Part shown: piece after piece, positions 1 to 64,000 of the stretch
Layout of the letters: every line of letters starts with the position of its first letter
Numbering within the stretch: position 1 is the stretch's first letter
Assembly: GCA_050287085.1 (NCBI GenBank)
Contig: JBNKBE010000006.1
Span: forward strand, 170,381-234,380
Length of the DNA: 64,000 nucleotides
From: Polyangiaceae bacterium
Lineage (GTDB): Bacteria; Myxococcota_A; Polyangia; Polyangiales; Polyangiaceae
Direction: 5' to 3'
Made by a program: the position numbers and the translations under genes
Notes under the pieces: model-generated
Seen by the model: only the letters and a program-made list of their open reading frames with translations
What the model was told of the DNA's origin: nothing
Databases searched by the model: none

Positions 1-504
1 TTCAGCTGTGAGCAGCTCCATCACGAAGTAGGGGCGCCCGTCCCAGCGCCCGAAGTCCGTGATCTCGCAGACCGCCGGATGAGAAACGGCAGCCGCAGAC
101 TGGGCCTCGCGCAAGAAGCGCGCCGCCAGGAGCGCATCCGACGCTAGTTCGGCGCGCAGCATCTTCAGCGCAAACTCGCGCCCCAACGTCGCGTGACGCA
201 CCCGATAGACGATCCCCATTCCCCCTTCACCGAGGATAGCCCGCACTTCGTAGCGCTCATCGATGACAACGCCGATCAGGTCACGGACGCTGGCCGTCGC
301 GACGTCGCTCCGTACCTCTACCTCACGCGGCGGCGTCACCCGACCGGCTCTCTGCAGCCCTGGCTGCGTCCCAGATCCGATGGCGGCCGCGCCCAGAGTC
401 GAAGCCTCACGACACGGCTGTGTTGGGCGACTCGAGCTGTCGTCACCGCCAGCGGCGGGCAGCTGCGCACCCGGCAGCCGAGTTGTCCATTCTTCTTGCG
501 ACAC
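1..504 (-). CDS. Ser/Thr protein kinase, N-terminal part (runs off left edge)
   Basis: Manual minus-strand translation gives RYEVRAILGEGGMGIVYRVRHATLGREFALKML...RFLREAQSAAAVSHPAVCEITDFG...PYFVMELL (Hanks subdomains I-V). The GTG start at 504 is tentative. Confidence 0.9.
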   Translation of the reverse strand, partial: MSQEEWTTRLPGAQLPAAGGDDSSSRPTQPCREASTLGAAAIGSGTQPGLQRAGRVTPPREVEVRSDVATASVRDLIGVVIDERYEVRAILGEGGMGIVYRVRHATLGREFALKMLRAELASDALLAARFLREAQSAAAVSHPAVCEITDFGRWDGRPYFVMELLTAE

Positions 505-622
505 TGTGAAATTCGAAATCGTGGTAGAGGACCCTAACACGACCGGCCACACACCGTCCCTCTCATCGCAAGTGACGGTGTCGCAAATAAGCTCGCCGGC
601 ACGCTACGAGTTCGAAGGTCCA

Positions 623-1741
623 GTGAACCCTATTGATACACAACAGCTGTCTCCGCCGGCGCGAAAGCCGCTAGCCCCTTCGGCTCCAAAGGCGCTGCGC
701 TTGATGGCCGCGCGCGGCATTCTGCCGGGCGCCAAGCCCGGTGATGCCCTGACGGTACTGGTCGTGCTCGCCGCCGACGACGACGATGATGTGGCGGCAG
801 CCGCGCGCGCCACGTTGGACGACCTACCCCGCCCTTTGCTCACGGGTGCCCTCTCTAGCGATTTGCAGGCCTCCGTTATCCTGACTCTGGCCGAGCGCTA
901 CAACCGAGACGCGGACGTCGTTCAACGACTGGTAGCCATGCCCCGCATCTCGGGACTCGCGCTCTGCCACTTGGCTGAGACGGCAAGCGAACAGACCGGC
1001 GAGGTGATAGCCGCCAACGAAACGCTGCTCCTGCAGCACTCGACGGCGATCGAAGCGCTGTATATGAACAAGCGAGTGCGCATGAGCACGGCCGATCGAC
1101 TGTTGGAGCTGGCGGTTCGCAACGGCCTGGAACTAGGCATTCCGGCCTTCCGACAGGCGGCTGCGGCGATCGTCGACGAATTGATAGCCGAGCCTTCCGA
1201 TGAGGAAACGTTCGACGATCTGCTGTTCAAGGAAGCCGAGGAGGTGGCTCGGGAGGTGGCCTTGAAGGACGATCCAGAAGACGATACCCACGAACGCAAC
1301 GAAGAAGGGGAAGAACAACTCCGCGCCCCCTTCCTGCCGCTCCACGCCAAGGTCGCACAGATGACCATCTCCCAGCGGATTCGGCGGGCCATCCTGGGGT
1401 CGGCGGCGGAACGGATGCTGCTGATTCGTGATACGAATCGACTGGTCGCGACCGCTGCCGCCACAAGCCCCCAACTTAACGAGAACGACGCGGCGCGGAT
1501 CGCCGCGTGCCGCAACGTCATCGACGACGTCCTGCGCATCATCGCCCAGAATCGCTCGTTCACAAGGAGCTATCAGGTGAAGCTGAATCTGGTCACCAAC
1601 CCCAGGACTCCATTCACCTTTTCGGCGCGCATGATCCCCCACCTGCGGGACAACGATCTCAGGTCTTTGGTCAAGAGCAAGAACATTCCAGCCGCTGTGC
1701 AGACGGCAGCCCGGCAGCAGCTATTGCGCAAGAATAAGTAG
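623..1741 (+). CDS. Conserved helical hypothetical protein (deltaproteobacterial type)
   Basis: ORF 263..1741. The part before GTG 623 overlaps the kinase, so the start was trimmed. C-terminus MTISQRIRRAILG..ERMLLIRD.N.LVA...LVTNPRTP resembles a myxobacterial/Geobacter hypothetical family as I recall it. Confidence 0.75.
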   Translation: MNPIDTQQLSPPARKPLAPSAPKALRLMAARGILPGAKPGDALTVLVVLAADDDDDVAAAARATLDDLPRPLLTGALSSDLQASVILTLAERYNRDADVVQRLVAMPRISGLALCHLAETASEQTGEVIAANETLLLQHSTAIEALYMNKRVRMSTADRLLELAVRNGLELGIPAFRQAAAAIVDELIAEPSDEETFDDLLFKEAEEVAREVALKDDPEDDTHERNEEGEEQLRAPFLPLHAKVAQMTISQRIRRAILGSAAERMLLIRDTNRLVATAAATSPQLNENDAARIAACRNVIDDVLRIIAQNRSFTRSYQVKLNLVTNPRTPFTFSARMIPHLRDNDLRSLVKSKNIPAAVQTAARQQLLRKNK

Positions 1742-1898
1742 TAGGTCGACAGATCTCTGCTGCGGCCAAGCGTGAACTTCTACAGGTACGCGCGGTGAAA
1801 ATTCGCCCCCCTATGGGCTGCCTTGACTCGCCCTTGATTTGAGGATTGACTACGCTGACGTGCGTCCGCTGGCGCGCGTTCGGCCTGGAGACTCGTCA

Positions 1899-3464
1899 AT
1901 GCGCACCACACGTACTTCTTTGCTCTGTCCGTCTAGCCCTTCCCAACCGCTACAAGCTTGTTCGGCACGGCCCAACAACGAGCGCCTAGCGCTAGGCATC
2001 TGGGTTAACATGTTCCTACTGCTGACCAGCACGGGTTGCGGTCGTACGCTCGACATGGAGTGGGCAGATATTCACGGTCAAATCCCGGACGGCGGCATCG
2101 CCCCTTCATCCCAGACCGACATCCGGAAATTGTCAGAAGGTGAAATGCAAGGCGGCGCAGGTGACAGCAATGGCGGTACCGCGGGCACGCAGCCTTCAGG
2201 TGGTGCCACTGGAGGCGGGCTCGCAAACACAAGCGGTGGAAGCAGCCTAGTCGGGGGTGGCGGTTCCACAGGCCAAGTCACCACACCTGACTCCGGCGGG
2301 CAATCCAACGCCGGCGGGCAATCCAACGCCGGCGGGCAATCCAACGCCGGCGGTCGACCCGACAACGCAGGCGGGCAACCCAACGCTGGCGGGCAACCCA
2401 ACGCCGGCGGACAACCCAACGACGGCGGACAGGCGGGGGGCGCTGCCGGAAGCGATAGCGAGGGTCAGGGCGGCGCGGCTCCAGACGACGAATTGAAGTG
2501 CAATTCCGACCAGTATGCCGAAAGCTCGGGCTGCAACGTCTATGAGGAGTGCTCCGGTCCTGCGGGCTACACCTACGGATCCGTCGAGTGCTGGAACTCC
2601 GGGAGTGACGATTCCCTGGACTGCTATTGCGACAGTCGCAACTTCACTAACGACGGTACCACCCCCCCGCGCTTCTACTCGGTGCAGGTAGAGCTGATCG
2701 ACGTCGCGCCCGAAGAGGCGTGCGGAATGCTCTTTGACGCGTGCAGCCAGGGCCCGCTGCCCGAACCGGCCCCCAACGCGCCGGAAACGTGCACTCCCAG
2801 CTCCCAGAGGGCAGATACGAGCTATTGCAATCGCACGACCCGTTGCTCCAAAGAGGTGGACCTCGGAGGTGGCTTGGTTGGCCGCGTTTCTAACTACGAG
2901 ACCACAGCTTGTAATTCCGACTCGCCTGACGATACCGCTTGGTCCTGCACGTGCAGCGCGGCGCATAGCCGCGTGGCATTCGAACTGGAGGCCAGTGACG
3001 ACTCCTTTGACACATGCCCAGCGGCAGAGCGCTTGTGCCAGGGTGAACAGGTAGTTCCCGCCGGAGATCCGGTGTGCCGGCACCGAACGCAAGATGCGAA
3101 CGACGACTACTGCTACGCTCAAGTCGAGTGCCGCCAGCCAGCCCTGCTGGGTGAGCAGTCTGTAGAGGTCTTGGCCGCTCCGAGCGTATCGTGCAGGCAG
3201 GGTGAGGTCATAGCGGGCGATGCGACGACGCCGACTGACGGTGGTACGCAGTACGACGCTTCAACGTGGGGCTGCCGTTGTGGCGACGGCGTCACAGCGT
3301 TCAACATGGACGCCGGGGAGCCTTGGGACCTGTGCTCTGCCGCCGCGGAGCGCTGCGGTGAAAGCGCCATTGTCGACGGACTACTCCGCAGCGACCAGCA
3401 GAATTCTTACTACGGACCTTACGGCTACTACGACATGCCACTTCCGGCCCCCCCCACGCGCTAG
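1899..3464 (+). CDS. Secreted/lipoprotein with Gly-rich linker and three Cys-rich repeats
   Basis: Lipobox-like LLLTSTGC, GGQ(S/P)NA repeats, then three Cys-rich units. GGAG lies upstream of ATG 1899; the start is uncertain. Confidence 0.75.
   Translation: MRTTRTSLLCPSSPSQPLQACSARPNNERLALGIWVNMFLLLTSTGCGRTLDMEWADIHGQIPDGGIAPSSQTDIRKLSEGEMQGGAGDSNGGTAGTQPSGGATGGGLANTSGGSSLVGGGGSTGQVTTPDSGGQSNAGGQSNAGGQSNAGGRPDNAGGQPNAGGQPNAGGQPNDGGQAGGAAGSDSEGQGGAAPDDELKCNSDQYAESSGCNVYEECSGPAGYTYGSVECWNSGSDDSLDCYCDSRNFTNDGTTPPRFYSVQVELIDVAPEEACGMLFDACSQGPLPEPAPNAPETCTPSSQRADTSYCNRTTRCSKEVDLGGGLVGRVSNYETTACNSDSPDDTAWSCTCSAAHSRVAFELEASDDSFDTCPAAERLCQGEQVVPAGDPVCRHRTQDANDDYCYAQVECRQPALLGEQSVEVLAAPSVSCRQGEVIAGDATTPTDGGTQYDASTWGCRCGDGVTAFNMDAGEPWDLCSAAAERCGESAIVDGLLRSDQQNSYYGPYGYYDMPLPAPPTR
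2293..2432 (+). repeat. Imperfect 18-bp coding tandem repeat (GGQSNA/GGQPNA), about 7 copies
   Basis: ccggcgggcaatccaacg occurs 3 times exactly, followed by degenerate copies. Confidence 0.9.
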
Positions 3465-3469
3465 GGCCT

Positions 3470-3507
3470 GCCGGTCACTTCTGGCAGGTCCGCGAGAAGT
3501 GACCGGC
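3470..3507. terminator. Hairpin between convergent genes
   Basis: 13-bp perfect stem gccggtcacttct/agaagtgaccggc with a 12-nt loop, just after the stop at 3464. No U-tract. Confidence 0.45.
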
Positions 3508-3773
3508 TCAGCCCGCTCCGGCATCGTCCGAATCATGTGCCGCGTCAAACGCTCGATGTGTGCGACGAAACGTTCCAGGTCAGAGTCATTCCTACCTCCC
3601 TCGTGGCCGGCGACGCTCCGCGGCGCAACACTTGCTCCTGAAGCCGTCGCCCCTCGATCACAAACTTTGAAGTTGGGGCTCTGAAGGTAGAGCAGAGGAT
3701 CGAGTCGTCCAGCTATCGTGGCGTGCCCGGCGCAGCGACGGGCTCCTCCAACAAGCAAGCCACCCTTCGTCAG

Positions 3774-4616
3774 CTAGCGAGCCGTAACGAGCTGCGTCTT
3801 CTTCTTTTTCTGCTCTCGCGACCGGGCTTTGGCATCGCGCGTTTCCTGCTGCCGCTTCATCTTCTCGGGATCGACCAAGAAAGTGGAGATACGCTCGGAC
3901 TTCTCGAACTTCTTCTGATAGCGACGCGCTTCGTAGCGATTCTTGAAAGAGCCCACCCGAACGCGATGCCACAGGCCACGGTCGGGCACGTAGGCAGCCT
4001 GGTGGTAAGCGCGGTGTCCCCGCTTCCGGAGCTCCTGGGCAAAAGCTTCGGCGTCCTCCTTTGCCTGGAAACTCGCCACTTGGATTTCATACCCCCCCTC
4101 GCTGCCCTGTGGGGCCATCGGGACAGCGTCGTCAGACTCAGCAAGACGTTCAACGGTGAGCTGCGTCAGCTCGTCCTTGGGCTGTTCCGTAACCGGTGTC
4201 CGGCGCAGCAAGTCGCCTGCGGGTAGCACTTGGCGCGGCAATCCCGCGCCGTCCGCTTCGGCCGACGGCACGGGGGGCGCAACCAGCTCCGCTGAAGGCG
4301 CCAACAAGCGACCTCGAGCGTCCTTCACGGTCGCCAGAGCGGTCGTTGGAGAGTCACCGTCGCTCAACACGCTGGGAAAGGTAACCAAGTCCGAAGACAA
4401 CTCCGCCGGCCGCGCCTTCACCACCGGCTGCTCAGCAAGCAGCCGATCCAGGGCGTCCGAGTCCGCACGCTCCGGTGGGCGCTCTCGAGAAAACGTGGTC
4501 ATGGCAACAACGACCAGCCCTCCGCCCGCAATCGCGGCAAGGAGCAGAGTAGCGAAGGGCATGGAGCCCCCGCGTCCATCGCGCTCCTGAATCTGCTCGA
4601 GGTTCCTGAGGTTCAC
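3774..4616 (-). CDS. SPOR-domain membrane protein (FtsN/DedD-like)
   Basis: TM segment FATLLLAAIAGGGLVVVAM, Pro/Ala linker, and SPOR motif YEIQVASF...A...L...WHRVRVGSF. Start trimmed to GTG 4616. Confidence 0.85.
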   Translation of the reverse strand: MNLRNLEQIQERDGRGGSMPFATLLLAAIAGGGLVVVAMTTFSRERPPERADSDALDRLLAEQPVVKARPAELSSDLVTFPSVLSDGDSPTTALATVKDARGRLLAPSAELVAPPVPSAEADGAGLPRQVLPAGDLLRRTPVTEQPKDELTQLTVERLAESDDAVPMAPQGSEGGYEIQVASFQAKEDAEAFAQELRKRGHRAYHQAAYVPDRGLWHRVRVGSFKNRYEARRYQKKFEKSERISTFLVDPEKMKRQQETRDAKARSREQKKKKTQLVTAR

Positions 4617-4888
4617 AGCTATTACCTTCGGGGCGCGCCCTCGGCGCGCAAAGAAATGACTACACGGGCGAGGGGGTCGACGACAACCGGGTCCTCGGCC
4701 TCTGGCGGATACCGCGTCGTGGCCGCGCGGGCCAAGATTTCGTCTACTCCTTGCCGTGCATTCGACGCCGCTGGGGCCACGCACTCGGGGCCCCAGGGCC
4801 AAAGTCGAGCACCTCTTGACGACCTGTCGATAGGCTTGACGCAAGCGGATGGATGGGCCAGCACCCCAGGGAGAGGAAGGAGGTCAGG

Positions 4889-7342
4889 ATGACCACACAA
4901 CCCAATGGCGCCCCGATGCAGTCGCCCACCGGGAGGTCGATACTGGCGCGCGTCGGCCAGCACCTGGCACAACATCTGCGCCTGTTCAGCCTGTGGCCGA
5001 GCGGGGCGCTGCTTGGAGTCATGCTGCTATGGCTACCACTGTCCATCTTCACGTGGTGTCCAGGGCACGCCCTGGCCGCTTCAACAACGCGTGGCCTGTT
5101 TCGCAGTCTCGACTTCTGGGCGGTCTGTATCGCGACGATGTCGCTCTGGGCCGCGGCGACGTGCTGGGCGTTTACCTGGAGTCTTCTGGTGGAGGGCGCC
5201 GCACACGTCTTTTCGCGGCCGGGGGAAGTCGCCCACATCGAGAAGTGGCCGCTGATGACACCGAACGCTCAGAGCAACATGAGCCTGCCCGTTTGGTCCT
5301 ATCGAGTCTTCTCGGTTCCTCTCAAGTTGGGGTATGTTGCGGCGACGCTGCTCGCCCTACCGGGAGTCGTAACCCTGGTAGCGGCTGCCTCCACCCCGGC
5401 CCGTTGCGGGGTAGCGGCAGTGCTGGGCACAATCATCGCCCTGACGGCGTCCCTGGTGGCCGGATACCTGACGAGACAAGGCCTGATCGCCAACGAGCCC
5501 TATCCATCAGCTTGGTATCCAATGGCTCGGTCTGTCAGCTGGCTGCACAGACCCAGCGTGTGGCTGCGACGACAGCTCGCACGAGCGCTCCCGGAAAGCA
5601 GTGCCGCCGTTGTTCTAAGTGGTCGCTTGCCCGGCGAAAAGCTCCTCCACCCCGACCACTTCGCGGCCGTCTGCGGCTCCGCCATCATTCTCTTCACGCT
5701 ACTGCTATTGGCTTACCTGGGTCACCCCAACACGGGTCGAGTACATGTCGCAAGCTGCGCCTTTCTATTCTTGATCGCCATGAGCGCGCTTTGGCTTCTC
5801 GGCGCGTTTCGCTTTCACCTCGCTCGCGTCAGCATATCGCCAGTGGTGGCGACACTCCTGCTGGGTTTGGTCAGCTACTGCGCGCGTGACAGCGAACACG
5901 AATACCCTTTGCTCAGCACTAGCACTGGGGCCCCAAGCGCCGCGACGCGCCTTGCCCCAGGCGATGTCCTCTCCTCCCATCGCTCCGACAACCTTGTTGT
6001 GCTCACGACTACCGGCGGCGGCATATGGGCTGCTAGCTGGACTACGCTAGCACTAGCGCGTTTGCTTGACGCCCGACCAACACTCGAGCAAGAGCTGCGC
6101 GTTCTCAGTGGCGTTTCGGGTGGAGCGGTGGGCTCGGCCTTCTACGTCGCCGAACGGCTTGAGCACCCCGGCACCAAGGCCAGCCGCGCCGCTCGCAACG
6201 CCTACATCAAGGCGACGCAATCAAGCATCGACGCGCTCAGCTATGGGCTTCTCTACCGAGATCTACGATTGATGTTGCCGGGCCTTGGACGCCCCCGGAG
6301 CGCTGCAAGTTCAGTAGCCGAAGATCGCGCCACGCTGCTCGAGGACAATTGGTGCAAGATCGCGGCGTGCAGCAGCGGAGTGATGACCCCCAGCGGCGAC
6401 GCGGTCGCCGCCGGAGAGTGTTCTCGAGTCGATGCTCTCCATTGCCCTCGCTATCCCCTTTCGTCTCTGGTGGCTCCCATCCGCGCCGGACACATCCCAC
6501 TGCCTATTCTCAATACCGCGGTGCTTGAGACCGGCCGGCGCTTGTTGGTGACGCCGCTTGCTTGGGGCACAGCTCCGCGCCCACCCCAGGCGTCGGGGAG
6601 CCCTCGCGTCGAGCCGACGCAACGCGATACCCGCGCTTGGACACTGGACGAGTACCTCTTTGACCAAGACGGCACGGCGGAGCTCTCGCTGTGGACCGCT
6701 GCGCGACTCGCCGCGACATTTCCATATGTATCACCCGCAGCGAGAGCGCCACGCGACCTCGGCGCAGCGTGCATCCCTGACGCTGCCCCGGACTCGTTGC
6801 CGAGCCGCGCATGCCGGGCGCTGCACCACGTGATCGACGGTGGCTACTACGACAACTATGGTGTCGCCTCTGCGCTTGATTGGTTGAGTACGGTGCTCGA
6901 CACCGAGCTCGAACGTCGACGTGGGCAACTCACGGGCGAAGAGCCGAGACTGAAGCGTGTCCTCATCGTTCAGCTGCGCTCTAGCCCCGATGCCGAACCC
7001 GGCACTCGAGGGGGCGCCGACGCGTACTCGACGGCGCTATTCGGCCCCCTTAGGGCGGTAGTCAAGATGGCTTTCGGCGCTGCCCGACAGCGCAACGACA
7101 TCCAACTAGACAGCTTCCTCAAGCGGTACCAAGCCGCCTTCGGCGGGACGCTACAGCTGGACACAGTGTTGTTTCAGCCCGCCACATCGGGAATCGATCC
7201 ACTCAACTGGCGACTGACCCCCCAAGACGTACGCGCCTTGGAAGCCGCTTGGCCGGAGGGACCACCACGGTCCTGGCCAAAGGCCATTCGAGACGAGTGG
7301 TACACGCTCGAACGATTTCTGGACGACGCCGCAAGTGAATGA
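4889..7342 (+). CDS. Multi-TM membrane protein with patatin-like phospholipase domain
   Basis: Several hydrophobic helices, then GGGIWAA (Gly loop), SGVSGGAVG (nucleophile Ser) and DGGYYDN. Strong SD AGGAGGT before ATG 4889. Confidence 0.8.
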   Translation: MTTQPNGAPMQSPTGRSILARVGQHLAQHLRLFSLWPSGALLGVMLLWLPLSIFTWCPGHALAASTTRGLFRSLDFWAVCIATMSLWAAATCWAFTWSLLVEGAAHVFSRPGEVAHIEKWPLMTPNAQSNMSLPVWSYRVFSVPLKLGYVAATLLALPGVVTLVAAASTPARCGVAAVLGTIIALTASLVAGYLTRQGLIANEPYPSAWYPMARSVSWLHRPSVWLRRQLARALPESSAAVVLSGRLPGEKLLHPDHFAAVCGSAIILFTLLLLAYLGHPNTGRVHVASCAFLFLIAMSALWLLGAFRFHLARVSISPVVATLLLGLVSYCARDSEHEYPLLSTSTGAPSAATRLAPGDVLSSHRSDNLVVLTTTGGGIWAASWTTLALARLLDARPTLEQELRVLSGVSGGAVGSAFYVAERLEHPGTKASRAARNAYIKATQSSIDALSYGLLYRDLRLMLPGLGRPRSAASSVAEDRATLLEDNWCKIAACSSGVMTPSGDAVAAGECSRVDALHCPRYPLSSLVAPIRAGHIPLPILNTAVLETGRRLLVTPLAWGTAPRPPQASGSPRVEPTQRDTRAWTLDEYLFDQDGTAELSLWTAARLAATFPYVSPAARAPRDLGAACIPDAAPDSLPSRACRALHHVIDGGYYDNYGVASALDWLSTVLDTELERRRGQLTGEEPRLKRVLIVQLRSSPDAEPGTRGGADAYSTALFGPLRAVVKMAFGAARQRNDIQLDSFLKRYQAAFGGTLQLDTVLFQPATSGIDPLNWRLTPQDVRALEAAWPEGPPRSWPKAIRDEWYTLERFLDDAASE

Positions 7343-7443
7343 AGCGCTTCCGGCCTGCGTATACAATGCGAAGCGGCTCTTCTAGGCTTAACAGATCCCG
7401 TCATGGACGCCGTTGGCAAAAGAGATGAGTGGCCTCGTTGGCA

Positions 7444-8786
7444 TCATGATCGGATGTCCAAGGCCCTCACGACCTGCACAGCCTTCCAATGAGTCTCTAA
7501 GATCTCCGCCTCAACATCGCTCGCCGCCACAATCCCCCCGCCCACGAAGTAGTGGCCACACCCCTCGCGCACCGTCAGCGTTCGAATAGCCATCGCAAGC
7601 GTCATCCCCCCGGCGTGCTGGATGAAGCCCAGCGCTCCGGTATACAGTCCGCGCCGATGCTCTTCGAGCTCTCGGATGAGCTCCATGGCACGGATTTTCG
7701 GCGCCCCCGTGATGCTCCCACTGGGTAGCATGACGCGCAGCAGTTCCGCTCGCCCCACCTCTGGACGGAGCTGCGCGGATACTCGCGCCTGGCGATGAAA
7801 GAGGGTTGGATGGGTATGGATATAGGCGGGCTCCGCATGCACCCGCCCCACCTCGCTGACGCGGCACAAGTCGCTGCGCTCGATGTCCACCACCATCGCA
7901 AGCTCCGCGGCCTCTTTTGGGCTCAGTTCAAGCTCGCGCTTCAACCGTGCGTCGACGCGCTTGTCAGCGGATCGCGGGCGAGTGCCCTTGATGGGCACGG
8001 TGAGAACCCGCCCCCCAGGCTCCAACTGCAAGAATAGCTCTGGAGACGTACTGACGACCCCCGCTGCCGACAGCGCAGCGCCATAGGGCGGTCGGGTCAG
8101 CTCGGTCATCGCTACCAACACGGAAAGCAGCGATTCCTTCACGGGAAACGTGAGACGCCGGGCCATGTTGACCTCATAGATGTCGCCTTCGTAGATGTGT
8201 GCGAGGGCGCGCTGAATGCGAGCTCGATGACGCTCGATATCGAGCTCAAGCTCGCCCGTTGCTCTCGCATGCCCGGCCGCTGCCACCTGACTGTCGCGCA
8301 GGGTTGGGCCGCGCAGCAACGGCCTGCCGCAGGACAACGCGCCCCCCTTGGCGGCGCCCGAGAGCAGCTTGGAGGCCAAACGTCGCACGGCCAGGCGATC
8401 ATCCCCCACGACACGAACGGTCTTGTCGACGACGCAGATCGCAGCATAACGCCACCACTCTGGGACCTCGTGATGTGGCGCGGGACGCGTTTCCGCTGTC
8501 GTATAACGTGGACGCTCCAGGCGCGAGCGTTCAGCTTCGTAGGGCAGCACCCCGATCCAGCGCGGCACCAACATCCGTGGGTCGGCTAGCGCACCAGCCA
8601 AGGGAAGCTCCGGCTCCGGATCCAACGCTGAGCGTCGCTCTATCGCGTCGCAGGCTACATAGCTGGGTCCGGAGCCGTCCGCTGTCCACAACACGACCGC
8701 GTCTGGTTCATGCCATAGCAGCGCGGCAATGCGCTCGGGCTCAGGGGCGAGCGCAAGTTCGGTCTCATACATCACGACCGGCTTCA
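7444..8786 (-). CDS. Chorismate-binding enzyme, PabB/TrpE component I family
   Basis: Motifs GDIYEVN, SPELFL, PIKGTRPR, ELAMVVDIERSDL, PSGSITGAPKIRAM, RGLYTG, IRT and GGGIV. Confidence 0.9.
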
Positions 8787-9821
8787 CGGGATGTCCCCGT
8801 AGTGCGCGAAACTCTCTGCGACAGCCAAGGGTCGAATGCAATCGGCGACCACCCGGGCCGTATCGGAGCGCATCCTAGCCCAGTCCACGGTCGCTGGCAC
8901 CTGCCAGCTCTCGTCGGGAAGCACCCAGGCACGCTCGAGCGGTGCCACGGCCGTGGCGCCCGACAGGACCACGCAATCCCGAAGTCTGCCGCTCCCCACC
9001 ACGCGTCCCCCCGGATGGATTAGGCTCCCCTGCACCTGAACCCGCCGGCCACAACTTACCGTTATCCGACCTGAGATACAATGCCCCGCCTGGCGCTCCA
9101 GAACCCCCGCTTGGCAGTCTCCCAATCCGCCCAACAAGGTGGCCCACGCCAGGTTGGCCGCCAGGAGTCGCGCCGTCTCCCCCAGATCGAGCCAGGGTCG
9201 CTCGTGCAGGAGCGTGGTGATGGAGCGCCCCGCACGCAGCCATGGCAAACACAGATCACCCACCAAGCAGCCGCGCCCCGGCAATGCTGCCAGCGCACTC
9301 TCACCCAGCGCCATGACCCCCACGTAGTCCGCCCCACGTATCTCTTGCCCAAAGCGCTCCCGTCGCAAACGCACCACTCGACCCGCCGCGTCCAATCCCA
9401 CGGTACCAGTCCCGGGTGCGTCGCCCCCGGCCGGCGGCGCGATCAGCAGGCATAGATCCCCGCGCACCGCCGCGGCTCGCAACGCCGCGAGGGGAGGCGC
9501 CGTCAGAATGTCCCCGTTCCATACGACACAAGGGGCCTGCAGCTGGTCGCTGGCGAAGGCTACCCCCCCCGCGGTGCCGAGCAACTCGGGCTCCCGGCTG
9601 AAGGTGAGGTCGAGCGACGGATAGCTGAAGCGCTGCCAACGCTCGGCCAGATGATGTGTATTGACGACCGCGCGTGACACGCCTTGGCTGACTGCCAGTG
9701 AAAGCAAGTGCGCTAGCATGGGGCGGTCCCCGAGTGGCGCCAATGGTTTGGGAACGCGGCGAGTGAGGGGCCGAAGCCGGGTGCCCGCCCCGGCGCAAAG
9801 TACCATTAGCGACGCGCCCAT
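8784..9821 (-). CDS. Sugar-phosphate nucleotidyltransferase (NTP_transferase; MurU/GMPP-like)
   Basis: LCAGAGTRLRPLT..VPKPL, VVNTHHL, ELLGTAGG, NGD, W.DLG. Start trimmed to ATG 9821. Confidence 0.88.
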   Translation of the reverse strand: MGASLMVLCAGAGTRLRPLTRRVPKPLAPLGDRPMLAHLLSLAVSQGVSRAVVNTHHLAERWQRFSYPSLDLTFSREPELLGTAGGVAFASDQLQAPCVVWNGDILTAPPLAALRAAAVRGDLCLLIAPPAGGDAPGTGTVGLDAAGRVVRLRRERFGQEIRGADYVGVMALGESALAALPGRGCLVGDLCLPWLRAGRSITTLLHERPWLDLGETARLLAANLAWATLLGGLGDCQAGVLERQAGHCISGRITVSCGRRVQVQGSLIHPGGRVVGSGRLRDCVVLSGATAVAPLERAWVLPDESWQVPATVDWARMRSDTARVVADCIRPLAVAESFAHYGDIP

Positions 9822-9908
9822 AAGACGGCCAGTATCACCTTTTCGGCTCCCCGCCAGGCTACAAAACTCGCCCCGGCCACAGCGATCTGCTAGCGGGTAT
9901 GCGCCTGC

Positions 9909-10343
9909 ATGTTTCGACCCGTCCTCCTTGCTATCTCCCTGCTGGCTACCATTTTCTCGGCCTGTGGCACCGACGCGGTGGGCGTCGATGTGTGCCAGCG
10001 CATCGAAGAAGCTCGTTGTGAGGCTGCTCGGCGTTGCGGCGACATCAGCGACGTCGACGCATGCCAGCGCTTCGCGCAAAACCAATGCCTGCATGGCGTA
10101 GCGCTCGAGAAGAGTCCAGGCACGGTGCTCGCAACGCGCTGCGCCGACGCACTCGAACTCGCGGGTCGTTGTGCTTCAAAGAATGGCAAGGGGTCGCGCG
10201 CGGAAGCTTGTGTCGATCTCGAGGCCAAAGGCGACGAGCGGGTTTGCGATATCGTGCGCGAACCGGAGCGTGCCAAGCGCTGCGCCTTCCTGATCGAAGC
10301 GGACGAAGCCGACTCGAAAGACCAAAGCGCCGACGCCGGTTGA
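9909..10343 (+). CDS. Small Cys-rich lipoprotein
   Basis: Signal peptide ending in FSAC, followed by about 10 more Cys. Confidence 0.75.
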   Translation: MFRPVLLAISLLATIFSACGTDAVGVDVCQRIEEARCEAARRCGDISDVDACQRFAQNQCLHGVALEKSPGTVLATRCADALELAGRCASKNGKGSRAEACVDLEAKGDERVCDIVREPERAKRCAFLIEADEADSKDQSADAG

Positions 10344-10435
10344 AGACGGTAAAAGGAACGGCACACGTGCGGCCCCCTGAGCCCACCACCAACGCAGGGG
10401 TGGCACTTTCCAACGTCGTCGGCTAGAAGGCGCGC

Positions 10436-11299
10436 ATGCGAGGCTACGTCGTGAAGGGTCAGCGCCTGAGCACTCTACTATCGGCCCTAGGGCTGAGTGC
10501 CTGTGCGAACTCAGCTCCGCTCAGCTCCACCGCCACCCACGAAGGCATCGAGGTGGATCCAGCCGAGTTCATCGCCCCTCAAGATTGCGCCCAGGGTTAT
10601 GCGGAGCTCTACGTAGCCACGCTGGTCGATCTCACGGATCCCGACGCTGCGCCGCGAAGCTCGGTCGCAACCTCATGCCTGAGCTCCGTGATCTTCGAAC
10701 AGCTGCCCTATCCGAACGCTGCCGGCGATCCGGTGCACCAGTTTCGCGCTGACATCTCGTTGTATACGCGAGCTGAAGACCATCGACCTGACGCGGGCAT
10801 CGACAAGCCGTCGTGGCTCGGTAGCTGCGGCCTAGGCAACGCAGAAGAACGCAGCCAGCGTGTGCGTTTCGACCTCTCCGTATCACCGGACGCAGGCCTC
10901 TGGAACGAAGACGCGGGTGCCCTGAATCAGGACGGTGGCGACTCGCTCGTGGACGCGAGCGACGGCACTGGTGGCGCACGCGCCGACGCCGGTGGGGACG
11001 CCGCCAGCACTCGAGGCGACGCCAGCCGCGACGCGGGTAGCATTCGCACAAACGCCGGTGGGAGCACCCGCGCCGACGCCGGCGTAGCTCCCCGCCTCGA
11101 CGCGGGACCCGCGCTCGCGCCCACTCGCGCCCCATCCGACGCGGGCTCCGGCCGCAACCCGACCGACGTCGAAAGCACGCAAGACGCCGGCGCCAACCCG
11201 CCCAAGAGCGACCCGGACGCCCCCTACGGGGGGGCCGCTACGCCGATCCGTAGCCAGATCGTCTCGCTTCGCGGCTGCCTCCTCACAGCTGCGAACTAG
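10436..11299 (+). CDS. Lipoprotein with low-complexity DAG-repeat region
   Basis: Lipobox LGLSAC, many DAG/DAS tripeptides, and spaced Cys. Confidence 0.7.
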   Translation: MRGYVVKGQRLSTLLSALGLSACANSAPLSSTATHEGIEVDPAEFIAPQDCAQGYAELYVATLVDLTDPDAAPRSSVATSCLSSVIFEQLPYPNAAGDPVHQFRADISLYTRAEDHRPDAGIDKPSWLGSCGLGNAEERSQRVRFDLSVSPDAGLWNEDAGALNQDGGDSLVDASDGTGGARADAGGDAASTRGDASRDAGSIRTNAGGSTRADAGVAPRLDAGPALAPTRAPSDAGSGRNPTDVESTQDAGANPPKSDPDAPYGGAATPIRSQIVSLRGCLLTAAN

Positions 11300-11411
11300 G
11301 CGGCTCGCCCACCCCCGTCACCTAAGGCGGTCTTCATACAGGCGGCGAGGCGCATTTCAAGGCGCCTCCAGCTGGCGCTTTTGCGGGCGGGCCGCTACAC
11401 CGTGGAGGTGT

Positions 11412-12257
11412 ATGTCGAACTGGCAATCTAGCGGCGGCTTCAGCCTGCAGCGCCCGGGCAACGCTGTCCTGGGCGTCATGGGCGCTCTGTTCTTCGTCTG
11501 GTTGATGTTCGCCGTTGCCATCAATTGGGGCGGGGCGAGCCAAGAATTGTTCCTGCTCTTCTGCGGCGACAGCGAACGGCTGCTCCACGGTGAGGTCTGG
11601 CGTCTGTTCACGGCCCCCTGGATGCACATGCCAAGCGGCAGCGTGGGACACATTCTGTGGGCCCTTGTCGGCCTGTTCTTCTTGACCCCGGAACTCGAAC
11701 GGCGCTGGGGCACACGCCGCCTGCTGCGCTTCCTCTTTCTGTCCGGCATCATCGCCTACGGCTTCCAATTCGTCATGGGTTTGATGTTGCAAGGCACCTC
11801 GCTTGCGCGCCTCGCTCCGCCGATTTGGTTCGGCGCCTTCCCGATTATCGAAGCGGTGGCGGTCGCGTGGGCTCTAAGCTTCCGCGACCGTCAGGTGCGC
11901 TTGATGTTCGTGCTTCCCGCCAGCGCCAACATGCTGCTCTATTTCGTGCTCGGCATGAGCGTCCTCAAGGTCATCGCCGACGCCCAGTCACCGGAAGGCC
12001 TGCTTTCCCCTTTTGGGGGCATGTTTGCAGGGTGGCTGCTCGGCGCCAGCACCCCTTCTCCCCTGAGACGCGCCTACCTTTCGCTGAAGCTGCACAAGGT
12101 CGAAGCCCAGGCGCGACGGGAACGACGCAATCGCAACGGTGGGGACGAGAAACGCTCCCGGGGCAGCCACTTGCGGGCTATCCCGGGGGGCAAACGAGAC
12201 GCGGAGTCGATGCCAGAGCGGGGTCGCAAAGGCCCGAATGGTCGCTGGCTCAATTAG
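11412..12257 (+). CDS. Rhomboid-family membrane protein, probably catalytically inactive
   Basis: GEVWRLFT..WMH...HI loop-1 motif, ELERRWG and about 6 TMs. GxSG is replaced by GAFP and HLGG by PFGG. SD GGAGGT. Confidence 0.85.
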   Translation: MSNWQSSGGFSLQRPGNAVLGVMGALFFVWLMFAVAINWGGASQELFLLFCGDSERLLHGEVWRLFTAPWMHMPSGSVGHILWALVGLFFLTPELERRWGTRRLLRFLFLSGIIAYGFQFVMGLMLQGTSLARLAPPIWFGAFPIIEAVAVAWALSFRDRQVRLMFVLPASANMLLYFVLGMSVLKVIADAQSPEGLLSPFGGMFAGWLLGASTPSPLRRAYLSLKLHKVEAQARRERRNRNGGDEKRSRGSHLRAIPGGKRDAESMPERGRKGPNGRWLN

Positions 12258-12356
12258 CCGGCATCAGACTCCCCTCGCGGCAGTCCACAAGTCACCGCTG
12301 CACCCCCCGCTCGTTTCTTGGGTTGTTGGACAAAACACGCTAACAGGGCTAGCGCC

Positions 12357-12929
12357 ATGCAAGAGCTGTTGTCGTATGACGAAGTCGAGCGCGGATTGCG
12401 ACGGATCGCGGAGGAGCTCCTAGCGCAGCAGCCTGACACCTCGGATCTCGTATTGATAGGTGTGCGCCGCGGCGGCTTGCCCATGATGGAGCGTCTCGCC
12501 GGCTGGATCAAAAACCTGAATGGCGCCGACGTGGCCACCGGCTCCGTGGATATCACGCTCTACCGGGACGATGCGGCCAGTGCGTTACCGAATCCGCGCA
12601 TCGGCGCCAGCGATATTCCCGTGCATCTCGACGGCAAGCGCGTCGTGCTGATCGACGACGTCTTGTACACCCGTCGCACGATCCGCGCCGCCATCGACGC
12701 TTTGATGGACTACGGACGTCCCCGCAACATCGAGTTGGCGGTCATGGTGGACCGCGCGGGTCGACAACTGCCGATCCAACCCGACTACCGCATCCGCCGA
12801 GTCGAAAGCGTGGCCGACGACGAACGCATCGATGTCTACGAGGACGAGCGCGGCCTGCGTGCCGTCATTTCGAAGGTCTCCAGTCCAAGTATTCCGCCGC
12901 GAGCCGCTCCCGACGCAAGCGACCCCTGA
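12357..12929 (+). CDS. pyrR: Bifunctional pyrimidine regulator / uracil phosphoribosyltransferase
   Basis: IGVRRGG, DITLYRDD, VVLIDDVLYT.RTIRAA, DR..R.LPIQPDY. Lies upstream of pyrB. Confidence 0.93.
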   Translation: MQELLSYDEVERGLRRIAEELLAQQPDTSDLVLIGVRRGGLPMMERLAGWIKNLNGADVATGSVDITLYRDDAASALPNPRIGASDIPVHLDGKRVVLIDDVLYTRRTIRAAIDALMDYGRPRNIELAVMVDRAGRQLPIQPDYRIRRVESVADDERIDVYEDERGLRAVISKVSSPSIPPRAAPDASDP

Positions 12930-13094
12930 GTCTCAAGCGCCAAAACGGCGGACCCATGCAGCCCGGCACTGGCAGCTGCTCGTCCGGGCGCTCGTCGCAA
13001 CTTGGGGCCACTTCGGCACACCCATGCTCGACGACGGGTGCGCGCACAGGTGGGGTTGCGGGCGCTATTGGTTCGCGTCTATGGTGCGCGCCGC

Positions 13095-14018
13095 ATGCAG
13101 CTCCGGCGTCTCGTTTCCATCCATGACTTGACCGCCACTCAGGCCACGGAACTACTGAGTGCCGCTGACGCTTTCCTCGAGCTCAACCGGCGACCGATCA
13201 AGAAGACACCCACGTTGCGCGGCAAAACCGTGCTGAACCTCTTCTTCGAGAACTCGACCCGCACGCGCACTTCCTTTGAACTGGCTGGGAAGCGTTTGAG
13301 CGCCGACGTGGTCAACATCAGTGCGGCGGCCTCAAGTGTGAAGAAGGGCGAGAGTCTTAAGGACACCATCCTCACGCTGAATGCGATGCACCCGGACGTG
13401 CTCGTCGTTCGGCACAGCTCCTCGGGCGCTGCTGAATACGTCTCCCGCCATACTCAGGCCGTAGTCGTCAACGCGGGAGATGGGACCCATGAACACCCGA
13501 CGCAAGCGCTGCTCGACGCGTTCACCATACGACGCGCCGGCAAGCCCTTCGAGGGCCTCGTGGTCACCATCTGTGGCGACATCCGCCACAGCCGCGTGGC
13601 CCGTTCCAACGTCTTGCTGCTCAGCAAGCTGGGTGCGCGCGTTCGGCTCGCCGGGCCCCGGACCCTCCTCCCGATTCAGCCTGAGGGGCTCGGTTGTGAA
13701 GTCTTCTCGCGCCTTGAGCCAGCGCTGGAAGGCGCTGACGTCGTCATGATGTTGCGCATTCAGCAGGAGCGCTTGGGTGGGGCTCACTTCTCGAGCCTGC
13801 GGGAATACTCCCGCTTCTTCTCCCTCAATCGCAAACGGCTTGAGCTTGCCAAAGCCGACGCGCTAGTCCTCCATCCCGGTCCGATGAATCGTGGCGTGGA
13901 GATCTCCGACGAGATCGCCGATGATCCGAGGTGCGCCGTCCTTCAACAGGTGGAAAGTGGCGTCGCCGTTCGCGCGGCTGTTCTCTATGCTTGCTCGGGT
14001 GAACGAGGCGAGGCGTGA
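13095..14018 (+). CDS. pyrB: Aspartate carbamoyltransferase catalytic subunit
   Basis: [57 protein letters not shown]. Confidence 0.97.
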
Positions 14019-14662
14019 GGCGCCCCGCGCTGGGTCCACTCGGTGGGCTAGTGCTGGCGGTAGCGGGGGCCACACTCAGCTGCGCAAAGCACCCTTCCTC
14101 CGACCAAGCGAGCCAAGCTGCGTCGACGGCCTCGGACGCGCCAGCGGCGCAGCCGGCTACGTCCTCCGAGGAGCGTTTGATCACCTTGCCCCTCGGACTT
14201 GGCATCACCGACGCGGCTGGGCTGAAGCAACGCGCGCGCGCTCTCGGTGGCGCGGGCACGCTGGTCAACGTATGGGCAAGCTGGTGTGGCAGCTGCCGCG
14301 CAGAGATGCCCATGCTCTTGTCCTTGCGCGAAGAATACGCGGCCAAGGGCGTCCATATGCTCTTCGTCTCCGTCGATGCGCCTCAAGACGCTGAGAAGGC
14401 GATGGCCTTCCTAGATGAGCTCCACGCGCCCCCTCCCCGACTGATGGTCAGCGGCTCCCTGGAAGCCTTCAAGGCAGCCATGAGCCCGGTCTGGCGCGGT
14501 TCGCTGCCCGCGACGTTCTTGTTCGACAATCAGGGTGCGCTGCGCTTCACCTGGGGCGCGCAAGTCTTCGAATCCGAGCTGCGCCCAGTGCTCGATGGCT
14601 TCCTGCGGGGCGAGCCTATCGACGGCGCAGCCAACTTCTCGGTTCGACGCAGTCCGGGTTAA
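14015..14662 (+). CDS. TlpA/ResA-like thioredoxin lipoprotein
   Basis: Lipobox [19 protein letters not shown] and [12 protein letters not shown] overlap with pyrB. Confidence 0.88.
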
Positions 14663-15501
14663 GCGGAGGCCACCGGGACGTCAATCAACTCCGGCTCCGG
14701 CACAGCCTCTCCAAGAAAGCGCTCCGCCTGCGCCGAAAAACTGCGCGGAAGATCCGAGACCAGAAGTCGCAACCCGCCGGGGCCCTCCGCCAGAGTTCCC
14801 GCCGCGCTGAGCGTCGCGGCCAAAGCGCTCGCCGCCGCGGCAGCGCCATCGACAACCAGTACTTCCGAGCCCGCCAGCTTTCTCGCCTCGGCCTCGATGA
14901 CCTGGCGCAGGAGGGGGTAATGGGTGCAGCCTAGCACCAGCACGCGAGCCCCACCCGCCATCAGCGGCTCGAGGTAGCGACGCACTGCAAGGGCTGGAAC
15001 CTCCCCACTGAGCCAGCCTTCCTCCGCGAGCGGCACCAGCAGCGGGGCAGCCTCCTGCACCACCACGGTTGCGGGACGAAGAAACTGCACGGCACGGACA
15101 TAGGCCCCCGATTCGACCGTTGGACGGGTGGCGAGCACGCCGACGCGCGCATCCGCTCTCCCGAGCTGCGTAAGCGCGGCCAAAGCAGCCAACGCCCCTG
15201 GCTCAATGACCCCAATGACGGGGATGGCGAGTTCTCCCTGCAAGACCTCGAGCGCCACCGCGCAGGCGGTATTGCAGGCCACGACCAATGCCTTTACGCC
15301 CCGTTCGACGAGCACATTGGTGCAGCCACGGGCGTAGCGAACAACCGTCTGAGGAGAACGCGTTCCGTAGGGCACACGCGCGGTATCTCCCAGGTAAACG
15401 ATCTGCTCATTGGGCACCAGAGCCCTAAGCGCCCTCACAACCGTGAGTCCACCGAGTCCGGAATCGAATACGCCGATGGGAGCGTTCCGCTCGCGACTCA
15501 A
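14659..15501 (-). CDS. murI: Glutamate racemase
   Basis: PIGVFDSGLGGLTV, GDTARVPYG, VACNT and LGCTHYP. TTG start overlaps the hom stop (TTGA). Confidence 0.95.
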   Translation of the reverse strand: MSRERNAPIGVFDSGLGGLTVVRALRALVPNEQIVYLGDTARVPYGTRSPQTVVRYARGCTNVLVERGVKALVVACNTACAVALEVLQGELAIPVIGVIEPGALAALAALTQLGRADARVGVLATRPTVESGAYVRAVQFLRPATVVVQEAAPLLVPLAEEGWLSGEVPALAVRRYLEPLMAGGARVLVLGCTHYPLLRQVIEAEARKLAGSEVLVVDGAAAAASALAATLSAAGTLAEGPGGLRLLVSDLPRSFSAQAERFLGEAVPEPELIDVPVASA

Positions 15502-16805
15502 ACCGCCTCGATGCGGATCAGGCGCGGCGGGGCCGACATGAAACTGGCCTCCGCGAGCTTGTGGAGCGCAGCGGAAACGTGCCCTTCCTTGCACAGGTGC
15601 GTGATCATCTGGAGCGCAACCGGACTCTCTCCGGCGCTCCCGGAATCCTGAACCACGTGCTCGACGCTCACGCCGCACTCGCCCAATGTGGTGGCGATCT
15701 TGCCCAGCACGCCCAGTTCATCCGCCACCGAGAAGCGGAGATAGTAGCGACACTCCAATTCACTCATGGGAACCAAGGCGCACGGCTCAGGGCGAATCGC
15801 GCTCGACAACAGTCCAGTAGCGCCCTCCACCCGTGCGCGCGCCACATCCACCACGTCCGCCACAACGCTCACCGCGGTCGGCATTTCTCCAGCGCCGCGC
15901 CCTACTAGCAGACACGGCCCCAGCGCGCGCCCCTGGATCAGCGCACCGTTCAGCACTCCGTTGATGCCTGCAAGCTGCCCTTCTTTGGGCACCAACGCGG
16001 GGTGCACCCGCAGTTCAAGTCGTTCCCCACAAGGCCGACCGACAGCAAGATGCTTGATGGTGAAGCCGTAGCGCTCCGCGAACGCAAAGTCCTGCGCGTC
16101 AACCTGACGAATCCCCTCGACGTGGACTCGCTCCGGATCGACGTCCGCACCGAAAGCGAGCATACTCAGAACAACGAGCTTCTGGGCCGCGTCGTGACCG
16201 TCGACGTCTAAAGACGGGTCGGCTTCCGCGTACCCCAAGCGCTGAGCATCACGCACTACCTCCTCAAAGCCGAGGCCTTCGTGCTGCATGCGCGTTAACA
16301 CGTAGTTACAAGTGCCGTTCAGCAGCGCGTACACACTGTCGACCCAGTCGCTGGTCAACGAGTCACGCAGCGTGCGAATGATTGGCACCCCGCCGCCCAC
16401 CGAAGCTTCGAACGCCAAGTCCACGCTATTGGCAGCGGCTTGTCGCAACAGCTCCCCCCCTTGATGCGCTACCAAGAGCTTGTTCGCGGTAACGACGCTC
16501 TTGCCCGCTGCGATCGCACGACGCAAGTAGCCGCTGGCCGGCTCTTGTCCGCCCATCACCTCGACTACAACGTCAACGCTCTCATCGCTGAAGACGACTT
16601 CAGGATCGGTGGTGACCCAGTGCTCTTCGCACTCGGGCACGCGGGCCTTGCTCCGATCGCGCACCAGGACATGCGCTATCTCGATAGGGGCGCCAATGCG
16701 CGCCCCTAGGTGCTCGGCATTTTCCCTCACCAGGCGTATTACGCCCCCACCGACAACACCTCCACCGAGTAAGGCAACCCGAATCTTGTCTTTATGCATG
16801 CTCAC
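15498..16805 (-). CDS. hom: Homoserine dehydrogenase with C-terminal ACT domain
   Basis: G.GVVGGG, VVTANK, FEASVGGGVP, NGTCNY, GYAEADP..DVDG.DAA.K, and the ACT start YYLRF...D..GVL. Confidence 0.96.
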   Translation of the reverse strand: MSMHKDKIRVALLGGGVVGGGVIRLVRENAEHLGARIGAPIEIAHVLVRDRSKARVPECEEHWVTTDPEVVFSDESVDVVVEVMGGQEPASGYLRRAIAAGKSVVTANKLLVAHQGGELLRQAAANSVDLAFEASVGGGVPIIRTLRDSLTSDWVDSVYALLNGTCNYVLTRMQHEGLGFEEVVRDAQRLGYAEADPSLDVDGHDAAQKLVVLSMLAFGADVDPERVHVEGIRQVDAQDFAFAERYGFTIKHLAVGRPCGERLELRVHPALVPKEGQLAGINGVLNGALIQGRALGPCLLVGRGAGEMPTAVSVVADVVDVARARVEGATGLLSSAIRPEPCALVPMSELECRYYLRFSVADELGVLGKIATTLGECGVSVEHVVQDSGSAGESPVALQMITHLCKEGHVSAALHKLAEASFMSAPPRLIRIEAV

Positions 16806-17162
16806 TACGGCTCATCTCCGATCGCGAGCCGTTTAGCACGCTCTGGGGCGAAAAGCCGTACTACAGCACTGCCGGCCTGAAGCCCGGACAACGTCCGCAG
16901 GGGCCCAACCTTGATGGATAGTCGGTCCGGCCCCCCCCACCGGGCTTTGCCCAATCCCGGTCCCGACTCGACCGTTGGTCTCGCTGCCCGCGCGCAACCA
17001 TCAGCCAGGCGGTGCTGCAACCGGCTCCCAAAACCGAACCCCTCCAACGGCCGAACCCCTAAGCGCTCAAAGCTTCGCAGCAGCGCCGCTGCGTGGACCT
17101 ATCGCGCCCGCTCTGAGAGCAGGCGCGATATCGCCCCCGCTCTCAGAAGGGGCCGCGGGCGC

Positions 17163-19604
17163 TCAGTTGGTTTGCTTGAGCGTGGCCTCTTGCGCCGCTA
17201 CTTGGTCCAGGTATTCGGGTCCCGGTTTGGGCTCACTTTCCAGGGCAGCCGTCAGGACCTCCTCAAGGTGGGTCACGGGAACGAACTCCAATTCGTCCCG
17301 GATCTCCTTGGGCACTTCCTCCAAGTCAGCCTTGTTGCGCTCTGGAAAGACGATCCGACGAATTCCGGCCCGGTGCGCCGCCAAGGTCTTCTCTTTGAAC
17401 CCCCCGATCGGCAACACACGACCCCGCAGCGAGATCTCACCTGTCATCGCCACGTCGTGTCGCACTCGAATCCCAGTGAGCAGCGAGACCAATGCGGTAA
17501 ACATCGTGATGCCTGCACTGGGGCCATCCTTTGGCATAGCCCCTGCCGGGATGTGGATGTGGACGTCGCTCTTGTCTAGGAAGTCTTTGGCAATGCCATA
17601 CTTCTGCGCATTGCTGCGCACGTAGCTCAACGCGGCATGAGCGCTCTCTTTCATCACATCACCGAGCTGTCCAGTGAGCTGCAACTTGCCCGTGCCGAAC
17701 ATGCGCGTAGCTTCGATGAATAGGATTTCGCCACCCGCACTCGTCCAGGCTAACCCCGTGCAAACACCCGTTTCTTCGGTGCGCTCGGCCACTTCGCTCG
17801 TGTACTTGATGGGCCCCAGGAACTCGCGTAGATCATCCTCGGTCTTGATCGTCCGATGGGCGGAGTCGCCTTCCGCAACCTTGACGGCCACACCCCGGAT
17901 TACGCTCGCAACCTGTCGCTCCAGCGAGCGAACGCCGGCCTCTCGCGTGTAGTGCTCAATGAGCTCTTCAATCGCCTCGTCGGTGATCGTGACTTGTTCC
18001 CCGCTGAGACCGTGCTCCTCAAGTTGCTTCGGCAGCAGATGCTGGCGTGCGATGGCTAGCTTTTCGCGTCGCGTATAACCCGGTAGATCCAGGATCTCCA
18101 TCCGGTCACGGAGCGGCGGCGGGATCGGATCTGCGATATTGGCTGTTGCGACGAACATCACCTTGGACAGATCGTAGGGGATCTCCAAGTAGTGATCGGC
18201 AAACGTATTGTTTTGCTCTGGATCGAGCACTTCCAACAAGGCCGCGCTCGGATCACCCCGGAAGTCGTGCCCTACCTTGTCGATTTCGTCGAGCATGAAC
18301 ACCGGATTTATCGTGCCAGCCTTCTTCATGCCTTGGATTAGCTGTCCCGGCAGCGCCCCCACGTAGGTCCTTCTGTGGCCACGAATAGCCGCTTCGTCGT
18401 GCACCCCACCCAGAGAAATGCGGACGAATTTGCGGCCGATCGCCGACGCGATGCTCTTGCCCAGCGAGGTCTTGCCGACGCCGGGTGGTCCAAGCAGGCA
18501 CAAGATCGGACCGCGCTTGTCCTTTTTGAGCTTGCGCACGGCGAGGTATTCAACGATGCGCTTCTTGACCTTCTCCAGACCGTAGTGGTCCTCATCAAGG
18601 ACCTTGCGCACTTCCGCAATCTCCAACCGATCGTCGGTGGTCTTGGACCACGGTAGGTCGACGATCCAATCGAGGTAGGTGCGCACCACAGTGTACTCCG
18701 CACTGCCCACCTGCATGGCACGCAAACGCTTGAGCTGCTTCTTCGCCACCTCGTGGGCCTCGCTTGGCAGGTCGGCTTTGGCGATACGCTCTTCGAGCCC
18801 ATCGAGATCGCTCTGGTCGCCTTCGTCCTCGCCCAGCTCCTCCTTGATCGCCTTGAGCTGTTGGCGCAGCACGTACTCGCGCTGATTCTTCCCCATTTCC
18901 TCTTTGATCTGGGAATTGATGCGCTCGCGCATCTTGAGAATCTCGAGCTGCCGGGTCAGTAAGCGCAATACTTTGCGAATACGCTCTTTGACGTCCACCG
19001 TCTCGATCAACTGGGCCTTCTCTTCAACAGGTGCGTCCAGATTCGCCGCAACAAGATCGGAAAGCGATCCTGGGGCATGCACGGAGTCCATGAGTGAAGC
19101 TGCTTCCCTCGGAAGTTCCGGCATCAGCTGAATGACCTGCTTGGCCACGTCCCGCAAACTCATCGCCAAGGCCTCCGCCTCCACGTCTTCGAGCGGCGTA
19201 GACTCAACACGCGAAATGCGCGCGCGCAGATAGGGGTCTTCCTGCAGGGTCTCACCGTAGCGAATACGGGTCAGCCCCTGCAGAATCAGCGAGTAGTTGC
19301 CGGAACTATGCTTGAGCGCTTTGAGTACACGCGCCGCACAACCTATCGGATACAACTCCTCGGGTCCGGGATCGTCGGTTGATGGATCGCGCTGAGTGAA
19401 GATCGCGATCACGGGCGACGCGTTCCGGTGAACGTTCTCCACCAATGCGACCGACTTGTCGCGTCCCACATCAAAGGGGGCGACCTGACCGGGGAATAGC
19501 ACCGCATTGCGTATGGGCAACACCGCTAACTCGTCGTCAAAACGGAGCTCATCTTCCGATGGGGGTGCGACACTCGGAGCCGGCGGGTGCTTGCTTTCGC
19601 TCAT
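17163..19604 (-). CDS. lon: ATP-dependent Lon protease
   Basis: N-domain VLPIRNAVLFPG, Walker A GPPGVGKTS, LDEID, and catalytic PKDGPSAG. Start trimmed to ATG 19604. Confidence 0.97.
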   Translation of the reverse strand: MSESKHPPAPSVAPPSEDELRFDDELAVLPIRNAVLFPGQVAPFDVGRDKSVALVENVHRNASPVIAIFTQRDPSTDDPGPEELYPIGCAARVLKALKHSSGNYSLILQGLTRIRYGETLQEDPYLRARISRVESTPLEDVEAEALAMSLRDVAKQVIQLMPELPREAASLMDSVHAPGSLSDLVAANLDAPVEEKAQLIETVDVKERIRKVLRLLTRQLEILKMRERINSQIKEEMGKNQREYVLRQQLKAIKEELGEDEGDQSDLDGLEERIAKADLPSEAHEVAKKQLKRLRAMQVGSAEYTVVRTYLDWIVDLPWSKTTDDRLEIAEVRKVLDEDHYGLEKVKKRIVEYLAVRKLKKDKRGPILCLLGPPGVGKTSLGKSIASAIGRKFVRISLGGVHDEAAIRGHRRTYVGALPGQLIQGMKKAGTINPVFMLDEIDKVGHDFRGDPSAALLEVLDPEQNNTFADHYLEIPYDLSKVMFVATANIADPIPPPLRDRMEILDLPGYTRREKLAIARQHLLPKQLEEHGLSGEQVTITDEAIEELIEHYTREAGVRSLERQVASVIRGVAVKVAEGDSAHRTIKTEDDLREFLGPIKYTSEVAERTEETGVCTGLAWTSAGGEILFIEATRMFGTGKLQLTGQLGDVMKESAHAALSYVRSNAQKYGIAKDFLDKSDVHIHIPAGAMPKDGPSAGITMFTALVSLLTGIRVRHDVAMTGEISLRGRVLPIGGFKEKTLAAHRAGIRRIVFPERNKADLEEVPKEIRDELEFVPVTHLEEVLTAALESEPKPGPEYLDQVAAQEATLKQTN

Positions 19605-19758
19605 GCCATTGGTTGTGCGACGAGTATGATCCTTTTGCAAGGAACTGACCTCCGCTTGCTGACAATTGGGATGGCTCCGGCTGGCCCTGCGTCTTCTCCG
19701 TCCAGCCCCTGAGCCAGCGCCGTCGACACCCCCAAGCGCATGCGCTACACCCCCCCCG

Positions 19759-20697
19759 GTGAAAACGGCTTTCTTTGGGACCCCGCCGATCGCGGTGGCC
19801 AGTCTGGACGCGTTGTATGAAATGAGCGACGTCGCTCTCGTCGTCACGCAGCCCGACCGCCCCTCGGGACGTGGACTTGGGGTCAGTTCCAGCGCAGTAA
19901 AGTGCCGCGCCCTAGAGCTCGGACTGGAAGTACTTCAGCCCAAACGGGTGCGTACCGGTAGCCTGGACCAAGCTCTGAGCGAACGGGGGATCGAACTCGC
20001 GGTCGTGCTCGCCTATGGGCGCATTCTGCCCGAGGCTGTGCTGAATGCCCCTCGGCTCGGATGCGTCAACCTACACGCGTCCTTGTTGCCCAAGTATCGC
20101 GGTGCCGCGCCGATAAACTGGGCCCTCGCCAACGGCGAAAGCAGCACGGGCGTGTCGCTCATGCAGATGGACGCAGGTCTGGACACCGGCCCCATTCTGG
20201 CTCAGCACCCGCTGCCCATCAAAGCCCAGTGGAATGCCGGTGACCTCGCGGTTGCCCTGGGTCAGCTGGCCGCCGCCGTGGTGCGCGAGCGCCTGCCGGA
20301 ACTGGCTCGTGGCGAACTCCCAGCTCTCGCGCAGGACGAGTCGCTCGCCACCTACGCCCCCCCACTCAGCGCCCGTGACGCCGAACTCGACTTCTCCCTC
20401 ACCGCCCGCCAATTGCACAATCGAGTTCGTGGATTCAATCCGAAGCCTGGAACCTACACATACGTTGGGGGCAAACGATTGAAGGTTCTGCAGACCGGGC
20501 TGCCGGAGGGCGAGTTCCCAGCGGCGGAGCCGGGTACCATCGTAGCTTTGGACCGACGCATCCTGGTGGCCACCAGCGCCGGCTATCTAGAGGTACTGAG
20601 AGCCCAGGTCGAAGGGCGCAAGGCGCAAGACGCCACGACGCTTCTCAACGGCCGTGTCCTGAGCAACGGACAACGGCTAGGAAAGGCGACACCGTGA
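19759..20697 (+). CDS. fmt: Methionyl-tRNA formyltransferase
   Basis: FFGTP, VVTQPDRP.GRG, AYGRIL, NLHASLLPKYRGAAPI and MDAGLDTG. Confidence 0.95.
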   Translation: MKTAFFGTPPIAVASLDALYEMSDVALVVTQPDRPSGRGLGVSSSAVKCRALELGLEVLQPKRVRTGSLDQALSERGIELAVVLAYGRILPEAVLNAPRLGCVNLHASLLPKYRGAAPINWALANGESSTGVSLMQMDAGLDTGPILAQHPLPIKAQWNAGDLAVALGQLAAAVVRERLPELARGELPALAQDESLATYAPPLSARDAELDFSLTARQLHNRVRGFNPKPGTYTYVGGKRLKVLQTGLPEGEFPAAEPGTIVALDRRILVATSAGYLEVLRAQVEGRKAQDATTLLNGRVLSNGQRLGKATP

Positions 20698-20725
20698 GCC
20701 TCCGCCGGACGGCCACGAGAACGTC

Positions 20726-21382
20726 GTGACGCGAGCTCGGACTGAAGCACGCTCGCTGGGCGAGCCCGGCAGGGCTGCGGACTCGCCGGAGCGCGATCCG
20801 CTTTATGTCGCATTCCTCGCCGAACTGAAGCAGGAGTTTCCGCTCTTCCGCATCGTGGAAAAGAGCACAAGCCCGCTTTCTCATGCCATCGCTTGGGGCC
20901 TGAGGTTCGTAACCCTGGGGCAGCAGCGCTCCTATCTGAGCGTGTATTACACCGTAATAGGGGATACGCTCTATGTGCCCCCCGGCTGGTCAGTACTACG
21001 CGGCGTCGACCGCGTGATTCTCCTGCGCCATGAGAGGGTCCACCTCAGACAACGGCGACGCTGGACAACGTTGGGCATGGCCTTCATCTATCTGATCCCG
21101 CTCTTGCCCCTTGGGCTCGCATATGGACGGGCACGGCTCGAGTGGGAAGCCTACATGGAGACCCTATTGGCCACCGCGGAACTACACGGGTTGGACGCAG
21201 CGCTGGCCCCCGACCTCAGGCGCCAGATCGTGCGACGCTTCACCGGCCCCGACTACGGCTGGATGTGGCCGTTTCCACGCGTTGTTGAGCGCTGGTACGA
21301 CAGCGCCCTAGTCGAGATTGAGAATCGGCTCGCGCCGGCCTCGTCGGCCGCCCGACGGAGCCAAACCCCGCGTGTTGGCTAG
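20726..21382 (+). CDS. Hypothetical protein with HExxH zinc-binding motif
   Basis: LRHERVHLRQ, a hydrophobic stretch, then LEWEAY. Confidence 0.65.
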   Translation: MTRARTEARSLGEPGRAADSPERDPLYVAFLAELKQEFPLFRIVEKSTSPLSHAIAWGLRFVTLGQQRSYLSVYYTVIGDTLYVPPGWSVLRGVDRVILLRHERVHLRQRRRWTTLGMAFIYLIPLLPLGLAYGRARLEWEAYMETLLATAELHGLDAALAPDLRRQIVRRFTGPDYGWMWPFPRVVERWYDSALVEIENRLAPASSAARRSQTPRVG

Positions 21383-21521
21383 TGTTTGCCGTAGGCTCGA
21401 AGCATACCACTAGGACTACAACCATCGGGGGTCGACACGCCCGGATACGCCCGGGGCCCTCGCCCAAGAGCTCGTCTGGGCGTCGTTCACAAGGACGCGA
21501 GCAGGCGTTGCCTTTGAAGGC

Positions 21522-21938
21522 CTACACGCCATGCAACGCGTGTGATAGGACTGGGACCACGTGGCGACCGGCTTCGGTACTCCGCCACGTGGGTTTGCGT
21601 TTGGGACGGCGCACTCGATCCTTGGGCCGACCAACCGTGTCAGAATTAGGCATTGCGCTGAGAGTCAATTCCAGTTCTTTATCCAACGTCCGAAGATCCA
21701 CTTGGAGTAACGTGCCCCGTCGTTGAACTGAACGCCCCGAATCAGCGGGATCCGCGGCTGGGCCCCGGGGCGCAGCGTTCGTAAACGCGACGTTTGTCGA
21801 CAACCTTCGGCTCGGGGCTACTGGTCTCGAGTGGGGTTTAGACCGCCTCTCCTCCCCGTCCGTAAGTACGCTCACACGATACCGCTCCGATTGTGCTTGT
21901 CCCCGCTGTGCTTGTCCGCCTCTGTGCTTGTCCGCCAC
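21522..21938 (-). CDS. Possible small hypothetical protein
   Basis: Longest ORF filling a 670-bp gap, with a weak GGAG upstream and no recognisable motif. Confidence 0.25.
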   Translation of the reverse strand: MADKHRGGQAQRGQAQSERYRVSVLTDGEERRSKPHSRPVAPSRRLSTNVAFTNAAPRGPAADPADSGRSVQRRGTLLQVDLRTLDKELELTLSAMPNSDTVGRPKDRVRRPKRKPTWRSTEAGRHVVPVLSHALHGV

Positions 21939-22056
21939 AACCGCGGCTCTCCAAACTCAATAGCGGCCCCTCACATCCTCCGCCAGACTCCGCTGGCCCC
22001 CCAAATTACTCCAAAGCCCGCTAGCGACCCCCCGGTCTGTAGACAAAGGCCCAAAC

Positions 22057-23415
22057 GTGAAGATCTCCTGTCCCTCCTGCTCCGCCAAGTACTCGATCGC
22101 CGACGAGAAGGTCCAGAACAAGCTCGCCAAGATCCGTTGTCGCAAGTGCGGAACAACGATCGTAATTGACGGCAAATCGAGCCCGCCCACCGTGCAGACC
22201 GGGGAGAGCGCGACGACGGGTAGCACCCCGCCCGTTGCCGCAGGCTTGTACACCGTCGATCTGTCCGAGAACGATCAGCCGCAGATGACCGTCGCGCAGA
22301 TCGTTGAGGCCTACAACACGGGCTCGCTCACCGCAGAGACCTACGTGTGGGCAGAGGGCATGGCGGACTGGGAAGCCCTCGGACAGGTGCCGGAGATCAA
22401 TGACGCCTTGCACCGCGCTGCCGCGCAGCATGCGGAAGCCACAACCGCCCAGAGCGACGGACCTGCGGCGCCCGCAGTCGCAACGTCTTCCCTGGGGGCG
22501 GCTGCTAGTGATGCCTTCGGCGGCGCCCCTGAAAGGGCCCCCGATGTCACAGCGCCGCTCGAGGCTGCCGCGGACATCTCGGCCCGCGCCGCCACCAAAG
22601 CCGCTGCAAGCCGCGGTGCTTCCTATGACCTCTTTGGTGGCATTGACGCCGCCGGCGGCGAAGACGATGTAACCACCAGTGCTGCGCAAGCCCCTGCCGT
22701 AGGAGCGGCGGGTACCGGAGCTCGCAACGAGTCTTCCGTCCTGTTCTCCTTGAGCGCACTGACAGCCAGCGATCCCTCACCGGCCGCGTCGACCGCGCAA
22801 TCAAGCAACCAGGAGGACTCGGGTCTGATCGACTTGGCAGCGTTGACCAGTGGTGCCAGCGGCGGCGGCGCAGGGCAAGCCGCAGCTGCGTTGGACCTAG
22901 GAGCCGCTCCGCTTGGCGTCGCCCCCTTGGGCGTGCCTGCCCAAGCCGCACCGCAAGAGAAGTCCGGCAAAGGAGTCATGATTCTGGGAGCCAGCGTGGT
23001 TGGAGCCGCAGTTGCCAGCGTGGCGATGTTCTTCGCCATGTCCGAAGAACCCCCCCCGCCAATCCCGAGTGCGGCCCTGACCGCACCTTCCATCGCTCAA
23101 TCCGCGGCCGCCGCAACCGGAGCAACGGCGCCTGAAGCGAGCGCTGCCGCAAGCGCGTCAGCAAGCGACGTCGCGGCGGCAGGCGCAACCGGCAGCGCTT
23201 CGGCCGAAGCCAGCGCTTCCGCAGCTGAAGCCGAAAAGGCGGCGCCGCCGAAGAAGTACACGCCGCCGCCGAAGAAGTACACACCTCCGAAGTCCGCAGC
23301 ACCGGCAGAGCAGTCCTCGACCACGAAGAAAAAGAAGAAGAAGGTCAAGAAGAAGTCGTCTTGCAACTGCAAGCCCAGTGATCTGATGTGCGCCATGCGC
23401 TGCTCGGCCAAATGA
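22057..23415 (+). CDS. Zinc-ribbon (MJ0042-like) + GYF_2 membrane protein (AgmX/GltJ-like architecture)
   Basis: CPSC.AKY...IRCRKC, GYF_2 motif TYVWAEGMADW, RNESSVLFSL and SGLIDL motifs, one TM, and C-terminal CNC...CAMRC. Confidence 0.85.
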   Translation: MKISCPSCSAKYSIADEKVQNKLAKIRCRKCGTTIVIDGKSSPPTVQTGESATTGSTPPVAAGLYTVDLSENDQPQMTVAQIVEAYNTGSLTAETYVWAEGMADWEALGQVPEINDALHRAAAQHAEATTAQSDGPAAPAVATSSLGAAASDAFGGAPERAPDVTAPLEAAADISARAATKAAASRGASYDLFGGIDAAGGEDDVTTSAAQAPAVGAAGTGARNESSVLFSLSALTASDPSPAASTAQSSNQEDSGLIDLAALTSGASGGGAGQAAAALDLGAAPLGVAPLGVPAQAAPQEKSGKGVMILGASVVGAAVASVAMFFAMSEEPPPPIPSAALTAPSIAQSAAAATGATAPEASAAASASASDVAAAGATGSASAEASASAAEAEKAAPPKKYTPPPKKYTPPKSAAPAEQSSTTKKKKKKVKKKSSCNCKPSDLMCAMRCSAK

Positions 23416-23506
23416 ACTCGATGGGCGCGGGGTCATCCGGTGACTCACCCGCCCTAGGCGCCCGAGCACCCAGCGATTCACCCGCCCCGGTCGACCCCAA
23501 GGGGCG

Positions 23507-25984
23507 CTACAAGGCGGCGGGGGCCGGCTCGAGCAAGACGACACCAGGCGGCGCGTCCGGCTCGTAGACGTGGGCATTTCGGTCAAGGATCGCAATGCGG
23601 CGCAGGCCAGAGCCCATGAGCAAGACAAGAGACCGTCCAGGATGCGCGTGGGGTCCCGTAGCCTGAAGCCGCAAAGGGCCACCGGGGTGAAATGCTGCGG
23701 CCAGCCATTGTGGTTCAGGCCCCTGATGACACACGAGGGACACGCGCGGGGAGCGCTCCGCAAATCGGCACGCGGCGAGCCAACGCTCTCCTTCCGCACT
23801 GGTCGGCTGCGCCAGCAGCAGGCGCGCTGCCTGCTCCCTCACCGCAGCTGAGGGGTCTTGTAGATACGGCGCGAGCGGAGCAGAGCAAGAAGCCCCGAGC
23901 AACCTCACACCTGCCAATGCATTGGCGCGCACCAACGGTGTCAGATGGCTCAATCCGGAACAGATTTCGCCGCTGTCCACCCCCCCGGTACGAAGCGCCA
24001 GACGCACCAGACCTGCCATCGCGTTCGTGGCGACTGCCGGCGACTGGCTCTGAGCAGCGCGCGCGAGCTGCCGCGCGTCCCCAACAACTCCCACTGAACC
24101 GAGGCTCCACGCAGCAGCTGCCGCAACCCGCGCGTCGCGGTGGCCCATCAAGGCGCGCAGCGTGGCGGCCGAGTCCGGGCGAGAGCCCAAGCGCTCCGCC
24201 ACCGTCAGCAGGGACGCTGGCGCCAAGGTGTCGCTCAAGACGCTCCAACGAGGCGCGGGAAGCGCCAGCAACACTTCGAGCCATTGTTGCTGACTCTGCC
24301 CTCGCGTCTCGCTCGCCCGCGCCGTGATGCGCTGAATGAGTGCCGGATCGTCCAGGCCGCGAGCGGCTCCGGCGAGCGCAACAAGTGCATGCTCTCGCTG
24401 CACCAGGCCCCGATCCAAGCTTTCAAAGATCGGGGCGGCCGCGCCGGAGGTAGCGCCCTCGCGCAGCGCCCAGGCCGCAGTGCTCGCGACCACACCATCT
24501 GGGCGAGCGAGCATCGTCAGCAAGGCATGCTCCGCCTCGTGTATCAGCTCCCGCGGCACTCCTCCCGCGGACGCCCCAAGACCTCCCAGGGCGGAGCCCA
24601 GGGCTCCCGCAATGGCCGACGCCGACTCAGGATTGTCAGCGGGTAGCAGCGCCAGCAGAGCCGGCAGAGCCCGAGGTGAACGAGTGAGGCCGAGGGCCTT
24701 GACCAGCTCTCGTCGTGCCGTCGCATTCGGCTCAATCGCGAGCGCATCCGCGAGCGGCTCGACTGCGCGACCGTCACCCCGGCTCTGCGAGAGAATAGCC
24801 ACCGTTGCAGCTCGTGCGCGCCGACGAAGCGCGGGCGCGCGATCACCAAGCCCTTCCAATGCTAACGACAGCCCCTTCGGATCACACGCTAGGCCCGCTA
24901 CCTCGACGGCATCCGCAAGCGAGAGACGGCTGCGTCTACGCCAATCGACAGCGAGCTCCGTCGCTCCAGGCGTTCGAGTGCGAGCGAGCACCCGGAGCAC
25001 GGCGCTTCCCACCTCCGGCGCAAGTGAATCATCCAGCGAGCCAAGCACCCGCACGCGCTGTGGCTCCGGCGCCCTGGCGACCGCATCGAGCACGGTGGGC
25101 CAATGAGCTACGCGGGTCGAATCAGCCAACAACGAGACCAATACGCGAGCCCCGTCTCCCGGCAAAAGCAACAAGGACAGCGCGCATTGCCGCCGCACGT
25201 CGGCATCTTCGTCCGACAAGCACCGTGTTACCCCCGAGGTGGCAGACGGCGCCCCCAATCGCCCAAGCCCCAAGGCCGCGAGGCGACGGACTTCAGCGTC
25301 CTGATCTGTCAGCGCGCCGATCAGCGCAGGCTCTGCACTGGGGGATTGGATGGCCACCAAGGCGCGGGCGGCGCCAATCCGGATCGCATGCTGTGGAGCA
25401 GAGAGCCTGGCCGCCAGCGGAACGACAGCGCGCGGATCGCGCAGCTCCTGGAGCGCCTCGAGTATCGCTATCTGCACCGTTTCGTCGGGATCGGAAATGC
25501 GGCCGAGTAGGACCATCACGGCCTCCGCCACCGCGGCACGCCCGAACGCCCGAGCCGCAGTGGCGCGCACCTCGGGCTCGGGATCGGCCAGGGCGCGTGT
25601 GAGCTCCCGAGTCGTCCTCGCCCCAAGCCGGGTCGCGGCAATGAATCGGACCGCCGCGAGGCGCAGCGGAAGTGGCTCGGCGCTCAGCCAAGGCAGGATG
25701 AGAGCGAGATGGCGTTCGGGAAGCGAATGCGCCGCGATCGCCGCTGCCGCCACACGCACGGCCACGTCAGGGCTAGCCAGCGCCTGAGGCAATAGCTGGA
25801 CGCGATATGGCAGCGCCAGTGGCGCCAGCTCGCGGACTGCGTCCACCCGACGTGACGACTCTTCACTGTGCAGCTCCCGTGCGACCCGGCTAGCTGCGCT
25901 CGGCCATACCGACGCGTGAGCGATAGACCCGTTGGCCCCCACCAGCAGTCCCAGAGCGACCCACGCCGGACGGCGCCAGGACAC
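23507..25984 (-). CDS. HEAT-repeat protein with N-terminal signal
   Basis: Repeated L.D....VR..AA.ALG units. GTG start overlaps the upstream stop (TAGTG). Confidence 0.85.
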   Translation of the reverse strand: MSWRRPAWVALGLLVGANGSIAHASVWPSAASRVARELHSEESSRRVDAVRELAPLALPYRVQLLPQALASPDVAVRVAAAAIAAHSLPERHLALILPWLSAEPLPLRLAAVRFIAATRLGARTTRELTRALADPEPEVRATAARAFGRAAVAEAVMVLLGRISDPDETVQIAILEALQELRDPRAVVPLAARLSAPQHAIRIGAARALVAIQSPSAEPALIGALTDQDAEVRRLAALGLGRLGAPSATSGVTRCLSDEDADVRRQCALSLLLLPGDGARVLVSLLADSTRVAHWPTVLDAVARAPEPQRVRVLGSLDDSLAPEVGSAVLRVLARTRTPGATELAVDWRRRSRLSLADAVEVAGLACDPKGLSLALEGLGDRAPALRRRARAATVAILSQSRGDGRAVEPLADALAIEPNATARRELVKALGLTRSPRALPALLALLPADNPESASAIAGALGSALGGLGASAGGVPRELIHEAEHALLTMLARPDGVVASTAAWALREGATSGAAAPIFESLDRGLVQREHALVALAGAARGLDDPALIQRITARASETRGQSQQQWLEVLLALPAPRWSVLSDTLAPASLLTVAERLGSRPDSAATLRALMGHRDARVAAAAAWSLGSVGVVGDARQLARAAQSQSPAVATNAMAGLVRLALRTGGVDSGEICSGLSHLTPLVRANALAGVRLLGASCSAPLAPYLQDPSAAVREQAARLLLAQPTSAEGERWLAACRFAERSPRVSLVCHQGPEPQWLAAAFHPGGPLRLQATGPHAHPGRSLVLLMGSGLRRIAILDRNAHVYEPDAPPGVVLLEPAPAAL

Positions 25985-28206
25985 TAGCTGAGGCCCCCCT
26001 GCCTGCGCACGAGCCAATGGGCTCCCAATGCAACGCTCGCCAATAGGGTCCAGACCCACACCGGTAGCCACGGCGCAGTCTTGCGCGACGCATTGACTCG
26101 CGTTGGCGGAAGCATCGGAAGCTCCGCCTCGTCGCCGCTCCGGACATAGGCGCCACCGCTTCGCTCAGTGATGGCGCGCAACAAGTCGGGATTGGGACGC
26201 GTGTCGGCCCAGGCGCGTCCCGCCGCTTCGCACCCAAAGTCATGCCGCGTTGCAGGCGCAGGCCCAACGACCACGCGCGCAGAGTAGCCGCCAGCCGGCA
26301 GGGCGGGCAAGACCACCTCGGCTAGCGACTGCCCCGTACCTGGCACCGTCTGGCTCATCACGGTCCGCGGCTGGCGCGTCAAGGACTCCACCGTCAACGT
26401 CACGTCTCCAGCCATACCCGGCAAACGGTGCACTCGAAGGGTCGCGGGTACTCCCGCAATGCACTCGGCCACCAGCTCAACGCGGGCCGCCTCGTAGCGG
26501 GGGTCGTGCATCAGCCACCCCAACAGACCGTCCCACAACGCTCCGTAACCGCGACCGGAAGCCCGCGCCGCAAGCTCACCGAACGCCAAGGTGTGGGTTC
26601 CGTCGACGCCCAGGGCAATGGCCCGACCGTCACCTGCTTCACCGAGGGCCAGAAGCGGCATCCCCCGCTCTCCGGCGGTCAAGCGCGGATGTTCCCACAA
26701 TACGATAGCGCCGGGGCGGGCTTCACCCAAGATGTTGGCGCCCACCATTTCAGGCAGTTCTCCCTGCAACAGCGAACGCAACTTTCGGGTTACCGGCGCA
26801 GCCCGACCGGCGGCGGTGTAGCTGGGCACGAAGGTTCCGGGATCTGCCGTTTCTCCCCCACGCGGTTGTTCAACCGGAAGAATCGAATCGAGCGGCGTCC
26901 CGGCATACTTGCCCCCGCCAAAGGACGATGGCCCTCCCACCATTATCAGGCCTCCGCCTTCTTTCACGTAGCGCTCCAGGCGAACCAAGTAGCGGCTGAG
27001 CCGATACTTGATGGCGTCGATGTCCTGGAGAATGACCGCGTCAAAACTCGGAAGATGCTCTGTAAACAGTTCATCGACGGGAAAGCGGATGAGCGAGAGA
27101 TCTCGTTCTCCAGCCACTGGGTCATCCGTCTCACCGCGCAGAATGAAGAAGGCAACGACATCAACCGAGTCATCGCTCTTCAACCAGGTTCTGAGCGCGC
27201 GCACGTCGTAGGTGGGTCGCCCTGCTAGGTGCAGCAGACGAACACGCTCTTTGGCGACGCTGAATGTCAGCAGCCGAGTGTCGTTCTCTGGCACGGCGTC
27301 GCCGGAGGGCGTGTCAATGGCTACCTGTACCACCCGCGCCCCAGAACGGTCGAGAGTAAGCTCGAATTCCGCCGCGCCGACCCCCTCTTCTACGCGCACA
27401 GCGCCGGCAGATAGCTCCACGGGAGCTTCCCCGCTCAAGAGCTCCGTGACTCGCACCGGTATTTCACCACAGGTAAGCCCCCCGCTGCACCCCACCTCAA
27501 CCGTAAGAGTGAGCGCCTGGTGAGCGACGGCGGCTCCCGCCGCGCGGACCGCCCTTATGCTCGCGTCTGGAGGCCCGCGCTCGGCCACGGATACCGCGTG
27601 CAAGGCCACGGACTCAGCGTTCAATTCATTCAAGGTGTCCGAAAGTGCTTCGACATCCGTCGGGCGAGACACTCGCCCATCCGACACCACGACAATAGCG
27701 GCTGGCTTCTCCCGCTCACTCCGCAGAAGCTCGTCCAGAGCCGCCTTGAGGTCGCTATCAACCGCCGAAGGGGCCGCCTTGGGGTCGTAGGTATCCAGGG
27801 CCTCGGCGAAGCGAAGAACACTCACTCGAGCTTTCTTGAAGTGACGACCCAACGCAGTGACGACCTGGCTTGCAACCTCGGCCCGCGACGTCTGCCCGTC
27901 AGCCGGCAATAGCAGTCGACGCGATCCATCGACCAGCACCACCACCTTGGCCCCCATCTCCAAACTGCGTTCCAGCGCCGTCACCGGGCGCAAGACCGCG
28001 AGCAGCAACAAGAGCGACGAAAGTATTCCGGTGGCCAACACCCATACCCGTTGCTGATCCGCCCGCCGAAACTCGCGCAATAACAGCCCAACGGAAAGCG
28101 CCGCCAGAGTGCACGCAAGCGCCACGCCCGGCGTCGAAATGTCATCGCTGATGTTCCAGGTCGACGTCACGAATCGCTCCCCCGGCGCCAGCCGCAAGAC
28201 CGCCAA
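25984..28206 (-). CDS. Membrane protein with vWA, Ig-like and class-I GATase-like domains
   Basis: N-terminal TMs, VVLVDGS and IVVVSDG (vWA-like), ENDTR, YVKEGGGLIMVGG..SF..G.Y..TPL..ILPV, and a C-terminal TM ending W..RR..G. Confidence 0.8.
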   Translation of the reverse strand: MAVLRLAPGERFVTSTWNISDDISTPGVALACTLAALSVGLLLREFRRADQQRVWVLATGILSSLLLLLAVLRPVTALERSLEMGAKVVVLVDGSRRLLLPADGQTSRAEVASQVVTALGRHFKKARVSVLRFAEALDTYDPKAAPSAVDSDLKAALDELLRSEREKPAAIVVVSDGRVSRPTDVEALSDTLNELNAESVALHAVSVAERGPPDASIRAVRAAGAAVAHQALTLTVEVGCSGGLTCGEIPVRVTELLSGEAPVELSAGAVRVEEGVGAAEFELTLDRSGARVVQVAIDTPSGDAVPENDTRLLTFSVAKERVRLLHLAGRPTYDVRALRTWLKSDDSVDVVAFFILRGETDDPVAGERDLSLIRFPVDELFTEHLPSFDAVILQDIDAIKYRLSRYLVRLERYVKEGGGLIMVGGPSSFGGGKYAGTPLDSILPVEQPRGGETADPGTFVPSYTAAGRAAPVTRKLRSLLQGELPEMVGANILGEARPGAIVLWEHPRLTAGERGMPLLALGEAGDGRAIALGVDGTHTLAFGELAARASGRGYGALWDGLLGWLMHDPRYEAARVELVAECIAGVPATLRVHRLPGMAGDVTLTVESLTRQPRTVMSQTVPGTGQSLAEVVLPALPAGGYSARVVVGPAPATRHDFGCEAAGRAWADTRPNPDLLRAITERSGGAYVRSGDEAELPMLPPTRVNASRKTAPWLPVWVWTLLASVALGAHWLVRRQGGLS

Positions 28207-28294
28207 AGCCAGATGCCTCGATCCAGGGGCGAGGGGCGGCGAAGAGGAGTTGGGGGGTACATCGGCAGGCGCATGCTAGCAGACTCCGGCTGCA

Positions 28295-29053
28295 TCACGG
28301 ATGTCCTGTGCTGCGTCCTCGCCGGCGCATCAGCTCCTGCGCATGGACCTGGTCGTCCTTGTAGTCAGAACACAGAACATACATAGCGACGTTCACGCAC
28401 AGTCGAACCGCCCATTGCCGCGCTTCGCTTCCGCCCGCCATCGGCAACGCCCAGGTGTCGCCCGTGCGTGCCAACGCTCCAAGCAGGTCGTGATTCGAAA
28501 ACAGCACCTGGACCTGCCGCCCTCGGAACATGCCCCCAAGCTCAACCGGCGCCACACTCACGCGAGAAGGCGGATGCTCCACCAAGTAGTAGGACTTGAA
28601 CAACACGTGAGAGCGGGGCAGTTCAACGACAGGAGAACTGGGCAATACGCGTTTTAGCTCATCGCGTGCGGAAGCAAGAAACTCCCCGCGCTCCGGCTCC
28701 GACTCGTCTACCAGTAGCACGCCCCCCAACTGAAAGAAGGTGGTCAACTGACGCCGCTCCGGGCTGCTGAGGGGGCCCACTGCTTTGGCGCCAGCCCACA
28801 CGCAAAACGGCTCGTGCAACAGACTCGGTGCGTCTGCTTGGACCTGGGAAGGGTGAAGTCTCGCAGGCGAGCTCGTGCGACGTACCAGCTCCCACCCCCA
28901 ATGAGCCAAGGCCGTCTCGCGGACGCCCAAGCCATCGCTCTGACCGCTGGTCCTCAGCGCACGTGCGTGAAAGGCGCCGTCCTGTCCAAAAGCCATCGCC
29001 GCGCGCGGCGCACAGGCCGCCAGCGCCCCCGCTAGTAGCTGCCGCTTCTTCAT
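28295..29053 (-). CDS. DUF4159-like protein
   Basis: L..FF..GG.L.VD, LP.SHVLFKSYY, and N...Y.L..DYK.DQVH. ATGA overlap with the upstream gene. Confidence 0.8.
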   Translation of the reverse strand: MKKRQLLAGALAACAPRAAMAFGQDGAFHARALRTSGQSDGLGVRETALAHWGWELVRRTSSPARLHPSQVQADAPSLLHEPFCVWAGAKAVGPLSSPERRQLTTFFQLGGVLLVDESEPERGEFLASARDELKRVLPSSPVVELPRSHVLFKSYYLVEHPPSRVSVAPVELGGMFRGRQVQVLFSNHDLLGALARTGDTWALPMAGGSEARQWAVRLCVNVAMYVLCSDYKDDQVHAQELMRRRGRSTGHP

Positions 29054-29742
29054 TCGAAGTCGTAGACCTTCCATGCACCTTCCTCAAAAACCAACTCGAC
29101 GCGATGGCCGCTGGCCGTCCACACCGTGGCTCGCTCACCCTGCAACTCGACGCGGAGCGTCCGGGGCTCCTGCAGATCGGATGCGAGCCCCGACAACTGC
29201 GACTGAAGACTGGTCGCGCTTTCTCGACTGAGTACAGCGAGCAAACCGGCAAAATCGCGAGCCGAAAGAGCCGTCCCAAGTGCACTTGCGGCAGCTACCG
29301 GCGACTGGTAAGCAAGCGGTAGCCCGAGACCGGCACTCGCCATGCGGTATTCACCGCCGTGCCGCGTCAACTCCACGATACGACCGGACGCCAAGCGCAG
29401 CGCTGCGCTTTCATCGCTCGTGCCGCTGCTGACTATGAGCGCCAAGCGCTCCGAGATGGCCGCTTTCGACTCCTTAAGAAGGCGTGACACCTCACGCGGC
29501 GGCGTGGTCCGTCGCGCGGCCAAGGTGAGAGCCGCGTGAACCCTAGCCACCTCCGAACGAACCACAGCAACACGGAGCTCCTCGACCGCGTCCCGAGGAG
29601 GTGGTGGCGGCGTGGCACAAGCGCATAGGAGCGCCCCGACGACCGCGACGCGACGCCGATTGCCCCCCTCTCGTCTGGCACACGAGCCCCTCTGAAAGGC
29701 ACCTCGCCTCCGCTGTTGTCCAAGACGCGAGCCCTTCGCCAC
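29050..29742 (-). CDS. Hypothetical lipoprotein
   Basis: LLCAC lipobox and C-terminal LVFEEGAWKV (NTF2-like ending). First gene of a four-gene minus-strand run. Start uncertain. Confidence 0.65.
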   Translation of the reverse strand: MAKGSRLGQQRRRGAFQRGSCARREGGNRRRVAVVGALLCACATPPPPPRDAVEELRVAVVRSEVARVHAALTLAARRTTPPREVSRLLKESKAAISERLALIVSSGTSDESAALRLASGRIVELTRHGGEYRMASAGLGLPLAYQSPVAAASALGTALSARDFAGLLAVLSRESATSLQSQLSGLASDLQEPRTLRVELQGERATVWTASGHRVELVFEEGAWKVYDFE

Positions 29743-29864
29743 TTTGTAGAGCTAGCGAAAGGCCGCTGACTTGGCTAGACTTGCACTCTCAAGAGCGATG
29801 CTCACCCGTTGCTACCGGGCCTGTGGGCCTGCCTTCGGATGAGGGTGCTCATCCCACAAGCCCT

Positions 29865-30041
29865 ATGCCATCCCCCCGCTCACTACTCTTCGCCGGCGCC
29901 GTATTGGGCCCCCTCGGTGTCGTATTGTGCCTGATTGCCCCCGAAACACTCGGGGCCAGCGTGTTGCTTGTCGGATTGGTGTGTGGCGTGCTGGGGCTAC
30001 ATCGCTTCGGGCGACGGGGTCCCGACACGACAGCCCAGTAG
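29865..30041 (+). CDS. Small two-TM membrane protein
   Basis: MPSPRSLLFAGAVLGPLGVVLCLIAPETLGASVLLVGLVCGVLGLHRFGRRGPD (3' part of ORF 29601..30041). Confidence 0.55.
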   Translation: MPSPRSLLFAGAVLGPLGVVLCLIAPETLGASVLLVGLVCGVLGLHRFGRRGPDTTAQ

Positions 30042-30074
30042 GGCCTCGCCGCTAGGAGCCGGACGCCACGCCCG

Positions 30075-31037
30075 TCAGGTCTCGCTGCGCAGAACCGCAA
30101 TCGCCACCCCTTCGCCGAGCGCTGGGGCCCTGGCGACGCCGAGCCCAAAGCTGCGCCCCGTAATCTCGAGCGCGGCAGAAAAGGTCCCTTCGCTCAGCGC
30201 CGCGACCGGATCTAGCGCCGCAATCGCCTGCGCATTCACTTCCGGCGAAGGACCGGTACCGTAGACCTTCTGGCCAACTACAACGAAAACGTAGACCAGC
30301 GGCCGCTTGCCCTCCTCGGTGTCGGCAATCCGCGTTGCAAGGGCAGCTTCCAACCTCCGGCAATAGAGGGACCACGCCCAGCCCGTTAGATAGACGCCTT
30401 TTGGCTTCTGCGTATCGTCTGGTCGAATACCGACGGCTGCCACCCATTGCGCGTCCGGCTTGCCCTTGACGCCATTGGCGGGCGCAAAGCTCCCGAGTGT
30501 CTCCTTATACCGACCGTTCTCACCAACGTCCCGCAACGACGCCCACGCCGAATGGAAGTTCTCACCCGCCATGAGGTCCTGCGACTGGTCATTGCGAATG
30601 ATGGTGCCGTCTGGGGTCGCAACCGCAAAGAAGGTCGACTTGGCGAGCCGCAGCTCCAACACCTTGAGGCGGGCCCGCTCGAGGGCCGCCTGCGCTGCCT
30701 GGGGGTCTCGAGACGCGTCTTTGTCGTCTGCAAACAGAATCCGCAGTTCACGTTCACCCAGAGGTAGCCCCGTCCGGACTTCCTGAACGTCTGCCGCCGC
30801 GACCGGAACCAGATACTCGGCGTGGGCCAGGGCCAAAGTGCGGCTCTTCTTGACCGTGTCCTCACAACCAAAGGCAAGAAAAGCCGCCGTCGCCACACAC
30901 ACGTCGCGACGGGTAGGAAAGCCGTCGCGCCCCGTGTTCGGGCCATAGGCGGAACGATTCCAACTCGCCCACCCCCGACTCGACGCCAGCACCCGGCTCC
31001 GAGCCGCATGCTCGTGACCGCATTTGTTCCGTTTCAT
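30075..31037 (-). CDS. Hypothetical lipoprotein with Cache/PDC-like segment
   Basis: TRRDV...AFLAFGC (possible Tat lipoprotein signal) and FFAVATPDGTIIRND. Confidence 0.65.
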   Translation of the reverse strand: MKRNKCGHEHAARSRVLASSRGWASWNRSAYGPNTGRDGFPTRRDVCVATAAFLAFGCEDTVKKSRTLALAHAEYLVPVAAADVQEVRTGLPLGERELRILFADDKDASRDPQAAQAALERARLKVLELRLAKSTFFAVATPDGTIIRNDQSQDLMAGENFHSAWASLRDVGENGRYKETLGSFAPANGVKGKPDAQWVAAVGIRPDDTQKPKGVYLTGWAWSLYCRRLEAALATRIADTEEGKRPLVYVFVVVGQKVYGTGPSPEVNAQAIAALDPVAALSEGTFSAALEITGRSFGLGVARAPALGEGVAIAVLRSET

Positions 31038-31096
31038 CGACCCTCATTCCTTCCTACTCAAAAGCGGCCACAAGGTGCACGGACCCGCAGCTGCAC

Positions 31097-32209
31097 CTAA
31101 AGGTTGCGCGCAGCGGCGAGTACTTCCGCGGTGTGCCCGGCGACACGCACGCCGCGCCAAACAGCCCGAACCTTACCCGACGCGTCCACCAAGAAGGTGG
31201 AACGGACGATGCCCATGTACTCGCGCCCGTAGTTCTTCTTCAATTGCCACACCCCTAGAGCCTTTGCCAGTGCTTGCTCCGTGTCGGCCAAGAGCGAATA
31301 CCCAAGAGAGTACTTCTCGTCGAACTTTCCATGCGTGGCCGTTGTGCCCGGGCTGATCCCCAAAACACGCACCCCCAGGGCCTCAAACTCGGCACCTTCA
31401 TCGCGAAAGCCGCAGGCCTCCTTAGTGCAGCCAGGGGTATCCGCCTTGGGAAAGAAGAACAATACGTAGGCCGCTCCGAGAAGCGACGCCCCGGTGACTG
31501 CAACATTCCCCTGATCGAGCAGCTCGAACTCTGGCATGGCGTCCCCTGCGGAGATGGCGTCCCCTGCGGAGATCGCATCGCTCGCCGTCTCGCTTTGAGA
31601 CGCGGCAGCTGCCTTGCCACGCTGGCTGCGCTTCGCCTCCCCCGTGTCGCGGGCCTGGACGGAAGGTGATGCCGCCGCGTCAACGGCTTCTTCTGCCAAC
31701 GCGCTGGGGCGCCCCACTCTCTTTGCAGTGGCCTTCTTCGCAGTCGCCTTCTTCGCAGTCGCCTTCTTCGCAGTCGCCTTCTTCGCAGTGGCCTTCTTCG
31801 CAGTCGCCTTCTTCGCAGTGGCCTTCTTCGCAGTGGCCTTCTTCGCAGTCGCCTTCTTCGCAGTCGCCTTCTTCGCAGTCGCCTTCTTCGCAGTCGCCTT
31901 CTTCGCAGTCGCCTTCTTCGCAGTGGCCTTCTTCGCAGTGGCCTTCGCAGTCTTCTGCTTAGAGCCGCCGTTCTTGGTCGCTGCCTTCTTGGTGCGGCTC
32001 TTCTTGGTGGCCGCCTTCTTGGTACTGCTCTTCTCGCTCACCTTCTTCTTGGTGGCTGCTTTCTTCGAACTGCTCTTCTTGCTCGCTGTCTTCTTGGACC
32101 CTCGCTTCGGAACGTCCGTCGCGGATGCCGCCGACTCGCTGTCGGCCCCACTACCCTCTGAAGTCTTTGAACCGGAACTCGCTCCGGAACTCACTCGTTT
32201 TGACGCCAT
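31097..32209 (-). CDS. bcp: BCP/PrxQ peroxiredoxin with N-terminal histone-H1-like Lys/Ala repeat region
   Basis: C-terminal [24 protein letters not shown] and [11 protein letters not shown]-terminal KKATA repeats are in frame. Confidence 0.92.
31731..31940 (-). repeat. 15-bp coding tandem repeat, 14 copies (KKATA periodicity)
   Basis: gccttcttcgcagt(c/g) repeated over 210 bp on the + strand, varying only at one synonymous position. Confidence 0.97.
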
Positions 32210-32516
32210 GTAGTTCTCCACGGAAGGGCGGCGAAGTCTGAGATCGCCGCGAGCTATCACCGTATCGCGCTCCTCGTTCCAAGAGAAGTGCCGCCGTGCG
32301 CTCGACGTGCGAAAACGCGGACGGGGCGGGCTGTACAGCGCCGGACGCTATCCTCTCGACACTCGTGGCAGCGGGACCAGGCGCCCTCGCCCGCGCGGCC
32401 ACATGCCCAAACCGAGGGAGCGCGAGAATGTTTTCAGGATCCGTACTTGGTCGCCCCCGGTTGCTGCGCTATCGTGCCCAACACGCAGCGCCATCGCGCG
32501 CAGCCTAGGACATACG

Positions 32517-32978
32517 ATGCTAGATCTTCCCGACAACGGACTCTATCGAACCACCACCGCCTTGCCCGGCAACGAGACCGCTTTCCCCAAAGGAGTCCTC
32601 GTGTACGTCGGGGAGAAGGGGGGCAACAAGTTCATCGTGCGTCCCGGTCAGAACCGGCACAATCGTTGGTATTGGGGAGAGCCGACCACGCCTCTTCGCT
32701 CTCCAACCTGGGCCCGCACCCTACTGGCCTTGCGCGGCGAGGGCTTCTACACGTTGCCTGAGGCGCTCGAGTTCGAAGGGGGCGGTCGTTGGCTGAAGAA
32801 CGCCATCGTGCAACTCGGGTACAACGAGAAGGGCGAGCCCATCGTATTCGTGGCCCAGCGGCGAGAGGGCGAAAAGTCAAACGTACTGGCTTTCAGCGAT
32901 CGCGGGCGCCGCATCAGCGACGAGCTGCTGGAACAATTGGTCTGGGCGCCGATTCTGCCCGTCGCCGACGACGCTTGA
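32517..32978 (+). CDS. Hypothetical protein with internal two-fold repeat
   Basis: LPDNGLYRTTTAL...GVLVYVG versus LRGEGFYTLPEAL...NAIVQLG. AGGA precedes ATG 32517. Confidence 0.75.
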   Translation: MLDLPDNGLYRTTTALPGNETAFPKGVLVYVGEKGGNKFIVRPGQNRHNRWYWGEPTTPLRSPTWARTLLALRGEGFYTLPEALEFEGGGRWLKNAIVQLGYNEKGEPIVFVAQRREGEKSNVLAFSDRGRRISDELLEQLVWAPILPVADDA

Positions 32979-33808
32979 ACGGTCCGGACCTCAGCTCCTA
33001 TTTTGGAGCCAAAGTAGAAGGCCTCGCGCCGCCCCTGGCGCAGATATGGTTTTCACTTGGCGTGGACCATGGCGCAGAGCGCTTTCTGGAACGCGCGTCG
33101 CGGAATCGTCACGGCTGGCTCAAGAATGGGCTGCACGCATGGCTCCGGCACTTCTGGTCTGACTTCGACGTCAACGGCGCGCTGAACATGTACCCGTTGT
33201 ACATGTTGTCTACGGCTGCCTGGCGCAAACTGCTCATCCAGGCGGGTGCTACCGTGCCGTATGCCACCCTGCTCGACGTTGGCGCGGGGAATGGCGACCT
33301 GACGTCGCAGCTCCGGCCCCTGTGCAGGGACCTTTGCGCGACCGAGGCATCCCGGATGATGCGCTGGCGCCTGAACAGACGGGGATATCCCGCTCGTTCT
33401 ACGTTGCCCGACTCGACCTTCGACGGCGTCGTCTGTCTCAACGTCCTGGACCGAACGGCACGCCCCCTGACCCTGCTTGGCGAGCTGGAACGCCGACTGC
33501 GCCCTGGGGGCGTGTTGGTCCTTTCCGTCCCACTTCCCGTGGAGCCCTTCTACTACGACGGCCCCAACGTCCTTGCGCCCGAAGAAGCACTCCCGGCAGG
33601 CAGCTCGAACTTCGAAGCGGCCGCCAATGCCTTATTTCCCGTTCTCTCGCAGCACCTCCCCGGCTGCCGCCCGCACGTGTTCACCAAAGCCCCCTATTTG
33701 TCCGGCGGAGACAACGGCCGACCGTACTACGTGCTGGAAAGTGGGGTGTGGGTTTGGCGTCGGCTCCCGTCGGAGGGCGGTGCTCCGGGCCCAACGCCCA
33801 GCCTTTGA
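32975..33808 (+). CDS. METTL9/DREV-family class I SAM-dependent methyltransferase
   Basis: DVNGAL, LLDVGAGNG, ATEAS..M.W.L, CLNVLDR...PLTLL, LP..PF and FT..PYLSGGD...YYVL, collinear with eukaryotic METTL9 as recalled. TTG start overlaps the upstream stop. Confidence 0.85.
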   Translation: MNGPDLSSYFGAKVEGLAPPLAQIWFSLGVDHGAERFLERASRNRHGWLKNGLHAWLRHFWSDFDVNGALNMYPLYMLSTAAWRKLLIQAGATVPYATLLDVGAGNGDLTSQLRPLCRDLCATEASRMMRWRLNRRGYPARSTLPDSTFDGVVCLNVLDRTARPLTLLGELERRLRPGGVLVLSVPLPVEPFYYDGPNVLAPEEALPAGSSNFEAAANALFPVLSQHLPGCRPHVFTKAPYLSGGDNGRPYYVLESGVWVWRRLPSEGGAPGPTPSL

Positions 33809-33987
33809 GAACGGTGGCTCACCAAGGGCAAGCCGCCGACCGCGCCTCCGGGAGGACCAAGGGCGCGCGCCAGGCCGTCCATCGGCTCCGGAGCAGCCGA
33901 GTACGAACTAGGGACCGGCCAAGAGATCGATTGGAATGCGGATCTGCGTGACAGGAAGGTCGCGCCGACTATGCTCCAGCTCCCCTT

Positions 33988-34071
33988 GCCGAAGTGGCGG
34001 AATTGGCAGACGCAGCGGATTCAAAATCCGCCGCCTTCACGGGCGTATCGGTTCGAGTCCGATCTTCGGTA
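33988..34071 (+). tRNA. tRNA-Leu (anticodon CAA)
   Basis: Acceptor GCCGAAG/CTTCGGT, D-arm GCGGAATTGGCAGACGC, anticodon arm GCGGA-TTCAAAA-TCCGC, long variable arm, T-loop TTCGAGT. CCA is not encoded. Confidence 0.96.
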
Positions 34072-34432
34072 CAAAGTGGTAACCCATCGAGGGCTAGCCG
34101 CTGGGCGCGCGGTGAGCCGCCCAGCGGGGGCCTGAGGGTTTGGGGTCGGACGCTCCTGAGAAGCACCAGTGGGAAGGTCGCTAGCGCACTGGCTACAGCT
34201 CACCGCCTCAGGAGCGGGTGCTGGCATGGCTTACCTGCGCTCACCTGTACCGACCTTGGGCTGGACGCCAATGTCCTCCGCGCAACCAGCCGCCGAGACG
34301 ACAACTTGTTGACAGGCGAGAATAGCCAGGATTTCTTGTGCCAGAGTGTGACTTGGCCGTTTGCGCTGGTATATTGCCCATTAAAACCGCTCCTTTCCAG
34401 CGCCGCCACGGCGGATCGCATCGCCCGAACGT

Positions 34433-35212
34433 ATGAAATCTCCTCTCACTCCTCCAGCCGAACTCTTCTCGCAGCGGGATGAGCTCATGAGCAGTTTCAG
34501 TCGTAGCACGCAGCTTGTGCAGGGTTTCCTGACGGCGTTTGACGAAATGCGTCAACGTGGCCAATTGCTGGAAACCGAAAATTCTAGACTTCGTGATGCG
34601 CTCAGGCAGACAGAGGGAGGCTCCAAGTTATTGGATGATTTGGAGCAGGACGAAGTTGTCCTTCCGAAGCAGAAAGTGCCTGCTGTAGACGCTGAACTCG
34701 AGGCCGAACTCGCTCGTTTCGCAAACCTTCACCTGGCTGCCAATGCGCTACACAGTACGCTTGACCCGGCTGGTGTCGCCAGGCGTTTGAAAGAGATCTT
34801 GGAGCAATTGGTCGGCATTGACGCCTATGCTCTGGTGCTCGCGGCGCCTCGTCCCAGCGTGCTCTTGACGGAAGGCCTAGGCCCCAACGAATCTCCAGCT
34901 GAGCTCCCACTACTGCAATGCGAAGAAGTCGCTACCTCAGGGGCTTCGCGCATCGCCGACGCCGTGCCCCCCAACCTGTGCACGGTGTCAGAGCCACTCG
35001 CGTTGCTACCCCTTCAGTTTGACTCGAGGGTGGTCGGCATCCTCGTATTGATCCGCTCACTGCCGCACAAGACGACACTGGACCCCGCTGACTTCGAACT
35101 CTTCGAACTCTTAGGTTTGCACGCGGCCGTTGCGCTCATGGCCGCGGGTTTGTTCGCGCAGGCTCAGCAACGACTCCCCGATGCAAGCGCATTTGCATCC
35201 CTCAAGCACTAA
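34433..35212 (+). CDS. Coiled-coil + GAF domain protein
   Basis: LETENSRLRD coiled coil, ANLH.A...LHSTLD....LKEILEQLVG, and GAF end VVGILVL...DFELFELL..HAA.AL. Confidence 0.8.
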   Translation: MKSPLTPPAELFSQRDELMSSFSRSTQLVQGFLTAFDEMRQRGQLLETENSRLRDALRQTEGGSKLLDDLEQDEVVLPKQKVPAVDAELEAELARFANLHLAANALHSTLDPAGVARRLKEILEQLVGIDAYALVLAAPRPSVLLTEGLGPNESPAELPLLQCEEVATSGASRIADAVPPNLCTVSEPLALLPLQFDSRVVGILVLIRSLPHKTTLDPADFELFELLGLHAAVALMAAGLFAQAQQRLPDASAFASLKH

Positions 35213-35228
35213 TACCTACGAACAACCT

Positions 35229-35606
35229 ATGGCTCAGTACTCTTGTTTGGTCGTCGAGGACTCGCCGATGATGCGGCAGTTGGTGGTTTTTGCTCTGGGC
35301 CGCCAGAAAAACCTCCATGTAACGGAGGCCGACGACGGGGTGGACGGCCTTCGCAAGCTCGCATCTTCGACTTTCGATCTGATCCTCACCGACATCAATA
35401 TGCCCATCATGGACGGCTTGAAGCTGATCCAACGAGTGCGCACGGACCCTCGGCATAAAGACACACCGATCATCGTCATCACGACCGAAGGTGGCAAACA
35501 GGATCGAGAGCGCGCCCTCAAGCTTGGCGCCGATGCCTATATCACCAAGCCCATTCAAGCACCGCAGGTTATCCAAACCGTCCGCGAGCTACTGAAGATA
35601 GAGTGA
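35229..35606 (+). CDS. Single-domain response regulator (CheY-like)
   Basis: LVVEDS, LTDINMP.MDG, ITTEG and YITKP. Confidence 0.93.
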   Translation: MAQYSCLVVEDSPMMRQLVVFALGRQKNLHVTEADDGVDGLRKLASSTFDLILTDINMPIMDGLKLIQRVRTDPRHKDTPIIVITTEGGKQDRERALKLGADAYITKPIQAPQVIQTVRELLKIE

Positions 35607-36028
35607 TGTCAGAGTTACACCGCCCGCCGTCAGCGCTTGGACAGTTGCTCGGTCAGAGTCGAGCATTGACGTCCCGAGGGCGGCTCACGTGGCACTGCTG
35701 GCGCCGCGTAGTGGGAGCGCGCGTTGCGCAGAAGTCGCGTCCCCATACCGTATTCAACCGGGTGCTGACGGTGATCGTGACGTCGGCGACCTGGTCGCAG
35801 GAGCTCTCCTTCTTGAAACCCATGATCCTGGAACGGCTGTTGGCTGAGGGATTTGCCATCGACGATCTTCGCTTTCGAGTTGGGGAGGTACAGCCCCCTC
35901 AGCGACAAAAGCCAACGCGGGTGCCTCCGCGCCGCCGCTTGCCCGATAGCCTCGGCTTGGCGTTGTCACGCATTGACGACCCCGAGCTACGAGGAGCGAT
36001 TGCCGAGGCGGCGGCCTACGGCCGGTAA
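35603..36028 (+). CDS. DUF721/DciA-family protein
   Basis: W..VVG..VA..SRP.....L.V.V.SATW.QEL.F....IL.RL...I.DLRF.VG. Confidence 0.8.
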   Translation: MMSELHRPPSALGQLLGQSRALTSRGRLTWHCWRRVVGARVAQKSRPHTVFNRVLTVIVTSATWSQELSFLKPMILERLLAEGFAIDDLRFRVGEVQPPQRQKPTRVPPRRRLPDSLGLALSRIDDPELRGAIAEAAAYGR

Positions 36029-36076
36029 TTGCCGTCTAGCGCCAACACGAGAGCCGAGAAGCCCTGCCCTGCTGCC

Positions 36077-36997
36077 TCAAAGCGAAGCAAGCTTGGTGAG
36101 GCCGTCGATCCGGCGCAGCAAGAAGAGTTCTGAGGGGCCCAGACTGCGCGCGTGGCGCGTCATATGAGCCGCGTAGCGCCGCATCGCCGCCAGATCGACC
36201 CCTTCGAGCGACCGCACCAGTTCGTAGAGCTTTTCCACGGCGGCCGCGGGTAGAATGCGTTCGCTCACCGTGAAGAGACGAAACGTGTAGTCAATCCAGT
36301 CGACGCGAGACAGCGCTTCGGCCAACCGCAGAGAATAGGTAGCAGCTAGTTCGAGCGTCTTCGGATCGGGGACATGGCCTTCTTCCGCCCGACGTAGCAA
36401 CTCGAGAAGACTAGTCTTGAGAATTCGTTCCGCCTCAGCGGCGCGCCCCATCGCCAGTACCTTGTTGGCCACTGTGGTCAACGTGCCGAGCGCGTCCCCT
36501 TCGCGGATGATGGTCGACTCCTCCTCGCCACTGGGGGGCGCAGACGATATCGAGCTCAAGGACGGAGGAGCGGACGACCTGGATTGTGCGTTGGTCAGAG
36601 TCTCCGCTCCGACGCGCGCCTGCCGGCGCGCTTCAAGCGAAGCTGCGGTGAGATGAACAGTCAGCTCCTGATTGCCCAGTCTCACCACATCCCCATCGGC
36701 AAGAACCCTGGGTTTCTCCGCACGCTGGCCGTTGACGAGCACGCCGTTGACGCTGCCGAGATCCTCCACCAAGAGGTGCCCGCTCGGCCGCAATTCCAGC
36801 CGCGCGTGTCGTCGAGACGCTAGCGGATCGTCAAGAACCACATGGCAGCTATCGTGACGCCCGACAACAGTCTGTCCCTGCAGCAGCTCGATTTCTCGAG
36901 TTCCTAGGGTTATCCAACACTTTGGAACTGAGCTGCGTGGGTCGTCCAATCTGAACTCCGGTGTCGGCTGAATACGATACCCGTTCTTGTCGAACAC
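36077..36997 (-). CDS. FHA-domain protein
   Basis: VGR...C.VVL.D..ASRRHA...DLGS.NGV.VNG....L.DGD...LG, then a helical C-terminal domain. Confidence 0.9.
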   Translation of the reverse strand: MFDKNGYRIQPTPEFRLDDPRSSVPKCWITLGTREIELLQGQTVVGRHDSCHVVLDDPLASRRHARLELRPSGHLLVEDLGSVNGVLVNGQRAEKPRVLADGDVVRLGNQELTVHLTAASLEARRQARVGAETLTNAQSRSSAPPSLSSISSAPPSGEEESTIIREGDALGTLTTVANKVLAMGRAAEAERILKTSLLELLRRAEEGHVPDPKTLELAATYSLRLAEALSRVDWIDYTFRLFTVSERILPAAAVEKLYELVRSLEGVDLAAMRRYAAHMTRHARSLGPSELFLLRRIDGLTKLASL

Positions 36998-37156
36998 GTC
37001 GAGAACGCGACGAGCAGGGAACCCGCCTCGGTCCTACTATGTGCGACCGGAGCCGACAATCTGCTCCCGGCAGTGTTTTGTTTAGGCGAACCGACAGTCG
37101 GAGCTTCGCTTCCGGTCGTAGGAGTTTCTACAGCCCCCAAACGGGCCCCCTACCTT

Positions 37157-38236
37157 TCAGAGCTGAAAAGCCGCCATGAAGTCCGTCAGCGCAGCGACCC
37201 ACTCGCGGGAAACCGCATTGTAGAGAGAGGCGCGAATTCCTCCAACCAGTCGATGTCCCTTTAAGCCGACAAATCCCGCGGCAGTCGCCTCGGCGACGAA
37301 TCGCTTCTCGGCCTCTTCCGTAGGAAGATTGAACACGACGTTCATGACGCTGCGACTATCCTGCGCCACTGGACAGCGGTAGACCTCGGGCCGAGCGGAT
37401 ATCGCATTATACAACATTTCCGCTTTTTCCTTATTTCTTCGCTCGAACTCGTCCACGCCGCCCTCGGCCTTGAATACCGACAGGACATTGCGGAGCAAGT
37501 AGACAGCGAACGTGGGAGGCGTGTTGTACAGAGAGTCTGCCTTGATATGAGTCGCGTAGCGGAAGATGCGAGGGATGTCGCTACGCGCAGAGCGCGCAAC
37601 CCAATCGCGATCGACGATCACTACGGTGACCCCGCTCGGCCCTAGATTCTTCTGCGCCCCCGCATAGATCAGTCCAAAGCGGGATACGTCGATCTTGCGC
37701 GATAGGATATCGCTCGACATATCGGCCACCAAGGGGACCTTTCCTGTGCTCGGGTAGTCGTGCCACTGGGTACCGGAAACGGTGTTGTTCGTGGTGATGT
37801 GGACGTACGCGGCGTCGTGAGACAGCTGCAGCTCCCCGGGCTCCGGGATCCGTGTGTACTTGCCGTTCTCCGGCAGCGGGTTGCCGGCCCTGGCTTTCCC
37901 TATCGTCTTCGCTTCCGCCAAGGCCTTCTCTCCCCACACGCCGGTCACCAGATAATCTGCCGACTGTTCAGGGTGCAGAAAGTTGAGCGGAACCCATGCA
38001 AACTGCTGGCTCGCTCCGCCTTGCACAAAGAGCACCTCGTGCGTGTCAGGAATGCCCATGAGTTCGACAAGCAAAGCCTTGGCTTCAGCATGGATGCCTT
38101 CGTAGAGCGGGGCCCGATGGCTTTGCTCCATCACGCTCATGCCGGAGCCTTCGATGTCGAGCAATTCTCGCTGGGCTCGCTCCAGAGCGGGCAGCGGCAG
38201 GGTGGCAGGGCCTGGATAAAAGTTGCGCACTCGCAT
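37157..38236 (-). CDS. serC: Phosphoserine aminotransferase
   Basis: [40 protein letters not shown] and GHR.VGG.RAS.YNA. Confidence 0.97.
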
Positions 38237-38285
38237 GACTGGATCCTTCCGTTGACGCGGGAAGTAGTGATTTTGCGGGCGGCGG

Positions 38286-38975
38286 TCAAGCGTTCGCGAG
38301 AGGACGCCCGCCCCATTGCTCCAACGCCGCCCGCGTCACGGCGCCCGGTCGCACGATGCACAGACCTTCTGACGTATCCCGAACGATCGTCGACGGCGCT
38401 CCACCAGCGCCCGCGCCGGGAGTGCCCCAGACGTAGCGCGCGCTTCGGAATGCCACGTGCAGCCCGTCGACTCCCAGCACCGCCGGCTGACCGCTGAGAT
38501 TCGCACTCGTTGCGGTCACAGCTCCCCCGTAGGCGCGAACGACATCCAATGCTGGCGACGAGCCGGGGATACGAACCCCCACGCAACCGTCAACGCATAG
38601 GCGCGGATCGACACCGGCCCGAGCCGGCAGCGTCACCGTCAGCGGCCCGGGCCAGAATCGTTCAGCCAGAGACGAGGCCCAAGCGGGGATCTCCGTGACC
38701 CACTGCGCCCACGCGGCCACGTCCGGGATCATCAGCGCCACGGCGTGGGACGTAGAGCGTCCTTTCAGCTCAAACACCCGGTCCAGCGCCGCCGCGTCGC
38801 GGGCGTTGGCCATCAGAGCGCAGAAGGATTCCGTGGGGGCCACGACGATCTCCCCGTGCGCAAGCGCCCTCGCCGCCTGCGCCACGCTGCTCTTCATCCG
38901 CGCCCCTTCATCACGGCTCGATGAGGGCCAACTGGCACTTTGCGGCACACGATCCTGAGGCGGCAGAGTCGGCAC
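38286..38975 (-). CDS. tsaC: L-threonylcarbamoyladenylate synthase (Sua5/YrdC)
   Basis: [26 protein letters not shown] and PSTIV. The start may instead be ATG 38897. Confidence 0.9.
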
Positions 38976-40252
38976 TAGGATTGAACCGGCCCCAGGGCGC
39001 GGTAGCCGATGTCACGTCGCAACTGCACGCCGTCAAAGTGGATAGCGTCGCAACCCCGGTAGGCCAGCTCTTTGGCCTCCTCCAGTGTTCCTCCGGCAGC
39101 GCTGACACCCAAGACGCGGCCGCCCGCGGTGACCACCCCCTGCCCCTGCAGGGCCGTACCCGCGTGATAGACACGGACCCCCGGGATGGCGGATGCCGCA
39201 TCCAAACCCGTTATCAGGTCACCCGTGCGGGGAGAAGCCGGGTAGTTGGCGGCGGCCAGAACCACGCACATTCCGTACCGTTCAGCCACGGCCACGGAAC
39301 GACCATCCAGCGCCCCCGACGCCGCACTCTTGAGCAGCTGGTAGAAGTCCCCGTCGATCAGGTTCACCAATACCTGAGTTTCCGGATCCCCAAACCGCAC
39401 GTTGATTTCGAGCAGGCTCGGAACCCCCTCAGCGCTGACCATCAGTCCCGCGAAGAGCGTGCCTTTGAAGGGCCTTCCCTCGGACGCCATCCCGGCCAAG
39501 ACGCGATCGACAATCTCGACTTGCACCCGGGCCATCAGCGCCTCGTCGGCCACCGGCGCAGGCCCATAGGTTCCCATACCACCGGTGTTGGGACCCAAGT
39601 CTCCGTCGAAGATGCGCTTGTGATCCTGTATCGCGGGAAGGAGCCAGCCGCGCGTTCCGTCACAGACCGCGTGCACCGAGATCTCCTGCCCCAGCAGGCG
39701 CTCTTCCAAGACCACCTGAGCCCCAGCTGCCCCGAAGGCATCACCGCTCAACATGCCGAGAGCCGCCGCCTCGGCTTCGCCGAAGGTCTCCGCGACTACA
39801 ACGCCTTTCCCAGCGCAAAGGCCCGATGCCTTGACCACCGGGGGGGATTGAAAAGACGCCAATGCGCGCGCCACGTCCTCGGAGCGCTCCACGGTCACGT
39901 GGCGCGCCGTACGAATCTGGTGGCGCTCGCAAAACGCTTTCATGAAGGCCTTGGAGGCCTCCAGCTCGGCCGCTGCGCGGTTTGGACCGTAGACCCGATG
40001 CCCCGCCGCTTCCAAGCGGTCGACAAGCCCTTCGCAGAGGGGCGCCTCGGGGCCAACCACAACCAGATCGGGGGATAGTTCTTCGGCCAAGCTCTGCACA
40101 TCGCCCTCGCGAGACTCGAGCCCACTAGCCCTCGTCCCGGCGTTTCCCGGGGTGACAACAACACGCCCAACCGACGCACATTCGGCCAGCCGAAGACCGA
40201 GCGCGTGCTCGCGTCCACCGCTGCCTACGACCAATACGACTTCGCCGCTCAT
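38975..40252 (-). CDS. purD: Phosphoribosylamine-glycine ligase
   Basis: VGSGGREHAL, VGPEAPL, GKGV, QDHKR..DGD.GPNTGGMG, RFGDPE and GGRVL. Confidence 0.97.
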   Translation of the reverse strand: MSGEVVLVVGSGGREHALGLRLAECASVGRVVVTPGNAGTRASGLESREGDVQSLAEELSPDLVVVGPEAPLCEGLVDRLEAAGHRVYGPNRAAAELEASKAFMKAFCERHQIRTARHVTVERSEDVARALASFQSPPVVKASGLCAGKGVVVAETFGEAEAAALGMLSGDAFGAAGAQVVLEERLLGQEISVHAVCDGTRGWLLPAIQDHKRIFDGDLGPNTGGMGTYGPAPVADEALMARVQVEIVDRVLAGMASEGRPFKGTLFAGLMVSAEGVPSLLEINVRFGDPETQVLVNLIDGDFYQLLKSAASGALDGRSVAVAERYGMCVVLAAANYPASPRTGDLITGLDAASAIPGVRVYHAGTALQGQGVVTAGGRVLGVSAAGGTLEEAKELAYRGCDAIHFDGVQLRRDIGYRALGPVQS

Positions 40253-40454
40253 CGCCGCTCCGGGTAGCACACTTTGGTGACCTCGGTCACCTGTTGCGCC
40301 ACACAGCCCAGTCTTGATCGGAGGTGCGGTGAGCGAGCTTGCTCGCCCCCGCGCTTTGGGGTTCGGCCGGTGGGAGGGGGGTTCGGTTTTGGGGCGACAG
40401 CGAGGGCAACAGTCTAGTCGGGACCGGGACTTGAGTTGCCACGCAGCCTGGGAT

Positions 40455-41429
40455 TCACTCCGGAATCGGAACTGCGATCGGAGTCGCTCTCCGCGGTCTT
40501 GCCAACGCTTGTTTCACGAACCCAGCGCACAGATCCGAAAACGAAATGCCGATGGCAGCGGCGGCCTCGGGGTAGTTGCTCGTCTGCGTCATGCCCGGCA
40601 AGGTGTTGACCTCAAGCACGATGCTACCTTGAGGTGAGTACACAAAGTCGATTCGCGACAGATCCCGAGCGCCTACCGCGTGATGAGCCGCGACAGCCAA
40701 GGACTGAATCTCCGTCGTGCCTGCTTCTCCCAAGGGGGCGGGACACTCGTGACGGCTCCCTCCAACTTGATAGCGCGCGGTGAAGTCGTACCAAGAGCCG
40801 ACCTGCGAGTGAACCAGCGTGGGCGGCAAGGCTTCCGTCTTGCCGTCTCGCTCCAACACGCCACAGGTGACTTCGAGCCCCTCGTGAAAAGTCTCAACCA
40901 GCGCTCCGCTGTCCACCTCAAAGGTCGTCGCGAGGGCTCGCTCAAGTTCGGAAGCCGCGCTGGCCGCCGATTCCGCTACGACGCGGGTGACGCCAATAGC
41001 TGATCCGCCCGACGCGGGCTTGACGACCAGTCGCGTCCCGAGAGCCGCTATCAATTCAGCGACCGGCAGGCCAGAGCCCCGCAGCACCAAACGTTCCGCT
41101 GCAACCGGCAGCCCCGCTGCCCTAAACAAGACTTTTGCCGTCGGCTTGTGTGCAGCGATGGCACTGGCTCTCACGTCTGAGCCCACGTAGGGCAAATCGA
41201 GAACCTCGAGCAACCCTTGCAAACAACCGTCTTCCCCCAGAGGACCGTGGGTCACCGGAAAGGCCACGTCACACTGCGCAAGTTCTTGCGCCAGCCCAGA
41301 CCCGAGCTCCACGCAGCGTGCTTGGTACCCAGCCTGGCGCAACGCTGAGAGCACTCCCTCCGCTGATTTTCGGCTCACGGCCGCTTCGCTGGAAGGGCCG
41401 CCGCAAACTATACAAACGCGAACACTCAT
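40455..41429 (-). CDS. ddl: D-alanine-D-alanine ligase
   Basis: GG.SSE..VS, HG..GEDG.LQG.LE....PY.GS, VKP..GGS, R.DF and LEVNTLPGMT..S..P. Confidence 0.95.
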   Translation of the reverse strand: MSVRVCIVCGGPSSEAAVSRKSAEGVLSALRQAGYQARCVELGSGLAQELAQCDVAFPVTHGPLGEDGCLQGLLEVLDLPYVGSDVRASAIAAHKPTAKVLFRAAGLPVAAERLVLRGSGLPVAELIAALGTRLVVKPASGGSAIGVTRVVAESAASAASELERALATTFEVDSGALVETFHEGLEVTCGVLERDGKTEALPPTLVHSQVGSWYDFTARYQVGGSRHECPAPLGEAGTTEIQSLAVAAHHAVGARDLSRIDFVYSPQGSIVLEVNTLPGMTQTSNYPEAAAAIGISFSDLCAGFVKQALARPRRATPIAVPIPE

Positions 41430-41506
41430 CGACTGGACTCCTTGGCGGGCGCCCAAGGGCGCGCTCTCGGGTTGACGTTGGCTGATTTACGTGGCTTCGT
41501 CCGGGG

Positions 41507-42043
41507 GTGCAACGTTGGAGTCCTTTTCACGCGTGCGCCGCGGCCCGCTCCCGTTGGCGAGCGCTACTCGTGGCTGGTGGCCCCCTCCTGCTGCTGAGCG
41601 CTCCCCTGCTTGCGGACACTCCTGCTCGCGCCGGCGGGAGCCCCCTGGAGGAGGCCAACCGGCTGCTCGCGACGCTGGGGGAAGCTCAGACCAGCGCCGA
41701 GCGGGAAGCGCAGGAGCGAGCTCGCCAAGCGCTCGCCGGCGCGTCCAAGAGTGGCAGCCACAACCAGGACCTGCCGCTCAGCGAACTGCGCGCCGCGCAG
41801 GCTCTGGAATGGGCCCGTCTGGCGGCGGCCCTCAAACGGGTTGCCGGGCTCGAAGCCCGCGCGGCCGCCGAAGAGCACTCCGTGGCTGAGCTCGAAACGA
41901 CGCTGACCAAGCTCCGCACCCTGCACGAGGAAACACTCGCACACCGCGATCGCGCAGCCGCTGAGCTCTCCGCCTTCGAAAACGCTGCCAGCCGCCGGCC
42001 AGACGGAGCCGGCGCGAATGATGTCGCCACGGAGTCGAAGTGA
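41507..42043 (+). CDS. Secreted coiled-coil hypothetical protein
   Basis: Hydrophobic signal and Ala/Glu-rich helices. GTGA overlap with the next gene. Confidence 0.6.
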   Translation: MQRWSPFHACAAARSRWRALLVAGGPLLLLSAPLLADTPARAGGSPLEEANRLLATLGEAQTSAEREAQERARQALAGASKSGSHNQDLPLSELRAAQALEWARLAAALKRVAGLEARAAAEEHSVAELETTLTKLRTLHEETLAHRDRAAAELSAFENAASRRPDGAGANDVATESK

Positions 42044-43116
42044 AGCGCCGCCCTGCCTCCCGGGCGTTGCTGGGTCTGTTCTTGCTCGCCTGCGCTGGGG
42101 CGCCCAAACCCCCACTCCTCGCCCAGGCCATTGAGCAGGAGGACAATCCGGCCCTACAAGCAGCCGCTCGTCTTGCACCCCAGGCTTTTGCCCACGCCGA
42201 ACAGCTTCGACGCGCAGCAGACGACGCCCACACGCGGGGCGACGAGCGCGCGGCGCAGTTGCTGGCCGACCAGGCTTTGGCGGCACAACAGCAAACGCTG
42301 GTTCAAGCCCGGCTGGTGCAAGCGGATGAGCGGCTGCGCCAGGCCGCGGCGGAACGAGCGCGGCTTGAGTTGCAGATCTCAGCGCTGCGAGCAGAGCAGG
42401 AACGGGTTGCCGCCGACGCCCGAGCGCTCGAACTGCGGGTTAAAGTAGTGCGCGACGCCGAGCCCATCAGTCCGCCCGAGCCGGCCAGCCCCGAGCGCGA
42501 GATGGCTCGAACCCAGGCGGCCCGTCTGCTCTTGGAAGACGCGCGACTGCTGTGTCTCGCGGCACAATTGCTCGGCGTGGAGCCGAACACTTTGGACGCC
42601 CCCTTTGCAGCGCTGGATGCGTTGGAGCACGCCCTGGACGCTAAGACTCGCCCCGTGCCGATCGACGCCGCTTACAAGGCGCGCTCCACCTGCCTCAGCA
42701 CTCTCAGCGAACGACGGCTACTCGCGGGTCGACGCGACGATGCGAGCGTTGCTGCGGACGAATTGCTTCGAGCCGTAGCAGCGGCCCTTCCGGACGGCGC
42801 GGCACACCGCGACGACCGCGGCGTGGTGGTGGTGATCCCTATGCTCCGTGAGCCGGGCGCCGGCCCGGTGCTCGCCCCGGGTGCGAAGGCCACCCTGGAA
42901 ACGCTCGCCGCGGTAGCCAAAGGAGCAGGCACGCCGGTTCTCATCGCCGCTCATGCCCCGGCGGATCCGTGGATCGAGCAACTGCGTGAGAGCCCGATCG
43001 GAGCGCTCCCCCGCACACGCATCGAGGCGGCCGTGCTGAGGCGCTATCCCGCGGCGAACGCGGGCGCACGGCCCGGCGGAAACGAATGGGCTGAAGTGAT
43101 CCTTGTGACGCCTTGA
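42040..43116 (+). CDS. Coiled-coil lipoprotein (DUF4398-like) with degenerate OmpA-like C-terminus
   Basis: Lipobox LLAC, long coiled coil, and DDRGVVVVI. Confidence 0.65.
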   Translation: MKRRPASRALLGLFLLACAGAPKPPLLAQAIEQEDNPALQAAARLAPQAFAHAEQLRRAADDAHTRGDERAAQLLADQALAAQQQTLVQARLVQADERLRQAAAERARLELQISALRAEQERVAADARALELRVKVVRDAEPISPPEPASPEREMARTQAARLLLEDARLLCLAAQLLGVEPNTLDAPFAALDALEHALDAKTRPVPIDAAYKARSTCLSTLSERRLLAGRRDDASVAADELLRAVAAALPDGAAHRDDRGVVVVIPMLREPGAGPVLAPGAKATLETLAAVAKGAGTPVLIAAHAPADPWIEQLRESPIGALPRTRIEAAVLRRYPAANAGARPGGNEWAEVILVTP

Positions 43117-43153
43117 AGCACAACCCGGCCATGCCCCCAAAGCGCACTTCGAT

Positions 43154-43263
43154 GCGCGCGCAGGGACGTCACACGCACTGACATTGCACGCGCAGGGACG
43201 TCGCCACGCGCAGCGTCGATGCACGTGCAGGGACGTCGCCACGCGCAGGGACGTCGCCACGCG
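43154..43263. repeat. Cluster of four imperfect direct repeats (core cagggacgtc)
   Basis: Core at 43161, 43193, 43228 and 43246. Confidence 0.8.
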
Positions 43264-43413
43264 ACGCCCCTCGGCCGAGCTCGCACGCGCCCCGCATCCG
43301 AAACCCACATCGCGACCTGGTGTGAGCCTGTACGGTCCGCTTTCCGGCAAAGCGCGGAGTGGCGGCAGCCTCACTGGAAGTCGACAACGCGCGACCGATA
43401 TCGCGCGCTTTAT

Positions 43414-43429
43414 TCTGATCGGAATCACA
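43414..43429. promoter_or_regulatory. Putative CRP/FNR-family binding site
   Basis: TCTGA-N6-TCACA (9/10 match to TGTGA-N6-TCACA) with AT-rich flanks in a GC-rich background. Confidence 0.45.
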
Positions 43430-43592
43430 ATTTCGTAACTCACTGATAGTGCAGCTCAATTGGCGCCCGTCTAGCCCATTGTTCACAACTGCTGGACTGT
43501 CTCCCGAGATCTAGACGAACACAGGGCCAACGAGCCTTCAGAGAATCTGGAGGCAGCCGAAACCTAAAGGAGGAACCCGACACTAAAACCTA

Positions 43593-44732
43593 TTGGCCGT
43601 GCCCCGCGACGAACTACTCGACGAAGAGCTCATCTGGCAAGGACGCCCCGCCCGGACGGACGCGCCCACGGTGCTGCGCGCCGCACGCGCAGCGACCTTC
43701 CTGGTCACTGCTACCTGCGTCAGCTTCGCCATCGTCACGGGGTTGGGCTTGGGACTGACGCCGCTGCCTCTGCTCGGCTGTGCTCTTTGGACGGCCACAT
43801 TGGGTCTGTTTGCCAAGCCCGCCTACGATTGGTGGCTGAGCGCCGTGAGCTATGAGTTGACCGAGCACCACGTGATATGGCGCCGTGGCAAGCTCACTCG
43901 GATCATCGCACGTGAACAAATAAGCTACGCGCGGATATTCTGGAATCCCTACGACCGTCATGTCGGTGACATCGAATTGGTCCGCGCCGTACCAGCGGGT
44001 GTGCTGCGGCGGCGGCTACTGATTCGTCTGCGAGGGGTGGCTGCACCGGACCGTGTCTGGGCGATGATCCGCGGAGTGGATACCCGCTCAGACAGCAACG
44101 CTGGCACACGAGCCGTCTCCCAGCGCTTGGACGAAGGTGAACGAGTGCTTTGGTCCGCGCGCCCCCTGGCCTCTTGGCGCCATTTTCTGCCGCACGGTAC
44201 GCGGCGTTATCGGCTGCTTGCGTTGGCCCTCACCCTGACGCTGACCTGCGTGCAGCTAACGCTTGCGCTCAAAGGCAACCTGCAGGTGTTGATTGAGGCG
44301 GGCGTGCTGCAGCAGCCGGTGGTCTTCGCTGCTCTCGTATTCGGTGAAATGGCGATGATGACGTTGCTGACCGGTGTCACCTTGCTCACCTGGTATGCCG
44401 CGCTCATCGGTCCGGGCAGGCAGCTCGAAAACACGTTCTACCTCATCACCAACCGGCGCGTACTGATCGCCCGCGGCGCTGAAGAGTTGCACCTTGACCG
44501 TTCTCGGATCATCGACGTCATCGATGCGCCCACTATGTCGGGACTGCGCGATGTCTTCTTAGTATTGGATGGTCCGCAAGCCCGAGCGGTCGAAGTCGGA
44601 GGCGCGTTTCAAGAAACCGACCGCGATCCACAACTGAAACCCGTCTTCTCCTGGGTTGCAGATGCCGAAAGCGTTTCGCGACTACTCCTTGAGGCGGAGC
44701 CGGAGCCTTCCAAGCCGGATCTTGCCGCCTGA
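43593..44732 (+). CDS. Membrane protein with two bacterial PH-like (bPH) modules
   Basis: DEELIWQGRP-TM-TM-YELT and GERVLWSARP-TM-TM-YLITNRRV. Confidence 0.75.
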   Translation: MAVPRDELLDEELIWQGRPARTDAPTVLRAARAATFLVTATCVSFAIVTGLGLGLTPLPLLGCALWTATLGLFAKPAYDWWLSAVSYELTEHHVIWRRGKLTRIIAREQISYARIFWNPYDRHVGDIELVRAVPAGVLRRRLLIRLRGVAAPDRVWAMIRGVDTRSDSNAGTRAVSQRLDEGERVLWSARPLASWRHFLPHGTRRYRLLALALTLTLTCVQLTLALKGNLQVLIEAGVLQQPVVFAALVFGEMAMMTLLTGVTLLTWYAALIGPGRQLENTFYLITNRRVLIARGAEELHLDRSRIIDVIDAPTMSGLRDVFLVLDGPQARAVEVGGAFQETDRDPQLKPVFSWVADAESVSRLLLEAEPEPSKPDLAA

Positions 44733-44776
44733 AGCGCACGGCCTCCAGTAGTGCACCACGATGAGCACGAAGCACC

Positions 44777-45907
44777 TCAGGGACTGGTTGCGCGACGCTC
44801 TTCCTGCTCGAGCCGAAAGATGAAGTTGGGATCGCCATCATCGAGGCGCCGAGGCAAGAGCCTCTCGAGCTTGCGCTTGATCGCTTGAACGTGAGACCGC
44901 GCTCGCTCGCGCCAGGGTGAACCGGAAGGCAGCTCATCATAGGCGGCGCCCCACACCAGCTGGGCACCCTGCAAGGCCCCCACCTCGGCGGACTCACCGC
45001 TGTGGCGTTGAGCGTCGGCCAAAGTACCCAGCGCACGCAGGTACGTTCGCTCCCCGGGTCCCAGCACCCCCGCTTCCGGCAGGCTCAACACGCTACTGCG
45101 CGCGTCCTCGCCATACCGCGCTCGATAGGCCAAGAACGCCAGTGGGTCCGCCTCCGAGGGGCGAAATGCGAGGTCTAACGTGGCCGCTAGCAGGTAAGCG
45201 CATAGAGTGCCGATAGCACTTCCTTCGGCCAGGCGGCGCCCCTCCGAAAGAGCCACTTCCGCAGCGCCCAGCTCGAGTTGCCTGAGAGAAGCAAGGCCGC
45301 TCCAGAACAATAGGTGAGCTCGCGACTCCGGCTCCCAGGTATCGTCCACGGCTACAAATAGCTCGCCAGGAGAGGTCGCTTCGCCGAGGTGAGCGTTCCG
45401 CTCTGCAAGCCAATAACGAGCACGCGCGGCAAACGCCGAGTTCGGAAAGCGGCGCAATGCCTCCTCTAGTAGTGCCGCTCCCTGCGCCGCGTGCTCGTCA
45501 CCCGACGCCGCCCATGTTGCGCCCTGCAAATACATCAAGGCGGCGTCGCCCCAAGTTGAAACTCCCTCCAGCGATAGCAACACGGCACTGCGCTCATTGA
45601 GCCGCTGCTCCAAGCGCGCAGTGCCAACTGCACGATGCCTCATCCCCCGCGACCGCTCCATCGCCTCGTAGAGCGCCTGAGCCCGGACGCGCGCTGGAGC
45701 GTTCACCCGTCCCCAGAAGCGACTGCGGCCCGGCTCAGATTCCCCCAATGGGAACGACAACGCCTCCGAAGAAATTGGGGCGTCCGGTGGTTTCGCGCTG
45801 ACACCCGACACCCAAGAAATGGCCGCGCACCCCAGAACGGCAGCGAAGCGGCGCCGGAAGCAGCCGCACTCCAGCCCCCTCGAGACCTGACTGACCCAAG
45901 GTATCAT
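44777..45907 (-). CDS. TPR-like secreted hypothetical protein
   Basis: Signal-like N-terminus and helical segments such as EEALRRFPNS.FAARARYWLA. ATGA overlap. Confidence 0.65.
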   Translation of the reverse strand: MIPWVSQVSRGLECGCFRRRFAAVLGCAAISWVSGVSAKPPDAPISSEALSFPLGESEPGRSRFWGRVNAPARVRAQALYEAMERSRGMRHRAVGTARLEQRLNERSAVLLSLEGVSTWGDAALMYLQGATWAASGDEHAAQGAALLEEALRRFPNSAFAARARYWLAERNAHLGEATSPGELFVAVDDTWEPESRAHLLFWSGLASLRQLELGAAEVALSEGRRLAEGSAIGTLCAYLLAATLDLAFRPSEADPLAFLAYRARYGEDARSSVLSLPEAGVLGPGERTYLRALGTLADAQRHSGESAEVGALQGAQLVWGAAYDELPSGSPWRERARSHVQAIKRKLERLLPRRLDDGDPNFIFRLEQEERRATSP

Positions 45908-46773
45908 TGCGCCCCCGCCTGCATCTGCCGAATGCGCCCACGCCAAGGGTCGTCCCGCGGCAGAAGGCGCAACATATGGCTGAACGCCTCGTGAGCGACC
46001 TCAGGCCGCTCGCCGAAAGACAATGCGTATACCAACGCCCACCTTTCGAAAGGCTCCAGCTGAACCTCCCGACTCAACCCCTCCCCTAGTTCGCTGGCAT
46101 CCGCATAGAACCCGCGCACTCCCTCAGGATGCGAGTTGCCCTGCAGGAGGTGCATCCAGCGCATAAGGCCGAGCCGCAAGAAGCGCAGCTCCGGCGTCGG
46201 CAGGCTCCCCGTCGCCATCAAGCGCCCGCGCGCGGCCACAAGCCCCGCCTCTCCCCGGCGCAGCGCAACCACCGCCGACTCGAGCAATACGACCGCGCGC
46301 AGCTCGGGCCCAAGCACGCCTTGTGGCAACAACAAGACCGCGTCGTAGAGCCGCCCCGCCTGCAAGGGCTGGCCGAGCTGCGCCTGGGCCCGGGCGTAGG
46401 CCAAGGCGCTCGGCGCGTCCCAACTCGCCGGCGCGGTCCCGATGGAGCCAAACGTCGCCACCGCCTTCGCGAGCTGGCCAAGGGCAAGCTGCGCTCGGCC
46501 CAGCAGGCGCAGAGCAAAAGGTCTAAGCGCTCGCTGTCCGGCCGCCTCTTGTAGAAGCCGAGCGGCACGGGAGGGATCGTCCCCGACGAGGGCGAGCGCG
46601 GAGCTCAGGGCGCGGCACCCAGCGTCGAGCTCCGGTTGCAGGATGCGGCGCTGAGATGCCCCGCAAACCTCAGCCGGAGCCGTCGCCGCCGCGATTTCCA
46701 GCGCGCTCTCCGCCCGAGCAGGCGCTACCAAACTCAAGAGCACGGCCAGCTGAAGCGCAAACGCGCGTTTCAT
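45904..46773 (-). CDS. TPR-like secreted hypothetical protein
   Basis: Signal peptide MKRAFALQLAVLLSLVAPARA and LGRAQLALGQLAKAVATF. Confidence 0.65.
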   Translation of the reverse strand: MKRAFALQLAVLLSLVAPARAESALEIAAATAPAEVCGASQRRILQPELDAGCRALSSALALVGDDPSRAARLLQEAAGQRALRPFALRLLGRAQLALGQLAKAVATFGSIGTAPASWDAPSALAYARAQAQLGQPLQAGRLYDAVLLLPQGVLGPELRAVVLLESAVVALRRGEAGLVAARGRLMATGSLPTPELRFLRLGLMRWMHLLQGNSHPEGVRGFYADASELGEGLSREVQLEPFERWALVYALSFGERPEVAHEAFSHMLRLLPRDDPWRGRIRQMQAGAQ

Positions 46774-46816
46774 GACGCCAAGCCTAGCCTGCGACGGGAA
46801 TGGGGTCCACGGTGCC

Positions 46817-48067
46817 CTAGGACCTCAGTCGCTCTCGAACAATACGGGCCAGCGTTTCCGGCTCAGAGCCTGAAGGGATGAGGCCCGCTCCCAGAGTCTC
46901 GTCCCCTCGCACCAGGACCCAACCGGCCTCCGTCGAACGCAGCACCGCGGCGCCTTCCCAATATTGCGCGTACGCCCGGGGCGAGGGCGCCGTGCAACAA
47001 GCGACGTCGGCGCCCCGCAAAGCAGCGATCACGCCTCGGGAGATCCCCTCCTCCAGCACGACGCGAGGAGGAGGCTCGAAACTGCGCTGGGCGTCGGACA
47101 AGGCCCAAAGCAGATGATTGATATCGATGGCGAAGCCCGCAGCGGCGCGCGACGAGCCAAAACGCTCGTGCAAACCGTCGTAGCGTCCGCCGGACGCCAC
47201 CGGCTCACCCGGCCCCAACGCGAGCAGCTGAAATACGACGCCCGTATAGTAGTCGAGGTCGCGGGTCTCACCGAGGTCGATGACCACCTCGGGTGCGAGT
47301 TCCGACAAGCTCTCCGCCAGGTCACGCAGTTCGCGCAGATAGGGCACCGCCGCGGTCGCTTGCAGTGCGCGCTCAGCATCCATAAGAACTTCCGTATCCC
47401 CGTGCAGGTCGACCAGGGCGACCAGCGCCCGCCGTTCTGCGGGCTGGAGCGGAGCGGCCTTGAGCAGCGTCTCCAACTGCGTCTTGTCTTTGGCCTCAAG
47501 CGCGACGGTCACCGGCGCTCGCAGGGGCGGCGGGACATCGCGGAGCAACGCACCCACCAGGCCAGCGTGGCCCAAATCGAGCACGAATGACTCCAGACGA
47601 GCGGCCCGCACCGCATCGCACATCAACGCGACAACCTCTCGATCGCCCTCGGGCCCGGGTTGACCTACGAGCTCCGCGCCCGCCTGCACGGTTTGACTTT
47701 CCAGTCGCGCTCGCTCTGCACGTCGACGCAATACCGACCCCTGGTAGGCAAGCCGAATAGGGCCTTGTTGCTCGCCGCAGCGAGTGGACACGACGCGGGC
47801 GATCTGAGGCGTCATGTCGGCCCGCAACGCCACGACCTCACCGGTTTCCGGCTCGATGAAGCGCAATGACTGGCCAGGTGCGTCGCGGCTGCGTTCCAGC
47901 ACACCGGCATACTCAAAGGTCGGAAGCCAGACACGCTGGTAGCCCGCCAAAGCAAAGGCGCGCATCACCTCACGACCCACCGCCGACTGCCGGTCGGCGA
48001 AAGGCGGCAGGACATCACGCATGCCAGCCGGCAACGAATTGACAATAAGAGTCACGGTGGCGAGCAC
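46817..48067 (-). CDS. hisZ: ATP phosphoribosyltransferase regulatory subunit
   Basis: LPAGMRD.LP, P.FEY, LRADMTPQIAR, Q.G.EL.G, DLG......YYTG..F and GGRYD (HisRS-like fold without the anticodon domain). Confidence 0.9.
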   Translation of the reverse strand: MLATVTLIVNSLPAGMRDVLPPFADRQSAVGREVMRAFALAGYQRVWLPTFEYAGVLERSRDAPGQSLRFIEPETGEVVALRADMTPQIARVVSTRCGEQQGPIRLAYQGSVLRRRAERARLESQTVQAGAELVGQPGPEGDREVVALMCDAVRAARLESFVLDLGHAGLVGALLRDVPPPLRAPVTVALEAKDKTQLETLLKAAPLQPAERRALVALVDLHGDTEVLMDAERALQATAAVPYLRELRDLAESLSELAPEVVIDLGETRDLDYYTGVVFQLLALGPGEPVASGGRYDGLHERFGSSRAAAGFAIDINHLLWALSDAQRSFEPPPRVVLEEGISRGVIAALRGADVACCTAPSPRAYAQYWEGAAVLRSTEAGWVLVRGDETLGAGLIPSGSEPETLARIVRERLRS

Positions 48068-48204
48068 ACTATCAGTTTGCGACCGCGACTTGGGGGGGCA
48101 AACTCTGCGCGATCAGACGGGCTGCAGAACCGCGGGCCAGCCGAAGACGTAAATTCCGAGACGGATCCTCGACGTGGACCGGTTGCGGTGGTTGCTTTCG
48201 ATGC

Positions 48205-48951
48205 ATGAGCGCAGAGACCGACACAGCCCCCGAAGTTGACGTCTGGGAACGAACCAAGGGTCACAACGCCCCGGCGCAAGCCATGAACGAACGATTGTTC
48301 ATGCTGCTCAACGTCTATGACTGCCCCCCGGGTGCGGATCCTCGAGAGGTCGCTCCGACTCTGCACGAGGCCTGTGTCAAGCACGACGCCAACGCCGTTA
48401 TCTATGAAGACGTGACCAACCCCTTCGCGTTTGGTGTACTCAGCTGGAGCACGGACCCCGCACACTTCACTCAGGCGCTGCGTCCTGCCATAGCTTCTGC
48501 GCACGCGCTGCGGCTGTCGCCGCAACGGGCGTTCACGATGCTGGGGCGGAGCTACGCAACGGGTTACGAACCCGATTTGCGCTACTGGCTCATCGATCGT
48601 CCCATTGACACGGTATGCAACCCTGCTTGGCCCTGGGCCGTCTGGTACCCGCTCCGTCGCTCAGGTGAGTTTGCGCGTCTCGAGCCGCGGGAACAGGGCG
48701 GTATCCTGCGAGAACATGCGGACATCGGCAAGGCCTACGGCTCTCAGAATCTCGCTCACGACGTGCGCTTGGCGTGTCACGGGCTCGATGCCCAGGACAA
48801 CGAATTCGTCATCGGCTTGATCGGCGAGACGCTGCATCCTCTGTCTCACGTCGTTCAGCGCATGCGCTCTACGCGGCAAACATCGCAATATATCAACCAA
48901 ATGGGGCCATTCTTCGTGGGGCGTTCGGTCCTGCGAAACCGCGTCGCCTAA
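48205..48951 (+). CDS. Chlorite dismutase/coproheme decarboxylase (HemQ/ChdC)-family heme protein
   Basis: YPLRRS, EH..IG, GLD..D.EF, V..MR...TS.Y and GPFFVG. Confidence 0.85.
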   Translation: MSAETDTAPEVDVWERTKGHNAPAQAMNERLFMLLNVYDCPPGADPREVAPTLHEACVKHDANAVIYEDVTNPFAFGVLSWSTDPAHFTQALRPAIASAHALRLSPQRAFTMLGRSYATGYEPDLRYWLIDRPIDTVCNPAWPWAVWYPLRRSGEFARLEPREQGGILREHADIGKAYGSQNLAHDVRLACHGLDAQDNEFVIGLIGETLHPLSHVVQRMRSTRQTSQYINQMGPFFVGRSVLRNRVA

Positions 48952-48994
48952 GCGTCCGGCGAGCACACGCGGCGCACGCAGGAAAGAGCGGCAC

Positions 48995-49077
48995 AGCCGT
49001 TCGCTTCGGCCAGTAGCGCTGCCGCTAGCCGTTCGCTTCGGCCAGTAGCGCTGCTGCTAGCCGTTCGCTTCGGCCAG
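48995..49077. repeat. 32-bp tandem repeat (2.6 copies) duplicating the 3' end of the J-domain gene
   Basis: agccgttcgcttcggccagtagcgctgc(c/t)gct twice, plus a 19-bp partial copy inside the gene end. Confidence 0.92.
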
Positions 49078-49731
49078 AAGCGAATGGTAGGCCGCGCTCA
49101 GCTGCTGAAACGCGTTCACCGATCCGCCCCGGTCGGGATGTAGGGTTCGCGCGAGCGCCCGAAATGCGACGCGGATCTGGCGCTCACTCGCGCCTTCCGC
49201 AAGCCCCAGCTCTTTGAGCCAAGCTTCGCGACCGGAGCGTCCAACTGCAGCGGTGCTGCGCCCTCGCGCGCGGGGGCGACCCCAAAACACATAACGTGGT
49301 TCCAGGCGAGGGGCCCAACGCGGCGCCGGCTCGCTGACCACGTGAAATGCCACCCGACCCGCCTGCAGCTGGAAGGCATCCTCCAAGCGAATGCGGCTCT
49401 GAAGATCCAAGGCGCGCAGCAGCTGCTCAGGTCCAATGATGCCCGCTTCGACCCAAACATCACCGACCGAACGGCGACTGCGGCGCACACAAGCGCCCTC
49501 TAGCCTCGCACGCTCGCGAGCACTCAAGTCGCTCTCACGCCGCAGCAAGTCACCCAATCGCGTGCGAGCCGTAGGACCTCGTACGTGAGTCACCTGCCCT
49601 TCGCTCAGGTGAATGTCAAAGCGTTGGCAAGACTCACCATGGAGCGTCAATACGCCGGTCAAGCGTGCGCGATGGACGCGACCGAGTAGGTCGCCCAGTG
49701 TCGTTCGGGTTAGATCACCCTCAAGCTGCAC
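49057..49731 (-). CDS. DUF4388-like + C-terminal J-domain protein
   Basis: LEGDL...LGDLL......LTGVL.L, RLGDLL...G.I....L..AL..Q, and FR.LAR.LHPDRGG. Confidence 0.85.
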   Translation of the reverse strand: MQLEGDLTRTTLGDLLGRVHRARLTGVLTLHGESCQRFDIHLSEGQVTHVRGPTARTRLGDLLRRESDLSARERARLEGACVRRSRRSVGDVWVEAGIIGPEQLLRALDLQSRIRLEDAFQLQAGRVAFHVVSEPAPRWAPRLEPRYVFWGRPRARGRSTAAVGRSGREAWLKELGLAEGASERQIRVAFRALARTLHPDRGGSVNAFQQLSAAYHSLLAEANG

Positions 49732-49786
49732 GCGGCGAGAATGTCCGGGAAGCGCGCGCGGGCCAACTTTCCGCACCTCCGAAAGC

Positions 49787-50902
49787 TCACGTTACGCCAC
49801 TCGAACCGCCGCCAGGCCCCGGAGGTGTGCTCTTGGCCGCTTGGCTCGGCGGTGAATAGAAGTCAACGACTTCAACCGGTCGATCGCTCAGCGAAAGCTC
49901 AGCCTCGCCTCGCTCCCCCGCGACGTCGCCCCCCACTTGAAAGGCCGTCGACGGATCCATCGTGACCCGCACCGACTGGACCAAGAAATCAAAAATGTTG
50001 GAAGGATCGACGTGCTCACCGCGCCAGATTGCCGAGAGATGTTTGACAAACTCGGTGGGACCCAACGTACTGATTCGCAGGTTCATGCGATCCGGCATTT
50101 CGTCGGCGTAAGGAAACATCCGAAATCCGTAGCCATAATACGGAATCGTAGATGCCGCCGCGATCAGCGCCGGTCCATCGTATAACACCTCGCCGGTCGC
50201 GATCGGTCGGGTGTCAACACGTCCCGTCCGCCCGACCCTAAACGCCGGCGCGCCAAGATTGGTCACCCTGCAGTGGGGCACTCTGCGCAGCAGGTAGCTC
50301 GGCAGCGTGCGCGTCAACGTGGACACTACGTAGCTAAGCGGCCCTGCGGCGATCGCGCGCAAGGGCGTGCGAGCAAGCCTGGATTTGATCTTCTGATAGT
50401 CCTGGAGCACCACCGCATCGACTCCGAAACCGCAGAAGGGGGTGAGCTGTCCATCCACCGACACCAGATTCAACGGCCTGGAGCCCGCCTCCGTCTTCAG
50501 CCGTAGAATGTCCCCCGCCAGACCCCGGCTCTCGTCGGCGCCGACGACGTGCGCCAGGGCGTTGCCCGTTCCAAGCTTCAAATAGCCAAAGCGGGGCCGC
50601 GCGACGTTCAGAGCGTCTGCCACCTTGACCACGTTGGTCACGACCACGGAAAAGGTGCCGTCGCCCCCCCCGGCAAGCACGGTCCGGTACCCTCGCTCCA
50701 CCACCGAGCGGGCAATCTCCCGAGCGTGGGTCAACGAGCGAGACACGTATAGGTCCTGGGCCGGAAGGATACGCCCGAGAAACGCCACCACGTCGTCGGT
50801 CACATTCTTGGCGTTACCATTTAGGATCACGGCCAGACGGTCTCCGCTCTCGCCGCCGCCTTCCTGAGCTTCGCGCCCCGGTTCGGACCCGCCTGCAAAC
50901 AT
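49787..50902 (-). CDS. Diacylglycerol/lipid kinase family protein
   Basis: ILN.NA, GGGDGT, LGTGNA, G.G.DA, YYG.G and Q.GGD. Confidence 0.88.
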   Translation of the reverse strand: MFAGGSEPGREAQEGGGESGDRLAVILNGNAKNVTDDVVAFLGRILPAQDLYVSRSLTHAREIARSVVERGYRTVLAGGGDGTFSVVVTNVVKVADALNVARPRFGYLKLGTGNALAHVVGADESRGLAGDILRLKTEAGSRPLNLVSVDGQLTPFCGFGVDAVVLQDYQKIKSRLARTPLRAIAAGPLSYVVSTLTRTLPSYLLRRVPHCRVTNLGAPAFRVGRTGRVDTRPIATGEVLYDGPALIAAASTIPYYGYGFRMFPYADEMPDRMNLRISTLGPTEFVKHLSAIWRGEHVDPSNIFDFLVQSVRVTMDPSTAFQVGGDVAGERGEAELSLSDRPVEVVDFYSPPSQAAKSTPPGPGGGSSGVT

Positions 50903-50965
50903 CGAACTGGCTTATGCCTGATGAGACGCACCACAGACAAGCGAGGGGTGCTATAGGGCTCGGTC

Positions 50966-52006
50966 ATGCATTTCGTAGACGAGTGCTCCTTCCGAGTAGA
51001 AGCAGGTAAGGGCGGTGACGGCGCGATCGCGTTCCGACGCGAGAAATTTGTTCCCCTCGGTGGACCGGCCGGTGGTGATGGCGGACGCGGCGGTGACGTC
51101 GTTTTTGTGGGCGATCCGGGTAAGGGCACGCTGCAGGACCTGACCCACAACCACATTCTGCAGGCTCGCGGTGGAGACAATGGCTCCGGACGAGACAAGT
51201 ACGGCCGCGGCGCCAAAGACCTCGAGCTGCGGGTGCCTCTCGGAACTGTGGTCATCGACGAAGAGTCGGGAGCGAAGGTGGGTGAGGTCACCCGCGAGGG
51301 TGAGCGCCTGATCGTGTGCAAAGGGGGGCGCGGCGGACGCGGCAACATGCACTTCACCACCCCTACCGACCGCGCTCCGCGACGAGCAGAGCCCGGTCAG
51401 CCTGGAGAGCAGCGCAGCGTCCGGCTCGAGCTCAAGGTGATGGCGGACGTAGGTCTCTTGGGCTTTCCGAACGTGGGCAAGAGCACTTTCATCAACTGCA
51501 CAAGCCGCGCTCGTTCCAAGATCGCAGACTACCCGTTCACCACCCTCGAACCTCACCTAGGCGTTGTGGTTCTCGGCGAGCCCGACGCCGGGCTTGGACG
51601 CAGTTTTGTCATCGCCGACATCCCTGGCCTGGTGCCTGGCGCGGCTGAAGGTCAGGGCCTCGGCAGCCGTTTCTTACGCCACGTGGAACGCACGCGGGTC
51701 TTGCTGCATCTTGTGACGCTCACCGACGATCCAGAGCGCTCACCCCGAGCCGACTACGAGGCGCTGCGCCTCGAGCTCCGCAAGTTCGATCCCCTGCTGG
51801 CTGAGCGACCCGAGATCGTAGCGCTCTCGAAAGCCGATCTACCCGACGTCGCAGAGGCCTACGAGGCGCTGAAAGAGGAGTTCAAGTTGGAGCTCGACGT
51901 TGAGCTCCACCTGATCTCCGCGGCGACACGCCAAGGGATCGACGCGTTGCTCACCCGCATCGAAGCCTCGCTCTCGGAAGCTCGCGCTCGACCGGCATTG
52001 CTCTGA
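50966..52006 (+). CDS. obgE: GTPase Obg/CgtA
   Basis: F.D......AG.GG.G...FRREK.VP.GGP.GGDGG.GG, GFPNVGKS, DYPFTT and DIPG. Confidence 0.97.
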   Translation: MHFVDECSFRVEAGKGGDGAIAFRREKFVPLGGPAGGDGGRGGDVVFVGDPGKGTLQDLTHNHILQARGGDNGSGRDKYGRGAKDLELRVPLGTVVIDEESGAKVGEVTREGERLIVCKGGRGGRGNMHFTTPTDRAPRRAEPGQPGEQRSVRLELKVMADVGLLGFPNVGKSTFINCTSRARSKIADYPFTTLEPHLGVVVLGEPDAGLGRSFVIADIPGLVPGAAEGQGLGSRFLRHVERTRVLLHLVTLTDDPERSPRADYEALRLELRKFDPLLAERPEIVALSKADLPDVAEAYEALKEEFKLELDVELHLISAATRQGIDALLTRIEASLSEARARPALL

Positions 52007-52112
52007 GGCCCGCGAGTGTGAAAGTCATGCTACGCCGGCCGCTCCTCTTGCTGCGGCGGGCGGGCTTGTCGCGGCCCTCCTCAAGCAGAAAGAAGGCGAC
52101 TCCCTTCGTACT

Positions 52113-53615
52113 CTAGGGGCCTAGCCCTTCGCCACCCAAGTCGAAGTTGTCGTAGTCATCCAGCTCATAGTCCTCGGGAGCGAGGTTATCGAAACGCGTG
52201 TACGCTGACTCGAAGCGCACCTTTACGTCGCCGGTGGGGCCGTTTCTTTGTTTGGCCACAATCACCTCAGCCACCCCCTGATCGGGGCTGTCCTTGAAGT
52301 AGTACTCGTCGCGATAGATGAAGATGATGGTATCGGCGTCTTGCTCGATAGCACCTGACTCACGCAGATCGCTGAGCTGAGGGCGCTTGTCTTTCGTCGC
52401 GCGCGTCTCAACGGAACGATTGAGCTGACTGAGCGCGATGACGGCCACGCCCATTTCCTTCGCTAGCTGCTTGAGCCCTCGGGAAATCTCACTGATCTCC
52501 TGCTCCCGACTGCCTGCGTCCCTGCGTCCGCTCATCAGCTGCAAGTAGTCGATCACAACCAGACCCAGCTTCTGTGCTTTCGGCCCTTCCGAACTTCCGC
52601 GGCCGATTTCCGCTTTCAGTCGGCGCAGCTTCGCCCTCAGATCGAGCAAAGAAATCGCCGGCGTATCGTCCAACCATAAGGGCAGCTGTCCCAGCATGGC
52701 GGCCGCTTCTGTTAGACGATTCCAGTCTTCCCCTCGAATCTGTCCGGAACGGATCTTCGATACGTCCACCCGCGCCTCGGAAGCGAGCACGCGAGATGCC
52801 AACTGTTCTCTGGGCATTTCCAGAGAGAAGAAGGCCACTCCGTAGCCTAATTCCTCTTGTTCACCCTGCTCGGCAGTGTATGTACGAGGCTGAGCGGCGT
52901 TGACCGCCAAGTTGAGCACGAACGACGTCTTGCCCATGCCCGGGCGCCCCGCCACGATGTACAGATCTCCCGCGTGGAGCCCGGAGCATCGCTTGTCGAG
53001 CTCGGTGAATCCGGTGGGCATTCCCGTGATGGCACTGCCTCGTTTTGCGGCTTCGCCGAGAATATTGAAGGCGGTGAGAATGGCCTCCTTGAGCGGTCGC
53101 ACAGAGCCCTGTTTGGCTACCCGGGCAATATCGAAGATCGCCTGCTCGGCGGAGTCGATGAACTCCTGGACGTCTCCTGTGTCCGCATAGCCCTCAACCG
53201 CAAAGCGCTGGCAGACGGAAATGATCTGTCGCAAGCGCGCGCGGCCCACCACGGTTTCCGCATGCGCTTTAACGTGGGCAACGGCAGGGGTCGCATCCGA
53301 GAGCTCCGCGAGATACGCGCTGCCCCCGATTTGCTCCAAGCGCTCGCGTTGACGCAGCCAACTGGCAACACTTACGAGATCAACCGGTTGTTCAACACGC
53401 CGAAGCTCGTAGATCGCCTCGTAGATGCGACGGTTGGCGTCCGAGTAGAAGTGCTCGGCTTGAAGTACGTCTTGGACCTCGTCAAAGGCGTCTGCGGACA
53501 ACAACAGGGCGCTCAATACCGCCGCTTCCGCATCCAGGTCCTGTGGCGGGATGCGCCCTTCGCTCGGCCGCAGCGCCTCGGGTGCAGCCCGCTTGTGTTC
53601 GTTCCTATATGCCAC
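52113..53615 (-). CDS. dnaB: Replicative DNA helicase
   Basis: PPQ..DAE..VL, GRPGMGKT, FSLEM, IDYLQL, LSQLNR, DLRESGAIEQDAD and KQRNGP. No intein. Confidence 0.97.
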   Translation of the reverse strand: MAYRNEHKRAAPEALRPSEGRIPPQDLDAEAAVLSALLLSADAFDEVQDVLQAEHFYSDANRRIYEAIYELRRVEQPVDLVSVASWLRQRERLEQIGGSAYLAELSDATPAVAHVKAHAETVVGRARLRQIISVCQRFAVEGYADTGDVQEFIDSAEQAIFDIARVAKQGSVRPLKEAILTAFNILGEAAKRGSAITGMPTGFTELDKRCSGLHAGDLYIVAGRPGMGKTSFVLNLAVNAAQPRTYTAEQGEQEELGYGVAFFSLEMPREQLASRVLASEARVDVSKIRSGQIRGEDWNRLTEAAAMLGQLPLWLDDTPAISLLDLRAKLRRLKAEIGRGSSEGPKAQKLGLVVIDYLQLMSGRRDAGSREQEISEISRGLKQLAKEMGVAVIALSQLNRSVETRATKDKRPQLSDLRESGAIEQDADTIIFIYRDEYYFKDSPDQGVAEVIVAKQRNGPTGDVKVRFESAYTRFDNLAPEDYELDDYDNFDLGGEGLGP

Positions 53616-54019
53616 GTCGCTCTTCGCGTTCCTACTCTTGCTGCGTCACTCTTAGGTATCGTCCGACCGAGACTCGTCACGCCCGGCGTCGCTGCACTTA
53701 GCGCACGGCTCCCATGTGTAGCCACCCCTGAAAAGCGCCGCACCCTTTGGATGTCAACGGCTGCCCGTCACCCCCAAGTCGCGCCCAGGCGCCTCGCAAC
53801 TTGTCCACCGGATCCACACACTCGGCGTGCCCCCGATGCAGGGCCGCTCCGGGCGCGCTCCGGGGCAAGCTGAGCCGATACCTGAAAGCAAAGAGCACCA
53901 GGAGCCGCCGCCAAAACGCAGAAGGGAGCGCTTCATCTGTGATGAAACACTCCCTTCGAGCGCGTGCGAGCTTCCTGCTTGCATGCGCTCAAGCGCCAGG
54001 CGCTCTTTGCTCCGGAGCG

Positions 54020-54481
54020 CTAGCTCCCTTTGACCACCTCTACACGCAGCGTCGCTACGACTCCGCCGTGCAGACGCAGTAGGACCTCGGAAAGCCCAAG
54101 CGCACGAATCGGCTCCGCGAGCTCCAGCTTGCGGCGGTCGAACTTCAGACCGTGAGCGGACTCATAGGCCTCTTCGATGTCGCGTGTCGTAACCGACCCG
54201 TACATCTTGTTCTCCTCGCCAACCTGACGGGTGATCTTGATGCTGACTGCCTCGAGCTTAGCCTTGAGCTGCTCAGCTTCCGCATTGAGCTCACGCTGTC
54301 GCTCCGCCGCCTTGGCCTTGAGCTCTTCTACCCGAGCGAGGTTGCCGCTGGTCGCGCGCGCAGCAAGGCCACGCGGGTACAGAAAATTGCGAGCATAACC
54401 CGGCTTGACGCGTACGACGTCGCCACTAGTACCGAGGTGCTCCACGTCCTCTTGGAGGACGACCTGAATCGGTGTTGCCAT
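54020..54481 (-). CDS. rplI: 50S ribosomal protein L9
   Basis: V.L.EDV..LG..GD.V.VK.GYARNFL.P and YGSVT. Confidence 0.96.
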   Translation of the reverse strand: MATPIQVVLQEDVEHLGTSGDVVRVKPGYARNFLYPRGLAARATSGNLARVEELKAKAAERQRELNAEAEQLKAKLEAVSIKITRQVGEENKMYGSVTTRDIEEAYESAHGLKFDRRKLELAEPIRALGLSEVLLRLHGGVVATLRVEVVKGS

Positions 54482-54492
54482 CGTGACGTCTC

Positions 54493-54765
54493 CTATTCGT
54501 TGGTGGTGAAGGGCAATAGGGCGATATTGCGCGAACGCTTGATGGCCGTGGTCAGCGCACGCTGATGCTTGGCACAACAACCAGAGATTCGCCGCGGAAC
54601 GATCTTCCCGCGCTCCGTGATGAAGTACTTGAGCAGCTGCGGATCCTTGTAGTCGATCTGCAGCTCTGTATCCCCGCAAAACGGACAACCCCGACGTCGC
54701 CCCAGTCGCTTGAAGGCTCCGCCCTCACCATTGCGATCGTAGACGCCTGCGTGCATGTCGCTCAT
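54493..54765 (-). CDS. rpsR: 30S ribosomal protein S18 (zinc-binding type)
   Basis: [30 protein letters not shown]. Confidence 0.97.
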
Positions 54766-55265
54766 TCGTCATCCTCCTCATCGTCGGAATCGGACTCATC
54801 ATCGTCCGAGTCGTCGCTGTGGCCACCATACCCGCCGTCGTCATCGCGACGTATGCCGCCAACAAGGCCAAGCTCCTCGGCGAGCGTCTGCTCTTCCTCG
54901 GTGTCATCCACCTCGATGTGCTCGAAGCGAACGTCTTCCTCGTTGATTTCCTGAACCGTCTCCGCATCACCCAACTTGACGGTGTGATAGCGCAACACGG
55001 ACTCTTGGAGCCGCAGGGCACGCTCCAACTCGGAGACGATGGCACCACCACCAAGGTACTTCAGGTAGACGTAAACACCACGCTTCTGACGCTGGATCTC
55101 GTAGGCCAGCTTGCGGCGGCCCCAGTTCTCAACGCGGGTGGTCTTGCCCCCGGACTTGATGATGTCCAAGACACGCCCGGCGATAGACTCGCTGGTCTCC
55201 TTCGGGGTGTCGGCTTTCAGTATGTATATGGTTTCGTATTCAGTTTGTACCGTAGCGTCTGCCAT
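54762..55265 (-). CDS. rpsF: 30S ribosomal protein S6 with long acidic tail
   Basis: YETIYIL, WG.RKLAY.I.....G.Y and VLRY, followed by an Asp/Glu-rich C-terminus. Confidence 0.96.
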
Positions 55266-55269
55266 TGGT

Positions 55270-55316
55270 ACTCCTTTCGGACTAATGGCCCCTCGAGTAA
55301 CTCGAGGAGCGAGGAG
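55270..55316 (-). promoter_or_regulatory. S6:S18 ribosomal-protein leader (autoregulatory RNA)
   Basis: Minus strand CTCCTCGCT-CCTCGAG-tta-CTCGAGG-GGCCATTAGTCCG-AAAGGAG. CTCCT pairs with the AGGAG SD, with an internal hairpin and a CCG next to the stem, directly before rpsF. Confidence 0.75.
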
Positions 55317-55317
55317 T

Positions 55318-55890
55318 TTATCGCTTTTGATTCGTCTGGTTCATGGCCGCCGCAATACCGCGCTCGATGAGCAGTTCTGTGGCGTCGATGGCGCGGTCGA
55401 TCGCGTCATCAAGTTCTGCCGCTTCGCCAGGGGCGAATTGCGTTAGCACAAAGTCGGCAACCTTGCCTCGAAAGTCGGTGGGCGGTCGTCCGATCCCCAT
55501 GCGCAATCGAAGGTAGCTCTGGGTGCCGAGATGCTGGCTGATCGATCGCAAGCCGCGGTGGCCGGCCTCGCCGCCGCCCTCTTTCAATCGAACATCACCA
55601 AAAGGCACATCGAGCTCGTCATGAACGACGAGCACGTGGTCCGGTTCTACCTTGAAGAAGTCACACGCCGGCCGCACCGATTCTCCGGAGAGATTCATGA
55701 ACGTCTGAGGCATGAGCAAGACGACCCGTTGGTGACCGAGCTCGGAGAGCGCAAACAATCCCTTGAACCGCTCTTTGAACGCCACCATTCCGCGGCGCCC
55801 AAGCACGCTGACAACATCGAAGCCGATGTTATGCCGCGTGCCGGCGTATTTGGCTCCCGGATTGCCGAGCCCCACGATCAACCAAGTCAC
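55318..55890 (-). CDS. pth: Peptidyl-tRNA hydrolase
   Basis: LIVGLGNPG..Y..TRHNIGF, PQTFMNLSG, HDELD, GH.GL.S and R.GIGRP. Confidence 0.97.
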   Translation of the reverse strand: MTWLIVGLGNPGAKYAGTRHNIGFDVVSVLGRRGMVAFKERFKGLFALSELGHQRVVLLMPQTFMNLSGESVRPACDFFKVEPDHVLVVHDELDVPFGDVRLKEGGGEAGHRGLRSISQHLGTQSYLRLRMGIGRPPTDFRGKVADFVLTQFAPGEAAELDDAIDRAIDATELLIERGIAAAMNQTNQKR

Positions 55891-55937
55891 GCGCTACGCC
55901 CTGCCCAGCAAAACACTCAGTTGGGCCGCCGCTCAAG

Positions 55938-56537
55938 CTACTTCTTATCGGGGGTCTCTTCGTCCTCAGCCCCCCCTGCGCGACGACGAGAGCCGTAAAC
56001 CCCGCCCAGACGCTGATTGGGCGGCAGAGAAACGGAGACGCCCTCGGGCAACGCCAGGTCAGCAACGCTCACCGAGTCCTCAATTTCCAAGGAGCTGACG
56101 TCGTGGGCGAGACGCGCCGGGATCTGCGAGGGCAGACACTTGACCGGCACCTTGCGGTACACCTTGCGAAGCGTTCCACCCATGACGAGCCCTTTCGGCT
56201 TGCCAACGAACTCGAGGGGTACCTGAACGAGCACCGGCTCGCTTTCTGATACCGCCTGAAAGTCCACGTGCAGCAGCGCGCGCGTCACCGGATGGACTTG
56301 ATAGTCCACCGCCTGTACCGCCTGCTCCTTGCCGTCGATCTGGAGATGAAGCACCACATTTTGGCCAAGCTCTCCGGCCCATGCGTGCTCCAATTCCTTC
56401 GGTTCGACGCTTAGCGACTGCGTCGCGATCCCCTTGCCGTAGAGCACAGCTGGAATACGCCCTGCTTGCCGAAGCCGACGTGCGTGGCCCTTGCCGGACT
56501 CGGGTCGGGTGCTGGTTTCGAGTTTCACCGTCTGCAT
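55938..56537 (-). CDS. rplY: 50S ribosomal protein L25/Ctc
   Basis: GK..ARRLR..G.IPAVLYG, Q.HPV....HVDF, and the C-terminal Ctc domain. Confidence 0.96.
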   Translation of the reverse strand: MQTVKLETSTRPESGKGHARRLRQAGRIPAVLYGKGIATQSLSVEPKELEHAWAGELGQNVVLHLQIDGKEQAVQAVDYQVHPVTRALLHVDFQAVSESEPVLVQVPLEFVGKPKGLVMGGTLRKVYRKVPVKCLPSQIPARLAHDVSSLEIEDSVSVADLALPEGVSVSLPPNQRLGGVYGSRRRAGGAEDEETPDKK

Positions 56538-56615
56538 TTCTTCGTTCCGTTTCTTGGAGTTACCCGTCGATACGCTCAAGCTCGCCGCACTGGGCGGCCA
56601 AACCTCAGCCTGCGC

Positions 56616-57560
56616 TCATACAAACAGGGAACTCAATGAGTCGTTGCTGTCAATTCTGCGAATGGCCTCGCCGAGCAATGCGGCCACGGAGAGGTGCACG
56701 ATCTTCTCACTGGCCCGCGCCGCCGGACTCGGTGGGATTGTGTTGGTCACGACCACGCTGCTCAACACCGAAGCATTGATACGCTCCATAGCCGGTCCGC
56801 TGAGAATGCCGTGCGTGGCGCAAGCGCTCACGCTGCTGGCGCCCGCCTCGCGGAGCGCTTGGGCCGCGTTGGTCAGCGTCCCCGCGGTGTCGATCATGTC
56901 GTCGACGATGATGCAGTCACGATCTGCCACGTCGCCGATGATGTTCATCACCTCGCTGACGTTGGCACGTTCCCGCCGCTTGTCGACGATGGCTAGCGCG
57001 ACGTTCAAGTGCTTGGCATACGAACGCGCGCGCTCGACGCCTCCGGCATCCGGACTGACCACGACGGTTCGCTCGCTAACCCGCGGGCGCAGATACTCCA
57101 GGAACACCGGCAGCGCATATAGGTTGTCGGTAGGAAAACGGAAGAAGCCCTGAATCTGCCCGGCGTGCAGGTCCATACACACCGCCCGGGTAACGCCCGC
57201 GACCTCGAGCAAGTCTGCGACGAGCTTGGCGGTAATGGGCGTCCGCGGCGCCACCTTCCTGTCCTGACGGGCGTAGCCGAAGTAGGGGAAGACTGCCGTG
57301 ATCGACCCCGCGGAGGCGCGCCGCAGAGCGTCACATAAAATAAGCAGTTCCATCAGCGTATCGTTTGCCGGTTGGCACGTAGGCTGAATGACAAATGTAT
57401 GAAGCCCCCGCACGTTCTCCTGGATACGGCAGAACATCTCGCCATCGCTGAAACGCGAGAGCTTCACCTCGGCCAAGCGCGTGCCTAGGGCTTCCGCAAT
57501 ATCAGCCCCAAGACTGGGGTTGGCGTTGCCCGAGAATAGGCAGAGGCTCTTGATGGACAT
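56616..57560 (-). CDS. prs: Ribose-phosphate pyrophosphokinase
   Basis: FSDGE, PYFGYARQDRK, DLHAGQIQGFF, VSPDAGG and VDDMIDTAGT. Confidence 0.98.
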   Translation of the reverse strand: MSIKSLCLFSGNANPSLGADIAEALGTRLAEVKLSRFSDGEMFCRIQENVRGLHTFVIQPTCQPANDTLMELLILCDALRRASAGSITAVFPYFGYARQDRKVAPRTPITAKLVADLLEVAGVTRAVCMDLHAGQIQGFFRFPTDNLYALPVFLEYLRPRVSERTVVVSPDAGGVERARSYAKHLNVALAIVDKRRERANVSEVMNIIGDVADRDCIIVDDMIDTAGTLTNAAQALREAGASSVSACATHGILSGPAMERINASVLSSVVVTNTIPPSPAARASEKIVHLSVAALLGEAIRRIDSNDSLSSLFV

Positions 57561-57680
57561 GGCTTTGGTTCTTCCGCGAAAGCACCGGTTGTCTCGTGGG
57601 TGAAACCACCGAGGGCTCGAGCGTTGAGGGGTCGCACAAATCCGCGCTCGAATCAGGCGCGGCCCCTTTTGGGGGCGGGT

Positions 57681-57709
57681 TTCCTAGCAGCTGTCCCAGT
57701 TGGTGTCAA
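57681..57709 (-). promoter_or_regulatory. Putative sigma70 promoter of the prs operon
   Basis: Minus strand TTGACA-17 nt-TAGGAA with an extended -10 TG. Confidence 0.45.
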
Positions 57710-57734
57710 CGCCGCGCTCGCACGTCGCCGTCCG

Positions 57735-59618
57735 CTATAGGTAGGGGTTCTCGACGTCGAGGCGCTTCGCTGGTTTCTTCTTTGGGCTCGCGACGTTAGG
57801 CGCCGGACTCGGCAGCGCGCGCGGGCGCGGCGAAACGGGGACGGCGCCGGCGCCAGAAGGCGTCTGCGCTCGCTGAGCAGCCGCTCCCGACTCGACCGGA
57901 GAGCTCTCCGAGCCCACCTCGCTCCCGTTTCCCTCCCGGGGTGTTGCTGCTACGACGGATGCCGAGCTCGACGGCGGATCTGCCGGCTCGGCACTCGACG
58001 CCGAGTGCACGGACGCACTCGAGGACGCGGATGCCGCACGCAGGGCGTGAGCGCTTTCACCCTCACCTCGCTGGGCAGACGGCTCGCTCTGGCTCGAAGA
58101 GCCCAGTACGATGCCCACCACCAGCACGCCGAGAGCAAGCCCCGACGCCGCGAACATCCATAACGAACGCCGAGAGCGGCTGGGACTCGCAAACGGTGCC
58201 ACGGGCTCCAGCAAAGGGGACGGCGCGGAAGGCGCTGCCTCCGAACGCGGCAGCGCCGACCCCGGCCCCCAGGGCAAGGGACGAGCGACGGCGCCAGCGG
58301 GCAAAGGAGGCGGCACGGCTACGGGCGAAGCGACCCCGGACGAAGCGACCCCGGACAGCAGCGCCGCGGGAGGTGGCGCGGCAAGCGGCGCTGCAGCAGG
58401 CGGCGCTGCGGAAGCAGGAGCTGTCCGAGCTGGCGGCGCGGGTCGGGCACGCCTCAAAGGCACCGCCGGTTGCACGGACGAATCGGGGGGGGATTCGACG
58501 ACCTCAACCGAGGCGCGGAGCAGCGGTGGAGGGCCCGACGTCGCGGGTCGCACGCTCGACATCTCGCCCACGGGCTGGCCCGGCGCTACCTGCGCCTGGG
58601 GAATGGCCCCTGTGCCGAGCTGCTGAGACCAGGCTCGCAGCGCCTGCCGATGCCGCGCGATCGGAGCCGCCGCCATCTCTTCGACGTACTGAGCCACATC
58701 GCGATGGGTGGCCAGCAAGCCCGCAGCCATCGCGGCTCGCTCGAGCGAATCAGCAAATTCGAGACAAGACTGAAACCGTTGGTGCGTCTCGCGCTGGAGG
58801 GCCTTGAGACAGATGGCCGCAATCTGCTCCGGGACCTGCGGATTGACCCGCCGAGGAGAGACGATCCGCTCGCTCAGCACCCGGTTGAGGGTAGCAACGT
58901 GATTGTCTGCCTTGAAGAGACGCCTGAAGGCGAGCACCTCCCAAAGGACAACCCCAGCGGCAAAGACGTCCGTCGTACGCTCGACATCCTCCTCGCCACG
59001 CGCCTGCTCAGGCGCCATATAGGCCAACTTGCCTTTCAACGTGCCAGCGCGAGTAGCGGACAGGCGGCTTGCTGCCCGAGCCACCCCAAAGTCAGTGATG
59101 CGCGCGATGCCGTCCGTTCCGACCAGCGCGTTCTGCGGCGACACATCCCGATGCACCAACCCGATAGGCTCTCCGGTGGCGCTCTTGAGTTCGTGCGCCG
59201 CATGCAGTCCGTGAAGTAAGTCAACGACGATACGGAGCGAGACGGGCAAAGGGATACGACTGCCGCGCGCCGCCGACTCGGACAGGAGCGCAGCGAGCGT
59301 GTCACCCTCGATGTACTCCATCACCAGGAAGTAGCCGGACTCCGCATGCCCCAGCTCCAGAATGGGCACAACATTCGGATGATGAATAAGCGCCGCAACC
59401 CTCGCTTCATCCAAGAACATCTGAACGAACTCCGCGTTCTTGTTCAGATGCGGGTGAAGACGCTTGAGAGCAACCGTGCGCTGGAAGCCACCCATGCCGG
59501 CCAGTCGCGCAAGAAAGACGGTGGCCATTCCGCCCACTGCAATCTCGGCGACCAGGTGGTAGCGACCCAGTTGGGCCCCTACCGTGGGGCCCAGATTCTC
59601 TTCGATAGGTGACGTCAG
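57735..59618 (-). CDS. Membrane Ser/Thr protein kinase
   Basis: GRYHLVAEIAVGGMATV, VALKR, FLDEAR, VHRDVSPQN, DFGVA, GKLAYMAPEQ, Pro/Ala linker, TM, and terminal NPY. Start placed at an inferred CTG. Confidence 0.93.
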   Translation of the reverse strand: MTSPIEENLGPTVGAQLGRYHLVAEIAVGGMATVFLARLAGMGGFQRTVALKRLHPHLNKNAEFVQMFLDEARVAALIHHPNVVPILELGHAESGYFLVMEYIEGDTLAALLSESAARGSRIPLPVSLRIVVDLLHGLHAAHELKSATGEPIGLVHRDVSPQNALVGTDGIARITDFGVARAASRLSATRAGTLKGKLAYMAPEQARGEEDVERTTDVFAAGVVLWEVLAFRRLFKADNHVATLNRVLSERIVSPRRVNPQVPEQIAAICLKALQRETHQRFQSCLEFADSLERAAMAAGLLATHRDVAQYVEEMAAAPIARHRQALRAWSQQLGTGAIPQAQVAPGQPVGEMSSVRPATSGPPPLLRASVEVVESPPDSSVQPAVPLRRARPAPPARTAPASAAPPAAAPLAAPPPAALLSGVASSGVASPVAVPPPLPAGAVARPLPWGPGSALPRSEAAPSAPSPLLEPVAPFASPSRSRRSLWMFAASGLALGVLVVGIVLGSSSQSEPSAQRGEGESAHALRAASASSSASVHSASSAEPADPPSSSASVVAATPREGNGSEVGSESSPVESGAAAQRAQTPSGAGAVPVSPRPRALPSPAPNVASPKKKPAKRLDVENPYL

Positions 59619-60850
59619 AAGGCCCCCCTTGCTCCCATCATCGATGCTCCGCCGGGCCCGACCCAGGAGTGCATTGCGACCCCGCTAGCGCCCGGGTCCT
59701 CCGCCTCGGCCGCTGCAAAATCTGTGAAGAGCGCCAACGTCACAACAACGGCCACGCTCGCCGCGCTGACGCCCCAGAGGATGTTGGTTCGCCGCTGATT
59801 TTTGAGTCCGCGCTGGTAGGTCGGACAACTCACGTCGCCGGCAACGCAATCGCGCAGCACCGCTTCCTTCCCCGGGTTGTTCTGCGTGTCGATGGCGCTC
59901 CACGTCGCCGCACCGAGCAGCGCCGCCGAAACCCCGACGCCGCTATAAAGCCAGAGCGGACTGAGCCCCTTCGCCTCCCGAGCTGAGGACCGTCCTGCAG
60001 TGTCGCCGATGGGGGGGCTCGAACTCGACGTGACCGCGCCGTCGTGGACCCCCGCACGCGCCGGCTCGGACGCTCGCGCCTCGCCCTCGCTGACTCCGAA
60101 CTGCAGAGTCTCCGATGCGCCGCGCTCCACGCTGAAGCTACGAACGTCGCTCTGCTGCACCCCTTCTGCCACCCAGGATACGCGTACCTGGTGGCTGCCC
60201 GGCGTGACATAGAAGGTTCTCTGCCGCAGCGCGGGACCGTGTTGCGGCTGATCGTCGAGAACGACCAAGCACCCACTCGAACAACGCAGGAGCAGCCGGC
60301 CGCCGTCCTGCTTGGCGTGCTTGAGCCATGCCGCGTGCTGCTCGAAGCGGGCGTCTCCTGGATACAATTGCTGGCCGAGGCTTATCAACGTAGCCGCTTC
60401 GGCACTACGGCCCGCTTCCTCATACGAACCGATGGCCAGGTCGAGCACTAGCGGATTGGGTACCAGGGAGTCCGCTCGCAGGAAATGCGACGCGGCGCTC
60501 ATGTAGTCACCGTCGTTGAAGGCATCCTTGCCCACGCTAAAAGCGCTGGCCGCTTGCGCTTTGACGCCCGAGTCATCGACGCTTGGGTCGTCGCTCGGGG
60601 CTGACTCCGCGCTAACCTCCTCCGCGTCCGGAGCCGTCGCGACGTCCCCATCGACAGTACCCGAGCCCAGGCCCGGGTCCTCCGCTGAGCTCTCGTCGAC
60701 GCTTCCAGACCGCTCGCCCTGTTCGCTTTCCGCCGCCAAAGGCGCGGCGCTGGCCTCTTGAGCCACCGCGGAGCTCACCAGGAGCCAGCCGCCCAGCGTC
60801 CACACACAAGCGAGGACGCTGTAGAAGAGGCAAGTGCGCGACCGTCTCAT
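59615..60850 (-). CDS. Secreted TPR + PEGA-like protein
   Basis: Signal peptide, TPR-like AF..GDY..AA..F, PEGA-like V.PG.H.V.V, and C-terminal hydrophobic segments. Confidence 0.75.
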   Translation of the reverse strand: MRRSRTCLFYSVLACVWTLGGWLLVSSAVAQEASAAPLAAESEQGERSGSVDESSAEDPGLGSGTVDGDVATAPDAEEVSAESAPSDDPSVDDSGVKAQAASAFSVGKDAFNDGDYMSAASHFLRADSLVPNPLVLDLAIGSYEEAGRSAEAATLISLGQQLYPGDARFEQHAAWLKHAKQDGGRLLLRCSSGCLVVLDDQPQHGPALRQRTFYVTPGSHQVRVSWVAEGVQQSDVRSFSVERGASETLQFGVSEGEARASEPARAGVHDGAVTSSSSPPIGDTAGRSSAREAKGLSPLWLYSGVGVSAALLGAATWSAIDTQNNPGKEAVLRDCVAGDVSCPTYQRGLKNQRRTNILWGVSAASVAVVVTLALFTDFAAAEAEDPGASGVAMHSWVGPGGASMMGARGAF

Positions 60851-61134
60851 GCCCCGCTCTGCGGCGGGGCCTAAGACAAACTCATCGCCCCCGTCGCCGG
60901 GGGCCGTCTGGGCTAGTTCTTCCGGAAATTTCATCAGCGGGGACCCGTGTTGGCTCGGTCCAAAGGGGCTGCATTATCATATGTAGAAATGCGAACCCCG
61001 GGTCCAGAGAACCCGCGGCCAGAAGGCACCACAACCGCACTACGTACAGTCACCTACCGGCGAAGGTTCCGATTTCGCATCCCTGATTGCGACCGCACGG
61101 TATTCATCTGTGCAGGCTGCAGGAAGGCCGGGCC

Positions 61135-62490
61135 TCACATATTGACGAGGAGCTGGTCGGGGCTCTGCAGCATCCCGATCACGTCGTTGGTGAAAGCTGC
61201 GCCGTCGGCCCCGTCAATGATGCGGTGGTCAAACGACAGACTCAGATCCATCACGTGTCCAACGACTATCTCGTCGTTCTTCACCACCGGACGCTTCTTC
61301 ATTTCCGGGACAAACAAGATCCCCACCTCGGGGTAATTGACAACGGGCGTTGCCATCAGCCCACCGAGCTTTCCGAGGGATGTGATGGTGAAAGACGAGC
61401 CCCCAAGATCCTCGCGCCGCGTCTTGCCTATCCGAGCTTCGTGCGCCAGGCGCCAAATCTCTTGGGCGATATCCACTAGCGTCATGCGGTCAGCACCACG
61501 CAAAACGGGGACGATCAGCCCCGCGGGCGTCGCGACGGCGATACCGATATCGTAGGTCTTCCGCATCACGATCTCCTTACTGGTATCGTCGACCAGAGAG
61601 TTCATGATCGGATGACGCTTGAGGGCGGCGACAACCGCTTTGACGATGAAAGGCAGGAAGCTGAGCTTTGCGGCACCAACGCCAGGCACGACCTCTGGAA
61701 GCGCGGCAAGCGCTGCCTCCGCGTGAGACTTCAACCTTCCACGCAGAGCCCGGAGCTCCGTGCACTCGCACTCGTCGACGTAGGTGAAGTGCGCGGCAGT
61801 GTGGACGGAACGCGCCATGCTTTCGTAGGTGCGCTTGCGCATCCCACGTATTGGAATTCGCTCTTCGGCTGCGCCAACTGGTACCGGCGCAGCGGCGGGT
61901 ACCGGCGCAATGGCGGGGGCCGCCGCCGCGGAGCTCGCCACCACCCCACCCCCGGCGGCGAAGCGCTCCACATCCTCACGCGTGACGCGTCCGGCTTCAC
62001 CCGTCGGCGGCACCCGCTGAATGTCAACGCCCAGCTCACGAGCCAGCTTGCGCGTGGCCGGTGCAGCCAATGGCTTGTCGTTGAAATAGTCACCCGTGGC
62101 AGGCGCCGCGCTTTTCGCCACGGCCGGAGCCGGCGCCTGCGCCGGAGCTTGCACCAGGGCCCCGGTGCCCGGCAGTTCATCTTTGATGTCACCGGCAGCG
62201 GAGGCCGCGGGGGCCTCTGCCGCGGCCGGTTCTGGCGCCGCACCCGCACCGTCCGTCTCCAACACGACGATGACCTCCCCAACGGGCACCGTGTCCCCTT
62301 CTTGCGCGTTGATCTGCGCAACGACACCCGCGCGCGGCGCCCCGATGGTGACGGTCGCCTTGTCGGTCATGACTTCGACCATGTCCTGGTCCTCAGCGAT
62401 ATTGTCACCGACCTTGACGAGCCAGCTAACAATCTCACCCTCCGATACGCCTTCACCAATATCCGGAAGTTTGAACTCGAACTTTGACAT
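61135..62490 (-). CDS. Dihydrolipoamide acyltransferase E2 (2-oxoacid dehydrogenase)
   Basis: Lipoyl domain LPDIGEG...TDKA, E3-binding AAPATRKLARE, and catalytic FDHRIIDG. Confidence 0.96.
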   Translation of the reverse strand: MSKFEFKLPDIGEGVSEGEIVSWLVKVGDNIAEDQDMVEVMTDKATVTIGAPRAGVVAQINAQEGDTVPVGEVIVVLETDGAGAAPEPAAAEAPAASAAGDIKDELPGTGALVQAPAQAPAPAVAKSAAPATGDYFNDKPLAAPATRKLARELGVDIQRVPPTGEAGRVTREDVERFAAGGGVVASSAAAAPAIAPVPAAAPVPVGAAEERIPIRGMRKRTYESMARSVHTAAHFTYVDECECTELRALRGRLKSHAEAALAALPEVVPGVGAAKLSFLPFIVKAVVAALKRHPIMNSLVDDTSKEIVMRKTYDIGIAVATPAGLIVPVLRGADRMTLVDIAQEIWRLAHEARIGKTRREDLGGSSFTITSLGKLGGLMATPVVNYPEVGILFVPEMKKRPVVKNDEIVVGHVMDLSLSFDHRIIDGADGAAFTNDVIGMLQSPDQLLVNM

Positions 62491-63470
62491 CAATCTTGGT
62501 CTTTCGCAGTCTTGAGAATGGCAGGTAGTATGCGGTGCGACAGAGGTAGATACTCCATCTCGAGCGCATAGGGAAACGGGGTATCAAAGCCCGTAACGCG
62601 AACTGGCGGCGCCTGAAGGTGGTAAAATGATCTTTCGGTCAACAGGCTGACGATCTCTGCTCCGAGGCCCCCCGTACGCGGCGCCTCATGCACCACCACC
62701 AAGCGCCCGGTCTTGCGCACCGACGCAACAACGGTGTCAATGTCGAGCGGCCACAGCGTGCGCAGGTCGATGACCTCAGCATCGACCCCCTGTTCCGACG
62801 CCTTGGCGGCTGCGTCGAGAATCTCATAGATCATGGCGCCGTACCCCACCACGGTGACGTCGCGGCCCGGACGGGGAACCGCCGCTGAGCCCAGGGGTAC
62901 GAGGTACTCGCCTTCCGGAACCTCGCCCTTGGCTGCGCGATATACGCGCTTCGGCTCGAAGAAGATCACCGGATCCGGATCGCGCACCGAGGCTAGAAGC
63001 AAGCCCTTGGCATCCCTCGGGTTCGAGGGACAGACCAGCTTGATGCCCGGCACGGGCAAGAACTGAGCTTCCGGATGCTGAGAATGGTAGTGCCCACCGC
63101 GGATGCCGCCGCCCACGGGCGTTCGGATCACCATTGAGGCGCTGAAATCGCCACCGGAGCGGTAGCGCAGCTTGCTCAATTCGTTGACGATCTGGTCGTA
63201 GGCGGGCCAGAAGAAGTCGGAAAACTGCATCTCGGGAATCGGCACCAGGCCGTACATCGCCATGCCGACGGCGCAGCCGATGATACCGAGCTCGCTCAGC
63301 GGCGTATCGATGACTCGGTCGTCCCCAAATTCGGCGTGCAACCCCTGCGTGACGCGAAAAACGCCACCGACACGGCCCACATCCTCACCGAGAACGACCA
63401 CGCGATCGTCACGCCTCATTTCGAGCCGCAGGCCGTCGTTGATCGCCTGAACCATGTTTAGCAGAGGCAT
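62490..63470 (-). CDS. 2-oxoacid dehydrogenase E1 beta subunit
   Basis: GEDVG..GGVFR.T, DTPLSE, EMQF, HSQ, FFEPK, DLRTL.PLD and KTGR. Confidence 0.96.
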   Translation of the reverse strand: MPLLNMVQAINDGLRLEMRRDDRVVVLGEDVGRVGGVFRVTQGLHAEFGDDRVIDTPLSELGIIGCAVGMAMYGLVPIPEMQFSDFFWPAYDQIVNELSKLRYRSGGDFSASMVIRTPVGGGIRGGHYHSQHPEAQFLPVPGIKLVCPSNPRDAKGLLLASVRDPDPVIFFEPKRVYRAAKGEVPEGEYLVPLGSAAVPRPGRDVTVVGYGAMIYEILDAAAKASEQGVDAEVIDLRTLWPLDIDTVVASVRKTGRLVVVHEAPRTGGLGAEIVSLLTERSFYHLQAPPVRVTGFDTPFPYALEMEYLPLSHRILPAILKTAKDQD

Positions 63471-63492
63471 TCGTCAGTTGCTCCCGAAAGCG

Positions 63493-64000
63493 TCAATGCT
63501 GCGGTGCGCGGGGACCGGTGAGCAGTTGCTGGCATTGCTCATCGAGGTTCCACGTTCGCTCCGCATAGACGTCGTCAAACATCGACTCTAGGGATGGCTT
63601 CGGTTGCGCTTCCGCCGACGCCACCGCCGCTTTGAACTCAGTCTCGATGCGCGTTTTGAGATCCATATCAGCGGCTTCCGACCAAGCGTCGTTGCGCTCT
63701 AGGTAGCCGCGCACCAGCGCCAGCGGATCTCGCGATTTCCAAGCTTCTAGGTCCTCAGGACCACGGTAGGCGTTCGGATCGTCGTTGGTCGAGTGCCCAC
63801 CCATCCGGTAGGTCAATGCTTCGATTAGCGTGGGCCCCTCTCCCCGGCTGGCACGCGCTATGGCGCGGCGCACCTCATAGACGATCGCAAACAGATCGTT
63901 TCCGTCGACTCTTACCCCCGGCACCCCGTAAGCGTCCGCCTTTTGCGCAAAGGTGGCGGACGCCGTCTGACGCTCCGTGGGGACACTGATGGCCCAACCG
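63493..64000 (-). CDS. 2-oxoacid dehydrogenase E1 alpha subunit, C-terminal part
   Basis: WAISVP, VDGND, GPTLIEA.TYR..HST.DDP..YR. Truncated by the window edge. Confidence 0.95.
   Translation of the reverse strand, partial: GWAISVPTERQTASATFAQKADAYGVPGVRVDGNDLFAIVYEVRRAIARASRGEGPTLIEALTYRMGGHSTNDDPNAYRGPEDLEAWKSRDPLALVRGYLERNDAWSEAADMDLKTRIETEFKAAVASAEAQPKPSLESMFDDVYAERTWNLDEQCQQLLTGPRAPQH

Follow-up and report, generated by a model that had tools for sequence, protein, structure and literature searches.

A bacterial METTL9 relative in the Polyangiales with conserved catalytic residues and a remodelled substrate groove, a candidate bacterial protein histidine methyltransferase

A 64,000-nucleotide stretch of a Polyangiaceae genome (the window) encodes, at positions 32975..33808 of the forward strand, a METTL9/DREV-family methyltransferase that is full length and constitutes an intact bacterial relative of METTL9, which its literature, in the sections available, treats as a eukaryotic enzyme. 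Based on alignments, a predicted structure and gene trees, this bacterial METTL9 appears to combine conserved chemistry with a remodelled substrate groove and an old, order-restricted distribution, and it is a good candidate for an enzyme that methylates histidines of bacterial proteins. That these bacterial proteins belong to the DREV family is already known, since precomputed Pfam annotation tags them as such. A search of the open literature, with subscription journals mostly outside its reach, returned no description of a bacterial METTL9/DREV member, and no bacterial homologue was found in the accessible parts of PMC12269839 and PMC7873184, although the ConSurf homologue set of the former could include bacterial rows.

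Family assignment and fold

The gene starts with a TTG codon that overlaps the TGA stop of the open reading frame just upstream, and its product has 277 amino acids (translated from 32975-33805). An earlier note, made from the sequence alone, had described a full-length METTL9 homologue on the strength of several motifs, all of which were found in the translation. The Pfam profile DREV (PF05219) matches the product almost from end to end (profile positions 8-262 of 265, E = 1.4e-34, 119.9 bits against a cut-off of 26), whereas the best generic methyltransferase model reaches 44.2 bits and covers the core only, which bears out the assignment. A phmmer search of PDB sequences returned human METTL9 (8GZE, E = 1.3e-25, query residues 15-262) and Ostreococcus METTL9 (8BVI, 1.8e-19), followed by a match at 2.4e-4; with a profile built from 94 homologues the E values of the human and Ostreococcus proteins were about 1e-72 and that of the next match 1.7e-9. 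In the ESM Atlas, DREV clusters rank first, and two of them are mostly bacterial with Myxococcota the commonest group.

An AlphaFold model of the protein (pLDDT 95.5) gave the same picture. Foldseek placed METTL9 entries at TM 0.83-0.85 and other folds at no more than 0.53 among the matches listed. VIA-align superposed the model on human METTL9 with Z 33.4 (rmsd 2.1 Å over 258 residues) and on Ostreococcus tauri METTL9 (8BVI) with Z 30.1 (rmsd 2.2 Å over 263 residues), the next fold scoring Z 15.7. The human protein (8GZE, 7Y9C, 7YF2-4, 9VPQ) is a protein-L-histidine N-pros-methyltransferase, and the likeness takes in the whole DREV domain at 28% identity. The METTL9-specific N-terminal helices around the seven-beta-strand core are predicted to be present: model residues 2-264 align with residues 49-318 of 7Y9C at TM 0.85. 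Since the alignment covers human residues 49-318, the bacterial protein has no counterpart of the human signal-peptide region (residues 1-18; PMC10308197). The gene is present in one copy in the source genome (96.8% complete), and its GC3 of 0.75 compares with a genome mean of 0.72 +/- 0.04. Copies in the same GTDB family share 69-84% identity with proteins that bear the name Polyangiaceae, in agreement with the myxobacterial host supposed in the earlier note.

Active site and substrate groove

Human residue numbers were taken from the alignment with 8GZE by adding 52 to the chain number, an offset under which E174, N118, R123 and M126 fall on the expected residues. The alpha4-beta1 substrate loop (residues 62-76; 33158..33202, +), delimited by this alignment and by family counts, keeps N118 but carries D63, F64, M72, Y73 and L75 in place of R114, T115, R123, G124 and M126. 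SAM-binding motif I (residues 99-107; 33269..33295, +) keeps D151 and G153 and has N106 at D156. Further downstream, E124 (33344..33346, +) aligns with human E174, a SAM ribose-binding residue whose mutation to Ala inactivates human METTL9 (PMC12269839). The post-II motif (residues 156-160; 33440..33454, +) supplies N156, D159 and R160, the equivalents of N210, D213 and R214, which form the target-histidine pocket of the human enzyme, where D213, by holding N3, directs methylation to N1 (PMC10073072, PMC10308197). The C-terminal peptide-binding loop, placed by alignment (residues 240-254; 33692..33736, +), has Y241, S243, D246, Y252 and L254 for human Y295, C297, D300, Y306 and L308; the human loop provides the His-2 cleft and an i-3 backbone contact, with D300 and Y306/L308 binding the peptide (PMC10073072).

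Grouped by role, five of the six SAM-binding residues (D151, G153, D156, E174, N210, Y295) are identical, the exception being D156, which is Asn, and four of the five residues of the target-histidine pocket (N210, D213, R214, V241, Y295), the exception being V241, which is Pro. In the His(-2) cleft Y295, D300, Y306 and L308 are identical and M126 and C297 are replaced by Leu and Ser. The groove residues R123, G124 and E249 of the canonical HxH-specific METTL9 are absent (M72, Y73 and Y194). Overall, N118, D151, G153, T173, E174, L209, N210, D213, R214, Y295, G299, D300, Y306 and L308 are kept relative to human METTL9, and the changes are R114D, T115F, R123M, G124Y, M126L, D156N, L175A, V241P, H245E, Y247F, E249Y and C297S. 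As judged from the alignment, the target-histidine pocket and most of the His(-2) cleft are intact, and those contacts that involve the flanking backbone have not been preserved. In human METTL9, R123A and E249A abolish peptide binding and M126A nearly does so, T115A, V241G and C297A reduce it by a factor of 6-10, and SAH is no longer bound by the D156A mutant (PMC10308197). The proposal of histidine methylation made in the earlier note therefore stands in part: the catalytic residues for N-pi chemistry are kept, but the canonical HxH groove is not, with R123 and E249 replaced and D156 changed to Asn.

The same residues were counted in 57 of the 134 other positive genomes of the order, picked for long contigs and family spread, and in 88 eukaryote-side rows, which were defined by their position in the tree and few of which carry names. 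D151, G153, D213, R214, Y295, G299 and L308 are present in all 57 bacterial copies, E174 in 56, N210 in 54, D300 in 48 and Y306 in 43. Position 124 is never Gly in the bacterial copies (38 Tyr, 18 His, one Phe) compared with 83 Gly among the 88 eukaryote-side rows. Position 123 is mostly Thr (25) or Met (19) against Arg in 67/88, position 249 mostly Tyr (31) or His (12) against Glu in 82/88, position 241 Pro in 47/57 against Val in 84/88, and position 115 Phe (38) or Tyr (19) against Thr in 84/88. Asp is found at position 114 in 52 of the bacterial copies, and at position 156 in 13 of them as opposed to 69 eukaryote-side rows. The loss of R123, G124, V241 and E249 is, on these counts, common to the bacterial branch. 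All 38 copies of the source family (f1) keep Glu or Asp at 174 together with N210, D213, R214, Y295, D300, Y306 and L308. Families f2 and f7 have often lost D300 or Y306; all ten f2 copies are without Y306 and six of these also without D300.

Met-Tyr at positions 123-124 is not unique to bacteria, because it is found in two intron-split eukaryotic METTL9 genes (L135 and L122). These two belong with P0179, P0186 and P0204 to a eukaryotic lineage with Met-Tyr or Ala-Tyr at these positions, whose branch is nearest the bacterial side. Like the bacterial protein, Ostreococcus METTL9 has Ser in place of C297 and a residue other than Asp in place of D156, but it keeps R123, G124 and M126, which the bacterial protein has replaced; it makes 1-methylhistidine with narrower specificity (PMC12269839). 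The METTL9 of Euglena mutabilis (EukProt EP00669 P009229, cluster P0178) and the eukaryote-derived row P0198 have P125 and H127 in common with the bacteria, as well as an aromatic side chain in place of E249, and, unlike the bacterial protein, keep D156 and V241. Differences in specificity are also reported among eukaryotes: of nine orthologues, seven were active on at least one of the two human test proteins, with differing specificities, the worm enzyme methylated ZIP7 fragments, and the Dictyostelium purpureum orthologue was inactive on the two test proteins (PMC12269839).

The next-best folds are the C-terminal methyltransferase of OvoA, OvoM and OvsM (8KHQ, 9BXH-9BXN; Z 15.7 and 15.5), with 183-188 residues aligned from model residue 55 or 65 onward. 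Their substrates are free 5-thio- or 5-selenohistidine, and the OvoA methyltransferase domain and OvsM methylate the N-pi of a histidine derivative (PMC11030361). Bacterial METTL9 has the N-x-x-D-R motif in common with these enzymes and scores 30.1 bits with the OvoA-type model TIGR04345, under the cut-off of 170. Since OvoA-type enzymes share this motif and rank as the next fold, N-pi chemistry is supported whether the acceptor is a peptide or a small molecule, and the conserved catalytic residues make histidine N-pi chemistry a well-supported prediction.

Distribution, inheritance and direction of transfer

Of the 401 genomes sampled from the order, 135 gave a METTL9 match (E <= 1e-10; the count includes the source genome and one unpublished genome, G457, on which no claim depends by itself), corresponding to 121 of 353 high-quality genomes, 45 of 124 genera and eight of 19 families. 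All carriers are single copy except one in which the gene is split over two contigs, and no internal stops occur among the matches listed. Presence varies by clade: the gene was found in 11 of the 12 other genomes of the source genus, in 11/11 and 7/7 genomes of two further genera (g17 and g8) and in 19/22 genomes of family f7, and in none of the genomes of two genera (g5, 0/19; g15, 0/23) and one family (f6, 0/20). The f7 copies show 55-65% identity to one protein that carries the name Sandaracinaceae. The taxon names derive from such identities, the named relatives overall being Polyangiaceae and Sandaracinaceae. No METTL9 was found in samples of 221 genomes of the class and 336 genomes of the phylum from outside the order, in which 6-8 candidates per genome were scored. 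A single-protein scan of named genomes returned six loci, all generic methyltransferase cores, viral contigs gave four weak core-only matches, and plasmids gave no METTL9 match at 1e-8. Longer or fused forms numbered two among 5445 candidates, both eukaryotic; that no bacterial fusion was seen is weak evidence. A metagenome contig of GC 0.48 carries a divergent bacterial-type METTL9 (L125:2-712) beside two prokaryote-like reading frames without a Pfam match, one of which, by eye, we take to resemble a transposase; this copy may represent a carrier outside the order.

Partial or multi-piece matches and rows more than 60% identical to a kept one were left out of the trees (184/285), after which subsets were picked by hand. 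In an 80-row gene tree the family labels need six changes, the minimum possible, compared with 18.1 in shuffles. An RpoB tree of 29 genomes places the root of the order between f1+f74 and the rest, with METTL9 carriers on both sides. Among the rpoB matches, those of G395, G519 and G416 came in two pieces in different frames and those of G001 and G009 in two pieces in one frame with an insertion. As the gene tree follows the host families and spans the RpoB root, these trees indicate an old gene, vertically inherited within the order, and, as carriers lie on both sides of that root, a gene that would date to the ancestor of the order or near it. The non-carriers are best read as losses; on this reading the last common ancestor of the order would already have had the gene, which would later have disappeared clade by clade.

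A 76-row LG+C20 tree, in which the bootstrap had not fully settled, gathers 32 bacterial-type rows and two eukaryote-derived rows on one side (100/95). The latter two, P0178 (the cluster with the Euglena mutabilis protein) and P0198, join a Polyangiaceae subclade (100/96), but AU tests do not secure their nesting inside rather than beside the bacterial clade: a topology with all bacteria together and both rows outside is not rejected (p = 0.42 with 38 rows and 0.25 with 48 rows). When three substrate-loop segments were removed, support was lower, with the other eukaryotes together at 92/90 and the euglenid-Polyangiaceae group deprived of its star, although the bacteria formed one side in none of 200 bootstrap trees. 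A transfer from Polyangiaceae to euglenids is possible. No DNA context for the Euglena METTL9 was found in metagenome contigs, so the Euglena transcriptome may be contaminated. A second transfer into a eukaryote is possibly represented by a bacterial-type METTL9 that extends over two reading frames in gene-sparse, eukaryote-like DNA of GC 0.47 (L141:3557-4845), encodes a hydrophobic N-terminus and forms a long branch inside the bacterial clade.

The remaining eukaryotes attach beside families f2+f8 (f2+f8 100/93, remaining bacteria together 96/89), which lie deep inside the order on the RpoB tree, and this position would favour a bacterial origin. We nevertheless give a slightly better than even chance to an acquisition by the ancestor of the order from an early eukaryote. 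METTL9 is reported from all five eukaryotic supergroups (PMC12269839), it was found in one bacterial order only within the class and phylum genome samples, and the AU tests reject neither a placement of the eukaryotes outside the non-f1 families (p-AU 0.225) nor the above topology in which the bacteria form one group and the two euglenid-type rows lie outside it; it is the best trees, with the eukaryotes beside f2+f8, that speak against it. The opposite direction has a real but less than even chance. Within the order, METTL9 would have evolved from an N-pi methyltransferase of the OvoA type and reached the eukaryotic lineage ahead of the last eukaryotic common ancestor; further transfers, e.g., to euglenids, would have followed. 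This scenario agrees with the attachment of eukaryotes inside the family structure of the order in two trees, and transfers from myxobacteria to eukaryotes have been inferred for steroid genes (PMC8237579) and plasmalogen genes (PMC13012113). An OvoA outgroup also roots the METTL9 tree among the bacteria (SH-aLRT 86 and 82), but its branch is about seven changes per site long and saturated, which makes this root unreliable, and it was not trusted. Moreover, the AU tests leave the alternative unrejected, the alignment has 265 columns and the genome survey stayed within the phylum. The alternative raised in the earlier note, horizontal transfer or shared ancestry with eukaryotes, stands, with an order-wide vertical clade in place of a one-off event, and the phylogeny with AU tests is compatible with either direction.

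Genomic neighbourhood and proposed function

The gene just upstream of METTL9 (32517..32978, +; start at 32403 or 32517) encodes a hypothetical protein without a match in Pfam or NCBIfam that falls into Myxococcota-specific clusters in the Atlas. Its stop overlaps the METTL9 start and the two are probably co-transcribed here, but it was found in the fetched flank at only ten of the 57 other loci and is no constant partner. Between 32200 and 34500 no sigma-70-like promoter was found upstream and no terminator-like site, and two promoter-like sites lie downstream. Divergent from the gene pair, at 31097-32260 (-), an AhpC/TSA peroxiredoxin is fused to long Lys/Ala-rich histone-H1-like repeats (Pfam HC2, 62 bits); a tRNA-Leu(CAA) gene (33988-34072, +) lies 180 bases downstream and is followed by GAF, response-regulator, DciA and FHA genes. 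At the 57 related loci, of about 11-13 kb each, the recurrent neighbours are Fe/Mn superoxide dismutase (29), DciA (18), GMC oxidoreductase (16), PhoX (13) and sdhA (11). They are nearly all confined to f1, f2 having other neighbours, and are best read as a sign that the chromosomal position is conserved and not as members of a pathway. At these loci METTL9 has no recurrent His-rich neighbour.

Based on its fold, family and active-site residues, the protein is fairly likely to be an N-pi methyltransferase that acts on histidine in a peptide or protein and whose specificity differs from that of the human enzyme. It would be a cytoplasmic, SAM-dependent enzyme that methylates the N-pi (N1) of a histidine within a peptide or protein. 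By analogy with human structures, SAM would be bound through D101, G103, E124, N156 and Y241, and the target histidine would sit among N156, D159, R160 and Y241, with D159 holding N3 and thereby leaving N1 to attack the methyl group. The cleft formed by L75, Y241, S243, Y252 and L254 would accommodate a second histidine, or a comparable ring, located two residues upstream, and D63, F64, Y73, P74, P186 and Y194 would reshape the groove towards a narrower or different flanking sequence. The likeliest targets would be His-rich metal-handling proteins, e.g., the His-rich N-terminal tail of a cation-efflux transporter (source genome, C3:102628-103557). In crude gene calls the HxH-richest host proteins include a cation-efflux transporter, alongside others that, by eye, are presumably a HypB-like protein (C16:80301), a SlyD-like protein (C2:96535) and a His-rich membrane protein. 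The host proteome as a whole shows no HxH enrichment by the same crude calls (302 motifs versus 284-323 in five shuffles). A long membrane-protein reading frame of uncertain start (C25:697-3804, +) carries short tandem His repeats and two HxH motifs in its N-terminal part.

It is rather unlikely, although credible, that the N-pi acceptor is instead a small molecule, i.e., a histidine derivative, a His dipeptide or a short natural-product peptide, with Y73, Y194 and P186 closing the groove. The nearest folds other than METTL9 are the small-molecule N-pi methyltransferases OvoA, OvsM and OvoM, the replacement of R123, G124, V241 and E249 is clade-wide, and the superoxide dismutase and GMC oxidoreductase neighbours (29 and 16 of the 57 loci) could hint at redox chemistry. 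However, the peptide-binding residues D300, Y306 and L308 are kept in all 38 source-family copies, and no gene for a small-molecule pathway consistently accompanies METTL9. A tblastn search of the source genome (96.8% complete) did not detect superoxide dismutase, the GMC pair or PhoX, which were rejected as obligate partners; relatives, by contrast, carry an Fe/Mn superoxide dismutase beside METTL9. The ovothiol form of the proposal is further weakened by the absence of ovoA from the source genome, in which the best match to the ovoA partner model (TIGR04344) is EgtB at 94.9 bits against a cut-off of 400, by ergothioneine genes that have their own EgtD, and by OvoA-type methyltransferase domains in only three of the 401 genomes of the order, as searched with the C-terminal domain. 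With no ovoA and a separate EgtB-EgtD pair, a role in ovothiol or ergothioneine synthesis was rejected for the source genome. The egtB and egtD genes lie side by side at C3:294499-296687. The three OvoA-type C-terminal domains (L200-L202, in genomes G496, G449 and G597) are part of long reading frames, and all three genomes also carry METTL9.

A switch of acceptor away from histidine, to a different residue, an N-terminus or a nucleic acid, is improbable. The clade-wide remodelling of the groove would allow it, and DNA methylation by the worm orthologue has been reported, as mentioned in PMC12269839, but the authors of that study failed to reproduce it, D213, R214 and Y295 are invariant in the 57 copies, and no restriction or RNA-modification gene recurs among the annotated neighbour clusters. 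Finally, a decaying relic of a recent eukaryotic transfer or a eukaryotic contaminant of the bin, which the TTG start, the patchy distribution (135/401) and the long branch of the source protein (0.76-1.05) might suggest, is very improbable and already largely refuted by the lack of internal stops in the matches listed, the host-like GC3, the position among bacterial genes on one contig with DciA adjoining in 18 of the 57 related loci, the minimum number of family changes in the gene tree (six versus 18.1 shuffled) and the presence of carriers on both sides of the RpoB root.

If the putative peptide or protein histidine methyltransferase is active, protein 1-methylhistidine would occur in bacteria, and a small enzyme with no signal peptide and a naturally different groove would be useful for learning how HxH specificity is set. 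Since the gene is old in one bacterial order and nearly universal in eukaryotes, METTL9 also offers a testable marker for genetic exchange of myxobacteria with early eukaryotes. The combined proposition, that the bacterial protein is an active protein-histidine N-pi methyltransferase and that METTL9 arose in the order from an ovothiol-type ancestor and passed to the ancestor of eukaryotes and later, separately, to euglenids, is a doubtful one as a whole. If both the bacterial activity and that origin were true, METTL9 would be one more enzyme, after those for sterols and plasmalogens, that early eukaryotes owe to myxobacteria.
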